From NCBI GenBank assembly GCA_019058445.1, contig JAHPZA010000006.1, positions 864,001 through 928,000 of the forward strand: a stretch of 64,000 nucleotides of DNA. The letters run 5' to 3'. The position numbers and the translations under genes are program-made. Source of the DNA: Promethearchaeota archaeon (lineage in GTDB: Archaea; Asgardarchaeota; Lokiarchaeia; Sigyniarchaeales; SOKP01). Positions 1 through 64,000 of the stretch are shown one piece after another. Positions within the stretch are counted from its first letter, which is position 1; each line of letters opens with the position of its first letter. A model generated the notes under the pieces. The model saw only the letters and a list, made by a program, of their open reading frames with translations. It ran no database searches and had not been told where the DNA came from.

Positions 1-104
1 AATTAAAAAATAGAGTTATAAATATCTTTTAGAGTGTATTAATTTATATAATCTAATTCTTAAGTTAATATTAAGATTAAAAATTTTCTTAGGTTAAACT
101 AACC

Positions 105-671
105 GTGGTTGAATATTATTGTCATTATTGCAATAAGAATGCAAATGCAAATAAAAAGAACTCGCCAATATGCAAAATTTGCGGGTTTTATATGTCATCG
201 GGGGCTAAGTTAGATGAGGAAATTTTGAGAATCCAACAAGAGAGGATGGGATATTGTAAAAAGTGCGGGAAAGAGGTGTATAGTGTTCCAATAAAAGTAA
301 TTAAGGATGTAGTACGACATCGGTTTAATCAAGAAATTCATATTGTCGAGGCTGATCGTAAAAATGTGAAAAGAATGAAGCTTACCGATAGCAAATTCTT
401 ATACGTAACAATTGTAATGATTCCTGTGTTTATCGTGGTATCAATGATTTTGCTGTGGTTAGGGTTGTTGCTAATCGGAGCGTTTACAGTGGCGTTAATT
501 TTGGATTATCACAACAAAAGCAAGTTAAAAACAGATTTAGTAGCTATACGAGATAATAAGATTAAGAATTTGACCGAAGAGAAGCAAAAAGCGTTAAATG
601 AGCTTTCGAAAGCTGAGCAAGATTATAAAAATTTATGTAGTGTGTGCGATGGGGGGGTAAAACCTCGTTAG
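105..671 (+). CDS. Zn-ribbon membrane protein (hypothetical)
   Basis: Four CxxC pairs (CHYC, CKIC, CKKC, CSVC), a hydrophobic hairpin at about aa 97-132 and a C-terminal coiled coil. Confidence 0.7.
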   Translation: MVEYYCHYCNKNANANKKNSPICKICGFYMSSGAKLDEEILRIQQERMGYCKKCGKEVYSVPIKVIKDVVRHRFNQEIHIVEADRKNVKRMKLTDSKFLYVTIVMIPVFIVVSMILLWLGLLLIGAFTVALILDYHNKSKLKTDLVAIRDNKIKNLTEEKQKALNELSKAEQDYKNLCSVCDGGVKPR

Positions 672-923
672 GCATTCTTATTTTTCTTTCTAACTTTTTT
701 TATATTAGGTATGATTTATGAATTTGCGATCTAGTGGTTCACTAAATTTAGCTAAAATAAGGATAAAAATAATTGAAAGATAGTAAAATAAGCAGACCTG
801 AAAAAAGTTAAAGAAACAAGCAAAAAAATAGTAGGATAATTTCACAAAAAAAAGCGAATAATAAATTAAAATTATAAAATTTTTTTTTAAAAATTTACAG
901 TCTATTTCTTTAATTAACCATAT

Positions 924-2063
924 TCAAGAATTATTAATTTTTACATTCCTTTCTCTTAAAATCTTTATTGAACTATTAAAAGCATTAAAATTTTCTAAAT
1001 TTATCCAAAGTCTTTTTAATGAATAAAAATAGGTAAGCGAATCAGGGAGTTTTCTGAAATTATTAAAACTTATATCTAATTCTTCAAGCGAATTAAGATC
1101 TGATATTGAAGCTGGTAAGTTTAGTAAATTGTTTGATCTTAGACCAAGCTTTTTAATTGACACAAGATTTCCCATAGATTCTGGCAATTCTGTCAAATTG
1201 TTAAAATTCAAGATCAAAGTATGAAGTGTTTTGATATTTCCTATGGAACTAGGAAGATATATGAGATTATTCCTATTTAAAAATAACTCTTTTAACTGAC
1301 CAAAATCACCTATAGTATCTGGAAGAGTCTCTAACTGATTCCATCCGAGATTTAAAGATTCTAGTGAATCTAATTCTATAACAATCTCGGGAAATACTTT
1401 AAATTGATTAGAAAATAAATCTAAAGATCTTAATGAACACAGATTTAAAAAAGTATCTGGTATGACACTTAATTGATTCCTTCCTAGTAAAAGCTCTTTA
1501 AGAGAAGTAAGCGAATCTAATCTATCAATTTTTGCCAAATTATCAATATATCTATTTCGCAAATCTAATCTATTATTTAATACAATTCCATAAATTTTCC
1601 CTTTGAATAATACATAATCTAATCCAATTTCGTCCAGTATTGGTTTTAGCTCTCTTGTAGTAAAATTATTATATATTGGATCTTGGAGTAAATAACTTAC
1701 ATCATCAAGAGAATTATTTCTAATTTTGACTATAATCTCATTTTTAAATGTCTTTCTTGCAATCGTATCTCCTTTATTGGAAAGCTCTTCTAATATAGGA
1801 AATGCTAACTCTGATTGTAATAAATTGATATTATACTTGTTATCGACCCATTTTTTAAGTCTCTGATAAAAATATCTAAAAATTTCAACATTTGTGAGAC
1901 TTTCGATTGAAAATATATCAGAATCTATTAATCTAACTAAATCTTCTATAAAAAGTAAACCTTTAATGAATAAATTTATATTATTGCCTACCAACTTAAG
2001 AGTAATTAAATCATTAACTTTTTTACTTATAATACCATTAGACATAATTGAGTCTGATTTCAA
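924..2063 (-). CDS. Leucine-rich repeat protein with Loki-type N-terminal domain
   Basis: About 8 LxxLxLxxNxLxxLP repeats; N-terminus ITLKL...W..NKYNINLL.SELAFPILEELS.KGD..A.K.FKNEI is shared with 6496..7785. Confidence 0.9.
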   Translation of the reverse strand: MKSDSIMSNGIISKKVNDLITLKLVGNNINLFIKGLLFIEDLVRLIDSDIFSIESLTNVEIFRYFYQRLKKWVDNKYNINLLQSELAFPILEELSNKGDTIARKTFKNEIIVKIRNNSLDDVSYLLQDPIYNNFTTRELKPILDEIGLDYVLFKGKIYGIVLNNRLDLRNRYIDNLAKIDRLDSLTSLKELLLGRNQLSVIPDTFLNLCSLRSLDLFSNQFKVFPEIVIELDSLESLNLGWNQLETLPDTIGDFGQLKELFLNRNNLIYLPSSIGNIKTLHTLILNFNNLTELPESMGNLVSIKKLGLRSNNLLNLPASISDLNSLEELDISFNNFRKLPDSLTYFYSLKRLWINLENFNAFNSSIKILRERNVKINNS

Positions 2064-2129
2064 TAATTACAAATTTATTTTAAGACAATAAAATCAATAT
2101 TAATATTTAACTATTTAGCCCATTTTAGG

Positions 2130-5100
2130 TTATAATAACTCATCATTATAAAAGAAATAATAATCATATTCATGATGCCCGAGATAATGATTTTCTAAGA
2201 AATCACGGATTTTTGTTATAGATCTAGTTCTGAACCTTGACCTTAGAACACCTCTTAAATACCCAATCGCCTTGTCTATGACTTTTGGACCATCCCTGTC
2301 CAAACCAAGTTCTTGCGCTTTATCATCAATGAATCCGAGTTCATCAGCTATTTGAACTAAGCTAAGTGGTTTACCGTTATTATCTCTATAACGTATAAGG
2401 TTTTCTAGAAAAGGCTCTAAATAAATATGTCGCATTTTTGTCAATGGTCGATAGACAATAGCTTTAAGCTTATAAGAAATCCTTGTTATAGGATCTATCT
2501 CATATTTAAATGTATCAAAATATCTATTAAAAAGATGAGAAATATCGTCAGCCTCATAAAAGTCGCCTTTGTTCTCCCCTTCTTGCTTTCTAATACCTAA
2601 GGCCTTTAACCTATCAGCAATCTGATCTCTAGTTAACCCCTCCTTTACAAACTCTAATAAATAAGATCTAATAAAAAGATGTGAAGGATTATAGTTAACA
2701 ATATCAAGGCAAGTAGCGACACATTGCGCAACTATAGTTCTTTTTCCAAGTAATGAATCACCTCTCCCTAGATCATCAAATCTAAAGAAATGATTAGAAA
2801 TTTCTCTATCTGTCTTTCCTTGAGCACGTAGGGATTCTAAAATGGGTTTTATGTATATTTTCATTTGATCTTCATAAGACTTTTCAAACCACTGATAAAC
2901 TCTATTTTGAAGAGTTGTATATGATACTCCTATAATGGCGGCAGCATGTGTTAATGGCACCCCTCGCTTCATTAAAGAAATAACAAGATCTAAATCAATA
3001 TTTTTAAAATTCTCTGAAGGACTATCGATTAAATCCCCCACAATTTTATTATATTCTAAGTTGATATTTAAGTCATAACCTTTTTGATTTATCTTTCTAT
3101 TATAATAAATTGTCCAAAACTCTTCTGATTGCGTACCTTTTAGCGAACCTTCTTGTACATCAAGCAGCTTCATTACAAATACATCATTTGGATTTTTCCC
3201 GGAAGCTATAACCTCCCTCACATCATCATAAAATTTACCATTTCTCCCATGACGAGCTTTAGACAGATATTTAGCCCATCTTTGAGGTGGCGCTTCCTTA
3301 GTCTGACCTATTCGAACAAGCCCAGTTTCTTTATTAATGATAATATAGATATAAACTGGAGTCTTGCCTTTCTTTAAAATTGCATCAAAGATAGCCTTTA
3401 TCTGAGCTTCAGAATTTTTATTCCAAACACTATTCTTTAGGTTAATATTTTTAAATCGATTAGCATACTCGGACTTAATATTTTTAATAAACCATTTATA
3501 GAACTTTTGCGGGGACAGTTTAGATAATTTATCACCTCTTTTTTTTATTATCTCATCCCAAGTTTTATAATCATTTGCATCGATTTTGGAGTTCATCTTT
3601 ATATTAGAGCCGGAATCACCCATCGGACCAACATCAAGTGAAAATTTTATACCCGTCCTTTTAATAGCCTCAATAAGACCATACCTCGCAACAAGATAGT
3701 CCCATATTGAATCCGCTATTTTTAAAGGCAATAAAGGTTTTACAGAATCAGGGATTGCATACGAGTCATCTTTATAATTAAACCAGCGCAGCCTACTCCA
3801 TTTACTTGATTGCTCATCGTGCGCTTCATCCAGCTCGGGATAAGCAGCTAACATATTGGCTGTCATTAAGGTCAGCGCAGAAGCCTCATCTCCCGAAAAT
3901 TCTTCAATAACTTGCTGCACTCGGAATCGACCGATAAGCGCACCAAACGCTTTTTTTACAGGGACTTTATTAGCCCAATACGCAGAAACGGCTCCGGTAG
4001 AGATGGTACCTAAAGACGTAAATGCTGCAATCCCCGCCCCTAACACAGGAACCGCTAACACAGTAATGATTGTGGCTGCCGCTTTGGCAATAGTTCCTTT
4101 TGATGATGATTTGGCATCCTCTCTGGTCTGCTCGTCCTGCTCGGCAGTCTCTTTCATGGTATTACTACCGGTAGCGTCAATCTGTTGTTGGGCGTGCCCA
4201 TCTTGCTTAACATTCTGGGACCCTCCAAAAATACCGAATTTCGTCTCCCGACCTGTGGATACCAGAGTGGTGGCAGCCACTACCATATATTCATCGCCTC
4301 CCCATTGGCGAACAAGCCCGGCGGTCGCATCTTCAATATAGGGGTCGATAAAGACTTCTTCAAACGGCTCTGAAGCCACACTCCATAAAGTTAAGCCTTT
4401 CAGCCCTGCCGCACCGCCGATACCCGCGGTCAAGAGGGTGCTTACCACTGTAATGACGGTGGTATATGCGATTTCATCCAGTTTAGCTTGCGTCTCGGTG
4501 GCAATTTGGAATTGATAATAATATTCTAAAATGGCAGCCTGTACTGCTTGCATAGTGGCAATTTGCTCCATTTCTTCGCTGGTGAAGTTTCCCTTATCAT
4601 TAATGGAACGATATTTTTCGATATGAATTTCAAAAATCATATATGCAGTGATCAAGTGACCATATCGCTCCCAATAATCTTCATCCCAGGATTGTTCAAT
4701 CGCTTCCAATCGTCGATCTACTTTTTCGCAAAACTCTTGATATCTATCCGGGCTTAAGGTGAGCTCTCCAGAAGATGGATCAAATGTATAATCATCACTG
4801 TCCAGCGTTGCCACGAAAACTTTCTTAAAATTATCATTCTCATCATCATCATTGAACGATGACACCAAATACACGTCAATATCCTTAATTCCTTCTTGCA
4901 AAGTATCTTTGGGAACGATCTTCAAATCTTCTCCATCGCTTTTCTCCCAGATTTTATAAATCTTATCGTAAGTATAACTGCCTCCTATGGCTGAAATCTC
5001 ACTATACTCATCGCTAGATACAATGATCGGATAATCTTCATAAAACTCAGGAAGTGGTGAAGTGGGCTCTTCATTGGCAAACAACATAACCGGATAATAA

Positions 5101-6482
5101 TCATGCATGTAAGGAATAACCTTGTTTAAATCCCTATCTTTCTTGGCATCGGTAGTCTCGGCAACTGCCTGTTCTAAAAAGGCAATCGAGTTGTGCGAGT
5201 ATAAAATGGGATCTTGATATTCATAAAAGATATCATCTTCTTGCATATATTGGATTACTCGGGGATCATCAAAATCAGAATAGGCAATATAGCTTCTTGA
5301 TTGCATGCTATAATCCAAGTTCATTTTCTTGTAATTGGTAATAAATGGATCCCACCAATTTTCAGTGTCCCAATCAATCGAATCTAATCCAAGCATATTG
5401 GTCTTCCCTTCGCCCAAGTCTCCGTTCGCAGGAGCTAATACTATTTGCCCCTCATAGGTGTATTTCTCAGTCTCAAATACTACCGGCGCATAAATTCCGT
5501 TGGTAGTGCAAGTAAATGCGGTGGTCATCGTCTCGCCAAACCACTCATCAGACCACCATTTTCTGGACAAGGTTTTCTTTCCCCGATAATGCTCCGAATC
5601 ATGATACGTATAGGCTTTAATGTAATTTTCTTGCTCAGCAACATCCATCCACCCTTTCATGGTAGTGAGCATGGCATATACAGCCGCACCTCCTATAGGA
5701 GAGACATAAGTAGATATAACAGCCGAAATTAAAAGCGATTCAGTTTGCCACATAATATCGGCTTGGATTTGCTCGCAGGACAGGGACTCTAAGAAAGTAT
5801 TAAACGTAATCTCTTCCGCTTCTCTAATAAGTTGAGAGGCTGTACCCTCCCATTGTATCTTCCAGAGGTCATAAAGCGCGTCCGAAAAGGTAGGCTCCAG
5901 ATAATACCCCCCGAAGTCATCTTCGTGGTGGAACCCAATCAGTTCATTGTAAATGAGGTTTTTTACATTGAACACCCCTGCCTCTGTAGAATATCTATTT
6001 CTGCGAACTTGCCTTTGCACGATATGCTTACCGTGAGGGTTAAAATAGGCATCGCTATAATAATCGAATCCAACACCAATCATATCTCCAGAATCATCGG
6101 CAATAAATATTGTCTCGAAAAAGCCGTCACTATCGCCATCGTAATAGTAATAAGCCCCATCCGTCTTAGAAGGGTATTTACCCATATTATTATCGTAGTA
6201 TACCCCATCTTTAGGTGCTACCTTAATTGTATTTAATACAATATTCTCCTCATTTAGTCCGGACCAACTGCTATAACTGCTTGTTAAATCAAAAGTCTTA
6301 TTGGCGGTTAAAATATTTAATGTGGAAAATTCTCCATCAGCAAATTCCATAACCGTTTCATATAAGGCAGGCACATTATCATTATCATGAACCAGCGAAA
6401 GAAGCGGCTCTTTATTGGATATCTCAACCTCTACATCATTATAGCTATCATAATCATCTAAGTCATTGATAATAGTCTGCAC
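2130..6482 (-). CDS. Large protein, probably N-truncated, with acidic N-region, hydrophobic Gly/Ala helices and a C-terminal GIY-YIG nuclease plus HTH repeats (polymorphic-toxin-like)
   Basis: VYIYIIINKETGLVRIGQT...RWAKY...E GIY-YIG motif; HTH-like segments (LTHAAAIIGVSYTTL, LTRDQIADRL, LSLVQIADELG); DGDSDG motif; frame stays open upstream of the GTG. Confidence 0.75.
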   Translation of the reverse strand: MQTIINDLDDYDSYNDVEVEISNKEPLLSLVHDNDNVPALYETVMEFADGEFSTLNILTANKTFDLTSSYSSWSGLNEENIVLNTIKVAPKDGVYYDNNMGKYPSKTDGAYYYYDGDSDGFFETIFIADDSGDMIGVGFDYYSDAYFNPHGKHIVQRQVRRNRYSTEAGVFNVKNLIYNELIGFHHEDDFGGYYLEPTFSDALYDLWKIQWEGTASQLIREAEEITFNTFLESLSCEQIQADIMWQTESLLISAVISTYVSPIGGAAVYAMLTTMKGWMDVAEQENYIKAYTYHDSEHYRGKKTLSRKWWSDEWFGETMTTAFTCTTNGIYAPVVFETEKYTYEGQIVLAPANGDLGEGKTNMLGLDSIDWDTENWWDPFITNYKKMNLDYSMQSRSYIAYSDFDDPRVIQYMQEDDIFYEYQDPILYSHNSIAFLEQAVAETTDAKKDRDLNKVIPYMHDYYPVMLFANEEPTSPLPEFYEDYPIIVSSDEYSEISAIGGSYTYDKIYKIWEKSDGEDLKIVPKDTLQEGIKDIDVYLVSSFNDDDENDNFKKVFVATLDSDDYTFDPSSGELTLSPDRYQEFCEKVDRRLEAIEQSWDEDYWERYGHLITAYMIFEIHIEKYRSINDKGNFTSEEMEQIATMQAVQAAILEYYYQFQIATETQAKLDEIAYTTVITVVSTLLTAGIGGAAGLKGLTLWSVASEPFEEVFIDPYIEDATAGLVRQWGGDEYMVVAATTLVSTGRETKFGIFGGSQNVKQDGHAQQQIDATGSNTMKETAEQDEQTREDAKSSSKGTIAKAAATIITVLAVPVLGAGIAAFTSLGTISTGAVSAYWANKVPVKKAFGALIGRFRVQQVIEEFSGDEASALTLMTANMLAAYPELDEAHDEQSSKWSRLRWFNYKDDSYAIPDSVKPLLPLKIADSIWDYLVARYGLIEAIKRTGIKFSLDVGPMGDSGSNIKMNSKIDANDYKTWDEIIKKRGDKLSKLSPQKFYKWFIKNIKSEYANRFKNINLKNSVWNKNSEAQIKAIFDAILKKGKTPVYIYIIINKETGLVRIGQTKEAPPQRWAKYLSKARHGRNGKFYDDVREVIASGKNPNDVFVMKLLDVQEGSLKGTQSEEFWTIYYNRKINQKGYDLNINLEYNKIVGDLIDSPSENFKNIDLDLVISLMKRGVPLTHAAAIIGVSYTTLQNRVYQWFEKSYEDQMKIYIKPILESLRAQGKTDREISNHFFRFDDLGRGDSLLGKRTIVAQCVATCLDIVNYNPSHLFIRSYLLEFVKEGLTRDQIADRLKALGIRKQEGENKGDFYEADDISHLFNRYFDTFKYEIDPITRISYKLKAIVYRPLTKMRHIYLEPFLENLIRYRDNNGKPLSLVQIADELGFIDDKAQELGLDRDGPKVIDKAIGYLRGVLRSRFRTRSITKIRDFLENHYLGHHEYDYYFFYNDELL

Positions 6483-6495
6483 GTAATATTCTGGA

Positions 6496-7785
6496 TTATA
6501 CAGATCTGCAATTTCGTTTGGGAATATCCCATACTCGTATTGTTTTATGTCCTACTGATGCTATTATATTCTGTCCATTTGGGCTAAAATAGATTCGAGT
6601 AAAATCTGTTTTAGTTGACAATGTTTTGTAGATGGTTTTGGATGCAATATCCATGAGTACTACATCTCCTGTTTTTGTGGCAAATACAACATTTTTTCCT
6701 TCAGGAGATACATCAAACGGCACTAAATCATGAAAGGAAGTAAGTTTATCGAATAATTTTCCTGATTTTAAATCCCAAATAAAAAGCGCGCTATACGCAA
6801 TATCACCATCCACTAAACTTGCCAATAAGTAAGTGTTATCCCCCGAGAATTTAAGGCATCTCGCAGATGCGTGAGGAGTTTCACATTGAAAGATCACTTT
6901 TTTTTGGTTTGTATCCCATACGGCTATCCCTCCATTGTAAAATCCTAATCCTAAAAGAGTCCCATCTTGCGAAATTCCGATCTCATCTACTTTATCTTTA
7001 AAAGTATGTAAGTAATGCGCATACCCTCCAGAAAGTGTGTAATAAAATAATTCGTTATTTTCTGTGCCATAATATATCTTCTTTCCATCAGAGCTCACTT
7101 CAAAACCCTCTTCTGAAGCATTTTCTAAGAAGAACTCATCAAATGGTATATATATTTTAGTTTCTAAAGCATCATGCTGCATTTTTTTCAGAATTGTTTT
7201 TGCATGAGTGCTCTTTAGAATATTTTTTATAGCATTTTTAATGAAATTGGGATAATCAATGTGGGAAAAATCCATCTCTTCCAATACACTTTCCATCTCT
7301 TCTGCCGAAAGATATTCTAAATAATCGCATGCTAATAAATAATTCATCACGTTTTCATACCCTACGGCAAACCGCTTGGCAATCTCCTCTTTAAACACTT
7401 TTTTCGCGATGGGATCTCCGACGCTCTGAAGCTTTTTTAGCAAGCTAAACGCTAAATTCCTATGTAATAAATTAGTATTGTAGTTGTGCTCCGCCCACGC
7501 TTGGAGATTCGAACAATGCCCCCAAAATTCCACTCCTGGCTGAATCCCATGGTCGCTCGTTTTTCCGGTCTCAAGTGTACCGTCCAAATTTTCTGAAGCC
7601 TGGTCTATAGAGCTATATTCGTTGACTTTTACAAGATCCTCTGTGGGAATATTCATGAGGAGATATTTGCAATGCCCATAATAGCGCCCTTTAATATATA
7701 TATTGGTCTTTTTATTCTCCAGTTTTAAGGTAATATACTCATTAACCACAAATGGAGAGATATTTTCGGATTCTTTCACACTCAC
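6496..7785 (-). CDS. WD40-repeat protein with Loki-type N-terminal domain
   Basis: IAVWD, LFIWD, VVLMD and IRVWD repeats with SxDG/SPxG turns; N-domain FWGHCSNLQAWAEHNYNTNLLHRNLAF. Confidence 0.85.
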   Translation of the reverse strand: MSVKESENISPFVVNEYITLKLENKKTNIYIKGRYYGHCKYLLMNIPTEDLVKVNEYSSIDQASENLDGTLETGKTSDHGIQPGVEFWGHCSNLQAWAEHNYNTNLLHRNLAFSLLKKLQSVGDPIAKKVFKEEIAKRFAVGYENVMNYLLACDYLEYLSAEEMESVLEEMDFSHIDYPNFIKNAIKNILKSTHAKTILKKMQHDALETKIYIPFDEFFLENASEEGFEVSSDGKKIYYGTENNELFYYTLSGGYAHYLHTFKDKVDEIGISQDGTLLGLGFYNGGIAVWDTNQKKVIFQCETPHASARCLKFSGDNTYLLASLVDGDIAYSALFIWDLKSGKLFDKLTSFHDLVPFDVSPEGKNVVFATKTGDVVLMDIASKTIYKTLSTKTDFTRIYFSPNGQNIIASVGHKTIRVWDIPKRNCRSV

Positions 7786-7981
7786 GGTACATTGCCTTTT
7801 GATACTGAGAAATTAGTCTTGAAAGTTAATATCTACAAAAATATTTAAAGGAAAATTTTTCTGAAAATACTTAATGGATAGGGCATAATGATACTTTTTC
7901 ATTTAAATCATAACAGTCCTCATAGTAAATATTAATAGTATTTTTCATTACTTTATACAGATTTGAGAAAAAAGACAAAAT

Positions 7982-10303
7982 ATGAAGATTTTAGCATGGA
8001 GTGATTGGAGAATCCAATCTTTAGAGACATTAATGGGCATTATACAAAAGGAAAATCCCGACCTACTACTCTATGCGGGAGATGATTTAGATCGATTAAT
8101 TGGTGCAAGCAGTAAGATTTATTTTAAAACGTATAATCATTTTATAGAGGTAGATATAAATAAATTAGATGATCTGTACCAAAATGACTCATTTGCGAAA
8201 AATCCTAAAATTAAGGAAATTATCCTAGAATTTCAAAATAATAATTTAAATCTCATTGAGCAGCTTGATATTCCTTTCATATACGTAAATGGAAATGATG
8301 ATTATATCTTAAAGATTAATGGAGAGAATTATCTTAAAATTTCTAAAAGCTTCAGAATAAATAAGGAATGGTATGATATATGCGAAAATATTGAGGGAAG
8401 AGTAGATTTTATCCCACACGACGAGTATAAGGAGTTAAGTGAAAATATCCCCTATATAAAAAAGGTTTTAAGAGACCAAAAGGAATATAAAATCTTATCA
8501 AGTTCTCCAGAAATTAAAAAATATCTTCACAATGAGGAGGTTTATGAGGTATATAGTATTTATGGGCAAGATGATATTTTTTATGCGATTGAAAAAGGGC
8601 AGAACCACATTGACCCTTTTTTGTGGTATACAAAAGATAATGGAATATATGTGAAAATATCCCCCACCTATGGAAAAACCGAGTTCAATACTCGAAATGA
8701 ATCAATATCCATATTTGGAAGCGGTTGCTCTATTGGAAGGGAAAGTCAAATTATTTTTCCTCCCAACGAATATGCTGATATTTACCTCTCTCATTTACCA
8801 CCATTAGGGAAATTAGATTTATCAAGTAGATTTGGAATCAACCATATTGGCTCAAAAGCACTTTTAGAGGCAATACATACCTATCACCCTAAATTTGTGA
8901 TATGCGGACACTCTCATATGTGGGGCGGAGAAGCAGAACACGTCAATGGCACGGTAGTTGTAAATGTAAGTTCTCATGACAGTCCACGATTTACCACCAC
9001 AGCAAATTACGTTACCATTACTACTAATGATTGGTCTTACCAAATTAAAAAAGAAAGTATGCTCCCAGAAAATACCCTATCTCTCCTGAAAATAAGGGGG
9101 TTTAATACTTTAAGAAAAAAATTGCGCGAAAAAGGAGATATTTACATTCAAAATGAAATATATCATAAATATCATAAAAACTTAGAAGGATTAGTGGGAG
9201 TTAATAGGGAGAGGGGCTTTTATATAGATGTAGGATCTTTAGAGAGAAAGGAGCCTGCAGAACAAATAAAAATACAGAAATTCTTAAAGGAAGAACTCAG
9301 CCTTGATATATCAATATATCGGCAAGAGTATGAGAAAGCTAGTTCATTATACGCCAAATTGTATTTTGCTCGCATTTTTGATGATGCGTTTGAAGTCTTA
9401 AATGAGGTGGAGAATTTTGGAATTTCTACTTTACGAATGAAAGAAAGGATATTAGCCTTGAGTAAAAGAACCCCAAAGGTACAAAAAAGTATCACATTTA
9501 ATCCTTATGATAATTATTTTGTTGATGTTGAAACCGGAAATTTTCAAGCAGATGAACCGGGTAGATTATGGTTGATAGGGATCGCAAGTGGACGCCAGAA
9601 ACAGATTAAACAGTTTGTTTATCCTCAAGAGTTTCCAAAGTTCCTTAAGTATCTGAAAGATAATGCTATTGACACCTTAGTCTCGTGGTCACGATATGAT
9701 CATCAAGTATTGAGACCAATCCTAAAGTCCCACAAAATAAAAATGAAATATTATGATGCCTTACAAAGGACTGCCAATTGTTTAAGTTGGCATACCTATT
9801 CATTACATGATCTTTATAACGCCCTTTTCCCAGATAAGAAGACTCCTCCAGAGCTCATTTCTGGAGAAAGAGCTGGATTGTATGCTGATCATTTATTGAT
9901 TGATAACTCTTCGTGTCCTCACTGCTCAAATAAGAAAGATCAAATCATCGAGGAGATCAAAAAACGAAACAAATTAGATGTATTACAAATGATAGAGATT
10001 TGTGAGCATTTATATAAAGAAGAGATTTATGAGTGTCCCAACTGTGGTTTTACCACCAAATATAAAAAAGGTTTGATACGACATATAAAAAATAAGGTGT
10101 GTAAAAAGGAGGAGCGTGAAGTAAAGAAGAAAAGTCCCCCTCTTCTTTCCATTAATAAAAAGGACATAGAAAATCTGGCACATTTTAATGAATACGGAGT
10201 GTTTGTGTGCAATTGTGGAAAAACATATTTATCGGGCTCGCATAGGTATATCTTAGATCATATCCAATATTGCCCCCAATTTATCTTTAAAGTAAAGAAG
10301 TAG
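7982..10303 (+). CDS. Calcineurin-like metallophosphoesterase fused to an RNase H-like (YprB/RNase_H_2-type) exonuclease and Zn fingers
   Basis: SDW, AGDD, GNDD, SHLPP and CGHSH motifs; FVDVETG...SWSRYD...YYDAL...NKLDV acidic motifs; CPNCGFTTKYKKGLIRHIKNKVC Zn finger. Confidence 0.8.
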   Translation: MKILAWSDWRIQSLETLMGIIQKENPDLLLYAGDDLDRLIGASSKIYFKTYNHFIEVDINKLDDLYQNDSFAKNPKIKEIILEFQNNNLNLIEQLDIPFIYVNGNDDYILKINGENYLKISKSFRINKEWYDICENIEGRVDFIPHDEYKELSENIPYIKKVLRDQKEYKILSSSPEIKKYLHNEEVYEVYSIYGQDDIFYAIEKGQNHIDPFLWYTKDNGIYVKISPTYGKTEFNTRNESISIFGSGCSIGRESQIIFPPNEYADIYLSHLPPLGKLDLSSRFGINHIGSKALLEAIHTYHPKFVICGHSHMWGGEAEHVNGTVVVNVSSHDSPRFTTTANYVTITTNDWSYQIKKESMLPENTLSLLKIRGFNTLRKKLREKGDIYIQNEIYHKYHKNLEGLVGVNRERGFYIDVGSLERKEPAEQIKIQKFLKEELSLDISIYRQEYEKASSLYAKLYFARIFDDAFEVLNEVENFGISTLRMKERILALSKRTPKVQKSITFNPYDNYFVDVETGNFQADEPGRLWLIGIASGRQKQIKQFVYPQEFPKFLKYLKDNAIDTLVSWSRYDHQVLRPILKSHKIKMKYYDALQRTANCLSWHTYSLHDLYNALFPDKKTPPELISGERAGLYADHLLIDNSSCPHCSNKKDQIIEEIKKRNKLDVLQMIEICEHLYKEEIYECPNCGFTTKYKKGLIRHIKNKVCKKEEREVKKKSPPLLSINKKDIENLAHFNEYGVFVCNCGKTYLSGSHRYILDHIQYCPQFIFKVKK

Positions 10304-10410
10304 TTTTACAGATATCTATCTAAATTTTTATAGACTAGGATAATTTTCGATTTTTTCTTTATAAATAGGCATCAGTAATTTACTCCAAAGAAGAATTTAA
10401 GGTAATGTAA

Positions 10411-10782
10411 ATGGAAAGACAATTTACCCTCGTAACCTATACATTAGTACTTCTGCTCATGATAGGATTAGTAGTTAATTTAGCATTACTTATTGTAATA
10501 TTATTAGTCGATACCTTTTTAGTTTCTGATGCTATTACCGTGTCCGCTATAATCCTAATTACATTATCAATGGTTGGGATTTTCTCTAAGCAAAAATGGG
10601 GTGCCACACTTGCTATTTCTAAATCTATATTTGATATTATACTAAGACTGTGGTTTTTCTCCCTTGGCTATACCGACACATTAATTTTTATACTGCTTAC
10701 CCTCGTCCTTGCAATAAAAGAATATCAGCATATAGATACCTATTGGCAATCGGTTACATCTAAATCTATATCCTATCCCTAA
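10411..10782 (+). CDS. Small 4-TM membrane protein
   Basis: Four hydrophobic segments; AAGGT upstream of the ATG. Confidence 0.7.
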   Translation: MERQFTLVTYTLVLLLMIGLVVNLALLIVILLVDTFLVSDAITVSAIILITLSMVGIFSKQKWGATLAISKSIFDIILRLWFFSLGYTDTLIFILLTLVLAIKEYQHIDTYWQSVTSKSISYP

Positions 10783-10857
10783 GTCCCTTTTTTTTCATAC
10801 TAATCTGAAAATTCATTAATCTACACATATTTAAATTCGAATGTTTCATAATGTATC

Positions 10858-11012
10858 ATGGCAACAAAAGCATCATAACTCCGGTATCACCCTGGATTTT
10901 TGTCTTTTGGTTAGTGTATGGAAATACACTCTGATTTTGCCCTCCTCCCCCTTGTATTGTTTTGACCTCTGTGTGAGGTCCCGATACCAGGAGTTTTTTG
11001 TTGCCATTTTTT
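10858..11012 (+). ncRNA. Candidate structured non-coding RNA (~150 nt)
   Basis: Terminal stem ATGGCAACAAAA/TTTTGTTGCCAT continued by AACTCC-GGTATC/GATACC-A-GGAGTT; hairpins AGTGTAT-GGAA-ATACACT and GACCTC-TGTGT-GAGGTC; TATTTAAAT at 10828-10836; T-run at the 3' end. Confidence 0.55.
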
Positions 11013-11131
11013 CAGTATTTTTTTTACTACTACTATCTTTTCTGTTAAACTATGATAAAAATCCAAATAACTTTTTATAATAGGAATACTATGGAAAAGT
11101 TTAAGGAATACTAGATGAGGAAAATAGAGCA

Positions 11132-11623
11132 ATGTCCGACCAAAAATCACCTCTTAAATCTATCATTCGCAGCTACATACTTGAGATCGGTGGGCTTTTA
11201 AAAGAAGAATTAAAGGAACCTCGATTTGAATTTGGATTTCGGTTCTTATATCCCAATGAAAGAGGCAGACTTCTGCTTATTGCCCAACCAAAAAATAAAT
11301 CTGTGATTGAAATTTCACAAGGTACCCCCCTCTCTACAGAGCACCGACAAGGATTTATGGCTTTACCTGACAGAGATAAAAAAAATTTCGTGAAGAATTT
11401 ACAAAAAATCTTATTTCGTTTGGAAGTAGATTATTCCTATGAGTTTTCTAAGCATTATACCATCGTGCTTATAGATAAACTATTTTTAGAGAATGATGCC
11501 ATTTCTATTAATGAGTTATTCCGTTCCGTGCGTAAAATATAGTGTAGCACCATGAACATTATATTTTTCATCCAGGAGTTCTTTTCTGAAGAATTCGATC
11601 CTACCACTTTTACTGTAGGATGA
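11132..11623 (+). pseudogene. DUF2299-like protein with an in-frame TAG at 11540-11542 (nonsense mutation or readthrough)
   Basis: Frame continues 26 codons after the TAG (CSTMNIIFFIQEFFSEEFDPTTFTVG) to TGA 11621-11623; family assigned from resemblance (FEFGFRF.YP...LIDKLF). Confidence 0.5.
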
Positions 11624-11754
11624 AAAAAAGAATTAAGGAAAGAGAAAGAAATTCATAACCTAAGTTTTCATTATATTTCTATTTTATCATAAATCCAAAT
11701 TGCACACGAGACTCCATATTAATATGCTAAACATTAAAAGGAGATGATCCCCAT

Positions 11755-12021
11755 ATGAGCATAATCCTCAAGCTGAAAATTAAGAGAGCAAAACTCACCG
11801 AGAAATACTTTATATTCGGTTTTAACGATGGATCATTCATAGGATTTCATAATGAGAGTTTGAAGTTAATCGCATACAAACACAATGGAGAGAAATGGGA
11901 ACCAATCCGAAAGGCAGATACCACATTTGATGCTCATATTAACGCCATCATATCATTCCTCGTTGAGAGAGAAGCCCTCAAAAAATTAACCATATATCAA
12001 ACCCTCCTAAGCAGGTGTTAA
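11755..12021 (+). CDS. Small hypothetical protein
   Basis: 88-aa ORF preceded by AAAGGAGATGAT. Confidence 0.55.
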   Translation: MSIILKLKIKRAKLTEKYFIFGFNDGSFIGFHNESLKLIAYKHNGEKWEPIRKADTTFDAHINAIISFLVEREALKKLTIYQTLLSRC

Positions 12022-12025
12022 GACC

Positions 12026-12208
12026 ATGTGCGAACTCTTAGAAATGGCAATTCTAAAGGAAGTGGCATTAAACGTATTTGCTCCGTAACTTGAGGCACTC
12101 CAGCAAATGCCCGTGCTTGAAGTCAATGAAATCGAAGAGATTCTCAGGTACGCAGATTATACTGATTACAAGACATTTCAAGATCTCCGTACCTTATTTC
12201 ACTTCTAA
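12026..12208 (+). pseudogene. 60-codon ORF interrupted by an in-frame TAA (12086-12088)
   Basis: AGGTG then ATG; MCELLEMAILKEVALNVFAP*LEALQQMPVLEVNEIEEILRYADYTDYKTFQDLRTLFHF*. Confidence 0.4.
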
Positions 12209-12340
12209 ATTTTTATTTCTATTTTTTTTATTTTCTTTTATTCATTAATATCTTTAATTAAAAAAATAAAAATTAGAATATTAATTAAAAAAAAATGGAA
12301 ATTATATTGATATTTTACGTTATACTATGGAATACTGCTT

Positions 12341-14094
12341 TTATTTTCGTAAAAGTTTCTTGTCAACCTTTCCAACAGCAGTCAATGGGAGCTCTTCTAT
12401 GATTTTAATTTTCTTCGGGACTTCATATGGAGCACATTGCTCCTTTGCAAATACAATGATACTTTCTTTTAACGCCTCTTCATTTCCGTCATATTCATAG
12501 TTAGGGTCTAGCTGAATATAGGCATTTACAATTTCAGAGCCCGGGCGATCGGGATTCGGTTCACCTATTAGTGCCATACTTCCAATCGCAGGATGTTTGG
12601 TTAATGTGTCTTCTACCTTAGATGAGAAAACTTTGAAACCCCCTACAATTATCATATCCTTGGTACGGTCTACAATACGTATATATCCATCCTCATCCAT
12701 CATTCCCACATCACCGCTGTGCATATATCCATCCGCATCAATCGCTTTTTTGGTTTCTTCAGGTTTGTTGTAATAACCCTGCATGACTAATGGACCTTTT
12801 ACGCAAATCTCTCCAGCTTCTCCCAAGGGTACTGCTTTTCCAGTTTCTGGATCAACAATCTTTAAGTCAACATTCTGAATAGGCATTCCAACTGTACCTA
12901 ATTTTCTTTCTCCTTTCGAAGGATTCATTGTTGCAACGGGGGACAGTTCGGTCATTCCGTATAATTCCAATAATTTTCCCTTTCCTACTATACTTTCTAA
13001 TTGTATCTGAGATTCGATGGGGAAAGGAGATGCTGCAGAAATACAGACTTCTAAAGTTGAGTGATCCAACCTTTTGAATTTTTTGAAATTTATTAGAATC
13101 TGATATAGGGAAGGTACATTCACAAGTCCAGAAGGTTTGTACTGTTTAATTTGATTACATATGGACAAAGCGTTTCGTGGGTCCTGCATTAGACGAATCG
13201 TCTTAATTAATCAGGCACGAGACACTGGGTCCAACCCAGATAAATAAAACTCTCACAAACAGTTAAACCTGCAATATGGAAGAAAGGAAAACCTGATAAT
13301 GCTGTTCCCACTCCCCATTCCCAATTAAGCCATGACCGAATAGACATAATGTTAGAAATTGTATTTCTATGGCTTATCATTGCTCCTTTGGGAGGTCCTG
13401 TGGTGCCTCCAGTATATTGAATAAATGCAATATTGTCGGGAGAAATCTCTACATTCGGCGGATCAGTTGGATATTTTGCAAAAACGTCATCATGAATATC
13501 TAATACAGTTTTTCCCTCTAAAGGTGTGACTTCTCCCGAAGGAATTTCCTGAACAGCTTTAATTTTTTCCTGTTGTTCTTTTGGAAAGATCCCAATAACG
13601 CTGGTGGTTAAGACAAGTTTTAATTGAGGGCATTTCGAAGCGATTTTAACCAATCTTCCCGCAAAAATTGCATCTAAAGTTATCAATGCAACATTTTTTC
13701 CACCCTCTCCTAAGTCGTTTATTTGGTATTGCATTTGAATCTCCGACATGAGAGGAGAAACTCCTGAAAGGATACATCCTGCTCTCAATATACCTACGAG
13801 GGCAATAACATATTCTGGAATATTAGGTAAATTTACTGCTACAACATCCCCTTTTTTAAATCCATGGTCAATTAATGCATTTGCTAACGAATTTGCGTAT
13901 TTATCCAGCTGCCCATATGTAACTTCTAAACCTTGAAATGCTAAAGCAACTTTATCGGGAACTTCTTTAAATGTCCGTTCTATTCCTTTTACATATGTGG
14001 TGTCGAATTCCTTTGGATCGATATCGTGAACATCAGAATCCCAATTTTTTTTCCAAAAACGGCTAGCATAAATTTCTTCTGCCATATTTATCAC
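12341..14094 (-). CDS. Long-chain acyl-CoA synthetase (AMP-binding), two segments: 14094-13210 and 13180-12341
   Basis: YTGGTTGPPKG and PFFHIAG in the first segment; YGMTE, GEICVKGP, GYYN, SGD, DRTKD and GKVDKK in the second; removing 29 nt joins LVPD-PRN into about 574 aa. Confidence 0.9.
13181..13209 (-). other. Candidate 29-nt bulge-helix-bulge (archaeal-type) mRNA intron
   Basis: UCGUG-CCUG-AU^U...CAGG-AC^C-CACGA; canonical cut sites restore the frame. Confidence 0.75.
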
Positions 14095-14487
14095 TGATTT
14101 CTTTTTTTTTTGTAAATTTTATTATGTGTAACTATAATTGATCAATTCTTTTTATAAAAGTTTTATACATCCATTTTTTTCTATATTATTAATTATGCTT
14201 TATTTTAATATTGAAAATTAATAATAATTATTAAAAAAAATAAAAACAATTCTCAAAATAGAAAAAAAAGATTAATTAATTGTTGATTTAGGGCATTTTA
14301 GGTAACACAATTTCTCTTATTTATGCTATACACGATTAAATTTATCAAATCTTTTTAGATAAATTCTACCCAATTCTTTGGTAATTTTTTCAATAATAAT
14401 CCACTTCAAGTTTAAAAATTAACAGATATTACCACTACAAAAAGGAAAAAAAAATTTTTAATAAAAAAATAGAAATTTAGGTTTAGA

Positions 14488-14874
14488 TTAGAATAGAATA
14501 CTGGCAAGACCAAGTGTTACTCTAATTATGAAAAGTAGTACAATTACTATGATTATAGCGAATATGACTGCTACTATTGTAACTACTATGGCCCCTCCAT
14601 ACCCTGTCTTGTGGCGCGCATTCACGAGAAGCCAAAAGATTAGTAAAAAGATTAATAACGAAATTATTAACCATAAGATACCTGCCGGTGTGATTATTAA
14701 TATCACCCATAAGATAATTGCGCCGACTAATGCAGTAAGAAAGGCCGAACCAAATGAATCATTTTCAGATTCAACAAAACCTAATCCTAGTTTGAGAAAA
14801 ACTGTGATAAATAGCAACAAAAAGATTAAAAGCAACACATAAAGAATAAGACCAGCTACTCCTTGCATTAACAT
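14488..14874 (-). CDS. Small 4-TM membrane protein
   Basis: Highly hydrophobic; SFGSAFLTA and GYGGAIVV repeated halves. Confidence 0.75.
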   Translation of the reverse strand: MLMQGVAGLILYVLLLIFLLLFITVFLKLGLGFVESENDSFGSAFLTALVGAIILWVILIITPAGILWLIISLLIFLLIFWLLVNARHKTGYGGAIVVTIVAVIFAIIIVIVLLFIIRVTLGLASILF

Positions 14875-15225
14875 TTTAAAATCTCACTTTTTTTTAGTTT
14901 TGTTTTTAATTAAATTTTTTTTAATAGATTTATAGGATATCTAATGTTTTTTTTTCTTTATTTAGTTTACTCTTCTAATATATCAAACTTTTTTCTTTAA
15001 AAAGAAGTATTCTATTTTTGTCGGCATCAAATACACTAATTTATAAAGCTCTTTTTACTTTTACTTTTAATCTCCTCCCTCTGTCTCCATGTAATCATCT
15101 TACTTTCAAAAGTACTCTTAATTCTTTTAAATGGAACTCTCTTTTTAAATCATTTGCAGATTGAGCAAAGTTCAGAAAATTGTCGACGTATTTTGTTTTT
15201 ATTTTGACGGATCACTTTTTCGTTT

Positions 15226-15990
15226 GTGAAAAAATTAGCTCCATTTGATTCCGGTTTTCGAGTATATCAAAAGAACAACAGACTCCCGATCATTTCAAGC
15301 GGAGATTCTACGCTGGACGAATTATTTGGGGGAGGCTTTCATAAAGATTTAGTGTATCTCTTATATGGAGATAAAAAAAAAACGACCAGTATCTTGCTAA
15401 CTACCGCAGTTACAGCACAGAAGGCACTTGTGAATGGAGGAATGGGGGATGGGATAAAAGTTGCGTTTATTGATGGAAATAATCGGTTTAATCCCTACAA
15501 TGTAAGTAAATATGCAGTCACCCAAAAACTATCCCCTACCAAAGTCTTAGAAAACATCATTATCGCCCGAGCATTCACCTGGGATCAAATGATTGAACTG
15601 TTGGAGAATCGACTTGCCAAGCTTGAACATGTCAAGGTGGTCATGGTCTCAGGAATCACTACTCTTTTTCAAAGCTATGAGAAACAGACATTTGAGGACC
15701 TGTTGAGAGCAATAGACGGAATCAAGAAGATATTGGCAAGAACAAAACCATTAATTATATTAACTGCCCCCTTAAATGAACACTCCCTCTTTAGGCCAAA
15801 GGGTGGCAAGATTCTTTCTCATTTCGGAAATGTTCTGGTATTGATAAATGAAGACGAGCGTTATGTGGAATATAACCTTGTCCAACATCCTTTTTTGTCA
15901 GAAAATCGATTATTAAAGTGGAAGCCTCGGGAGCCGAAAAGAAAAGTGTCAAATCCTACGAAAAATACCACTATAGATTGCTGGTTCTAA
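15226..15990 (+). CDS. RadA/RecA-like protein with degenerate Walker A (PolB2-associated, ImuA-like)
   Basis: SSGDSTLDELFGGGF, LYGDKKKTT (no GKT), FIDGNNRFNP, LENIIIARAFT. Confidence 0.85.
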   Translation: MKKLAPFDSGFRVYQKNNRLPIISSGDSTLDELFGGGFHKDLVYLLYGDKKKTTSILLTTAVTAQKALVNGGMGDGIKVAFIDGNNRFNPYNVSKYAVTQKLSPTKVLENIIIARAFTWDQMIELLENRLAKLEHVKVVMVSGITTLFQSYEKQTFEDLLRAIDGIKKILARTKPLIILTAPLNEHSLFRPKGGKILSHFGNVLVLINEDERYVEYNLVQHPFLSENRLLKWKPREPKRKVSNPTKNTTIDCWF

Positions 15991-16082
15991 AAGAATTGCT
16001 TAGACTATAGTCATCAAAAGAGTGATAAAACCTTAATTTATTCAATATTTATATCAATCTATCAGCTTAGGATGGCTATTTT

Positions 16083-17189
16083 ATGAATAAAAAGATAAAA
16101 GTTTTTGGTGCTGCGTTAGATCCTATAGACGATCCGATGAAAGTTCTTGCCAAATGTTCTTATATCAATCGGATAGCACAAAATATTGTTGATCCTGAAA
16201 GAGCTTTTTTGGATCCTTATGAAGGCTTACTTAAGTTTTCAAAGGTTTTGAATAAGGAGGAATATATCAAAATAGGGAAATTTCCAATTGAGTCATGGTT
16301 AACTCCTAAACCTAAAATTGAAGATTATCCCCTATTAGATCCCTTTAAATATCAAGAATATGTTAATAGTGGGGCCGTGAGAGCGCTTTCTAAAAATTTA
16401 GAGAATTTTGTTTTGGAAAAAATACTACCAGATATACCGTTAATGATAGGTGTGGATCATTCTTTAACTGGGGGAGTTTTGAGTGCTCTTTCGAAGAAAT
16501 ATGGACCGGAAAATATATTAATAGTAATATTTGACGCTCACTTCGATGCCATTCCTGCTCAAATCTCGTTAGATTTAGTAAAATATATGCAAGAACATCA
16601 AAAGGAAATACATGTACTTTCTCCTGGATTACTCGACTCTATGGATGTTAATTCTATTATCTTAAAAGATAGTTATACATGTGCTTCTTTCTTGGATTAT
16701 TTAATTCAAGATGGTACTATATTACCAGAAAATTTGATTGTTTTTGGTTGTCAAGATTATCCTAGTGAGGAATATCGCTTTATAGACGATTCAAGGGTAA
16801 GGCAATTTGTAGAATATTATCAATCTTTTGAGGAAAAGAGTGCAAAAATTATTCCTGGAACAATAAATAAAAATAATATGGTAAAGAAATTAAAGGAATC
16901 TTTAGAAGAGTGCAAAGTGCCTTATGTTTACATCTCATTTGATGTAGATGTAGGGATTTTTAAAGAAATTCTAGCAGCTCGATTTATGAATGTTATAGGA
17001 ATTGAGAAAGAATTGATCTTGAATGCTGCAAGAGTTATTAAAGCATTCATGGAACTAAAAAAATGTGAATTAATTGGCCTAGATTTTTTAGAAATTGATA
17101 CGTATATCCTTGGTAGAGAACTTAAAAAATCGGGAAGAATCGATCGAACAGCTCAAGTAATTGATGAATTTTTAGAGATAATAATTTAA
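16083..17189 (+). CDS. Arginase/ureohydrolase-family protein
   Basis: GVDHS, DAHFD, YISFDVD and GLDFLE motifs. Confidence 0.85.
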   Translation: MNKKIKVFGAALDPIDDPMKVLAKCSYINRIAQNIVDPERAFLDPYEGLLKFSKVLNKEEYIKIGKFPIESWLTPKPKIEDYPLLDPFKYQEYVNSGAVRALSKNLENFVLEKILPDIPLMIGVDHSLTGGVLSALSKKYGPENILIVIFDAHFDAIPAQISLDLVKYMQEHQKEIHVLSPGLLDSMDVNSIILKDSYTCASFLDYLIQDGTILPENLIVFGCQDYPSEEYRFIDDSRVRQFVEYYQSFEEKSAKIIPGTINKNNMVKKLKESLEECKVPYVYISFDVDVGIFKEILAARFMNVIGIEKELILNAARVIKAFMELKKCELIGLDFLEIDTYILGRELKKSGRIDRTAQVIDEFLEIII

Positions 17190-17196
17190 TTTGCTT

Positions 17197-17613
17197 TTAT
17201 TTGTCGTTTTTCTTTTTGTACATCTTAGGATCTTTCTTCTCTAAAGTAAGAGGGTCTCCACCATATTGAACCTTTTTTCCTTGATAATAAAGTGTGGTTT
17301 TTTCTTCACATATTTTATCCCATTCTTCTAATCCAAGCTTTTGAATCATTATAGAATTATATACTTTTGAATTATGAGGGGCAAATATTTCAAAATTCAC
17401 GATTGGTTGGAGCATTTCACAGGGAAAATCTTCACATTCATAACAAAATTCATATCCTTTGCTTGTCACACATTCATATGTTTTGCATAAGGGAAGTTTA
17501 TAAATCTGCCCTTTTTGCTCCCGACATCCTTTGCAGTTATAAAATTTCACACCCGGACATCTCTTACAATAGATCCCGCAAGGTGCATGCCATTCTTTTA
17601 AATCTTCGCTCAT
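17197..17613 (-). CDS. DUF3795-like Cys-rich protein
   Basis: APCGIYCKRCP...CKGCR...C...C...FCYECEDFPC. Confidence 0.8.
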   Translation of the reverse strand: MSEDLKEWHAPCGIYCKRCPGVKFYNCKGCREQKGQIYKLPLCKTYECVTSKGYEFCYECEDFPCEMLQPIVNFEIFAPHNSKVYNSIMIQKLGLEEWDKICEEKTTLYYQGKKVQYGGDPLTLEKKDPKMYKKKNDK

Positions 17614-17727
17614 GAATAATGCACTTTTTATATTTTATTAATTATTAGCTTAGAGATTTTAAAACTATTTGTGTTTTGAAATTAAATGATTATATTCAAA
17701 TATGTTTTAATGGATTCTAAAAGCAAC

Positions 17728-18699
17728 TCATTCCATGCCAAGTAGTCTTGCTGCGTTATGATATAACCATTTTCTTTTTACATCTTCTTTTAACGGAAGA
17801 TTCATAACCCCGTCAGCCAATTGTTTAATTGACTGTCCCATAAATAGCCACGTTGATCCGAAAAGTATTTTATCTTGAAGAACTGAATTTCCGTAATGAA
17901 TTAATGGCTCCCATCCCGTTCCTTTCATTCCAATGTATTTAGGCTGATATGAAGCTATATCTATATAAATATTCGGATTACGCCAAGCAACAGCAACCAT
18001 TTCATTTATCCAAGGCCATCCACCATGTCCAGCAATCATTACTAGTTCAGGAAAGTCTTGAGCTACTAAATCTAAAAGGATTGGTCTCTCAACCTCCATT
18101 GAATATGTTGAATAATTAATAGATAAATGAAACCAAATTGGAATATCGAGTTCTACACAAGTAGAATAAATAGGATACATTTTAGCATGAGTTGGAGGTA
18201 TTTTAAACATAAATGGCCTAACAGCTATACCTCTTAGTCCTAAATCATAACTTCGTCTAATCTCTCTTATTGCATCCATTCCTTTTAAAGGATCTATACC
18301 TGCGAAACCAACAAACTTATTTGGAAATCGATTAACAATTTCAGCATAATAATCATTTGGAAGTCCTGCAATTCCGCTTGGTGTTTCTTCGTCAAGATTA
18401 AAAATTACCGCTTTTTCTACGCCCATCTTGTTAAGTTGTGAGATAAATTCTTCTACTGTCATGGTTAACTTTCTAATTTTCGGTAGAAATGGTTCAACAG
18501 CTTCTTTAAGTTCTTTTGGACTAAGAGATACTTTCATATTATAAAGCTCTTCAGCCGTGATACCTAATAATGGAGCGACTCTAGGACCAAATACGTCCTT
18601 TAAATATCTAGACATCTGAGGAGGCAATGATATCAGTAAATCAATAAACACCTCCTCAGTTGGCACATAGCAAAGACTATCGATTATTTTATAATTCAT
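17728..18699 (-). CDS. Amidohydrolase_2 family protein
   Basis: FAGIDP, IPIWFH, AGHGGWPW, NIYIDIA and KILFGS motifs. Confidence 0.9.
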   Translation of the reverse strand: MNYKIIDSLCYVPTEEVFIDLLISLPPQMSRYLKDVFGPRVAPLLGITAEELYNMKVSLSPKELKEAVEPFLPKIRKLTMTVEEFISQLNKMGVEKAVIFNLDEETPSGIAGLPNDYYAEIVNRFPNKFVGFAGIDPLKGMDAIREIRRSYDLGLRGIAVRPFMFKIPPTHAKMYPIYSTCVELDIPIWFHLSINYSTYSMEVERPILLDLVAQDFPELVMIAGHGGWPWINEMVAVAWRNPNIYIDIASYQPKYIGMKGTGWEPLIHYGNSVLQDKILFGSTWLFMGQSIKQLADGVMNLPLKEDVKRKWLYHNAARLLGME

Positions 18700-18941
18700 T
18701 TTTATCTATCCTGATTATTTTTAAATTTTTAGTGTTTTACAAAGATATGTTAGATTATAAAACAAACATTTTTAATTAAAATTTTGATCTAACATCTCGC
18801 TCTAAAATCGCCTTAAAAATGAGTTATGAATAATTAAAAATCAGAAAACTCTTAATGTATTCTCTTTTAAATCCAATACCAAACTATTTCTTTTGATTAT
18901 TTATTATCCTACTATACCAAAACCACAAATTAAGGTGAAGA

Positions 18942-19217
18942 ATGGTCGGCAGAACTGTGCCAAGCTTTAGGCCTGCTTTAGAACATGAAATAGAAAGCTG
19001 GAAAGATTTTAAAAGGGCACTTCGTCTTCAAGAGCAAGAAATTTTTAATAAGTTAATGAATTTTGCGCGAATTCATGCTGACGCGGGGAGTTTAAGTGCG
19101 AGACCCATGCTTTCTGAAATTCTTTTCATGTCTTTTGCAATTGAGCAGGAGAAGAAAATTGAAATATTAGAGAGTAAGGTTAAAGAACTAGAAGTAAAAA
19201 TAAAGGGAAAAGAATAG
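18942..19217 (+). CDS. PolB2-associated small helical protein (arCOG07300-like)
   Basis: GRTVPSFR...W..FKRALR...F..L...AR.HA signature; 2 nt upstream of PolB2; AAGGTGA upstream. Confidence 0.8.
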   Translation: MVGRTVPSFRPALEHEIESWKDFKRALRLQEQEIFNKLMNFARIHADAGSLSARPMLSEILFMSFAIEQEKKIEILESKVKELEVKIKGKE

Positions 19218-19219
19218 AA

Positions 19220-21622
19220 TTGGAACGTTTCGAGCAATTTGATGGTTGGCTTTTAGATGTCTCAACATGTAGTGATGGAGTAGTCCTTTGGGTAAAAAAA
19301 GGGAAAATCATCTTGGAGATATTTCAAGAATTCTATCCCGAATTTTTTGCTGTTCCAAAGAAGAATATTGGCAGTGATTTTAAAAGGTTAAAAGGTATTA
19401 TCGAGGCGCATCCTAACGTAAAAAACGTACGGGTGTGTGAGAAATATGTGAAGCTGGAGGATCATAAAAAAACGAAAATCTTTGGCGTGTCTGTATCCAA
19501 ACCATCGGAATTTAAAAGAACAATTAAAGAGATTGACGAAATCGGGCAGTTTACTCTGTATAATACTGATCTCCCAATCTCACAGATGTATTTTTATGTA
19601 AAGGATTTATTCCCTATGTCTTTTTGTAGCTTCAAGGTTAAAACTGAAAAAGATAAAGACCAAAAAAGCAGTATGTTACGTTTGATCTCCTTAGAGCTCA
19701 AGGATGATAACGAAGAGTTGTTTTATGAATTACCACCTCTCAAGGCAGTGTGGCTCGACATTAAAGTTCAGCAACATGGGCTAAGATCTTATTATAATGA
19801 ACCACTTGCCTATGCTGAAATCAGTGTTGTTGAAAAAGATAGGCAGAACAATATTCCTCGAGCCGATGGGTTAAGAAGAAGGAGAATCCTCGTTGATGAT
19901 GCTGACGAAGCAGAGACGTTAAAGGGAATCGCTCGATTAATTGAAAACCTCGATCCTGACATTATACTTACACAAGGTGGCGATGAGTTCGTTTTCCCTT
20001 ATCTGGCAGCTCGAGCGTCAGTAAATCATGTATCGAAGGAATTGTATTTTTCTCGAACCAAAACGCCACTAAAGAACTGTGTTTTTGAGCTTTCAGGAGG
20101 ATCTGATCATTATATGTCCTACGGTATAATTAGGCGTCGCTCAAAGACACAGGTATATTTTACCGGACGGTTTCATTTAGATACAACTACCTATGGAAGC
20201 TTGCATTTTAGCGAGGGAAACATTCCCGGAGTAATAGAGGTAGCTCGCATCTCCCGAGTCCCGCTACAGAGGTTATGTAGAATCACAATTGGTGGCGCAC
20301 TTCAATCAATACAATTCTATAACGCTTATAAACTTGACCATCTCATTCCGCCTTTTAAGAAAAGTCCTGAAGGATTTCGGAATGGTATGGATTTAATTAG
20401 AGGTGATCGCGGAGGGCATATATTTGAACCATTAATTGGAGTGTTCGATCAAGTAGTCGAATTAGATTTCTCTTCAATGTATCCCTCTTTAATGGCAAAC
20501 TACAATATTTCTTCAGAAACTCTCAACTGTAAATGTTGTGAAGATGACGGCACAGGAATAAAAGTACCTGGATTAAATTTTCACATATGCTCAAAAAGAG
20601 AAGGGATCATTTCAAAGTCGATTAGCTTGCCATTAACAAAACGATTGCATTGCAAGGAATATGTGAGAAAAACAGGGGATCTTAGATATAAATTCACAGA
20701 TATAGCATTAAAATGGGTGCTTGTGGTAAGTTTTGGGTATCTGGGATTTAAAAACGCTCGATTCGGAAAAATTGAGGCCCATCAAACTGTTTGTGCATTT
20801 GCTCGCGAATTTCTTATGCGCACAGCTGAGATAGCAGAATCCTTTGGATGTCGAATTATTCATGGAATTGTGGATTCGATTTATATTCAAGATACTTTAG
20901 GGAGATCTCCCGAAGAATTCGAAAGCATCACAAAAAAAATTGCCGATAGAATTACAGAGGAGACAAATATTCCTATGAGTTGGGATGGGAGATTTAATAT
21001 CATTGTCTTTCTTCCTTCTCAAGCGGAACCTGATGTTCCGGCTCTCAGCCATTACTGGGGCATTAAAGCTGATGGTGAAATAAAAGTAAGAGGAATTGAG
21101 GTACGACGAAGAGATATACCGAAAATAATCAAAGAAGCTCAATATGCATTTATAGATGTCTTTAAAGGTGCAACCTCTGTAAAAGAATTCATGAAAAAAG
21201 TACCCGAAGCTAGGAAAATCCTTTTCAAATATGCTGATAAAATTGAAAGTGGCGCAGTTTCGAAAGAAGAACTCACTATTCGTCAACGAATCTCTCGAAC
21301 TCCTTCGAAATACAAGGTAAACTCTTATCAAGCAGTGGCGGCAAAACAATTAGAACAGTCGGGAGTTATGGCAACTCCTGGAAAAAACGTGAGATATGTC
21401 ATTTTGAATGCGGAGGCAGATCCCGATTTCCCGGAAAAAAAGGTAATCCTTTCAGATTGGTATGACAAGAAAAAACATCAATATGACAAAAAAAAGTATA
21501 TTGAATTATTACAAAGAGCGTTTGAAAACATATTTCCGTTTGAATTTCCTAAACTTGAAGAGCTATTGAAGTCTCGTGCTAACCGAAGGTCAAGTCAAAA
21601 AAACCTCTCATGCTATACTTAA
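19220..21622 (+). CDS. polB2: Family B DNA polymerase, PolB2/Dpo2 group
   Basis: RGGHIFEP, LDFSSMYPS, KWVLVVSFGYLG, HGIVDS (PolB2 variant of YGDTDS), KVRGIE; degenerate exonuclease motifs. Confidence 0.9.
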   Translation: MERFEQFDGWLLDVSTCSDGVVLWVKKGKIILEIFQEFYPEFFAVPKKNIGSDFKRLKGIIEAHPNVKNVRVCEKYVKLEDHKKTKIFGVSVSKPSEFKRTIKEIDEIGQFTLYNTDLPISQMYFYVKDLFPMSFCSFKVKTEKDKDQKSSMLRLISLELKDDNEELFYELPPLKAVWLDIKVQQHGLRSYYNEPLAYAEISVVEKDRQNNIPRADGLRRRRILVDDADEAETLKGIARLIENLDPDIILTQGGDEFVFPYLAARASVNHVSKELYFSRTKTPLKNCVFELSGGSDHYMSYGIIRRRSKTQVYFTGRFHLDTTTYGSLHFSEGNIPGVIEVARISRVPLQRLCRITIGGALQSIQFYNAYKLDHLIPPFKKSPEGFRNGMDLIRGDRGGHIFEPLIGVFDQVVELDFSSMYPSLMANYNISSETLNCKCCEDDGTGIKVPGLNFHICSKREGIISKSISLPLTKRLHCKEYVRKTGDLRYKFTDIALKWVLVVSFGYLGFKNARFGKIEAHQTVCAFAREFLMRTAEIAESFGCRIIHGIVDSIYIQDTLGRSPEEFESITKKIADRITEETNIPMSWDGRFNIIVFLPSQAEPDVPALSHYWGIKADGEIKVRGIEVRRRDIPKIIKEAQYAFIDVFKGATSVKEFMKKVPEARKILFKYADKIESGAVSKEELTIRQRISRTPSKYKVNSYQAVAAKQLEQSGVMATPGKNVRYVILNAEADPDFPEKKVILSDWYDKKKHQYDKKKYIELLQRAFENIFPFEFPKLEELLKSRANRRSSQKNLSCYT

Positions 21623-21743
21623 AATGTGTTCTGAATGGATTTTAGTCATAATTGAAAGCTTTTCTCGAGAAATTGTAAAAATAATGTTTTAGAAATCTTT
21701 TACTCTCTTTGGATTTATAGTTGAATACAATAATTTTAAGATC

Positions 21744-21926
21744 ATGTCAAAAACAGTTTCGTCTTATTTTGATTGGGAATTAAATTTTCGGAGAAAATCT
21801 CAATTAAGTCATATTTCTGAAATTGAAACAAAGAGAATAAGAGATAAAGAAGATGTTAATTCTCTTGGAATTTCTGATAATAATTATAAAGATTTTATGA
21901 AAAAGTGGAAAGAAAAAAACCTCTGA
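21744..21926 (+). CDS. Microprotein, paralogue A
   Basis: SYFDW.L.FR and VNSLGISD.N.KDFM.KWK.KNL are shared with 22134..22313. Confidence 0.7.
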   Translation: MSKTVSSYFDWELNFRRKSQLSHISEIETKRIRDKEDVNSLGISDNNYKDFMKKWKEKNL

Positions 21927-22133
21927 CCTCATAATTTCATTTTGGTCTATTTGTATCCAAAAAATTGTTTTTTAATTACTTAAAATGATGTTTTCAAATA
22001 GAAAGAAAATTTAACATTTCCGTAAAATATCCGTTCTAAAAGCACGTATATTGATGTTGAAAACATAGTCGTTTATATACGGAGTTTATTAGTTTATCAA
22101 ATTTGTAAAATATATTTATACGATTATAAATCA

Positions 22134-22313
22134 ATGTCAAAACCAGAATCTTATTTTGATTGGCAATTAGCTTTTAGAAAAAATTCAGATCGATCGAAAA
22201 AAGAGAATATGAATAAGATATATGGATCTTCTAAATTAAAAGTTAATTCCCTTGGTATTTCAGACAAAAATTTTAAAGATTTTATGAGAAAATGGAAATT
22301 AAAAAACCTATAA
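22134..22313 (+). CDS. Microprotein, paralogue B (59 aa, not in ORF track)
   Basis: MSKPESYFDWQLAFRKNSDRSKKENMNKIYGSSKLKVNSLGISDKNFKDFMRKWKLKNL. Confidence 0.7.
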   Translation: MSKPESYFDWQLAFRKNSDRSKKENMNKIYGSSKLKVNSLGISDKNFKDFMRKWKLKNL

Positions 22314-22367
22314 TCCCTTTCTATAAGATATTTGATAGAGTAAATTACATATTGAGGTGTAAAAAAC

Positions 22368-22553
22368 TTGGATATAGCAATTCGCTTACATAAAAGTGAT
22401 CTCGATTATCAAATAATATCGCTCTCGAAGCAAAAAGAAGATTATGATAAATTACTTTATTATTGTGGAGAAAATAATAAGGAAATTATTGAATTAAAGC
22501 AAGATGTTGACGAGAAGTTATCAAGAGTGATAAACTTATACTCTTTGCTTTAA
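22368..22553 (+). CDS. Small helical hypothetical protein
   Basis: GAGGTG about 8 nt before the TTG start. Confidence 0.5.
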   Translation: MDIAIRLHKSDLDYQIISLSKQKEDYDKLLYYCGENNKEIIELKQDVDEKLSRVINLYSLL

Positions 22554-22561
22554 TGGATTTA

Positions 22562-23749
22562 CTAAACATACTCGATGGTAGCAGGGGGTTTTGGAGTTAC
22601 ATCAAAATATATATTTTTCGTTTCAGCAAATCCTATGATTTTTTGTTTTAGATCAATTAACACTTCAATTGGCAGATTTGTAACTGTTGCCGTCCTTGCG
22701 TCTCTACTATTGATAGATCGAATAACAACATCATATTTTCCCCCGGAGTTACTTCCTAGTTCATAGAAAACTCTTGCATATCCTGTAATGTGTGAAGCTT
22801 TATTTACTAATAAATTATAATTCCAATCTCCTTTTTCGCATAGTGGGAGTTGATAAGTTCTCTTCCCTTCTAACAATCCAGTAACTTTTGTATTTAGGAT
22901 ATCTGTACCAATTGCAGCAAAAACTTGAAAAGGTTCTTGCTCTCCATTTTCATTAATAATCATAGCTTTCCCATATCTCTTTTTATAGAAATCTTCCACT
23001 GTGGACTCAACGAGGTCATGTACTTTTTTTTCGAATATAAGGTTTTCCTGTGAAACAGGTCCCACGATTCTAGCAGCCAGTGCAGGACCTGGAAATGCTT
23101 TTCTATAAATCAACTCTTGAGGTTGTTCAAGGTATTCAAGCACTTTCCTGACTTCATGCTTAGTCAAACTAGCCACTGGTTGGATAGTTGCCTCTACTTC
23201 GTATTCTATTTCGACATTGTGCTGACTTTTCACAAATCCTTCAATATTTTTTTGCATTAACTCGTTTTCTTCTTTAAGTGACATAGTTTCTTTAAGATCT
23301 ATTATCTTGACACCGAAACTCTCTTCAATATCTGGCAAAATAGTTCCATCTGCTAGGAGATCACAATTCTCTTCCTTGATTACCTTAGAAATTGTTTCTG
23401 AATATGCTGCCTTGAAAAGTTTTCTTTTGCCTTCAGCATCTCCCTCTTCATATATTTTAGGCAAAAATTTGTCACGAATGTCTAATATAATGACATCTGG
23501 AAAAAGTTTTTTAATGTATTCTCGCTCCTCAACTCCTCGAATTATTCTCATAAGACCGTGATCGATGAAAATTGGAATAGTGTTAATTTTTGCTTGTTTT
23601 AGTAATAAGTAAACTGTAGAACTATCAATACCCCCCGAGAGCGCACAAAAAACTTTTTTATATCTTGCGTGTTTATTTAAAAACTGAATAGCTGCTTCAA
23701 CAAACTTTCTAGGTTCTCGCGGAGGATTAATTAATCGATGATTCAACAT
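22562..23749 (-). CDS. GMP synthase ATP-pyrophosphatase (B) subunit-like protein
   Basis: ALSGGIDSS, FIDHGLMR, GTILPDIEES, KSQHNV, FPGPALA.RI, DVTPKPPATIEY. Confidence 0.85.
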   Translation of the reverse strand: MLNHRLINPPREPRKFVEAAIQFLNKHARYKKVFCALSGGIDSSTVYLLLKQAKINTIPIFIDHGLMRIIRGVEEREYIKKLFPDVIILDIRDKFLPKIYEEGDAEGKRKLFKAAYSETISKVIKEENCDLLADGTILPDIEESFGVKIIDLKETMSLKEENELMQKNIEGFVKSQHNVEIEYEVEATIQPVASLTKHEVRKVLEYLEQPQELIYRKAFPGPALAARIVGPVSQENLIFEKKVHDLVESTVEDFYKKRYGKAMIINENGEQEPFQVFAAIGTDILNTKVTGLLEGKRTYQLPLCEKGDWNYNLLVNKASHITGYARVFYELGSNSGGKYDVVIRSINSRDARTATVTNLPIEVLIDLKQKIIGFAETKNIYFDVTPKPPATIEYV

Positions 23750-23919
23750 AAAATAAATTAAGATTTAAATTAAAAAAAGGCATTTTATTAATGCATTATG
23801 ATTCAACGAAATAAAAAACACTACAGCTTATTTTCATATTCAATAACAATTAGTTTTATATAAGCAATATTTAATTTTTATTATAGCAAATAATATATTT
23901 ATTCGAGTAAGAATTTTAA

Positions 23920-24717
23920 ATGATCGAGATCATATTAACTTTCTTCTTTAGATTACTTATAATTATTTTTTTAGGAACGATCTTAGTCGTAGGCACTTTT
24001 CTGATAATTCGGGCTTATCAAATTGAGGCCAGAAATATTTACATAGTAGGAGTAGCATGGATTATCTACTTTTGCGGCCAACTTTTAAATCAGTTATTAC
24101 ATCTTCATGTCGTGATTTACGTTTTATTTTTAAGGGTTAGTTATATTCTTTTAGTAATTTTTACTAATTTAACTTTTTATAGGGGTCGAAGATCTATTCT
24201 TCCAAAATTAATCTTAATATTTGCAATTATCTCTGGCATTGTTGGATGGTATTTTAGTTCTATTAGGGATATTTCTCAAACAACTTATATATTAAGTCGA
24301 GCAATTGATTTCATTCATGCTTCGATTTGTTTTAATTGGTTAGGTTTTTCATGCTTTTCTGCTTATAAAAACTTTAAAAATATTGACATTGCCCCATGGA
24401 TAAAAGTTAGATATAAATTAACTTATTTATCTTCGCCTATTATCCCTCTTACATACTTAATTTTAATGTTTCATCCATATGATCTTCCATTTGGAGATAT
24501 TAGTACAACGCAAAGTCTTATCGTTTATGGATTAATCTCTATATTAGTTTTGATATATGGTCTAGTTTTTTCTCTAGCTTGGATCATGCCAAATCGGCTC
24601 AAGAAATATTTAAACCGAAATTATCATCCCGTAGAGGAAAAAGAGTATTCAGAAGAAGAATTAATGCATCTAATTAAGGAACAAATTTCTAAGGAGAATC
24701 ATTTTGGAAGTAATTAA
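23920..24717 (+). CDS. 7-TM membrane protein
   Basis: Seven hydrophobic segments; IFTN.TFY, PWIKVRYKL and W.MP...KKY.N are shared with 41586..42371. Confidence 0.8.
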   Translation: MIEIILTFFFRLLIIIFLGTILVVGTFLIIRAYQIEARNIYIVGVAWIIYFCGQLLNQLLHLHVVIYVLFLRVSYILLVIFTNLTFYRGRRSILPKLILIFAIISGIVGWYFSSIRDISQTTYILSRAIDFIHASICFNWLGFSCFSAYKNFKNIDIAPWIKVRYKLTYLSSPIIPLTYLILMFHPYDLPFGDISTTQSLIVYGLISILVLIYGLVFSLAWIMPNRLKKYLNRNYHPVEEKEYSEEELMHLIKEQISKENHFGSN

Positions 24718-24979
24718 ATTCTTAGGAGATAAACTAGCAACTAAAATCAATATAAGTCCACCCGCAGCAAGGGGATTGTTTAAATTAGCAATCAAAGATG
24801 AATTAGGACCGTTTAAACTGATCAGTGAAATCAATTTCAACGATTTCATATCTGTTATAAAAAACTCTCTAAAATTAAGATTAATTAAGCTAAATATCCA
24901 TAATAATGAAATTTTAATTGAATATATAGTATATTATTTGACAAAAAATCAATCTTTAATATCTATGGCTAGAGTTTAG
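24704..24979 (+). CDS. Small helical partner of the 7-TM protein
   Basis: LGDKLA..INISPPAARGL.KL.IKDEL is shared with 41299..41589; overlaps the upstream stop. Confidence 0.8.
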   Translation: MEVIKFLGDKLATKINISPPAARGLFKLAIKDELGPFKLISEINFNDFISVIKNSLKLRLIKLNIHNNEILIEYIVYYLTKNQSLISMARV

Positions 24980-25025
24980 CTAAATAGTCTTTTCCTTTAA
25001 ATAATTCTAATATTAAGTAAGTTAA

Positions 25026-25040
25026 GAAAAAGTTTATATA
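25026..25040 (+). promoter_or_regulatory. BRE-TATA promoter for the leader-peptide transcript
   Basis: GAAAAAG-TTTATATA ending 28 nt before ATG 25068, the spacing of a leaderless transcript. Confidence 0.55.
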
Positions 25041-25067
25041 GAGAAAAATTTATAATAATTTATAATA

Positions 25068-25199
25068 ATGACCCGATTTACTACTACATCAAATACATTG
25101 TTACGCGTTTTAGGCGTTGTAGTATTAGTAGTAGTATTATAAAGCAAGCAAGCGAATCTGACCTTTTTCTTATAATCTTTCCACGGATTTGTTTGCTTG
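25068..25199 (+). promoter_or_regulatory. Candidate attenuator: 24-aa Val/Leu/Thr-rich leader peptide (25068-25142) plus 16-bp hairpin (25145-25199)
   Basis: MTRFTTTSNTLLRVLGVVVLVVVL*; CAAGCAAGCGAATCTG/CGGATTTGTTTGCTTG with 3 G-U pairs and a U-rich loop. Confidence 0.55.
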
Positions 25200-25294
25200 G
25201 AATGTGAATTATATTTGAAAAAGGTTATATTCGGTTAATTTTCTGCTTAGAGGTCTAAAAATGATGAAAAAACTAAACAGAAAAGAGGTGTAAT

Positions 25295-25432
25295 ATGACC
25301 AGCATTCATGAAGAAGATATAAATATGCCGGAAATCATTGAAGAATCATTTGATTACAGCGAGATTTTTGATTCTACTAAATTCCCAATATCTGCTGAAT
25401 GTTATCTTAGTGATAAAGATTTAGCATGGTAA
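25295..25432 (+). CDS. Acidic microprotein (45 aa, not in ORF track)
   Basis: GAGGTG upstream; MTSIHEEDINMPEIIEESFDYSEIFDSTKFPISAECYLSDKDLAW. Confidence 0.55.
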   Translation: MTSIHEEDINMPEIIEESFDYSEIFDSTKFPISAECYLSDKDLAW

Positions 25433-25680
25433 AGAATTGGATCTTCTTACCATTATCGTTTAATTAATAAAGAAATATTATAAGTTGGCTTCTATATAGA
25501 TATATATAGAGATTTTCAATTCTTTTCCTAAATTTATTAAAAAATTAGATTAATCTTTATTTTCGATTAATTAAATCAAAAGATTTAAATATATAGTTTA
25601 ACATATAAAAGATAATAGCATTTTAAACGATTAATGAGATTATTATTAATTAAAAAGAATTTGTTATAGGTAAAGATTGT

Positions 25681-25851
25681 ATGGAACTCTCGGCAGACTT
25701 TTACGAAGAAGAAAAAAAACAACCTGAAGATAAACCATTTCACGAATTCTCTTACGCTAATATATTTGATATGTCGAATGTTAAACCAGGTGAAATTGAA
25801 ATTGAAGACGAGATTCGATTGGGCTATTTATGGGCGCGTTATGGAAGATAA
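25681..25851 (+). CDS. Acidic microprotein (56 aa, not in ORF track)
   Basis: MELSADFYEEEKKQPEDKPFHEFSYANIFDMSNVKPGEIEIEDEIRLGYLWARYGR; FxYxxIFD is shared with 25295..25432. Confidence 0.5.
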   Translation: MELSADFYEEEKKQPEDKPFHEFSYANIFDMSNVKPGEIEIEDEIRLGYLWARYGR

Positions 25852-25882
25852 GAATCTAAAGAATCTTAAAACCTTTATATTA

Positions 25883-27070
25883 TTATTTAATAACACTTTC
25901 TATTCTATTTAATGCTTCTTGTATTCTCTCAATTGATTGGGTTAATGCAAATCGTACAAAACCCTCACCATGCTCACCAAAACCTATTCCAGGTGTTAAG
26001 ACGACTCCTACATTTATTAATTTTTTAACAAATTCCATACTATTTTCTTCACCTTTCGGAATTTGGGTCCAAATATAAAATGTTGCCTGAGGTTTTTCAG
26101 TTCTCCATCCAATATCATTTAATCCTCTGACCAAAATATTTCTGCGTTCTTCATAAATTTTCATTGTTTTTGCAACAATATCAGGTTTTTTTTCTGAGGA
26201 ATATTCATTTAAACCCTTCGCCACGGCTTTTTGGATAAATACAGGACATCCTGAGTCTATTTGTGATTTTATTTTTCTTAATCCCTCAATGATTTCTGAG
26301 TTACCTACAGCCCATCCACATCTAAATCCAGTCATATTAAACATTTTTGATGAGCTATTAATTTCTATGTGATCTCTATTAACCTGGAGTAATGATGGGG
26401 CTATATAATCGTTGAATGTAAATTCTGAATATGGATTGTCATAAACTATGAAAAAATTATAATCATCCGCGTAATCAACTACTTTTTTTAAATATTCAAT
26501 AGGAGCTGTTGCCCCGGTAGGATTGTTAGGGTAATTTAAATACATCATTTTGGCTTTTTTCAAAATTTTGGTGCTAATTGCTTCTAAATCTGGAAGAAAA
26601 TTATTTTCTTTTTTTAATGGCATTATATGAGGATTGCCATCACACAATTTTGTTGCTCCATTTGCATATACAGGATAACCAGGATTTGGACAAAGAACAA
26701 TATCCCCTGGATTTATAAAAGCTCTAGCAATATTTGCAACCCCCTCTTTTCCTCCAAGAACATTCGTAACCTCATTCGCCAAATTCAAATCTAATCCAAA
26801 CCTTACTTTATACCATCTAGCTACAGCTTCCCTAAAGAATTCTTCTCCCATACTAGTTGGATAATTTTGATTTTCCGGAACTTTGACTTGTTCAACAAGC
26901 TCATTTAGGATTAAATCTGGAGTTTTTAAATCAGGGTCTCCAATCCCTAAGGTTATTAAATCCACACCTTGCTTTTTTTTTTCTACCTTTAATTGTTCTA
27001 TTTCAGCAAAAATGTACGGTGGCAACCTACCTACTCTTTCGGCAAATTTTATTTTAATACTTAACACCAT
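25883..27070 (-). CDS. Class I/II PLP aminotransferase (LL-diaminopimelate aminotransferase-like)
   Basis: LPPYIFA, LGIGDPD, YPNNPTG, DNPY, SSSKMFNMTGFRCG. Confidence 0.9.
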   Translation of the reverse strand: MVLSIKIKFAERVGRLPPYIFAEIEQLKVEKKKQGVDLITLGIGDPDLKTPDLILNELVEQVKVPENQNYPTSMGEEFFREAVARWYKVRFGLDLNLANEVTNVLGGKEGVANIARAFINPGDIVLCPNPGYPVYANGATKLCDGNPHIMPLKKENNFLPDLEAISTKILKKAKMMYLNYPNNPTGATAPIEYLKKVVDYADDYNFFIVYDNPYSEFTFNDYIAPSLLQVNRDHIEINSSSKMFNMTGFRCGWAVGNSEIIEGLRKIKSQIDSGCPVFIQKAVAKGLNEYSSEKKPDIVAKTMKIYEERRNILVRGLNDIGWRTEKPQATFYIWTQIPKGEENSMEFVKKLINVGVVLTPGIGFGEHGEGFVRFALTQSIERIQEALNRIESVIK

Positions 27071-27249
27071 TATAATTATTATAAGTTTTAAGAAACGTGA
27101 GCTTAATCATTAACTAAATTTTAAAAATTTTGTGAATACAAATTTTTTTTTTCGTTTTAAGCTCTACCACATCTCTTTTTGTTGATTAAATTTTTATAGA
27201 TAGTGATAGCTAAATTTAGTTAATAAATAAAAAATAAAAGGGTGAAAAA

Positions 27250-27990
27250 ATGGAATTTGAAACAATTTTATATGAATCAAAAAATAAAATCGGATATATT
27301 ACATTAAACAGACCTGAAAAGCACAATGCTTTGAGCTATCAGCTCCTTGATGACATAGACGCTGTTTTTGACCATGCTGAAGCAGATAATCAGGCAAAAG
27401 TAATTGTGTTAAAGGGTGCGGGTAAAAGTTTTTGTTCAGGGTTTGATCTTAAGGGATCCTACTATTTGACACCGCCAGAAGGAGGTTGGAAATATAAAAA
27501 TTCTTATGAGATACTAAACAAGAAAATATATGCTAAATATCCACGCATATTTAATTTCCCTAAGCCAACAATAGCTCAAGTAAATGGTTATTGTACTGAT
27601 GCTGGATGTTATCTTCAGCTTTTATGTGATATTTCAGTAGCTGCGGAAGACGCGCTATTAGGGCATCCAGCTCAGTTATGGGGAGGTGCACAAAGCATGC
27701 CATTATGGCAACTTTATTTAGGTGTTAAAAAGGCACGGTATCTTTTAATGAGTGGTCGAAGAATAACTGGAAAGGAAGCTGAACAAATAGGACTTGTGAG
27801 TATAAGTGTTCCTCGAGACAAACTTGAAGAAGAAGTTAATAAGCTGGCTTCTGAAATTGCTAAAATACCTGCTGAAGGGGCTCTCCATAATAAAATATGT
27901 CTCAATACAGCCCTTAAAATTCGAGGTGTTGATGCGTTATTTGACTATTATGGTCAGATGAATAGATATTGGAGATTTAAACCTGGTTGA
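27250..27990 (+). CDS. Enoyl-CoA hydratase/isomerase family protein
   Basis: ITLNRPEKHNAL, FCSGFDL, PKPTIAQVNG. Confidence 0.9.
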   Translation: MEFETILYESKNKIGYITLNRPEKHNALSYQLLDDIDAVFDHAEADNQAKVIVLKGAGKSFCSGFDLKGSYYLTPPEGGWKYKNSYEILNKKIYAKYPRIFNFPKPTIAQVNGYCTDAGCYLQLLCDISVAAEDALLGHPAQLWGGAQSMPLWQLYLGVKKARYLLMSGRRITGKEAEQIGLVSISVPRDKLEEEVNKLASEIAKIPAEGALHNKICLNTALKIRGVDALFDYYGQMNRYWRFKPG

Positions 27991-28029
27991 TCTTTCGCTA
28001 GAAAATAGATATTTCAATTGGTATGGGAA

Positions 28030-29097
28030 TTATTTCCATTCATGACCACAATTTCCACAGATGTATTTCAAACCATAAACTTTGGGATTCACCATAATAA
28101 TATTTTCTTTATCTATTACCTCTCGTATTAAATTGCGATTGCTATTTCCACAATTTGGGCACTTACGTCTAATTGTTTGCTTGATTTCTTGGATGACTCT
28201 CTTCATTTTAGAGGGGCGAGGTTCGATAACATTCTTTGGAGACTGCTTGGTATCTAAAGGTTCCGTTGGTTTTTCAATCATTTTTGCTTGGAAATCAGCA
28301 CTTTTTAAATGTTTGAAAATTAGAGTAGAGATTAATTGATCTATTGATTGACCCTCTCCAACCTGATGTGCTAATGAATTTTCAATTCCTTTCCATGCGA
28401 GAATATCATCATAATCTAAATAATGGACTTCGCCTAATTGGAGTTTTGGATAATTAGCCTTAAGTCCTGTTAAGATAAAATGAGAATAATCATTGATGAG
28501 ATAGATTGGATTGGATTGGATTTCTTTTATAATTTCCATTCTAAATACGCCACTATGTTGATTTACCCATTTTTTGACATCTGCCAAATTTTTTAATAAT
28601 TCCTCACTATTTTTTAGTTCTGCTACTTTTTGCTTGTTTTCAATTAATCCATAAACTAAAAAAGGAGCATTTCCATTAGTTTTTTCAATAAATACATCCA
28701 TCATGTCTGCAAGTTTATTAAAATTCTCATAAATTTCCTCATCTATCAGTATAAAAAATATACCAGCAGTAGCTCCAATAAATAATGCCTTATTTATTAT
28801 AATCTGAGGCGACTCGCTCATTTTATCTAATTCTTTCCAAGCAAATGAAGTTTTCCACTTGATTATATCGAAATTATGTTCCCTATAGACTAATGAAAAA
28901 TTCCACACATAGCTCTCTTGTGGAAGGTGATAAATAATTCCTTCGGGAAATAATGCGTTTTGATTTTGCTGATTCTCCTTTTCAGTAGATAACTCATCTG
29001 AGGTATAATATTCAATATGTGCTAAATTTCTTAGATCATTAAGTATTATTCCTGGAGGTGAATCTCCTAAGACAATCTGATATTCAATGTATCGCAT
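28030..29097 (-). CDS. Degenerate small-GTPase-like domain plus C-terminal Zn ribbon
   Basis: IVLGDSPPG, FIGATAGIFFILID and NAPFLVYG trace the Ras/Rab strands; CPNCGN...YICGNCGHEW. Confidence 0.55.
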   Translation of the reverse strand: MRYIEYQIVLGDSPPGIILNDLRNLAHIEYYTSDELSTEKENQQNQNALFPEGIIYHLPQESYVWNFSLVYREHNFDIIKWKTSFAWKELDKMSESPQIIINKALFIGATAGIFFILIDEEIYENFNKLADMMDVFIEKTNGNAPFLVYGLIENKQKVAELKNSEELLKNLADVKKWVNQHSGVFRMEIIKEIQSNPIYLINDYSHFILTGLKANYPKLQLGEVHYLDYDDILAWKGIENSLAHQVGEGQSIDQLISTLIFKHLKSADFQAKMIEKPTEPLDTKQSPKNVIEPRPSKMKRVIQEIKQTIRRKCPNCGNSNRNLIREVIDKENIIMVNPKVYGLKYICGNCGHEWK

Positions 29098-29288
29098 ATT
29101 CTCTCATATTAATTGTATTTAAAATAGTTTAAAAAAATAACACAATTATATTAATATCTTTCTAAACCCTCAATTATTTGTATAATAAATCAATACTCGA
29201 AAATATAATTTTTTAATGAAGTCATAAGAAATAAAAGAAAAATTAAAAATAAAAAAAAGTATTTTTAAAAAATTTGTTTTAGATTGAT

Positions 29289-30719
29289 TTAAATACCAAG
29301 TTCTAATAATTTCCTCTTATTTTCAATTGCTTTTTCTTTGTCTATTTGATACATACCATAGAATATAGCGATACCTATCACCGCAATGATAAAAGGGATT
29401 ATGGACATAACAAATTTTAACCCAAAAACAGCAGTAGAAGTCTGGTTAGGACCTTTTGCTGGGATATAGCCAAAGTATCCCCATACAATTGCGAAAATAA
29501 GTGTTTGGAAAAAATAGATAAATGCCGAAAAGACTCGTAAAATTCCAATGTAAGTTCCCTCTTCTCTTTTACCTGTTTTAGCAGCAGCGTTATCAATACC
29601 CTCGGCTTGAACTACATTAAAGATTATTCCCCAGCAAGCACTATAGCTTATACCGATAAGACCAAATACAATAGCAGCACTCAAATAGTCAGTTACAAAA
29701 AAGAATGCTAGGTAGACGAATGCAGCTGAGGCAAGAGCGAGGATATACGACTTTTTTATGCCAATTTTTCTCGGTAATTTAACCCATAAAGGCACTGAGA
29801 TAAAAGCAAATGCAAGAGCTAATAAATTTGGTAGGACCATCACTTCTATGCCTAAACCTAACCCATGTAGTATGAAAAAGCCCATTCCTGCAGAGAAACA
29901 TAAAGCTGCGATTCCCCATAAAAGAAATGTGATTATTATCGCCATCCAATTTCGATCTTTTAAGACTCGTTTAACAATTTTAACTATTGGCTCATGTTCT
30001 TTTTTCTCTTGATCTAATTTTACCCTCAGTTCTATCATTTCAGGCGTTTCACGTACTCCTCTACTATAAGGATATATTAATAGATAACAAATTATGGTAA
30101 TGAAAATTGCAACTCCTAAAAATGCGGCAGGATTAGTTACTCCACCTAAACTCGCAATAATGAGGGGTATACTAATGGCACCCATGATTTGGGCTATGAC
30201 AGTTACGAGCATTGTAATTCCGCTAACACTCGCTCGTTGATCATCATATCGGAATAAATCAGGAAAAAGGGATTGGTGACTAATTTCTCGCAAAGTGGCA
30301 AAAGTTTCATACATACACATCATAATAGTAATCCATATGGCCGCTATAAGTACTGAGGTCGAGATCGGAATAAAAACAAAAAGTAACGGGATCGGTCCAA
30401 GAATAGCTCCTATTATAATCCACGGATATCGCTTTCCGTATTTTTTTGTAAATCTTGTGGATCGATCTGTAAGATATCCGAGTATGGGATCATTGAATCC
30501 GTCTACAATGGAATAAGTAAGGTACATTAACGGTATCCATAATATTGGTATCAAAAGTACCGCAACGGAGAAGAACTGAATCTGGCCCCACAGACCAAAC
30601 ATTAAAATGCCGAAGAAACTACTTAATGAGAAAAATATTTCTGTCTTTTTATCGGGTCTTCTAAAGGCGCTTTCAATATCTGCGTCAATCGTTGATTCTG
30701 TCATGATTTTAACTTCCAT
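29289..30719 (-). CDS. MFS transporter, GPH (MelB-like) family
   Basis: DGFNDPILGYLTDRS...GKRYPW; REEGTY.G; 12 TM. Confidence 0.9.
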   Translation of the reverse strand: MEVKIMTESTIDADIESAFRRPDKKTEIFFSLSSFFGILMFGLWGQIQFFSVAVLLIPILWIPLMYLTYSIVDGFNDPILGYLTDRSTRFTKKYGKRYPWIIIGAILGPIPLLFVFIPISTSVLIAAIWITIMMCMYETFATLREISHQSLFPDLFRYDDQRASVSGITMLVTVIAQIMGAISIPLIIASLGGVTNPAAFLGVAIFITIICYLLIYPYSRGVRETPEMIELRVKLDQEKKEHEPIVKIVKRVLKDRNWMAIIITFLLWGIAALCFSAGMGFFILHGLGLGIEVMVLPNLLALAFAFISVPLWVKLPRKIGIKKSYILALASAAFVYLAFFFVTDYLSAAIVFGLIGISYSACWGIIFNVVQAEGIDNAAAKTGKREEGTYIGILRVFSAFIYFFQTLIFAIVWGYFGYIPAKGPNQTSTAVFGLKFVMSIIPFIIAVIGIAIFYGMYQIDKEKAIENKRKLLELGI

Positions 30720-30872
30720 TAAGTTTTTTTAATAACACTATTTTTGATTTTGATTTTATACTATAATAAAGTTTTCCATGATTTTTTTATGTGATAGAAA
30801 ATAATTTGAAATACATTTAATTAAAAAAATTACACCTTATTTTAAAAAAAATTTTAAAGAGAAATAACTGAT

Positions 30873-32294
30873 ATGACAGCAATTTTTTCTGAAGATGATG
30901 AAAATATCCAAGGAATGTTTAAACGGCCTGACAAAAAGCAAGAGATAGGATTTGCACTTTCTTCATTTTACATTCTCTTGTTTGGTATGTGGGGTTCTCT
31001 TCAATTTTATGCGGTAACGATCCTTTTAATTCCGATATTCATAATTCCTATTATATATCTCATTTATTCCATAGTTGATGGTTTTAATGATCCTCTTATT
31101 GGGTATTTAACAGATCGATCCACAAGATTTACTGAGAAATATGGAAAAAGATACCCCTGGATCATAATAGGAAGTATTCTGGCCCCTATACCGCTCATTC
31201 TCGCTTTTATTCCGATTTTTAATTCAGTGATCTTAGCCGTAATTTGGTTAACTGTAATGATGTGTGTATTTGAAACCTTAGCAACCCTTAGAGAGATAAA
31301 TCAAGAAGCTCTCTTCCCAGATTTATTCCGATACGAAGATCAAAGGTCGACTGTTTTAGGATATGGAATGTTTTTTACCCTAGTAGCTCAGTTCATAGCG
31401 GCTATTACGATCCCATTGATTATTTATCTCTTAGGGGGAGCTACTGAGTCAATCGCGTTTATCGGTACGGCCATTTATATCATCATTTTAACATATATAG
31501 TGCTAGTACCTTATGCGCTCTGGGGTGTTAAAGAATCAGAGGAAATGAAACAAAGAAGAGTAAAATTAGATCAAGAGCTTAAAGGGCATGAACCTGTATT
31601 AAAAACAGTAAAGAGAGTTTTGAAAGATAGGAACTGGATGGGGCTTGTTATTTCATTCCTTATCTGGGGTACGGGAGGACTTTGTTTTATAGGAGGGATG
31701 AATTATTTTGTACTCCATTATCTCGGATTGGGAATAGAAGCAACTATTTTACCTGGTTTTATACTTATCACTAGTGCGGTGGTAACAATACCTTTCTGGG
31801 TTAAATTGGCAAGAAAAATTAGCGCTAAAAATTTGAATATTATAGGAATGAGTTTATCTGCCATTGGATTCTTTGTTTATTTTTTTGTTAATGATTACAC
31901 TGGGATTGTTATTATGAGTGCTTTCATGGGAATTGTATGGAGTGGTAACTGGGGAATTGTTGGTAGAATGGTGCAAGCACAAGCAATTGATAATGCTTCT
32001 GTTACAAATGGTAAACGTGAAGAAGCTACATATCAAGGAATCCTTCGTGTATTTTCGGCATTTACTTACTTCTTCCAAAGTTTGATTTTTGTAATTGTGT
32101 GGACACTAACTGGCTATAACCCTGAGAGAAGAGCTAATCAAACTGAGCTTGCAAGATTAGGATTGAAATTGAATATATCATTAATTCCAGCTTCCCTTGC
32201 ATTAGTGGCAATCATAATCTTTGTAATTATGTATACTATAAATAAAGAAAAGGCACTTCTAAACAAAAAGAAACTAGTTGAGATGGGACTGTAA
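30873..32294 (+). CDS. MFS transporter, GPH family (divergently transcribed paralogue)
   Basis: Same motifs, closely similar to 29289..30719. Confidence 0.9.
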   Translation: MTAIFSEDDENIQGMFKRPDKKQEIGFALSSFYILLFGMWGSLQFYAVTILLIPIFIIPIIYLIYSIVDGFNDPLIGYLTDRSTRFTEKYGKRYPWIIIGSILAPIPLILAFIPIFNSVILAVIWLTVMMCVFETLATLREINQEALFPDLFRYEDQRSTVLGYGMFFTLVAQFIAAITIPLIIYLLGGATESIAFIGTAIYIIILTYIVLVPYALWGVKESEEMKQRRVKLDQELKGHEPVLKTVKRVLKDRNWMGLVISFLIWGTGGLCFIGGMNYFVLHYLGLGIEATILPGFILITSAVVTIPFWVKLARKISAKNLNIIGMSLSAIGFFVYFFVNDYTGIVIMSAFMGIVWSGNWGIVGRMVQAQAIDNASVTNGKREEATYQGILRVFSAFTYFFQSLIFVIVWTLTGYNPERRANQTELARLGLKLNISLIPASLALVAIIIFVIMYTINKEKALLNKKKLVEMGL

Positions 32295-32369
32295 ATCATA
32301 CTTGACTATATCCTTTTTTTATAAAAATACATAAAAAATTTTTAAAAACAATTAAGAATTTGCCTAAGT

Positions 32370-33800
32370 ATGAAAATATTCCTAATTATATTTGACACAT
32401 TACGAAAAGACCATACAGGTAAGACTTATGGAAATAATTGGATAAAAACACCTCATTTTGATGCTTTTGCAAAAGATTCTATAGTATTTGATAAAGCATA
32501 TCCTGAATCATTGCCCACAATTCCTGTTCGGAGAGCGATACATACCGGAATACGAACTTTTCCCTTTAATCATAAAAGACCAGAGCTCAGAACAGATGAT
32601 ATTGTTAAAATTCCAGGATGGCATCCAATACCCCCTCAGCAGACTCATTTGGCGGAATATATGAAAAAACAAGGCTTTATCTCATCTTTTATAACAAGTA
32701 CTTATCACCAATTTAAACCTAATATGAATTTTCATATTGGATTCGATCAATGGAATTGGATAAGAGGCCATGAAGGTGATAAATTTAGGGTTATATTTCG
32801 GGAAGGAGGTAAAAAGCTCAAACAAATACTTAAGGAACACACAGTTAAGGATCTTGCAGGAAGAGCTTATCAAAGGAGTGTCTTGAAAACTCACTTTTCT
32901 AATGTTCAAGGAAGAAAAGAGGAAAATGACTATTTTCCTGGTCAAACTTTCAATAAAGCAGTAGAGTTTGTGAAGGATAGTTTAAAGTTCAAAAATGTGT
33001 TTTGTTGTGTAGATGAATTTGATCCGCATGAACCATGGGACCCACCTCAAAATTATCGTGATCTCTATACTGATAAAACCTATAATAGTAAAAAAATTGT
33101 CACTCCCGCTTATAGAAGAGATATCGACTATCTTACTGAAGAGGAATTGAAATATATGAGAGGTTGTTATGCGGGTGAAGTTTCTATGTGTGATAATTGG
33201 TTCGGCTTTTTTATCAATGAACTTAAAAGCATGGAATTGTATGAAGATTCATTAATTATTTTAATAAGTGATCACGGACACAGTATAGGAGAGCATAATG
33301 CTACTGGTAAAATTCCATTTAATATTTATCCTGAATTGGTTGATATTCCATTAATGATAAAACCCCCCGGTGGTCTTAACGGTCCAAAAAGAATTAAAAA
33401 ACCTTATGTATATGATCATGATCTTTTACCTACAATCTTTGGATTCTTAGATCAAGACAAACCTAATGTGTTTGAAGGTATAGATCTCTCTATCTTTACT
33501 GAACAAAATGATCAATTTATTGAAAACCGAGATTATATTACCTGTGGATTTCATGCCTTTACATTGTATAAAGATGATCATTATGCATTAATTACCTCTA
33601 ATAATAAACAATTTCAAAAGTTATTTGATTTATCAAAAGATCCCGATTGGAATGAAAATATTGCCGAGGATAATCCAGATATTTGCAATGAGCTTTTTCA
33701 AGTAATAGAGGAGGATGCAAAAGGGGAACTTCTTATGGAAGAGGAGTCGCAATTGTGGAAATCAACAGAATGGTACTCAGAAAAAAAAGCCAGCGATTAA
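32370..33800 (+). CDS. Sulfatase-like hydrolase (alkaline phosphatase superfamily)
   Basis: DTLRKDH, TPHFD, PTIPVRRAIHTG, DPHEPWDPP, SDHG. Confidence 0.9.
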   Translation: MKIFLIIFDTLRKDHTGKTYGNNWIKTPHFDAFAKDSIVFDKAYPESLPTIPVRRAIHTGIRTFPFNHKRPELRTDDIVKIPGWHPIPPQQTHLAEYMKKQGFISSFITSTYHQFKPNMNFHIGFDQWNWIRGHEGDKFRVIFREGGKKLKQILKEHTVKDLAGRAYQRSVLKTHFSNVQGRKEENDYFPGQTFNKAVEFVKDSLKFKNVFCCVDEFDPHEPWDPPQNYRDLYTDKTYNSKKIVTPAYRRDIDYLTEEELKYMRGCYAGEVSMCDNWFGFFINELKSMELYEDSLIILISDHGHSIGEHNATGKIPFNIYPELVDIPLMIKPPGGLNGPKRIKKPYVYDHDLLPTIFGFLDQDKPNVFEGIDLSIFTEQNDQFIENRDYITCGFHAFTLYKDDHYALITSNNKQFQKLFDLSKDPDWNENIAEDNPDICNELFQVIEEDAKGELLMEEESQLWKSTEWYSEKKASD

Positions 33801-33848
33801 TAATGTATACTAAAGATATTTATATTAATTAATTTCTTTATTTTTTTT

Positions 33849-34448
33849 ATGCCTAAACCTAAGTCTGAGGAGTGGTTTAATCAGATTAAAAAAAACATAC
33901 GAGACACTTTTCAGAATATCACAAGTGAAATTCTAGATATCTTTGAAGAACGTCCTTCTTATGTTCAAATGAGATTGCCGGTTGAGAAAATTACACAAGA
34001 GTTTGAGGATTCTTTAAAGAATAAAAATGAACATAATATAGTTCATGCGGAGATACGGGAAGCTTCAGGGGATGATATTGAGAAAATATTTAAGATATAT
34101 AATAAAGCATGGCAATCCACTTCAATGCCATTTCGACAAGTGGGTGAGGAGACTTTTTCAAAATTTCAAAAGCATTTTAAGACCGTTTTTTTGATAGCTA
34201 GTGTTGATAGTATTGATGGGGGGTTTATTCTGATCCATTTCGAGGGAAAGAAAAATGATATTGGGGTAATAAACGGATTAGGAGTCTTGCCTCAATTCCA
34301 AAATAAAGGTTTGGGTACTACGCTCGCAATGGCTGCTTGGAATTATTTCAAAGAGAGAGGGGTTAAGGAGCTAAGGTGCGAAGTTCATAGAGATAATAAA
34401 ATTCCATATGCGTTTATTAAAGGGCTAGGTTTCGAAGAAATGCTTTAA
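33849..34448 (+). CDS. GNAT acetyltransferase
   Basis: LGVLPQFQNKGLGT acetyl-CoA motif. Confidence 0.9.
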   Translation: MPKPKSEEWFNQIKKNIRDTFQNITSEILDIFEERPSYVQMRLPVEKITQEFEDSLKNKNEHNIVHAEIREASGDDIEKIFKIYNKAWQSTSMPFRQVGEETFSKFQKHFKTVFLIASVDSIDGGFILIHFEGKKNDIGVINGLGVLPQFQNKGLGTTLAMAAWNYFKERGVKELRCEVHRDNKIPYAFIKGLGFEEML

Positions 34449-34571
34449 AGGAACCGTCCTTGAGTTTATAAGAGGAGATTATAAATAATAAAAGAACGAA
34501 TCACAAATTAGAATTTAGTTTAAACTTATATTACCACGTCTTAATATATCTAATAAAATTACAAATACTAT

Positions 34572-35207
34572 TTGATATGTATGTCAGATGAACAATCCAA
34601 GAGTCGGTTTAGTCTAAAAAAGAATAGGGTGAGAAGTGCTTTTCAACATGTTATTGATGGAATTACAGGATTATTTTACAGTAGAATAGATTATATCCAA
34701 ATGAGGTTACCAGTTAATAAGATAACAAAGGAATTCGAGGATTCATTAAGAGAGAAAATTGAGCATAATGTAGTTCATGCCAAAATCCGCGAAGCAAGCG
34801 AAAAAGATATTGAGCATATAATGAAAGTATATGATCTTGCCTGGCATTCGAGTCCAATGCCAATTAGGGAGGTAGGCAAAGATACTTTCTTAAAAATTTA
34901 CAAAGAATCTACTTCGGTATTTTTAATCGCAAGTATCGATTCCACGGATGCTGGTTTCATTCTTCTTGATTACGAGGGAAGGAATAATGAAATTGGAATA
35001 ATTGGAGGTTTAGGTGTATTACCGAATTTCCAGCATAAAGGCCTTGGTACTATTTTAGCAATTGCAGCATGGGATCATTTTAAACAAAAAGGAGCTAAGG
35101 AGCTAAGATGTGAGGTCTATAAGGATAATATGATACCATATGCTTTCATAAAGAGCCTTGGCTTTGAAGAATTTTCCAGGAGTATTGATGGTCATTTAAT
35201 GAAGTAA
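34572..35207 (+). CDS. GNAT acetyltransferase (tandem paralogue)
   Basis: LGVLPNFQHKGLGT; likely start at ATG 34581. Confidence 0.9.
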   Translation: MICMSDEQSKSRFSLKKNRVRSAFQHVIDGITGLFYSRIDYIQMRLPVNKITKEFEDSLREKIEHNVVHAKIREASEKDIEHIMKVYDLAWHSSPMPIREVGKDTFLKIYKESTSVFLIASIDSTDAGFILLDYEGRNNEIGIIGGLGVLPNFQHKGLGTILAIAAWDHFKQKGAKELRCEVYKDNMIPYAFIKSLGFEEFSRSIDGHLMK

Positions 35208-35319
35208 ATTTTTCAATTATTCAACCTTTCTATGATATAGAGTCAGGGAACATTGTAAAAATTTTTAATCTCAGATAAATTTTAAAGAATAATATCAAAA
35301 ATTAGACTTTTTTTATAAA

Positions 35320-36576
35320 ATGTTAAAGGTAGGCATTATAGGGACTGGAGATATTGCGGATTTAAATATTCTCGGTTATATCCACTCTCAAGATACAGAG
35401 CTCGTTGCGGTCTCTGACATAAATGTTGATCGAACTAAAAAGAAATTGGCAATGTGGAACTTACAGTCTTTAAGAATTTATGAGGATTATAAACAAATGG
35501 TTGATCGGGAAGATCTAGATATCGTAGAAATTTTAACTCCGCATGATTTACACGCTCCTATGACTGAATATTGTGCTAAAGCAGGAGTACCAGGCATATC
35601 TGTTCAGAAACCTCTTTCCAATACGATTGCAGATTGTGATAAGATAATCCAAGCATGTAGTGAAGAAAATGTGAAATTGAAGTTATTTGAAAATTTCAGA
35701 TTTTATCCCGTCTATTTAAGAGCAAAAAAATTATTAGACCAAGGAATAATAGGAGAACAATTAAATTTTAGATTAAAGAATATTTTAACAGGGGGTCCAG
35801 GAGGGGTTGCATCTGATGATCTGAGGGGATGGTTATGGCGTATTGATATAGACAGATGTGGTGGAGGTCCTGAAGTGTACGATGATGGACAACATAAATT
35901 TTCATTAGCATTATGGTTAATGAATCAATCAAATGTTGAAAAAGTATATAGTTGGATAAATTATTTTACTGGAGTTATCGACAGCCCTGCTAATATTCTA
36001 TGGAAATATCCCTCTAAAAATCCCGATGATCCCCCTAAATATGGTTCAATGGAATTTACATGGGCTGCCAATCTTTATTATCCCTCTAATTATTATGGAA
36101 TTGACGAATTCATCGAAATATCAGGTACAAAAGGAATAATGTGGATAAATCAATGTACTTCTGGAGGGAATTATGTTTCGAAATCACCTCAGTATCCTCC
36201 AATTGTTGTCTATGTTGATGGAGAAGTTAAAACCTATGGGGAAGATTTACCACGAGATTGGCGATATTCTTTTATAAATTCTACAGAACATTTCATTGAA
36301 GTTATGAAAACTGGACGAGGGGAACCAATCTATACAGGAGAACAGGGAAAGGCACTCTGTATTTTTGCTAAAATGCCATATATTTCAGATCAACGGGGAG
36401 AAATTGTTTATTGGGAAGAAATGACAGCAAAAAATGAAGAAAAAGGGTTTTGTGCTGTAGAAAAATCTGAAGATGCAGATCCTAGTGGATTACATAGATT
36501 TACTAGAAGAAAAAGTAGAGATTTAAAAAATGGAATAAAGCAAGGATTAAAATGTATCGATTTTGAATACAAGTAA
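35320..36576 (+). CDS. Gfo/Idh/MocA oxidoreductase
   Basis: KVGIIGTG, ILTPHDLH, VQKP, GGG..YDDGQH. Confidence 0.9.
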   Translation: MLKVGIIGTGDIADLNILGYIHSQDTELVAVSDINVDRTKKKLAMWNLQSLRIYEDYKQMVDREDLDIVEILTPHDLHAPMTEYCAKAGVPGISVQKPLSNTIADCDKIIQACSEENVKLKLFENFRFYPVYLRAKKLLDQGIIGEQLNFRLKNILTGGPGGVASDDLRGWLWRIDIDRCGGGPEVYDDGQHKFSLALWLMNQSNVEKVYSWINYFTGVIDSPANILWKYPSKNPDDPPKYGSMEFTWAANLYYPSNYYGIDEFIEISGTKGIMWINQCTSGGNYVSKSPQYPPIVVYVDGEVKTYGEDLPRDWRYSFINSTEHFIEVMKTGRGEPIYTGEQGKALCIFAKMPYISDQRGEIVYWEEMTAKNEEKGFCAVEKSEDADPSGLHRFTRRKSRDLKNGIKQGLKCIDFEYK

Positions 36577-36733
36577 GATATTAATATGAAATAAGCTCGA
36601 ATATGAGTTTAATCAGCGTTTAATTAAGTAATTTTCCTCTTTTACCTTCAAAAACATCATCAATCATATTTGTAAAACTTTTTAATACTAAGCATATTAA
36701 TACGATTAATTTAATCATTAATTTTATTTAATT

Positions 36734-37993
36734 ATGTTAAGAGTGGGGATAATTGGTTGTGGAGATATTGCAGATCTAAACATTTTAGGCTATATCCATT
36801 CATATGATACCGAAATAGTTGCTGTTTCTGACATTGATACAGAATGTGCTAAACAAAAATTAGCGAAATGGAATTTACGGTCATTAAAACTTTATAAGGA
36901 TTATAAGCAAATGATCGATAAAGAAGATCTTGATATTGTGGAAATTCTCACACCTCATGATTTACATGGCCCTATGACAGAATATTGTGCTAAAGCAGGT
37001 GTACCGGGTATATCTGTGCAAAAACCTATGGCACATTCTATTTCTGACTGTGATAGAATGATTGAAATTTGTAAAGATGAAAAAGTGAGATTGAAATTAT
37101 TTGAAAATTTCAGATTTTATCCGGTATATCTTAGAGCAAAAGAGCTATTGGATCAGGGGTTAATAGGAGAGCTTTTAAATTTTAGAATAGTTACTATAGG
37201 AACCGGAGGCCCGAGTTGGCCGCTTACATTAAGGGCAAATTTATGGCGAACTGAAGTAGATAGATGTGGCGGAGGTGCAATGATTTATGATGATGGACAG
37301 CATAAATTTTCCATGGCGCTTTGGTTAATGAATCAGGAAAGGGTTGAAAAAGTCTATTGTTGGGTTGATTATTTCATGGGCGTTATTGATCTACCTGCAA
37401 ATATTTTCTGGAAATATCCCAGCAAAAATAATGAAGACCTCCCAAAATATGGCTCGATGGAATTTTCTCTTGCATCTAATCTGTATTATCCTTCTAATTA
37501 CTATAATTGTGATGAATTTATCGAGATTTCGGGCACAAAAGGAATAATGTGGATAAATCAATGTACTTCTGGAGGGAATTTCGTTTCTAAATCACCCCAG
37601 TATCCTCCGATTGTTGTATACATTAATGGGGATGTTGAGACATACGGAGAGAAGTTGCCAAGAGATTGGAGATATTCTTTTATTAATTCCACATTGCATT
37701 TTATTGAAGTAGTTAAAACTAAAAAGGATGAGCCAATTTATACGGGCGAGCAAGGAAGAAATTTATGTGTTTTTGCTAAAATGCCTCAAATGTCGGATCA
37801 GCGCAGGGATACTGTATATTGGGATGAATTAACAGCTGAAAATGAAGAAAAAGGTTTATGTACTATTAAAAACCCCGAAGAAGCGGATGAGAGTGGAATA
37901 TCCAAGTTTTTTATACGAAATAATAAAGATTTTAGGAAAGGCAAAAAACAAGGATTAATCCATAAGAAGCTTGAATTTGAATATGACAAATAA
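36734..37993 (+). CDS. Gfo/Idh/MocA oxidoreductase (tandem paralogue)
   Basis: Closely similar to the preceding gene. Confidence 0.9.
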   Translation: MLRVGIIGCGDIADLNILGYIHSYDTEIVAVSDIDTECAKQKLAKWNLRSLKLYKDYKQMIDKEDLDIVEILTPHDLHGPMTEYCAKAGVPGISVQKPMAHSISDCDRMIEICKDEKVRLKLFENFRFYPVYLRAKELLDQGLIGELLNFRIVTIGTGGPSWPLTLRANLWRTEVDRCGGGAMIYDDGQHKFSMALWLMNQERVEKVYCWVDYFMGVIDLPANIFWKYPSKNNEDLPKYGSMEFSLASNLYYPSNYYNCDEFIEISGTKGIMWINQCTSGGNFVSKSPQYPPIVVYINGDVETYGEKLPRDWRYSFINSTLHFIEVVKTKKDEPIYTGEQGRNLCVFAKMPQMSDQRRDTVYWDELTAENEEKGLCTIKNPEEADESGISKFFIRNNKDFRKGKKQGLIHKKLEFEYDK

Positions 37994-38070
37994 TAATCAC
38001 ATATTTAAGTAGTTAGAAATAATGTTTATCTAAATTATTTATTAAAACAATAAAAACTTAGAGATGTTCT

Positions 38071-39507
38071 ATGAATGAAATTAATCCAAATTTAAATAAA
38101 CGCCAATTAGATACTTCACTCGGCACAAGAATCGCTTATTCCAATGGTCCTTTTGTTGATTCACTTTCTATAATTACTTGGGCATTTCTTGGATTTACAT
38201 TCTATTTCGCCGTTGTTGGGTTGCCTATAATTTATATTACTATAGGTTTAATTATTGTAGCTTTTTGGGACGCCTTTAATGACCCCATTATTGGAGTAAT
38301 ATCAGATCGTACAAAATCGCGCTATGGTCGGCGGAAGTTTTGGCTATACATTATTTTTATCCCTTTTGTATTGATGAATATATTACTATGGACACCTCCA
38401 TTTGGATCCTCCACCATTATTTTATTCGTTTATTTTCTTATTATTGCAATGTTATTCGATTTGACATATACCTTTTTTACTGTTAATACTAACGCTTTAT
38501 GGCCAGAAATGTTCTTGACAATAGAAGACCGGACCAATGTAGGATTATGTCGTAGTATTTTCACGGTCATTGGGACCTCACTCGCATACCTCATTCCCGG
38601 ATTAATCATCATAGATATTGCCAATCAACGCAATTTAGCAGAAACTCCAGAGCAGTATATGCTCACAGGGGTAATCATTTCAATTATTATTTTGATATCA
38701 TTTACAATTTTTCTTAAATGGGGTTCATTTGAGCGAAAGGAATTTGCGGGAGATGTTGAAAAAGCACCCTTGTTGATAGATTCATTTAAGATCACCTTTA
38801 AAAATAAGGCTTTTGTTCTTTATTGCATTATTGAATTATGTATTTTCTGTATTTATAGTATTTTTTTAAGTATGATGCCTTTATATGGAACATTTGTGCT
38901 TGGACTCGCAGAAGAAAATTCCTTTCTTATTAGTTTAATTGTGTTTGTTAGTCTTATAATAGGGATTCTGTTTACTCCTGTTTGGATGTCACTTCAGAAA
39001 AAGTATGGAATCCGAAAATGCTTCATGATTTGTCTGAGTTATTGGGGTGTAACCTTCATTTTATTAATGACTGCTAATGATATCTTTACATCTTTCCTTT
39101 TTTTTAGTATGATGGGACCAGCACTAGGTGGAGCTATTTATTTGTATGAGCAGGGAGTGGCTGAAATAATTGATGATGATAGTGTTCGATCAGGACTCGA
39201 GGCTCGACGTGAGGGGGCATATTATGGGATTTCGGGATTAATAAATAGATTTGCAACTATTGTTAACATTTTAGTGATTAGTATTATTTTCACTAGAACC
39301 GGTTGGAGTGAATTTAATCCTAATCCGGGAGCAGATGTAATTTTTGGATTACGATTTTTAATGGGTATTTATCCTTTGATAATTATAAGTGTGGCTTTAT
39401 TTTGCTTGTATTTATATCCCATTCATGGAAAGCGTCTTGATGAAAATAAATTAATGCTCGCTGAACAGCGTTCTAAAAAACAGAAAGCGATCACTGAAAA
39501 TATTTAA
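38071..39507 (+). CDS. MFS transporter, GPH family
   Basis: WDAFNDPIIGVISDRTKSRYGRRK; RREGAYYG. Confidence 0.9.
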   Translation: MNEINPNLNKRQLDTSLGTRIAYSNGPFVDSLSIITWAFLGFTFYFAVVGLPIIYITIGLIIVAFWDAFNDPIIGVISDRTKSRYGRRKFWLYIIFIPFVLMNILLWTPPFGSSTIILFVYFLIIAMLFDLTYTFFTVNTNALWPEMFLTIEDRTNVGLCRSIFTVIGTSLAYLIPGLIIIDIANQRNLAETPEQYMLTGVIISIIILISFTIFLKWGSFERKEFAGDVEKAPLLIDSFKITFKNKAFVLYCIIELCIFCIYSIFLSMMPLYGTFVLGLAEENSFLISLIVFVSLIIGILFTPVWMSLQKKYGIRKCFMICLSYWGVTFILLMTANDIFTSFLFFSMMGPALGGAIYLYEQGVAEIIDDDSVRSGLEARREGAYYGISGLINRFATIVNILVISIIFTRTGWSEFNPNPGADVIFGLRFLMGIYPLIIISVALFCLYLYPIHGKRLDENKLMLAEQRSKKQKAITENI

Positions 39508-39627
39508 GGTTAAAGTATAATTGAAACTATATCTTCGTGAAACAGGTATTTCACGTAGTTATTTCTAAATTTTATAGAAACTCAAAAAAATAATAAAAAA
39601 AAAATAATTAAATTTTAAATACTTTTT

Positions 39628-40917
39628 CTAATCCATTCCAACTGGGGTTTCAACGTCCCCGGCTTCCCCTCTTTTAACGAAAAGCATACAAACGAACCCT
39701 GCTATAATGAAGAATGAAGTGAATAAAAGTAATGTAGTATTTCCGAAGATGTCAGTTAAAAATCCAACAATAACAGGGCCCATTATTGCTCCCAAAAAGA
39801 TTGCGAGGAAATAAATACCCGTAAATGTACCTGTTCGCTTTTCTGTGGGTACTAGCTCCCATAAAACAACTACAGCTAGTGTATTTACAAAGGCGAATCC
39901 AAGACCTGCAATAATAAAGCCTATAATTATCATTGTCGGAGTCTGGAAGATAAAACCAATTAGCATCCCCACAGTGAAGAGAATTAATCCTATTCTAATC
40001 GGTAATATTCTTCCAACTTTAGTTGCGATGATTCCAGCGGGAACTGCCATAAGAATAAAGGTTAATGACATAAATATCAACATCGTTCCAGCAGGACCGC
40101 GTTCTAATCCTAAAACATCAACTGCATATACAGGAAAAAGGGATGTAAGGGCGTAATACGCACAAAACCATAAAAATATGCCTAATAGAATGGCTAGTGC
40201 ACTTTTATCTTCACTTCTACCAATATACCTAAAGCTTTCAATCAAGCCTTCAAAAGGGCCTTCTTCCCGTTTGGTTTTTTCACCCGTTGCTTTCTCCGCC
40301 TCTAAAACTTGTTGGTAAACATACGCATCTTTTTCCTTTACTGTTAGCATCATTATAATTAAACAAATTACCATTAAAATTGCAATTGTTAGAAAGGCTA
40401 ATACTAAACTGATGGGGACAAGTATAAAGTTTAAAATAAAGGCAACAATAGTACCTAATCCTGCCATTAAATTAAAGATGGCATATCCTTTGGAACGATT
40501 AATGGGTTTTGTAAAGTCGGGCATAAGTGCTATGGTTTGACCTCTAAAACAGGCCATCGCTATGTTAAAAAAAAGCATGTAAAGGATTAATAACCAAAAA
40601 GGATCTGACGCGGGATTAATAGTTGCAATTAAAACGAAGAAAACAGCTGAAATGGGCACCCCTACCATTATATATGGCATTCTTCTCCCATATTTAGTTC
40701 GAGTGTTATCAGATACACTCCCCATAATAGGAATAATTATTATCCCAATCATATTATCTAAAGCCATCCATAATCCAACTAATCCATAAGAACCTAAATA
40801 TTCGAAAAGTGTTATAGGAACTTGGGCATCATAGAGAGTCCAGGCCATCATGTTTAAAAAGAAACCTAAGCTGAGGGAGAATGCTAATCCTAATTTAAAT
40901 TTTTCTTGTTCATTCAT
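39628..40917 (-). CDS. MFS transporter (sugar/H+ symporter-like)
   Basis: GSVSDNTRTKYGRRMPY; ALMPD; 12 TM. Confidence 0.9.
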   Translation of the reverse strand: MNEQEKFKLGLAFSLSLGFFLNMMAWTLYDAQVPITLFEYLGSYGLVGLWMALDNMIGIIIIPIMGSVSDNTRTKYGRRMPYIMVGVPISAVFFVLIATINPASDPFWLLILYMLFFNIAMACFRGQTIALMPDFTKPINRSKGYAIFNLMAGLGTIVAFILNFILVPISLVLAFLTIAILMVICLIIMMLTVKEKDAYVYQQVLEAEKATGEKTKREEGPFEGLIESFRYIGRSEDKSALAILLGIFLWFCAYYALTSLFPVYAVDVLGLERGPAGTMLIFMSLTFILMAVPAGIIATKVGRILPIRIGLILFTVGMLIGFIFQTPTMIIIGFIIAGLGFAFVNTLAVVVLWELVPTEKRTGTFTGIYFLAIFLGAIMGPVIVGFLTDIFGNTTLLLFTSFFIIAGFVCMLFVKRGEAGDVETPVGMD

Positions 40918-41298
40918 TTTAAATCCTTATTTATTTTGACTATAATTCAAGTGTTAAACGATCTATAACAATATCCTTACAGATACTGATTTTAATATTC
41001 GTCTTTTTATTATATATATTTGTCCAAAGTTGATCTAAGGATGCTATTATTATTATCATACAGCTGAAATACAGAGGAAGAATTGATAAATATAATTAAA
41101 AATCAATTAGATCAAGCGTAGATTGAAACCACACCTGTAAAAGCACTTCTGTAAAATTTTTTTAATATAGACCAAAATGTCACCAAGCCTTATATAGAGA
41201 AGGTAAGATTATATAATCAATCAATTCGAAAAAGTATAATAATTAGATTTTATCAAATATCTTAAAAATCTAAAAATTTTGATTTTCAAGCCTTATAA

Positions 41299-41589
41299 AT
41301 GGTTCTAATGGAGATCATTAAATATTTGGGGGATAAACTAGCAAAAGAAATTAATATTAGTCCTCCAGCGGCAAGAGGTTTATTAAAACTTTCTATAAAG
41401 GACGAGTTGGATCCCTTTAGACCCTTATTTAAAATCACTTTTAATGAATTGAGAAATGTACTACAAAATTCCTTTAAAAAAAGACTAATTAATTTAGAAA
41501 TCTCTAATTATGAAGCAATTGTGAATCATATGATAATAGAATTAGAATTAAATCAATCACTAATAACAATGGCAGGTGTTTATTTATAG
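41299..41589 (+). CDS. Small helical partner of the 7-TM protein (paralogue of 24704..24979)
   Basis: LGDKLAKEINISPPAARGLLKLSIKDEL. Confidence 0.8.
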   Translation: MVLMEIIKYLGDKLAKEINISPPAARGLLKLSIKDELDPFRPLFKITFNELRNVLQNSFKKRLINLEISNYEAIVNHMIIELELNQSLITMAGVYL

Positions 41590-42371
41590 TATACTTAATA
41601 TTATACTGGATTTTCATATTTTTATTATTTGGTTTCATAATAATACTACTTTTAGTTGGAATTTTTTTCTTATTTAAAGCATGTCAAAACAGATTGAAAA
41701 ATATTGCCATATTAGGGATTGGTTCTTTAGCATTTCCATTAGGATTTATTGTAAATTTTGTTTTTAATATGGGCCAAGTGTTTCAAGAATATTTTGTATT
41801 TGTTGGATTAATTTCTGTAGTCGTATTTACAAATATGACCTTTTATAAAGGACGAATGAAAAAAGCAAATATAATATTAATAATTGCTATAATTCTAGGT
41901 GTTATACAAATAGTTTTATTAAATTTGTATTATCCTCTTGAAATAAAAAGCGACCTATATTATTATCTAAGACTTTCATTAGATTTGCCATATGTACTTT
42001 TGGTTTTTAATTGGTTGGCATATTCTTGTTATTTAGCATATAGGCGTTTGAAAAATCAAGATATTGAACCATGGATAAAAGTTAGGTACAAATTAATCGC
42101 AATTTCTTCATTCATAATAAGTTTATACCCCATTCCAAGATATTTTCAACCAAGAGAGATCCCTTGGGGAGATCCTACCGATCCAATCAGTCTTCTTATC
42201 TTTGGTATAACAGCAGTAATAGGAATTACTTATGCTATATTACTTTCAATCTCTTGGTTCATGCCAGAATGGATGAAAAAGTATTTTAATAAAGGCTACA
42301 AAAGAGAGCTTGAAAAAGAATTTACCGAAGAAGAATTGACAAATTTAATCAAAAACCAATTAAGTAAATAA
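41586..42371 (+). CDS. 7-TM membrane protein (paralogue of 23920..24717); start extended upstream of the tracked TTG
   Basis: Frame is open upstream of 41694 and encodes the missing TM1 (IVYLILYWIFIFLLFGFIIILLLVGIFFLFKA); probable ATA start after AGGTG; exact start uncertain. Confidence 0.7.
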   Translation: MVYLILYWIFIFLLFGFIIILLLVGIFFLFKACQNRLKNIAILGIGSLAFPLGFIVNFVFNMGQVFQEYFVFVGLISVVVFTNMTFYKGRMKKANIILIIAIILGVIQIVLLNLYYPLEIKSDLYYYLRLSLDLPYVLLVFNWLAYSCYLAYRRLKNQDIEPWIKVRYKLIAISSFIISLYPIPRYFQPREIPWGDPTDPISLLIFGITAVIGITYAILLSISWFMPEWMKKYFNKGYKRELEKEFTEEELTNLIKNQLSK

Positions 42372-42419
42372 AAGACTCAGAAGTAAAATAAGAAACGATT
42401 ATATGATTATACCATTTTT

Positions 42420-43691
42420 TTAATCAATTTTTCCGATATCCCCCGCATCTCCTTCTCTAACAAAAAGTATAGAAGCTAAAGCTGCCATAAAGAAAAGGGA
42501 AATAATAAGAAAGAAAAAATTAGTCCCCAGGAAATCAATAATAAAACCAATTAAGATAGGTCCTATTATAGCTCCTACGAAAATTGCAAGGAAATAGAGG
42601 CCTGTAGATGTTCCCGTATTTTTACCTGAAGGAAGCAGTTCCCATAGAATAACAACTACATGTATAACCATAAAAGAAAACCCTACTCCCGCTATAATAA
42701 GCCCGATAATTATCATTAGAGGAGTTTGAAATAAATGACAAAATATCATTCCAATAAAAAATGTAATCAGACCTATTTTAATTGTTAATTTTCTTCCAAT
42801 TTTGGTTCCTATTATACCAGAAGGAATAGTCATCAAAAAAAAAGATAAGGATAAAAATATTAATAATGTCCCTGCGGGACCTCTTTCCAATTTCAAGACA
42901 TCTGTGGCATATACACTGAAAAGTGATCTAAGTCCATAATATCCTGCTGAATACAAGAAAATAGCTAATAATATAGCAATTGCACTTTTATCCTTGCTTC
43001 TAAAAATGTAGCTAATATTTTCAATCAAACTTTGAAAAGGACCATCATTATTGCTATCCTTCTTTTTATCCATTTCGATGATTAGTTGATATCCATAAGA
43101 TTCATTTTCATTAATCTTTAGCAACATTAAAATTAAACACAACACCATAATTATAGCAATCATTAAAAATCCGAAAGTAAGGCTAATAGGCACTAAGAAA
43201 AAACTTATAAGAAACGCAAGAATGGAGCCTATACTTGCCATAAAATTAAAAACCGCGTATCCTTTACTTCTGTTGACTGGTTTTATAAAGTCCGGCATAA
43301 GAGCAATAGACTGGGATCTAAAACTCGACATAAAAAAAGTAAATATAACCATATAGAGGAGCAATAACCAGAGAGGATCTGAGCTGGGATTTATAGTTGA
43401 GATAAGGACAAAAAAAAGTGCAGATATAGGAATTCCAACCATTAAATAGGGCATTCTTCTCCCATATTTCGTCCGAGTCTTATCAGAAACAGAACTGATT
43501 ATTGGGATGACAATAATAGGGATAATGTTGAAAATCGCAATCCAAAAACCGACTAATCCATAAGAACCTAAATATTGAAAGAGAGTAATAGATACCTGAG
43601 CATAATAAAAAGTCCAACAGAGTATATTAATAAAAAAACCTAAACTCAGAAAGAGTGTTAAATGTAAATTAAATTTATCTTGTTCGTTCAT
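42420..43691 (-). CDS. MFS transporter (paralogue of 39628..40917)
   Basis: SDKTRTKYGRRMPY; collinear with its paralogue. Confidence 0.9.
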   Translation of the reverse strand: MNEQDKFNLHLTLFLSLGFFINILCWTFYYAQVSITLFQYLGSYGLVGFWIAIFNIIPIIVIPIISSVSDKTRTKYGRRMPYLMVGIPISALFFVLISTINPSSDPLWLLLLYMVIFTFFMSSFRSQSIALMPDFIKPVNRSKGYAVFNFMASIGSILAFLISFFLVPISLTFGFLMIAIIMVLCLILMLLKINENESYGYQLIIEMDKKKDSNNDGPFQSLIENISYIFRSKDKSAIAILLAIFLYSAGYYGLRSLFSVYATDVLKLERGPAGTLLIFLSLSFFLMTIPSGIIGTKIGRKLTIKIGLITFFIGMIFCHLFQTPLMIIIGLIIAGVGFSFMVIHVVVILWELLPSGKNTGTSTGLYFLAIFVGAIIGPILIGFIIDFLGTNFFFLIISLFFMAALASILFVREGDAGDIGKID

Positions 43692-43706
43692 TTTATCAAG
43701 GAGAAT

Positions 43707-44813
43707 TTAGTTCATATCATCAATAAAAATTTCTTTACCGATTTCTGATGATTTTATAGTAGCTAAATTAAATTTTAAAACATATCTTGCCTGTTCACCA
43801 GATAATATTGGCACTTTATTTCCTTTTACAGCCTCAATAAAATGTTTTGTTGCATTGATAAAACTATATTTCCAATCTTTCTCAAAATCGGTATATATTT
43901 CAACTTTACCGTCTCGAATAATAACTATTGGGGGAAAAACTTCTGAATTTGACATTTTATTTCCAATTGATGTTCCTTGATTAATTTTCATTAAGCCTCG
44001 GCTCCCAATAATTTCAATAAACTCATCTGTAGGATAGTACTTAGAGGGAAGCTCCATTTCTGGCATTAATGCAAATTCCATATTACCATATTGAGGGACT
44101 ATATGCTCTCTACTTGCTTTATATTTCCACATTACGTATGCAGGAGCATCAATCCCTTTATAATTATCTGTCCACGCAAAAACTTTTTCAATATCTTCCC
44201 CAAATAGCCACCATCCTAAAGAAAATGCATGCCAGCCATTATCAAATAAAACAGGGGATCCTTTTTCAGCACCGCCTACCTGATTTGGATCTAATCGCCA
44301 TTTATCAGCACTTTCTGGAACATTCCATCCTCCTTTAACACCCATAGCAACTTTAATTCTAATAGATGAGGGATCCCCTATGTAATCTTGATCAATGAGT
44401 TCCTTTGCTTTAAGAATATGGGGATCAAACATGAAATTTTCATAAATAGACAGAATCGAGCCTGATTTATTACAAGCATCAATCATACAATCTGCTTCTT
44501 TTAATGACATGGCCATTGGCTTTTGAACCGATATACCCTTTATTCCTTTTTGAGCAGCATAAATCACGGCCTCAGCGTGCAGATGATGTGGTAAAAGAAT
44601 TTCTATTATATCTAAGTCCTCATTGTCAATCATTTTTTTATAATCAGAATACACTGGGATTGATTTATTAAGATTAAACGTCTCAATTTTATTTTTAGCT
44701 TTTTCGACAGTTCTATTACTTAAGCATTTGATTTCCACATCGGTATTATTAAGATACCCGAGCACATTTAAATTAAAAATTGCTCCTGTTCCTATTATTC
44801 CTACTTTTAACAT
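43707..44813 (-). CDS. Gfo/Idh/MocA oxidoreductase
   Basis: KVGIIGTG, LPHHLH, VQKPMA, DNGWH. Confidence 0.9.
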   Translation of the reverse strand: MLKVGIIGTGAIFNLNVLGYLNNTDVEIKCLSNRTVEKAKNKIETFNLNKSIPVYSDYKKMIDNEDLDIIEILLPHHLHAEAVIYAAQKGIKGISVQKPMAMSLKEADCMIDACNKSGSILSIYENFMFDPHILKAKELIDQDYIGDPSSIRIKVAMGVKGGWNVPESADKWRLDPNQVGGAEKGSPVLFDNGWHAFSLGWWLFGEDIEKVFAWTDNYKGIDAPAYVMWKYKASREHIVPQYGNMEFALMPEMELPSKYYPTDEFIEIIGSRGLMKINQGTSIGNKMSNSEVFPPIVIIRDGKVEIYTDFEKDWKYSFINATKHFIEAVKGNKVPILSGEQARYVLKFNLATIKSSEIGKEIFIDDMN

Positions 44814-44923
44814 AATGTTCCTTCAAAATTTCTATTAAAATTACTTATGTATAATATCCATTTGTAAAAATATTTAATCAAATAAAAATGAATTTTAGTT
44901 TTTCCAACTTTATCAAATATTAA

Positions 44924-47590
44924 TTACATCGTAATTTTCCATTCAAGAGGTTTATTGGGAGCGCTCGATCCTTTCCAAATAAAGGTGTCTCCCTCTAGAA
45001 TTAATTTTTCTATCTTATTATTAATGGTTAAGTTTTTAAACTCTGAAGCTTCACTTTCCTTTATCCTTAATGAGAACTTCCAATTACCTTCTACATTCGG
45101 ATTATACCACCCAGAATATCCCATCTTGGATTTTGAAAACCCTATCAAAGGAGATGAGAACTGATATTCTTCTTTAGGCAAAGAAGGAGAAAACTCCACA
45201 CCTTCTTTAGTAAATTTTGCTCCTATTAAGTGGGTAGTAGTGAAAATTGGCCATGAATGTGGATGTAAATTCATAACGGGAAAATCTGTCCAACTAATAC
45301 TGATATAATCTTCTTTCATTGTTTTCAAATCCTCTGGATCCTTAGTTAGAAAGTATTTAAAGAAGTGTGTATGACCAGGATACTCCGATAATTCTGAGTT
45401 ATACGTATCTGGACCACTCCAAATACCATACCAAATTTCTGGATATATCTCAGCATGCGTGGAGAGTGTGTTTTTTTTCCATTCTTCCCATGCCATCTCT
45501 CCATCTAATAATGATAAAGCCCAAATTAGTGTGCCATTTATAGAAGGCCAAATCCCCCCATTAACTCTCATACCAATTTCTCTACTCATTACTTTTAAAG
45601 GTTGACTGAGTAATCTGGCACCAATTTTAGATGGCTGCCGTACCAACTCATCAATTGATTTCTTTAATATTATACTTTGCTCTGAATCCGCTGCACCACC
45701 AATGATAGCCCAGGGTTGTGGTTCAAGCCATAGTTTTTCTTCTCCTATCCAACCTAAGTCTTCTGTAAACCATGCTCTTTTAAACCATTTACCCGTCCAA
45801 AGATCATGGACAATATCTTTTTGTGAAGTAGCATAATTCAAAGCCTTAACAGCTCCCTGTTCATCATCTATAAATTCTAACATTTCAGAATATATTTTTA
45901 AAGTGTAAGAAGCCATTGCTGCGTTAAGAATACTTTCACCCTTTTCCCTAACTTCATCATGTTTATCATTGGGAACATGTCCTATCACAGCTCCATCATT
46001 CCAATCCCCATTTGATAGGCGCTGAATTCCATGCTTTCCTTTACCAGACACCTCAGTAAAATGGGTAAAGCATCGGGCAAGTATATCTTTTATTGATGCT
46101 TGACTAGCTTTTCTTCCATATACTGGATATGTTGCTATCATTTCTTCAAGGAAGGGTGTATCTCTCGTGGCTAAGATGTATTCACTAGTTAACCATAATA
46201 TCCACATTTCTAAATCACTTGGAAAAAAGGGTTCAGGAAGGATCATCCCATTCCCACATATAGCATAAGGAATTTCCCCGTCTTCATTTACAGTTTTCAA
46301 AGTATATCGGATGATTTCTTTAACTATAGCTGGTTGGGTATAAATAAACGGGAAGACATGTTGTACTGGATCACGGGAGGCACCTTGGAATCCTATAATA
46401 TATTGATATACATGTCCTTGAGATAAGATATGCTCTTTAAAAAAATCGTCGTAAGTCATCGCACTACGTAGATAATAATTGTGCCAAATTAATTCACGTT
46501 GAACCCAATTTTCATCTGGTATATTTAACTTGATTTGATTTTGTTTCCAAGCTTCACATGTATTTTGCCAGTGATTTGATACATTCTTTCTATATTTTTC
46601 CAAAAGCGGTACCAGTTCGATGTCATTGGGTAAATATCCAAAAGCAAAGTATAAGGTCTTGCTTTCACCTGGCGCTAAATGAAAATTTCGCTCTAAAAAT
46701 AAGGCACTTTTCTCATCAGTTGTACCTAAACTTGAAGAAAGGTGAGAATATATACCTTTAGGATTTTTAATTCCCCCTTTAGCGAAAAAATCTGCTCCAT
46801 TAGTAGTATATTTGTCAAAAGGCGCATCTAAAGATACGAGAAAAGTCGATGGGGGAAACATGTCATCAAATGAGGGTCTTGGAATTCTTTTTTTTTTAGC
46901 GTCTTTTCTTCCTTGAAAATATTTCTTTTCAAGAAGTCCCATATTATCTTCAATGATACTAAATTCATGAGTGAATTTTTCGCTAAATTCTCGCCGTAAT
47001 TTTCTTATAAAGGAAACATCCTTATTTTCTATAGAATTACCATAGGCAAGGATTGAAAATTGATGCATTTTACAGCCCCAATATTCTATCCAGCGTAGGT
47101 CTACTGGGACATCTTTATTATTTTGAATTTTAACTTGAGAAATTAAAAGAGGATCATCTCCAAATGGAGCAAAAACAACCTGATCAATTTTAAGATCAGA
47201 ATTTTTTATGATTTTCCTAAAATAACCGATTCCAAAAATTCTTTCAAATGAGCTATAATTCGCGTTATAATACGTAGAAATAAATTTCTCTCCATCTATG
47301 AGATAACCAAAACCTCCTGCGTACTGCCCATATGCTGGATCAAATTCATTGAGATATTTCGGACTTCCTTCATCTTGGCGTACTTGAATATGACCATAAT
47401 TAGAAGCGACCGCCACTAACCTATCATTACCCACTTGATGAATATGCTCATTTTTTAACAGATAAAGCTCTTTCATAGGTGTAATTGCTTTTGGATCTTC
47501 CATTTGATTACATATATATTTATATGCAGGAAGTCCAAATTCATCCTCAATCCATTCGCCAAAATATCCTGATCCATATGTTTTTGCCAT
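44924..47590 (-). CDS. GH94-like glycoside phosphorylase/hydrolase
   Basis: GFQGASRDPVQH and GDWNDG motifs; LWLEPQPWAI; 888 aa. Confidence 0.75.
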   Translation of the reverse strand: MAKTYGSGYFGEWIEDEFGLPAYKYICNQMEDPKAITPMKELYLLKNEHIHQVGNDRLVAVASNYGHIQVRQDEGSPKYLNEFDPAYGQYAGGFGYLIDGEKFISTYYNANYSSFERIFGIGYFRKIIKNSDLKIDQVVFAPFGDDPLLISQVKIQNNKDVPVDLRWIEYWGCKMHQFSILAYGNSIENKDVSFIRKLRREFSEKFTHEFSIIEDNMGLLEKKYFQGRKDAKKKRIPRPSFDDMFPPSTFLVSLDAPFDKYTTNGADFFAKGGIKNPKGIYSHLSSSLGTTDEKSALFLERNFHLAPGESKTLYFAFGYLPNDIELVPLLEKYRKNVSNHWQNTCEAWKQNQIKLNIPDENWVQRELIWHNYYLRSAMTYDDFFKEHILSQGHVYQYIIGFQGASRDPVQHVFPFIYTQPAIVKEIIRYTLKTVNEDGEIPYAICGNGMILPEPFFPSDLEMWILWLTSEYILATRDTPFLEEMIATYPVYGRKASQASIKDILARCFTHFTEVSGKGKHGIQRLSNGDWNDGAVIGHVPNDKHDEVREKGESILNAAMASYTLKIYSEMLEFIDDEQGAVKALNYATSQKDIVHDLWTGKWFKRAWFTEDLGWIGEEKLWLEPQPWAIIGGAADSEQSIILKKSIDELVRQPSKIGARLLSQPLKVMSREIGMRVNGGIWPSINGTLIWALSLLDGEMAWEEWKKNTLSTHAEIYPEIWYGIWSGPDTYNSELSEYPGHTHFFKYFLTKDPEDLKTMKEDYISISWTDFPVMNLHPHSWPIFTTTHLIGAKFTKEGVEFSPSLPKEEYQFSSPLIGFSKSKMGYSGWYNPNVEGNWKFSLRIKESEASEFKNLTINNKIEKLILEGDTFIWKGSSAPNKPLEWKITM

Positions 47591-47914
47591 CTTTGCTTAT
47601 CACTTGTTAACTTTTTTCAAAATATATTATATATATTTAAAAGGTATGAGTTCCCTCAACTTAAAATTTACCCATTTTGGATTTTTATTACCTATGTACT
47701 TCATTATGTAATAATTATCCAATTCCCTAACCTATCTAATTTTAACAGGACGTATATTAAAAATTTCTATAATGAATTAGATAGGAATATGATCTCTTTA
47801 CAAAAAAACTTAACTATCAAGTTCGATAAAAATTAAATTTAGGCAAGTTTTAAAAGAGCGATATATTTTTTCACATAATTTTACCCCAATATTAGAATTA
47901 GTGGATTATAGCTT

Positions 47915-49321
47915 ATGGAAGAACCAAATAAGAGTCTATCTGTTACATCTAAAGAAGATTATAATCTTACAAGCCAAGAACGATTCACATATTCATTAAC
48001 TCAGTTAGCAAATATAATATTAGCCGGAATATTTGAACTAACCTACGTAAATTTTTTCTGGGACGATTTAAAGCTACAGCAGTTTTATTTCTCAATTGGA
48101 CTGATAATTTATGCGATAGTTAATTCACTCAACGATTTTTATTTAGGGAGGATGAGCGATAATACAAATGTTGAAAAATGGGGTGGCAGACGTTTAATAT
48201 ATATCAAATTCGGGGGTGTTTTATGGGCATTTATCTTATTTGCTATGTGGTTTCCTTGGAGTTATACCAATCAAATTATAATTTTTATTCATTTTGTAGT
48301 TGCTATTTGCGCATTTGATATGTTATTAACTCTGGTTTGGACAGTTTGGTTGGCTGTATTACCCGAATTAACAGAAAATATAGAGGAGAGGAATAAAATC
48401 TCTTTGTATGTCCAATTTATGGGGATCATTGGAGTCTTTCCGGTTTTAATAGCTTTTGTTATCTATGAATCGAGCCTATTAGCCTTCCAAATATTCGCAG
48501 GTGTCTGCGCATTATTATGTGCAATATGTTATTATTATATTGGAAGTAAGCTTAGAGAACGACCAGAATTATATATTCAACAAGAAACAGTTCCATTAGG
48601 AAGATCTCTAAAAGAAGTCTTAAAATCAAAATCATTTGTGACTCTCACAATTTTCAGATGTTTTAATCATATGATCCTTTCACTAAATTTAGGTTTTATT
48701 TTTGCGTATTTTTATGTTTTGGGTGTGGATCTTCTTACGGCTTCATTGCTCTTTTTTCTCAATTCTACATTTATTGCATTTATTGGATATGTAATTTATA
48801 AAAAGCTATCAATGAAGTATGATATGAGAACTCTTGTAATACGGGGAAGAATTCTTCAAATTTTATTAAATATAATTGGATTTTTTGTCATTTTACTAAC
48901 CGGAATGAAGCTAATAATATGGATATTTATTTTTATAAGTAGCATATGTGGAGGATATTTACTCTTTGATTACCCATTGTTAATGTTAATCACAGATGAC
49001 GATGAAGTTACTCACGGGACTCGACGTGAAGGCATGATTATGGGGACTAATGCATTTTTCATAAAAATTGCGCAGAGTCTTGGTCCTATTCTTGGAACCT
49101 TTGTTTTATTGTATTTTGGTTTCGTTCGAGATGCACCCTCACAGACCAATCAGGCAGAATTTGGAATTTTATTTTTATATTTTATAGTTATGTCAATTTT
49201 AAGCTTTCTAGGTTTGTTGGGATTTCTATTTTTTCCATTATACGGAGAAAATATGAAAAATCTCCAAGTAAAACTTCAAGAAATTCATGAGAAAAAGACT
49301 CAAGCTTATAGAACTAGCTAA
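47915..49321 (+). CDS. MFS transporter, GPH family
   Basis: NSLNDFYLGRMSD...GRR; DDDEV.HG.RREGM..G. Confidence 0.9.
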   Translation: MEEPNKSLSVTSKEDYNLTSQERFTYSLTQLANIILAGIFELTYVNFFWDDLKLQQFYFSIGLIIYAIVNSLNDFYLGRMSDNTNVEKWGGRRLIYIKFGGVLWAFILFAMWFPWSYTNQIIIFIHFVVAICAFDMLLTLVWTVWLAVLPELTENIEERNKISLYVQFMGIIGVFPVLIAFVIYESSLLAFQIFAGVCALLCAICYYYIGSKLRERPELYIQQETVPLGRSLKEVLKSKSFVTLTIFRCFNHMILSLNLGFIFAYFYVLGVDLLTASLLFFLNSTFIAFIGYVIYKKLSMKYDMRTLVIRGRILQILLNIIGFFVILLTGMKLIIWIFIFISSICGGYLLFDYPLLMLITDDDEVTHGTRREGMIMGTNAFFIKIAQSLGPILGTFVLLYFGFVRDAPSQTNQAEFGILFLYFIVMSILSFLGLLGFLFFPLYGENMKNLQVKLQEIHEKKTQAYRTS

Positions 49322-49464
49322 ACTTATCTTTTTCTATAATTTTTTTTCAATTAGCTTAAACTTTTTGTAAATCTATGGATATAGTCCCCTTGTTCTAGAA
49401 CTTTTTTTTGACTAGATAGTAATAAATATGAGACAAAAATAATAATCTTTAAGAGGCGAATGGA

Positions 49465-51087
49465 ATGAGTAATTCAAAACAAAAATATATTTTAGCAATA
49501 GATCATGGCACTTCTGGAGCAAAAACTGCAATTGTCTCAACACAGGGAAATGTTATTGATTGGGAGTTTGAAGAAGTTCCGTTACATCTTATTGGAAATC
49601 AAGGAGCGGAACAAGACCCTGATGATTGGTGGAATGCAATAGTAAACACTTCTAAAAAACTCATAGATAAGGGGCATGTACCTGTTGAAGATATCGTTGG
49701 GATATGCAATTCAGGCCAATGGGCAGGAACTGTTGCTCTAGATAAGAACGGACACCATCTTATGAATTCTATAATTTGGTTAGATACTCGCGGTGCTCCT
49801 TACATTAAGGAATTAAATAAGGGTTTAATTAAAGTATCAGGATTTTCAGTGTTTAAGGCTATAAAATGGATTAAAATTACTGGTGGAGGTCCCTCCACTG
49901 TTGGAAATGATCCTATTGGGCATATTTATTTGATAAAGAATGAATATCCAGATATTTATGAAAAAACATATATGTTTTTGGAACCTCAAGATTATGTTAA
50001 TTTACGCTTTACAGGTAAATTTGCTGCATCTGAAGCTTCAATCCATATGCATTGGATAACAGATATTAGAGATATCAACAATATTCATTATTCAAAAAAG
50101 CTTTTAAAAACACTAAAGCTTGAACCAGAGAAATTTCCTCAACTAAAAAAGTCTATAGATATCTTAGGGCCTATTAAACCGGATGTTGCGGACTTACTTG
50201 GCTTAAGTAAAGAAACTAAAGTAGTGATGGGATCTCCAGACATAACTACAGCTGTGATTGGCTCAGGAGCCGTTGCAGATTATCAGGGCCATATATATCT
50301 TGGAACCTCCGATTGGCTTGTTTGCCACGTGCCTTATAAAAAATCCGATGTTTTTCATATAATGGCATCTGTACCAGCAGCAATCCCTGGAAAGTATATG
50401 TTTATAAATGAACAGCAAGTTGCTGGGGCAGCTTTGCAGTTTTTAAGAGATAAGATTTTATACCATAAGGATGAGCTTTTAAAAGAAGAAGAAGTACCAG
50501 ATGTATATAAAATTTTTGATAGAATCGCAGAAAAAGTACCTGCTGGTTCTAATAATCTGATTTTTACACCTTGGCTGTATGGAGAGAGGACTCCTATTGA
50601 GGATCTCACTATTCGGGGGGGATTATATAATCTTTCATTAGAAATGACACGTGAACATATTATAAGAGCTATTTTAGAAGGAATAGCATATAATATACGA
50701 TGGTTATTTATGTATGTGGAAAAGAATATTCAAAAATGGGTCATGAAGGAACGAGCTGGGATGACGAAAAAGGATTTTGTGATGCCAGAGCTCAACATAA
50801 TTGGTGGAGGGGCTCAAAGTAATGTGTGGTGTCAAATATTTGCTGACGTTCTGAACAGAAAAATCAAACAGCTAAAAAATCCAATCCAAGCAAATGCTCG
50901 TGGTGCTGCTTTTATAGCTTCCGTAGGGCTTGGATTTATCGATTGGAATGATATCCCTAAATTTACTGAATATTCAAATATTTTTACCCCTAACCCAGAA
51001 AATCGGAAAGTTTATGATAAGCTGTTTAAAGAATTCATCAATATTTATAAAGCTACACGTAAGATGTATAAACGCTTAAATTCATAG
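49465..51087 (+). CDS. FGGY carbohydrate kinase (xylulokinase-like)
   Basis: LAIDHGTSGAK, EQDPDDWW, WLDTR, PWLYGERTP, GGGAQS..WCQIFADV. Confidence 0.9.
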   Translation: MSNSKQKYILAIDHGTSGAKTAIVSTQGNVIDWEFEEVPLHLIGNQGAEQDPDDWWNAIVNTSKKLIDKGHVPVEDIVGICNSGQWAGTVALDKNGHHLMNSIIWLDTRGAPYIKELNKGLIKVSGFSVFKAIKWIKITGGGPSTVGNDPIGHIYLIKNEYPDIYEKTYMFLEPQDYVNLRFTGKFAASEASIHMHWITDIRDINNIHYSKKLLKTLKLEPEKFPQLKKSIDILGPIKPDVADLLGLSKETKVVMGSPDITTAVIGSGAVADYQGHIYLGTSDWLVCHVPYKKSDVFHIMASVPAAIPGKYMFINEQQVAGAALQFLRDKILYHKDELLKEEEVPDVYKIFDRIAEKVPAGSNNLIFTPWLYGERTPIEDLTIRGGLYNLSLEMTREHIIRAILEGIAYNIRWLFMYVEKNIQKWVMKERAGMTKKDFVMPELNIIGGGAQSNVWCQIFADVLNRKIKQLKNPIQANARGAAFIASVGLGFIDWNDIPKFTEYSNIFTPNPENRKVYDKLFKEFINIYKATRKMYKRLNS

Positions 51088-51132
51088 AGCTTGCTATTAC
51101 CCTTTGAATCTAAAAAATTTTCAGATGATATC

Positions 51133-52281
51133 TCATACAGATTCTTGAGCTAAGCCATAAACTAATTTATCCTGCTGAAAAGAATTGATTCGTTCTTGCC
51201 ATTGCATTTTATTTTGTTCAATCCATTCTTTGAATTTTAAAGGGTCTAAATTTTTGATCTCATCGGGAAAAATCTCTCTTAACCTTACAACAATGTTTTG
51301 AATAGATTCAACAGAAAATTCATTTTTGCCATTAAGAGCATCAAGGAATTCGTCAAAATAGAGCATCTGCTTACATGGAATGAATAATCGAATAGTATTT
51401 TTAAGAATCATTTCAAAATTTTTTTGATTTGATAAAAATTCGAAATTCATAGAAAAAGTGGTAAGAAGTCGATTAATCTGTGATAATTTTTGAGTATCTA
51501 TAAACATCTCATTTGTACAGAACTCAACACAGCGATAACATAAATAACATTCTCCTTTATTACTATTTTGATAACCCTCTAAAGTAGGACATATTTTTTC
51601 ACAGAGTCCACAATCGAAACATGACTTAGTTCTTCTTATCTTTAAGGGGCTTATCCTACTCACTAAACTTGCAATAGCACCAAAGGGACACAAATAACGA
51701 CAGAAAGGTCTATAAACAAAGAAACTAATAATGATTATACCAATCAATATTATTAAAGCTATTATCAATAAGATATTTGTTGGATACCAAGGGAAAAGGA
51801 AACCGTTCATAGGATTGAGGAATAATGTAATTTCAAAACCTAAAATCAGGATAAACGTAAAAAATACTCCAAAAAAAATCCAACGCACATAAGGTAAGAT
51901 TTTATTTTTTTTTATTTCTTTATTAAATTCTAAAGTGGGTTTAAATCGCACCATGGAACATAGTTCTTGCATCGCCCCTAGGGGACAAACATAACCACAA
52001 AATATTCTGCTAAAAATTAGAGATATCCCTAGAATTAGAAAAGTTAATCCTGTCAAAAATACAACGTTTGGAAAACCTCCCAAAATAAATCCTCCATACA
52101 CTATTGAAGTTGATAGGAGGATAATTTTTCTCCTTATAGTTAATTTTCGTGTATAGATTAAAATAAATGCTGTTAAGCCGATTAAAACCACTCCAAGAAT
52201 CAAAAAGCCAACTAAAAGGGCACTATCAAACTGAAAAAAATATTTAGAATAATCCAATTGATTCATCATATCTTTTGCCAT
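51133..52281 (-). CDS. Membrane 4Fe-4S protein (NapH/NosR-type)
   Basis: FCGYVCPLG, FCRYLCPFG, CFDCGLCEKICP, CYLCYRCVEFC. Confidence 0.85.
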   Translation of the reverse strand: MAKDMMNQLDYSKYFFQFDSALLVGFLILGVVLIGLTAFILIYTRKLTIRRKIILLSTSIVYGGFILGGFPNVVFLTGLTFLILGISLIFSRIFCGYVCPLGAMQELCSMVRFKPTLEFNKEIKKNKILPYVRWIFFGVFFTFILILGFEITLFLNPMNGFLFPWYPTNILLIIALIILIGIIIISFFVYRPFCRYLCPFGAIASLVSRISPLKIRRTKSCFDCGLCEKICPTLEGYQNSNKGECYLCYRCVEFCTNEMFIDTQKLSQINRLLTTFSMNFEFLSNQKNFEMILKNTIRLFIPCKQMLYFDEFLDALNGKNEFSVESIQNIVVRLREIFPDEIKNLDPLKFKEWIEQNKMQWQERINSFQQDKLVYGLAQESV

Positions 52282-52287
52282 TTTATC

Positions 52288-52866
52288 TTACCCCTCTCTT
52301 AATTTTGTATTTTCTATTTTGATGAAATTATAGATTTTATCATTTTTATCTAATAACCTAAAAAGCCCATTCCCCTGTATCTTAGAAATTATCTCATTTT
52401 CTTCAGAATGATGATCATCTACCGATAGAGTTCCTCCTGATTTTAAAATTCGATAAAACTCTATCACATTCTCACTAAAATTGCCAAGTGCATGCAATGT
52501 ATCAAAACAAATAACAACATCTATACTATTATCTTCTAAATCAGTATTACAATTGGTAAGAATTGTATCTATATTCGTTATACTTTTTTTTGATGCTTTT
52601 TTACTTACTTTTTTAATAGCTAATGGGTGAATATCCGCTGAAAAAACTTTCCCAGTGGAACCTACCATCTCAGCAGCCACAATTGAATAACTTCCTGAAC
52701 CACATCCGTAGTCAAGTACCCAATCGCCAGACTTAATCCCTGTTTTTTCTATTTTATCCATAGGATTCTTAAAATTATCTCTAATAGAGAAACAAAATGA
52801 CATGATTCTGAAATCTATATTCGATTGTGCTTTATCACGCCTCTTTTCAACATGCTTTTTCATCAT
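52288..52866 (-). CDS. Class I SAM-dependent methyltransferase
   Basis: VLDYGCGSG; RILKSGG. Confidence 0.9.
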   Translation of the reverse strand: MMKKHVEKRRDKAQSNIDFRIMSFCFSIRDNFKNPMDKIEKTGIKSGDWVLDYGCGSGSYSIVAAEMVGSTGKVFSADIHPLAIKKVSKKASKKSITNIDTILTNCNTDLEDNSIDVVICFDTLHALGNFSENVIEFYRILKSGGTLSVDDHHSEENEIISKIQGNGLFRLLDKNDKIYNFIKIENTKLREG

Positions 52867-52929
52867 TTTTCTACATCACTTTTTAATTATTTATATTGTT
52901 ATTGTGACTAAACACTTCAACATATATAA

Positions 52930-53904
52930 ATGTTATTGTGTCGAGACAGATCAACAAAATTTAAATATTCTAAAATATATATTTTAAATATGGTAAACGC
53001 TGAAAATTCGTTAATTGATTCTTTAAAGAAAATGGAACTTAATAATGATGAGGCTCAAATTTATTTTAATCTATTGAAATATGGAAAAAATGGTACAATT
53101 GTAAGAAAATTGAGAGAAGATTTACCTTTTATTGAAAGAACAACTTTGTATTCTATTTTAAGAAGACTTATTGAAAAAAGCTGCGTAAAAGAAGCGAGCT
53201 CATCAAAAAAATTAAAAACTTTTATTGCTACAGCCCCAGAGGATTATTTTAATAAAATTTTTTTAAAAAAAAAGCAAGAATTTGAAGAACTTCAGAAAAT
53301 TAAAACCAATTTCTTAGAAAAAATTCAAAAAATATATACTAGAGGATTAGAGTTATCTTATGACGATTTGGATCCTTTTATTTTACCTTATTTTGAACCG
53401 TTGATGGAAAAGGGATGGAAAATTAAAACTCAAAAAATCAGCACGGGGATTAACATATTTGGTGGGGAACAGTATTATGAATATCATACTCAACCTCCAA
53501 ACAACATTGAGAAGGGAATAGACAGTGTAGGACTCATCATAAACATTTACGATTCTGATATTGAAAATGATGATATTACTTTAAAATTTGTAATTAAACA
53601 AATTAAAAAAAGCATTAAACACCTACATAAAGGAGATTTTAATAATTTTAGTCTATTAGATAATGAAATTGAATTATTTGGAAACAAATTTTTATCAATA
53701 ATCATAGAAGCGAGAGAGAAAGAATCTAAGACTTACCTAAAGTTTGGAAAAACAGCAATCTTACCATTCAAAAACAAATTAATATTTATATGGGAAGAAT
53801 TAATCCATGATCAAAAAGGATATAATGAACTTGAGCAAGAGAATGCTTTAAAGGAAATTGTGAAAGCGATTTTCGAAGTAGAACAATTTTCAATTAAAGA
53901 TTAA
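52930..53904 (+). CDS. TrmB-like HTH transcriptional regulator (likely start 52990)
   Basis: L..MEL...EAQIYFNLL...IERTTLYSILRRLIEK...FIATAPE. Confidence 0.75.
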   Translation: MLLCRDRSTKFKYSKIYILNMVNAENSLIDSLKKMELNNDEAQIYFNLLKYGKNGTIVRKLREDLPFIERTTLYSILRRLIEKSCVKEASSSKKLKTFIATAPEDYFNKIFLKKKQEFEELQKIKTNFLEKIQKIYTRGLELSYDDLDPFILPYFEPLMEKGWKIKTQKISTGINIFGGEQYYEYHTQPPNNIEKGIDSVGLIINIYDSDIENDDITLKFVIKQIKKSIKHLHKGDFNNFSLLDNEIELFGNKFLSIIIEAREKESKTYLKFGKTAILPFKNKLIFIWEELIHDQKGYNELEQENALKEIVKAIFEVEQFSIKD

Positions 53905-54016
53905 TTGATATGAGATATTTATCTTTTAATTATTTCTTATTAAAATAATTAAATGAATTATTATTATCTCTTATTATAATAATATTTATTAAATAGATGA
54001 AAAAGTCTAATTCATA

Positions 54017-54925
54017 ATGCTAAAAGAATTAAAGAACTTTTTAATTGAATTTTTTACTTCCAGTGAGCTCAACCGTCTCCATGAGAATTATGGGGGGGGA
54101 AGAATTTTTTCTGATCCTTTAGTAGGTGTAGCTAGTGGAGACGATTACATCTACCAAAAATATAAAGAAGTAATAGGTCCCGAACATTTTACGCCTCTTG
54201 AATTTTGGCAGGTGGAGGGGAAAAATACGGTTCCTGCATCAAAATTACGCATAATATCAATTGTATTTCCCTTTTCTGATGAAATTCGAGAGGGAAGCAA
54301 AAATAGCATCCAGTTAAAGAGGTTAAAACTCCCAGCAGAAATTTATTCTGTAGGTCGTAATTACGCAAATGAATTTAAACAAGAAACATGTCGACAAGTA
54401 ATAAAATTTCTTGAGGATAAAGGGTATAATGGAGTGGCAGGGCTTCTTAGTAAAAATTTCACAATTATATTAAAAGGAACGTTTTATTCAAACTGGTCCG
54501 AAAGACACTCTGCTTTTGCGGCTGGGTTAGGGACGTTTAGTTTGCATGAGGGCTTAATTACTGAAGTAGGGTGCAATGTTAGAATTGGATCTGTCATTAC
54601 AGACGCACCATTAAAAATAACTCCACGAAAAAGTGATGACCCATATGCTAATTGCTTATTTTATTCAAAAGGAACTTGTAAAAAATGCATTGAAAAGTGT
54701 CCTGCAAGTGCTATTTCAGAGGAAGGACATGATAAGAATAAGTGTAATTCTTATAGAATAAAATTAGGACGAAAAGTAAATTTACGTATAGGATCAATCC
54801 TCAAACCACATTATCGTTTCATAAATGGAGAGAGACGCGAACAAGATCCTCCTGTGGGATGTGCTTTTTGTCAATTTGGAGTCCCTTGCATGGATAAAAA
54901 TCCAATGGCTTCTCTTAAAGAATAA
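54017..54925 (+). CDS. Epoxyqueuosine reductase/reductive dehalogenase-like Fe-S protein
   Basis: WSERHSAFAAGLGTF, GCNVRIGSVITD, C...CKKCIEKCP, CAFCQFGVPC. Confidence 0.85.
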   Translation: MLKELKNFLIEFFTSSELNRLHENYGGGRIFSDPLVGVASGDDYIYQKYKEVIGPEHFTPLEFWQVEGKNTVPASKLRIISIVFPFSDEIREGSKNSIQLKRLKLPAEIYSVGRNYANEFKQETCRQVIKFLEDKGYNGVAGLLSKNFTIILKGTFYSNWSERHSAFAAGLGTFSLHEGLITEVGCNVRIGSVITDAPLKITPRKSDDPYANCLFYSKGTCKKCIEKCPASAISEEGHDKNKCNSYRIKLGRKVNLRIGSILKPHYRFINGERREQDPPVGCAFCQFGVPCMDKNPMASLKE

Positions 54926-54968
54926 GATTTAGAAAAAAATTTTTTGTTTTAATTTTTTTTAACTTAAA

Positions 54969-55787
54969 TTAAAGGCTTTCAAGAAACTCTTCCATCACTT
55001 TAATATACTCATTTTTAGCTTCATAATTAATCATATGGCCAATATTTGGGGAAAATACGACTAATTTAGAATTGGGAATTTTTTCATGCATTTTTTTAGA
55101 TTCATCGGGAAGAATGAATATATCTTTATCACCTGTTAATATTAAAGTTGGTACCTTAATGGTATTGAGTTTATCTTCGACATTAAAACTATTCACAATT
55201 GATTCCATCGTCCTAAATCCTACAAATTCCTTATTTTCAAGTGTTTTTTCCGCAAATTCGTTAATAAGAGCATTATTTTCTTTATTTTTTCTAAATTTAC
55301 GATGGAAGCATAAATTAAGAAAGACTGTTTCTACTACTTCTTTATCAATAATTTTCATCTTCCCCGCTTTTATATCTTCGATATACTGGACTAAGCCAGG
55401 ATTTTGTAAAACTGGTGCCGTAGCCATTAAAACGAGCCCATCTAATCTCTTAGCTAAACTTGGAGTGGTAGCATAGATTTGGGCAATCATACCTCCCATA
55501 CTATGGCCATGCAGTATAATCTTTTCATCTCCAATGATTTTTGACAGTGTTTGATCGATATAGTTCGCTAATTCAACCAGTTCATATGACTCAGATTCTG
55601 GTTTGTCACTTTTTCCATGTCCAAGATGATCAATTGCTATAACTCTATATTTATTGGAAAAATAATCAACAAAATCTTCATAGAGCCAAGAACTTCCTAA
55701 ATATCCATGTATGTATACCAGATTCTTCCCTTTTCCTTTATCTAAATAATTGATTTTATAACCTTTTTCAATCTCTACAGTTGGCAT
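54969..55787 (-). CDS. Alpha/beta hydrolase
   Basis: YIHGY, D..GHG.S, GHSMGG nucleophile elbow, GDKD, GH. Confidence 0.9.
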   Translation of the reverse strand: MPTVEIEKGYKINYLDKGKGKNLVYIHGYLGSSWLYEDFVDYFSNKYRVIAIDHLGHGKSDKPESESYELVELANYIDQTLSKIIGDEKIILHGHSMGGMIAQIYATTPSLAKRLDGLVLMATAPVLQNPGLVQYIEDIKAGKMKIIDKEVVETVFLNLCFHRKFRKNKENNALINEFAEKTLENKEFVGFRTMESIVNSFNVEDKLNTIKVPTLILTGDKDIFILPDESKKMHEKIPNSKLVVFSPNIGHMINYEAKNEYIKVMEEFLESL

Positions 55788-55917
55788 TTTAATTTCTCTT
55801 TACAATTATTTTGATTAATTTGAAGATTTTCTTTATATTATTTAAATATTTAAGTTCTTGTCTGAGATATGATTTATCATAATAAATTTCATTAAGTAAT
55901 TATCTTTATTCTTCTCA

Positions 55918-57588
55918 ATGTCATCAAATAAAAATCATTTAGATCCGAGTAAAGCATATGAAAGAGCCCTATACATTGGCTGTGGTTATACATATGAAGA
56001 TTTAGCAAAACCCAGAATTGCAATTGTAAATTCTTGGAATGAAATCAACCCAGGACATCTCCATTTACAGAAGTTAGCGAATTATGTTAAAAAAGGAATA
56101 AAAGAAACCGGGGGAACACCTATGGAATTTAACACCATTGCATCTTGTGATGGAATTGCAAATTCGGGGAGTTTCTCTAAATATATATTACCTTCTAGAG
56201 AGATTATTGCAGCATCAGTAGAGTGTACTATCAAGGCATATAATTTTGATGGGATGGTGATGCTCTGTTCTTGTGATAAAATAATTCCGGGGATGTTAAT
56301 GGCAGCGGCAAGATGTAATATCCCAACAATTTTTTTAACAGGTGGAATTATGGAACCTAAAGTCTTTGAAGATGGCCCTCTGAAAGGAAAAACATTTGTT
56401 ACAAGTGATATTAAAGAAGCAATCGGGGAGTTTAAAGCTGGGAAGATAACTGAGGAAGAATTTTATCTTATTGAATCAAAAACATGTTGTTCACCCGGAG
56501 CATGCAATATGATGGGCACGGCAAATACTATGGCGTGTATTATTGAATCTATGGGGCTATCCTTACCAGGGTGTGCTACGATGAGTGCAATAAGTAAAGA
56601 AAGAGAGGATTTAAGCCGTGAAACAGGCAAGAAAATAATGGAGTTAGTTAATGATAATATTAGGGCATTAGATATAATTACCCATGAATCTATTGAAAAT
56701 AGTATAAAAGTGGCTCTCTCTTTTGGCGGCTCTACAAATATGATTTTACACATGTGTGCCTTATCCCATGAAATTGGAGGCAGTTTGAATCATTTTGATT
56801 TTGACACTTTAAGCAAATCTGTACCACTTTTAGCTAAATTTAAACCTGCTTCTGAATATAACCTTACTGAATTTCACGAGGCTGGAGGAGTTAAAGTATT
56901 AATGAAAAAACTTACAAAAATTTTAGATCTATCCACACTTACAGTTCTTGGAATAACTCTAAAGGATTATTTAGAACTAATCAAAATTCAGGAGTATCAA
57001 ATTATTAGAAACTTTGAAGATGCGATCTCAGAAGAAGGGGGGATAGCTGTTTTAAAAGGCAATTTAGCCCCAGAGGGGGCTATCATTAAACAAAGTGCGG
57101 TTAACTCTAAAATGAGGCATCATAAGGGTCCGGCAAAAGTGTTTGAAAGTGAAGAACAAGTCAGAGATGCGTTGATGAGTGGTAAAGTAGAAGAGGGAGA
57201 CGTTTTGGTTATTAGATATGAGGGTCCTAGAGGTTCGCCCGGGATGAGAGAATTATCAATTCCTGCTGCAATGCTAATAGGAATGGGCTTAGGTGAATCA
57301 GTTGCAATGATAACCGATGGACGATATTCTGGAGCAACGAGAGGTCCTTGTATAGGACATCTGTGTCCAGAAGCAATTGAGGGAGGTCCAATTGCGATTG
57401 TAAAAGAAGGAGATTTAATCGAAATTGACCTTGATAATCGCACGTTGAATCTACTACTTTCAGACGATGATATAAAAGAAAGGCTTAGTAGATGGGTAAA
57501 ACCAGAACCAAAAGTTACATCAGGATTCTTAGATATTTACAGAAAAATTGTAAGTTCTGCGAAATTTGGAGCTTACTTTAAAATATAA
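55918..57588 (+). CDS. ilvD: Dihydroxy-acid dehydratase (IlvD/Edd family)
   Basis: [46 protein letters not shown]. Confidence 0.9.
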
Positions 57589-57658
57589 GCATTTTAATCT
57601 TATTCATATTACTTCTATAGCATTTAAAATCAATATTCCCAATAGAGAATACTAAAGT

Positions 57659-58672
57659 ATGGTTGATAATAGTCCAATGAAAAATTGGCAAATGGGTCCA
57701 TTTAAACGTCCATCCGGAATAAATCCAATTATTAGTCCAATTAAGGAATCTATTTTCGAGTGTCCGATGCAAAAACAAAAAATTAATTGGGAATCGGCGC
57801 ATACTTTTAATCCTGCCGCGATAGTTAATGACGATAAAATTATTCTGCTTTATCGGGCAGAGGATGGCAGAGGTAAGAAAAGGATTGGAGGTCATACATC
57901 TCGTTTAGGATTAGCCGAAAGTTTTGATGGTTTACATTTTAAGCGTAGATCAGAACCAGTATTTTATCCAGCAGATGACTCTCAAAAAGCATTCGAATGG
58001 GAAGGAGGATGCGAAGATCCAAGATTAATCGAAGCAGAAAATGGAACCTATTTCTTAACATATACTCAATGGAATCGAAGAATAGCCCGTTTGGCTATTG
58101 CTTCAAGTAAAGATTTCATTCATTGGGAGAAATATGGATCTGTTTTTGAGAGTGCTAATAATGAATGGAAAAATAAATGGACTAAAGCAGGGGCAATTCT
58201 ATGTGAAATAAAGGAGGGGCGTTTGAAGGCTACAAAAATTAATGACAAATATTGGATGTATTTTGGAGAGTTAAAAATTTGGTTAGCAAGTTCGCTGGAT
58301 TTAATTCATTGGAAACCAGAAAAACTTGTATTAAATCCACGAGAAAGCGGTTTTGATGATGCTTTAGTGGAAACTGGACCTCCAGCGATTTTAACTGAAA
58401 AAGGTATACTATTGTTATATAATGCAAAAAATAAAGAAAGTCGTTCTTATAGCGCCGGACAAGCTTTATTTGATAAAAAAGATCCTATGCAACTCATTGC
58501 TAGAACTGAAAATGCTTTTTTCAAACCAGAAGAATCTTATGAATTGACTGGACAATATACCGCCGGAACTGCTTTTATTGAAGGATTAGTTTATTTTAAA
58601 GAAAAATGGTTTATTTATTACGGATGTGCAGATTCCCTCGTAGCAGTAGCAATATGGGCCCCTAAGGAGTAA
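57659..58672 (+). CDS. GH130 glycoside phosphorylase/hydrolase
   Basis: FNPAA, LYRAED, GGCEDPR, YYGCADS. Confidence 0.9.
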   Translation: MVDNSPMKNWQMGPFKRPSGINPIISPIKESIFECPMQKQKINWESAHTFNPAAIVNDDKIILLYRAEDGRGKKRIGGHTSRLGLAESFDGLHFKRRSEPVFYPADDSQKAFEWEGGCEDPRLIEAENGTYFLTYTQWNRRIARLAIASSKDFIHWEKYGSVFESANNEWKNKWTKAGAILCEIKEGRLKATKINDKYWMYFGELKIWLASSLDLIHWKPEKLVLNPRESGFDDALVETGPPAILTEKGILLLYNAKNKESRSYSAGQALFDKKDPMQLIARTENAFFKPEESYELTGQYTAGTAFIEGLVYFKEKWFIYYGCADSLVAVAIWAPKE

Positions 58673-58722
58673 TTTAAGAAGATGATAAGTTATTAGAAGG
58701 AGAGAAACATTGGTAATTTCCA

Positions 58723-59502
58723 TTACTTCTGGTTTATTATATCATCAACTGTAATCTCAGGATGATGATATCTTTTTCTTCTTGCCGTTTTCTTGCCGTA
58801 TTGAATTGCTTCCTGAGGACAAAAATGAACACATGCTAAACACCGCTGACATCTATGCTGCCATTCAGGTTTTCCATTTACAATTTTTATATTGTTGACT
58901 GGGCAGACCTTCTCACAAAGTTCGCAAGAATTGCATTTTTCATCAGCATAAAACTTTTTATCACTCTTATTAACATTCTTATTAAATAATTTATTAAAAA
59001 AGCTTCCAATAAAAGGAAGAGATGTTTTTTGTAGTTCCTCTCCATTAATTTTAATAATTTCCGTTATTATTTCGATCTCTTCTTTTGCTTGTTTAAAATC
59101 TCTATTATGACTTTCCATAGAGGCAATGTCATACATAGGTATATAATTACCGGGCATTCTGATTGAAAATCCGGCGTTGAGAGTTTTAGCTTTTTTTTTT
59201 AAAATTTTATTTATTTGGTATAATGCGGCTCCAGGGCTGCCATGATGGCTCGTTACTACAGCGAAAATGTAATTTACTTTATCAACCTCTAATTTACCGA
59301 GGAAATCAATTATAATAGAGGGACAACCCATAAAATATATTGGAAAGATCAATCCAACTTTTTCAGATTGAGGAATAATGATATCATGTCTCCATAATTT
59401 TGCGATTGGAATAATTTCAGAATTTTCTAATTTATTAGAAACATCTCTTGCGATATTTAATGAATTGCCTGTACCTGAATAATAATACAGTGGTGTCTTC
59501 AT
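58723..59502 (-). CDS. EFR1-family flavodoxin-fold ferredoxin
   Basis: YYSGTGNS, MPGNY, two CxxCxxCxxxCP motifs. Confidence 0.9.
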   Translation of the reverse strand: MKTPLYYYSGTGNSLNIARDVSNKLENSEIIPIAKLWRHDIIIPQSEKVGLIFPIYFMGCPSIIIDFLGKLEVDKVNYIFAVVTSHHGSPGAALYQINKILKKKAKTLNAGFSIRMPGNYIPMYDIASMESHNRDFKQAKEEIEIITEIIKINGEELQKTSLPFIGSFFNKLFNKNVNKSDKKFYADEKCNSCELCEKVCPVNNIKIVNGKPEWQHRCQRCLACVHFCPQEAIQYGKKTARRKRYHHPEITVDDIINQK

Positions 59503-59628
59503 TTTTAACTCATTTTTAGATTATTATATTATAAATGTAATAAAATTAAAGTTAATAATTAATTTTAATAGAATACAGTTTAGTTTAATAAAAATATCAT
59601 TTCTGAAATATTTTAGCTCCTAAGACTA

Positions 59629-60789
59629 ATGATTGATGAAACTCGAATGAAACAAAATTTAGAGTTACTATCTTTTCCCCGATTAAGTGGAACGGAAGGC
59701 GAGAGAAAGGCGTTTACTATTGTAAAAGAAAAAATAAAGAGTCTAAATTTAGAGCCTTCAGTTCAAAGTTTTTTGTATACCACATTTTATCCCCGTGTTT
59801 ATCAGAAAATTGTTTTCCTAATAACTTTTTGGACTTTATTTCTTGTTTATTTATATTTTGACTTTATGTTTACTATAATAAATCTAATTGTAATATTAGC
59901 AATTTTTATTCCAGTTTTGATAATTACCAGAAAACCTGAGAGGATTAGAATAGGAAAGAAAAGAGAGTCTCAAAATTTATATGTGAAGCTTCTTGGGAAT
60001 AGCGAATATAAAATTAATAATTATGACAGTTTGGAACAAGACAATGTGAGGGGGAATTTATTATTTATGTGCCATCTTGACTCGAAGGGGCAGCGGTTAC
60101 CAATGAAATTCCGGGTCTTTTTTTTTAAATTATGGATATATTCCTCAATATTAAGCGTGATTATAGTTTTATTAAAAATTTTTATTTTTATCCAGTATAC
60201 ATTCTGGTTCTTTATTATAGGGGCTGTTCCTTTATCCTTAAATTTTTTATCAGCGATTGCCCTCTGTTTAAATACCACCAATAATGAATCTCCAGGAGCA
60301 ACAGACAATGCTTCTGGAGTGATATGTGTTTTGGAGCTACTACAATACTATTCAGATTTAAAAATTAGATTAAATAATTACAATTTATGGTTTTTATTTA
60401 CAGGAGCCGAAGAGAATGGCACGATTGGAGCTCGCCACCTCTATAATAAAGTAAAACATCTTGATAAAGCAAAAACATTTATGCTTAACTTCGATACTAT
60501 TGGAAGATCCATAGATGTTATAACAGATGAGAGAGGCGAATTTTTTTTTAGAAATACAAAGGATTTTACAGTTACGTACCATACGCCTAAGAGAATTAGA
60601 TTATCTCGGAGTGATGCGTATATTTTTGCCGATAAAGGTATCGGAGGATTTGGTGTTTTAGATAAACAATCCTTCAAATATGCTCATACTAAAGAAGATA
60701 CTATTGATAAAGTAGATGTTAATCTTTTAAAAAAACTTTTAATACATATAGTTTTAACGTTAAAATATATTGATAGAAGCCCGCCTTAA
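59629..60789 (+). CDS. Membrane-embedded M28 peptidase
   Basis: CHLDSK, GATDNASG, GAEE.G..G, NFDTIG, HTKED; TM insertions. Confidence 0.85.
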   Translation: MIDETRMKQNLELLSFPRLSGTEGERKAFTIVKEKIKSLNLEPSVQSFLYTTFYPRVYQKIVFLITFWTLFLVYLYFDFMFTIINLIVILAIFIPVLIITRKPERIRIGKKRESQNLYVKLLGNSEYKINNYDSLEQDNVRGNLLFMCHLDSKGQRLPMKFRVFFFKLWIYSSILSVIIVLLKIFIFIQYTFWFFIIGAVPLSLNFLSAIALCLNTTNNESPGATDNASGVICVLELLQYYSDLKIRLNNYNLWFLFTGAEENGTIGARHLYNKVKHLDKAKTFMLNFDTIGRSIDVITDERGEFFFRNTKDFTVTYHTPKRIRLSRSDAYIFADKGIGGFGVLDKQSFKYAHTKEDTIDKVDVNLLKKLLIHIVLTLKYIDRSPP

Positions 60790-60899
60790 ACATTTTGGAA
60801 GATTTCCCATATTTTTGAAAACGGATCCTTTATTTTAAGATAATTATTTTTTTTTAGAAATTTGTTTTTTTTTAAAAATAACGATATTATTTCAATAGT

Positions 60900-63023
60900 G
60901 TGAGTAGTAAAAAAAAACATGAAAAAATAGTTCTTTTTTGTCCTGAGTGTGGCATTTCGATCTCACACAGAAGGATATTAAATGAAGGAGAAGTTCGCTT
61001 AAGGTATGTTTTTTGTCCAGAATGTGGAAAAAAAATTGATTTCACAAATTATATGACAGAAACAAGTAGTAATGTTAAATCATCTGATAAGAATGATTTT
61101 GAAGATAAGTTGGATAAAGCTTTAGATATTATAATTAATGATAGAAACTTTTCTAAGGGTTTTAAAAATATACTTCATCGTTTTATTGCTCGATTGAGCT
61201 ATATAAAATTGAAAGAGGTTGAAAAAGAGAAAAAAACACCAATTTCACAGATGCTTCTTACAAGGGAATTAATTAATTTGATAGAAGATAAATTATCTCC
61301 AATAATAAACAAAAAACCGATTTTGAGCGTTTTAAAATATCTAGATCAGTCAGATTACCCTGACTTTTTCTTAGATCTTAAAAGGTATCAGATAAAGCTT
61401 CGAAAAAGTAAGAAATATCGAAAAGCTTATTCTATATACGTACGATGGTTAATAGGGATAGTTTATAGAATTATAAATCAAATTAATATTGAGAAGGGAT
61501 TATATGAATATCAAAAAACCATTCGAGACGATTTAGTTAAATATTTTAAATTAGAAAAAAATTATGAAGAAAAATCGAATGATAAAGAAATGACGAATGA
61601 TCTAGCAAAAATAAAGAAGAAAATTATAGAAATAGACTGGGAAAATGTTAGCGATGATAGGATTATAGACAAGTCAATAAACGGGGTTTTAATAAAGACT
61701 ATTATATTAGATCCATTTAAAGATTGCGATATAGAATCAAATCCCCTTTATATGCATAAAGAATGGCTGGAAAAGCTATATAACGGATTAAATCTTAGTG
61801 ATGGTAAGATTGCTAAGTTATGTGGTTGTAAGAGTCGTAGGTCAATTTGGGATTGGAGAAAACGGCATGGAATTGACACAAAAGAGGAGTTGGAATATTA
61901 TTTAGATAAGCAAGGATATAAAAGTATATTAATGCCTCCCGATTATCGTCACCCTCAAATGGCAATTATTCCTTCGCGCAGACAGACAATAGGAGAACAT
62001 CGGGTTGTTATGGAAAGATTCATGATGCAAAACCCCGATTTAGAAATATCTAAGAAATACTTGATAGATGGAAAATATTTAACCGTAGGAACAATAGTCC
62101 ACCATATTAATCATGTCAAATCAGATAACCGAATTGAAAACTTGTGGTTATATCCAAATAAAAAAGAACATCATACTCAGGCGAAATCGAGTTTAAATGA
62201 ATGTTTAAGTGCATTAATCAAGATAAAACAGATTATTTTTAGTAATGGAGAATATAAGTTTGATAGTAGTTTCGACTATAGAAATACATATAATAAAAGA
62301 AAAATTCGAGAAATCATTAAACCTGTAGAATTTAAAGTTCTATTTGAAAATATTGCCGAAATCAAAGAAGAAATTAAAGAATGGGATTGGGAAAAGATTT
62401 CTGATAATTGGACAGTTTCTATTAACAAATATCGTACTAGTAGAGGTTCAGGAGAAGAAACAATTTTATTAGATCCATATTCAGATTGCTCAGATTCAAA
62501 TCCCCTTCACATGCATAAAGAATGGCTGGAAACGATTGTGAATGATATTAGATTTAATTTAACAGATTCTCGTCTAGGTGAGTTATGTGGTATATCTCGC
62601 GGAATGGCTCTTTACTGGAGAGAGAAAATTCATAAAATCAAAAGAGCTAAAATTGGTTTTATTAGATTTCTGGATGAAACTGGCTACATTAGAATAAAAG
62701 TTCCAGATAGTTATAAGAATCCATTCGTTCGAGAATTAAATATACCATTTAAGATAATGAGAGAACATCGATATATTGCTGAAAGATCTCTTGCAAAAAG
62801 CTCTGATTTGGAATTGAAGATTAAATTTTTATACGAAAAAAAATACCTCTACTCTCATGTTCATGTTCACCATATTAATCTTGATAAAATTGATAACAGA
62901 ACTGAGAATTTATATATAAATGATGAACATAAAAAGATACATAGCCAGTTGTATTCATTATTAGAACAATTGATGAAGAATGACTTTATTGGATTTAAAA
63001 AAGGAAGGTATTTCTTATTATAA
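60900..63023 (+). CDS. Zn-ribbon protein with two tandem HTH-HNH endonuclease modules
   Basis: CPECG twice; EHRVVME...VHHINHVKSDNRIENL and EHRYIAE...VHHINLDKIDNRTENL. Confidence 0.85.
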   Translation: MSSKKKHEKIVLFCPECGISISHRRILNEGEVRLRYVFCPECGKKIDFTNYMTETSSNVKSSDKNDFEDKLDKALDIIINDRNFSKGFKNILHRFIARLSYIKLKEVEKEKKTPISQMLLTRELINLIEDKLSPIINKKPILSVLKYLDQSDYPDFFLDLKRYQIKLRKSKKYRKAYSIYVRWLIGIVYRIINQINIEKGLYEYQKTIRDDLVKYFKLEKNYEEKSNDKEMTNDLAKIKKKIIEIDWENVSDDRIIDKSINGVLIKTIILDPFKDCDIESNPLYMHKEWLEKLYNGLNLSDGKIAKLCGCKSRRSIWDWRKRHGIDTKEELEYYLDKQGYKSILMPPDYRHPQMAIIPSRRQTIGEHRVVMERFMMQNPDLEISKKYLIDGKYLTVGTIVHHINHVKSDNRIENLWLYPNKKEHHTQAKSSLNECLSALIKIKQIIFSNGEYKFDSSFDYRNTYNKRKIREIIKPVEFKVLFENIAEIKEEIKEWDWEKISDNWTVSINKYRTSRGSGEETILLDPYSDCSDSNPLHMHKEWLETIVNDIRFNLTDSRLGELCGISRGMALYWREKIHKIKRAKIGFIRFLDETGYIRIKVPDSYKNPFVRELNIPFKIMREHRYIAERSLAKSSDLELKIKFLYEKKYLYSHVHVHHINLDKIDNRTENLYINDEHKKIHSQLYSLLEQLMKNDFIGFKKGRYFLL

Positions 63024-63134
63024 CTTAGAATTTGTTATTTTATTTTTATTATTATTAATTCATGTTAAAACTTGTTGATAAACGTGCCAGCTAATTAATT
63101 AAATAATTATGTACAATCATCAAAATATAAGATA

Positions 63135-64000
63135 ATGATTGATGAAAAAAGAATAGAAGAGAATTTAAAGATTGTTTCTTTTCCGAGATTATCGGGAACC
63201 TATGGCGAGAGAGAGGTTTTTGAAAAAGTTGAAGAAAAGATAAAGGAATTAAACTTAAAACCAATAATCCAAGAATTCACATTTAGCACTTATTTTGGGA
63301 GAACATATGCTAAACTAGCTTTCTCCATGGGGTTTGCATTACTTCTTATTTTCTATTTAAATATAGAATCAATTTTCTTTTTCCTAGCTACTTTAATCAT
63401 ATTATTAGGGTTTTTATATCTATTCTACATAGCTAGACATCCTGAAGAAATAAAGTTTAGAAAACAACTTACCTCGCAAAATATTTTTGTGAAGATCTCT
63501 CCAAAAGATAAACAAGAAGAGGAAAGCGATAAAAATATCTTTTTTATGTCTCATTTGGATTCCAAATCTCAGAGATTTTCAATCTTAATGCGTATAAGAA
63601 CAATAAGAACATATGTATTTTCTGCTATTGTTGCGTTTTTCTTAATTATTTTAAAGAACTATGTTATAACTCAATTTTCATTATTTTTGTACATCATTGG
63701 AGCTATCCCATTACTAATAAATTTAATTGCTACTATTTTAATCAATTTGAATACAACTAATAACATCTCAAATGGAGCTATTGATGATGGCTCTGGAATC
63801 GCGGTTGTTTTGGAATTATTAAATTATTATTCGAATTCTGAACACCATATTAACGATTATAATCTATGGTTTTTATTTAGCGGTGCTGAGGAGTGTGGTA
63901 CTATGGGAATTAGACATTTCTATAATAATAAAATAAAAAATTTAAACAGGAATACCTCATTACCCATTAATTTTGATGCGATTGGAAGAACCATATACAT
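63135..64000 (+). CDS. Membrane-embedded M28 peptidase paralogue (runs off the window end)
   Basis: MIDEKRIEENLKIVSFPRLSGT...SHLDSKSQR...GAIDDGSG...GAEECG; collinear with 59629..60789. Confidence 0.85.
   Translation, partial: MIDEKRIEENLKIVSFPRLSGTYGEREVFEKVEEKIKELNLKPIIQEFTFSTYFGRTYAKLAFSMGFALLLIFYLNIESIFFFLATLIILLGFLYLFYIARHPEEIKFRKQLTSQNIFVKISPKDKQEEESDKNIFFMSHLDSKSQRFSILMRIRTIRTYVFSAIVAFFLIILKNYVITQFSLFLYIIGAIPLLINLIATILINLNTTNNISNGAIDDGSGIAVVLELLNYYSNSEHHINDYNLWFLFSGAEECGTMGIRHFYNNKIKNLNRNTSLPINFDAIGRTIY

What the first reader, a model, noticed from the sequence alone, without database searches (positions are those of the whole stretch)
13169..13226. Candidate bulge-helix-bulge mRNA intron in an Asgard-type acyl-CoA synthetase gene
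Seen: the ligase is split into two out-of-frame ORFs by a 29-nt insert. The mRNA reads AGUGUC-UCGUG-CCUG-AUU-[AAUUAAGACGAUUCGUCUAAUG]-CAGG-ACC-CACGA-AACGCU. This gives an exon-exon helix (UCGUG/CACGA, extending to 10 of 11 pairs), a 3-nt bulge (ACC), a 4-bp central helix (CCUG/CAGG), a 3-nt bulge (AUU) and an intron hairpin (AUUA/UAAU and GACG/CGUC, opening with an A.G mismatch). Established: archaeal tRNA splicing endonuclease (EndA) cuts after the 2nd nucleotide of each bulge and RtcB ligates; such mRNA introns are known from few genes, chiefly crenarchaeal cbf5. Applying that rule removes exactly 13181-13209 and gives GUG CCU GAU|CCA CGA AAC (VPDPRN), one intact ~574-aa enzyme. The intron starts with the in-frame UAA, so unspliced mRNA is truncated. 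Both halves keep their catalytic motifs with no other lesion. Inference: this is a spliced protein-coding gene rather than a pseudogene, and possibly a splicing-controlled switch on fatty-acid activation, reminiscent of IRE1/HAC1-XBP1 unconventional splicing. I know of no description of this in an Asgard metabolic gene but cannot search.
Basis: partly seen in the sequence, partly recalled or inferred. Interest (0 to 1): 0.95.

Follow-up and report, generated by a model that had tools for sequence, protein, structure and literature searches.

The report
tRNA-type intron in Asgard ligase gene
A 29-base insert that breaks a fatty-acid-activating enzyme gene of an Asgard (Promethearchaeia/Lokiarchaeia) archaeon folds into the shape cut by the archaeal tRNA-splicing enzyme. 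It is very probably a recently gained intron in a protein gene, one of dozens in this genome, although no RNA data yet show it spliced.

Summary
On the minus strand, a FadD-type acyl-CoA ligase gene (14085..12341) is interrupted by 29 nt (13209..13181). Removing them gives a 571-aa protein that matches the intron-less orthologues of two sister species (90% identical) residue for residue at the junction.

The insert and its exon flanks form an h-B-H-B-h' motif. The cut sites predicted by that motif are the ones that restore the frame. It is the top-scoring frame-restoring BHB candidate in the 4.6-Mb genome.

The exon codons are rare synonymous choices that build the exon-exon helix: 10 of 11 pairs, against 5-6 in the orthologues (P about 6e-4). 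dN/dS on this lineage is about 0.06, so selection is not relaxed.

The same genome carries canonical BHB inserts in single-copy essential genes:
- aIF2-gamma, where the insert splits the P-loop;
- gyrB, where a 30-nt insert sits at one site in five species with compensatory changes.

EndA and RtcB are both present. A paralogous ligase 14 kb away has its own 30-nt BHB insert three codons upstream.

No RNA-seq contig covers the junction, so splicing is inferred, not shown. The idea of a regulatory switch has no support.

The scan had already flagged such introns elsewhere in this genome. No paper describing them in Asgard mRNAs was found.

The parts
13210..14085 (-). Exon 1 of the FadD-type acyl-CoA ligase gene (292 codons, ATG at 14085; an upstream GTG at 14094 is also possible)
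   Evidence: ORF listing. PF00501 positions 2-238. NCBIfam long-chain-fatty-acid-CoA ligase profiles, N part.
13181..13209 (-). 29-nt BHB-type intron. It starts with an in-frame UAA and contains the hairpin AUUA-A-GACG / CGUC-UAAU and the strand CAGG of the central helix.
   Evidence: Sequence. Absent from the orthologues G008 and G002. BHB-constrained fold -25.8 to -26.6 kcal/mol.
12341..13180 (-). Exon 2 (279 codons plus stop 12343-12341)
   Evidence: PF00501 positions 248-384 plus PF13193. NCBIfam C part abuts the N part in the profiles.
13212..13215 (-). Exon strand (CCUG) of the 4-bp central helix; pairs with the intron's CAGG at 13183-13186
13209..13211 (-). 5' bulge AU|U; predicted cut between 13210 and 13209
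   Evidence: BHB geometry. The cut gives GAU|CCA = D|P, as in the orthologues.
13180..13182 (-). 3' bulge AC|C; predicted cut between 13181 and 13180
13216..13226 (-). 5' strand of the exon-exon helix (AGUGUC-UCGUG), built from rare synonymous codons CAG UGU CUC GUG
   Evidence: 10 of 11 pairs in G000 against 6 and 5 in the orthologues; P = 6e-4 under synonymous resampling
13169..13179 (-). 3' strand of the exon-exon helix (CACGA-AACGCU), codons (C)CA CGA AAC GCU
   Evidence: AGA->CGA and AAU->AAC relative to both orthologues.

Best explanation
The 29 nt at 13209..13181 (minus strand) are an archaeal bulge-helix-bulge intron in the pre-mRNA of a FadD-type long-chain-fatty-acid-CoA ligase. The host is a Promethearchaeia (Lokiarchaeia-type Asgard) MAG.

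Proposed mechanism:
1. In the transcript, exon 1 (UCGUG, extended by AGUGUC) pairs with exon 2 (CACGA, extended by AACGCU).
2. Exon-1 CCUG pairs with intron CAGG to form the 4-bp central helix.
3. The intron's own hairpin closes the motif. This presents two 3-nt bulges on opposite strands.
4. The tRNA-splicing endonuclease EndA (gene at C9:770346-770843) cuts after the second nucleotide of each bulge, at AU|U and AC|C.
5. RtcB (C1:114713-116020) joins the exons to GAU|CCA. The result is a 571-aa enzyme identical at the junction to the intron-less orthologues. Unspliced RNA stops at the UAA that opens the intron.

The intron is young. It is absent from sister species whose protein is 90% identical. 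It is one of dozens of such introns in this genome, so removal is most likely constitutive.

What is shown: the sequence, the fold prediction, exact frame and sequence restoration, exon codon adaptation, purifying selection, presence of the enzymes, and conservation with covariation of a sister intron in gyrB.

What is inferred: that EndA cuts here, that RtcB ligates, and that the spliced mRNA is translated.
For: 1. Excising exactly these 29 nt reproduces GWTQCLVPDPRNALSICNQ, as in the intron-less orthologues of G008 and G002. About 35 further homologues from relatives and metagenomes are uninterrupted at this site.
2. The BHB rule alone predicts those cut sites. This is the top-scoring frame-merging BHB in the genome. 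Its constrained energy is -26.6, the second best of all 26-35-nt candidates.
3. The exon codons are rare synonymous choices (CAG, CUC, GUG, CGA, AAC) that build the helix: 10/11 pairs against 6/11 and 5/11 in the orthologues, P = 6e-4. 0 of 3000 synonymous resamples reach the observed energy.
4. dN/dS is 0.057 against G008 and 0.073 against G002, low in both halves. The G000 dN branch (0.0345) is close to its sisters (0.0295 and 0.0285). There is no other lesion and all catalytic motifs are present.
5. The cell must remove such inserts.
   - Single-copy aIF2-gamma carries a canonical 29-nt BHB insert inside GHVDHG|KTT.
   - Single-copy gyrB carries a 30-nt one.
   - Single-copy eS26 is also interrupted.
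6. The gyrB insert is at the same site in five species. Its length is always 30 nt, 92% of cells are paired against 29-54% in slid controls, and six pairs show compensatory changes, two of them in the exon-exon helix.
7. Across the genome, frame-restoring BHB candidates exceed the four decoy phases: 7 against 0 at E <= -24, and 12 against 3-4 at E <= -22.
8. EndA and RtcB genes are intact. Asgard EndA is reported to be the broad-specificity (alpha-beta)2 type (PMC5829648).
9. The Logan contigs of a second sample (X2, recorded as probable DNA) cover the region, and no 29-nt deletion is reported.
Against: - There is no direct RNA evidence. The only metatranscriptome contigs found are short or about 93% identical, and they do not reach the junction.
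- The 5' half is not textbook. An A.G mismatch abuts the AUU bulge, and the unconstrained MFE pairs AUU with AAU instead.
- The intron is unique to this genome, so it has no covariation of its own. A very recent insertion would not yet show decay.
- Only one EndA gene was detected with Pfam. The subunit type in this genome was therefore not established here.
- The gene has about 30 paralogues, so its loss would be tolerable.
Confidence: 0.8

Rival explanations
1. Recent insertion pseudogene. A short hairpin-forming insert landed in one of about 30 ligase paralogues and inactivated it. The BHB-like fold is incidental and the RNA is not spliced.
For: - The insert is absent from every relative examined.
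- The family is highly redundant, with 31 matches in G000.
- A homologue in G033 is truly truncated at the same region, with no C half within 12 kb.
- No RNA evidence exists.
Against: - The predicted cuts restore the orthologous sequence exactly.
- Exon synonymous sites are adapted to the helix (P = 6e-4; 0 of 3000 resamples).
- dN/dS is about 0.06 with no acceleration.
- Identical architecture occurs in essential single-copy genes and is conserved across species.
Confidence: 0.1
2. Programmed translational bypassing, as in T4 gene 60 or yeast mitochondrial 'byps'. The ribosome takes off at GAU, which is followed by UAA and a hairpin, and lands on the GAC that ends the insert. This makes the same protein without RNA splicing.
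For: - The take-off codon GAU and landing codon GAC are read by one tRNA-Asp.
- A stop codon and a hairpin follow the take-off codon.
- The paralogue has AUU...AUU repeats at its borders.
Against: - Sister inserts in the same genome have no matched codons (gyrB: GUA...UAA).
- Others split a codon, so only RNA joining can recreate it: ChlI GA|A, Acs G|AU, aIF2-gamma GGU A|AA.
- The precise 4-bp/3-nt bulge geometry and the exon-exon covariation are irrelevant to bypassing.
Confidence: 0.03
3. Split gene. The two halves are made as separate polypeptides, the second starting at the AUG inside the insert (13189-13187), and they reassemble.
For: the ORF listing finds an ATG-initiated 282-aa ORF starting inside the insert.
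Against: - The break lies in the middle of the N-terminal AMP-binding domain (profile position about 240 of 384), not at the hinge between the domains.
- No such start exists in the paralogue or in the other interrupted genes.
- No intron-less relative is split here.
Confidence: 0.03
4. Assembly or sequencing artefact. The 29 nt are not in the organism's DNA.
For: The genome is a metagenome-assembled genome (context). Raw reads were not inspected.
Against: - Contigs of a second sample (X2) cover the bin at depth about 3 with no indel reported.
- Structured inserts of the same kind recur in many genes and in independently assembled relatives.
Confidence: 0.02

Closest known systems
cbf5 pre-mRNA intron of Crenarchaeota (Watanabe et al. 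2002, FEBS Lett 510:27; Yoshinari et al. 2006; Yokobori et al. 2009, PMC2738675)
   Same: A short BHB intron inside a protein-coding sequence. It is removed by the tRNA-splicing endonuclease and an RNA ligase, its distribution is patchy with gains and losses, and the host has a hetero-oligomeric, broad-specificity EndA.
   Different: Here the phylum is different (Asgard) and the gene is an ordinary, redundant metabolic gene. The intron was gained very recently and is not shared with species 90% identical. It is one of dozens per genome rather than a single case. Splicing here is predicted, not demonstrated.
Haloferax volcanii HVO_1309 5'-UTR BHB intron (PMC7714728)
   Same: An mRNA substrate of EndA with a BHB motif, shown there in vivo and in vitro.
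   Different: That intron lies in the untranslated leader and does not interrupt a reading frame. It is a single case in its genome.
[quoted passage not shown]
   Same: The same motif (h-B-H-B-h'), a similar length range, the same enzymes, and repeated lineage-specific gains at sites able to fold into a BHB. This genome also has intron-rich tRNA genes.
   Different: The host RNA is an mRNA. The exon helices must be built from codons, which is visible here as biased synonymous codon choice.
IRE1-dependent HAC1/XBP1 unconventional splicing (eukaryotes)
   Same: Non-spliceosomal cleavage at stem-loops of an mRNA, ligation by a tRNA ligase (RtcB in metazoa), and a small frame-changing intron.
   Different: The nuclease (IRE1) and the recognition motif are different, and that splicing is stress-regulated. 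Nothing here indicates regulation.
Translational bypassing elements (T4 gene 60; Magnusiomyces mitochondrial byps)
   Same: A short untranslated insert with a stop codon, a hairpin and matched flanking codons in this particular gene.
   Different: Sister inserts in this genome lack matched codons or split codons, and they obey BHB geometry.

Membership tests
Archaeal bulge-helix-bulge (BHB) intron | Two 3-nt bulges on opposite strands separated by a 4-bp helix | tested here: met
   CCUG/CAGG lies between AUU and ACC. The RNAfold centroid agrees. The MFE offers a near-isoenergetic competitor that pairs AUU.
Archaeal bulge-helix-bulge (BHB) intron | Flanking helices on both sides (strict hBHBh' form: at least 2 bp adjacent to each bulge) | tested here: inconclusive
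   The exon-exon helix h is strong: 5 contiguous pairs, 10 of 11 in all. The intron helix h' opens with an A.G mismatch before 4+4 bp. The 5' site is therefore relaxed (hBH-like), which is acceptable for (alpha-beta)2 EndA according to PMC5829648.
Archaeal bulge-helix-bulge (BHB) intron | Cutting after the 2nd nucleotide of each bulge yields a functional joined RNA | tested here: met
   The predicted cuts remove 29 nt and give VPD|PRN, identical to the intron-less orthologues. The profile halves abut.
Archaeal bulge-helix-bulge (BHB) intron | Host encodes the splicing endonuclease EndA and the ligase RtcB | tested here: met
   PF01974 plus PF02778 in one 203-aa frame at C9:770346-770843. PF01139 at C1:114713-116020, 574 bits. 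The subunit type (alpha4 or alpha-beta) was not resolved.
Archaeal bulge-helix-bulge (BHB) intron | Structure maintained by selection (covariation or compensatory change) | tested here: met
   This intron has no orthologous copies, but its exon codons are adapted to the helix (P = 6e-4; 0 of 3000 resamples). The sister gyrB intron shows six compensatory pairs across five species.
Archaeal bulge-helix-bulge (BHB) intron | Spliced RNA, or excised (often circular) intron, observed; cleavage by EndA in vitro | not testable with these tools
   The RNA runs X10 and X13 do not cover the junction. No cultured strain or enzyme assay is available.
ANL superfamily, FadD-type long-chain-fatty-acid-CoA ligase | AMP-binding N domain plus AMP-binding_C, with motifs A3 (TGGTTGxPKG), A5 (YGxTE), A7 (SGD), A8 (GGxxV) and A10 (GK) | tested here: met
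   PF00501 plus PF13193. The best NCBIfam hits are long-chain-fatty-acid-CoA ligase models, below the equivalog cut-offs because only halves were scored. The motifs are read in the translation. Substrate was not tested.
Programmed translational bypass element | Matched take-off and landing codons in every instance | tested here: not met
   Met in this gene (GAU/GAC) but not in gyrB, ChlI, Acs or aIF2-gamma of the same genome.

The most novel reading that the evidence does not exclude
This Promethearchaeia genus is undergoing an ongoing invasion of protein-coding genes by EndA-spliced BHB introns: dozens per genome, many lineage-specific. Two independent gains lie 9 nt apart in paralogous ligase genes. 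That would imply a site-directed insertion route, for example reverse splicing into mRNA followed by reverse transcription and recombination. It would also mean that the closest archaeal relatives of eukaryotes already live with widespread mRNA splicing that shapes codon usage around splice sites.
Probability: 0.3. Interest if true: 0.9.

Novelty: new member of a known kind. Interest (0 to 1): 0.75.

Why it matters
Until now, BHB introns inside archaeal coding sequences rested on essentially one gene, cbf5 in Crenarchaeota, plus one 5'-UTR case in Haloferax.

Here an ordinary metabolic gene of an Asgard archaeon carries one. The same genome carries them in aIF2-gamma, gyrB, eS26, acetyl-CoA synthetase (twice), CODH, a chelatase and others.

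If splicing is confirmed, three things follow:
- Protein-gene splicing by the tRNA machinery would be routine in a lineage close to the eukaryotic stem.
- Gene callers would systematically mis-annotate these genes as pseudogenes or split ORFs, which affects metabolic reconstructions of Asgard MAGs.
- This ligase pair is absent from 90%-identical sister species and has visible codon co-adaptation. It would be a rare natural snapshot of intron gain in a protein gene.

Tried and rejected
1. RNA evidence. Two run searches and one read-laying run found four metatranscriptome runs from one study with shares of 0.07-0.10. Their contigs lie at L025 1360-1612, 15219-15468 and 17004-17403, are short or about 93% identical, and do not reach the junction at L025 15681-15709. 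This gives no verdict on splicing.

2. First genome-wide BHB scans.
   - A strict helix rule missed real cases such as gyrB.
   - A central-helix-only rule and a constrained-energy rule requiring 100 aa on each side were swamped by adjacent operon genes and showed little excess over decoy phases.
   - Only the 26-35-nt scan with relaxed ORF lengths gave a clear excess.
   - One scan timed out.
   - The candidate list still holds false positives. An example is C9+613163-613196, where the 'intron' encodes the GatA motif GSDTGGSI.

3. Search for the intron in relatives. It was not found in 40 relatives' genomes, 22 metagenome loci or 15 species-representative genome loci. No covariation test on this intron itself is therefore possible.

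4. The G033 homologue, with a frame that ends at the same region, proved to be a real truncation and not an intron.

5. Literature. Six searches found Asgard tRNA-intron papers but nothing on Asgard mRNA BHB introns. The library is incomplete, so this is not proof of novelty.

6. A words search of earlier notes for a ligase intron returned only unrelated T-box findings.

7. The regulatory-switch idea. I found nothing to test it with, and the housekeeping targets argue for constitutive splicing.

Full report
**What is there**

The gene lies on the minus strand. A stop-to-stop frame from 14118 to 13207 ends ...GWTQCLVPD-TAA. A second frame from 13210 to 12341 reads ...DPRNALSICNQ... to the stop.

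Pfam puts the first piece on AMP-binding profile positions 2-238. It puts the second on positions 248-384 plus AMP-binding_C. NCBIfam's FadD-type long-chain-fatty-acid-CoA ligase models show the same picture, for example PRK05677 at 4-283 and 286-552. This is one gene interrupted by 29 nt, 13209..13181 (TAATTAAGACGATTCGTCTAATGCAGGAC). Removing them gives a 571-aa protein with every ANL catalytic motif and no other lesion.

**The structure**

- The RNAfold centroid and a fold constrained to the BHB geometry give the h-B-H-B-h' motif. The energy is -19.1 kcal/mol unconstrained (z = -2.6) and -25.8 to -26.6 constrained.
- Two blemishes exist. The intron helix opens with an A.G mismatch next to the 5' bulge. 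The unconstrained MFE pairs that bulge (AUU) with AAU.
- Asgard EndA is reported to be the (alpha-beta)2 type with the L1 loop, which accepts relaxed motifs (PMC5829648).

**Is the excision the right one?**

The closest orthologues, in two sister species of the same genus (G008 and G002, 90% amino-acid identity), have no insert. They read GWTQCLVPDPRNALSICNQ. The cut sites predicted from RNA geometry alone therefore restore the orthologous protein with no residue gained or lost.

About 35 further homologues are all uninterrupted here. They come from 40 relatives' genomes, 20 metagenome loci and 14 species-representative genomes. The records that carry names are Promethearchaeia or Promethearchaeota MAGs, which confirms the Asgard assignment.

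**Evidence that the structure is selected**

The exon flanks differ from both orthologues only at synonymous sites, and nearly every difference creates a pair:
- G008: CUU GUA CCA GAC|CCA AGA AAU GCU.
- G000: CUC GUG CCU GAU|CCA CGA AAC GCU.

G000 has 10 of 11 exon-exon pairs. The orthologues have 6 and 5, with none contiguous from the bulge. Resampling synonymous codons under the genome's own codon usage gives at least 10 pairs with P = 6e-4. None of 3000 resamples reaches the observed constrained energy. G000 achieves this with minority codons (CAG, CUC, GUG, CGA, AAC).

Selection on the protein is intact:
- dN/dS is 0.057 against G008 and 0.073 against G002, low in both halves.
- The G000 dN branch (0.0345) is close to its sisters' (0.0295 and 0.0285).

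**Evidence that the organism removes such inserts**

I checked leads from earlier notes of this scan and ran my own scans.

- aIF2-gamma is single copy. It carries a 29-nt insert at C4:384841-384869 inside the P-loop. Cutting at the BHB sites (AUGG/CCAU helix, bulges UA|U and AA|A) restores GHVDHG|KTTLVQ. The unconstrained MFE is the BHB itself.
- gyrB is single copy. It carries a 30-nt insert between GLEGV and RKRPAMYIG, with helix GGCG/CGCU and bulges UA|A and AA|A.
- The gyrB insert is at the same site in five species of the genus and absent from the others. Its length is always 30 nt. Its sequence differs between species. The central helix is kept through G-C/G-U changes. The hairpin and even the exon-exon helix are kept through changes on both sides. 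92% of cells are paired against 29-54% for slid controls, and six pairs are compensatory.
- eS26 is single copy and also interrupted.
- In five other interrupted genes, exon codons favour the BHB fold (P from under 0.003 to 0.005).
- A genome-wide scan looked for 26-35-nt, frame-restoring BHB candidates. At constrained energy <= -24 it found 7 in the true phase against 0 in each of four decoy phases. At <= -22 it found 12 against 3-4. At <= -14 it found 311 against 225-251. This means dozens of real cases.
- The top of the list holds an Fe-S enzyme, this ligase, cooS, acetyl-CoA synthetase (two introns), an OYE-type reductase, a ChlI-type chelatase, gyrB and an EF-2-like GTPase.
- EndA and RtcB genes are intact.
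- ARAGORN finds only 23 tRNA genes, 19 of them with introns. This is the 'heavily interrupted tRNA' picture described for Asgard archaea (PMC11291895; bioRxiv 10.64898/2026.10.13.758758).

**The paralogue**

Fourteen kilobases away, just outside the window (C6:862879-862908 = L025:1380-1409, minus strand), a 61%-identical ligase has its own 30-nt insert: ...GWTQIL|[ATTGAGAGAACATGCGTCTCTCTAGTATAA]|IPNPRD.

- It has a canonical helix AUAU/GUAU, bulges UA|A and AA|A, and a GAGAGA/UCUCUC hairpin.
- Its orthologues in G008 and G003 are uninterrupted.
- The two introns share no sequence and sit three codons apart, so they are separate gains. Why they lie so close together is unexplained.

**Rivals**

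- A recent pseudogene cannot be fully excluded, because the intron is private to this genome and the family is redundant. It would not explain the codon adaptation or the exact geometry.
- Translational bypassing fits this one gene (GAU take-off, UAA, hairpin, GAC landing). It fails for sister inserts that lack matched codons or split a codon.
- A split enzyme and an assembly artefact are both unlikely. The break lies mid-domain, and the Logan contigs of a second sample cover the region without an indel.

**What is missing**

Direct RNA evidence is missing. The only metatranscriptome contigs found do not reach the junction.

The spread of these introns over housekeeping genes points to constitutive removal.

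**Comparison with what is known**

In mechanism this is the cbf5 type of archaeal pre-mRNA intron (Watanabe 2002; Yokobori 2009, PMC2738675). In 2020 that was still described as the only BHB intron reported in an mRNA apart from the 5'-UTR case found in that study (PMC7714728). Six literature searches found nothing on Asgard mRNA BHB introns. The library is incomplete.

I file this intron as a new member of a known kind. The genome-wide abundance and the recent gains are the more novel aspect. This scan had already noted them on other stretches of the same genome.

Noticed in passing
L025:1380-1409 (= G000 C6:862879-862908, minus strand; about 1.1 kb before the window start): A paralogous FadD-type ligase (61% identical) has its own 30-nt canonical BHB insert, three codons upstream of the site in this finding. 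The two inserts share no sequence. Its orthologues in G008 and G003 lack it. Two independent gains 9 nt apart are unexplained.
   Followed up: yes
L051:2101-2130 (= G000 C9:608302-608331, minus); same site in L052, L053, L054, L063: Single-copy gyrB has a 30-nt BHB insert between GLEGV and RKRPAMYIG. It is conserved at the same site in five species of the genus, with compensatory changes in the hairpin and in the exon-exon helix. It is absent from the other relatives.
   Followed up: yes
L099 region (G000 C4:384841-384869, minus): Single-copy aIF2-gamma has a 29-nt canonical BHB insert inside the P-loop, GHVDHG|KTT. The unconstrained MFE is the BHB motif.
   Followed up: yes
G000 C10:622214-622245 and C10:621766-621795 (minus): The acetyl-CoA synthetase gene appears to carry two BHB introns, of 32 and 30 nt, at WYCTA|DIGWITGHSY and IVDTYW|QTETGG.
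   Followed up: partly
G000 C6:752445-752475 (+), C6:396802-396833 (-), C6:165873-165902 (-), C9:269043-269072 (-), C10:684116-684145 (-): Further high-scoring frame-restoring BHB inserts in an Fe-S protein, cooS (CODH), an OYE-type flavin reductase, a ChlI-type chelatase and an EF-2-like GTPase. The scan's excess over decoy phases suggests dozens in the genome.
   Followed up: partly
L049 (G000 C6:441732-441953, minus; insert about 441912-441940): The only eS26 gene is interrupted (1 TGA and 1 TAA inside the Pfam match). Both a 29-nt and a 20-nt excision (AGUG/CACU helix) restore the frame. Which one is used is unresolved.
   Followed up: partly
L022:12184-13119 (G033 C1, minus): A homologous ligase in a more distant, higher-GC relative stops being homologous just after GWSQILIVDPP, the same region as the introns. 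No C-terminal half lies within 12 kb. It looks like a real truncation or rearrangement.
   Followed up: partly
whole genome G000: ARAGORN finds only 23 tRNA genes in 4.6 Mb (92.6% complete), 19 of them with predicted introns. This suggests many tRNA genes are too interrupted to be detected.
   Followed up: no
G000 C9:511558 and C9:513015 (minus); C6:1128411 (minus): Two mevalonate-kinase-like genes (GKTILFGE...) and a thioredoxin (…IDIYT[30 nt]…WCGPC) also show short stop-containing inserts. For the thioredoxin I found only a relaxed BHB, with 3 of 4 central pairs.
   Followed up: partly
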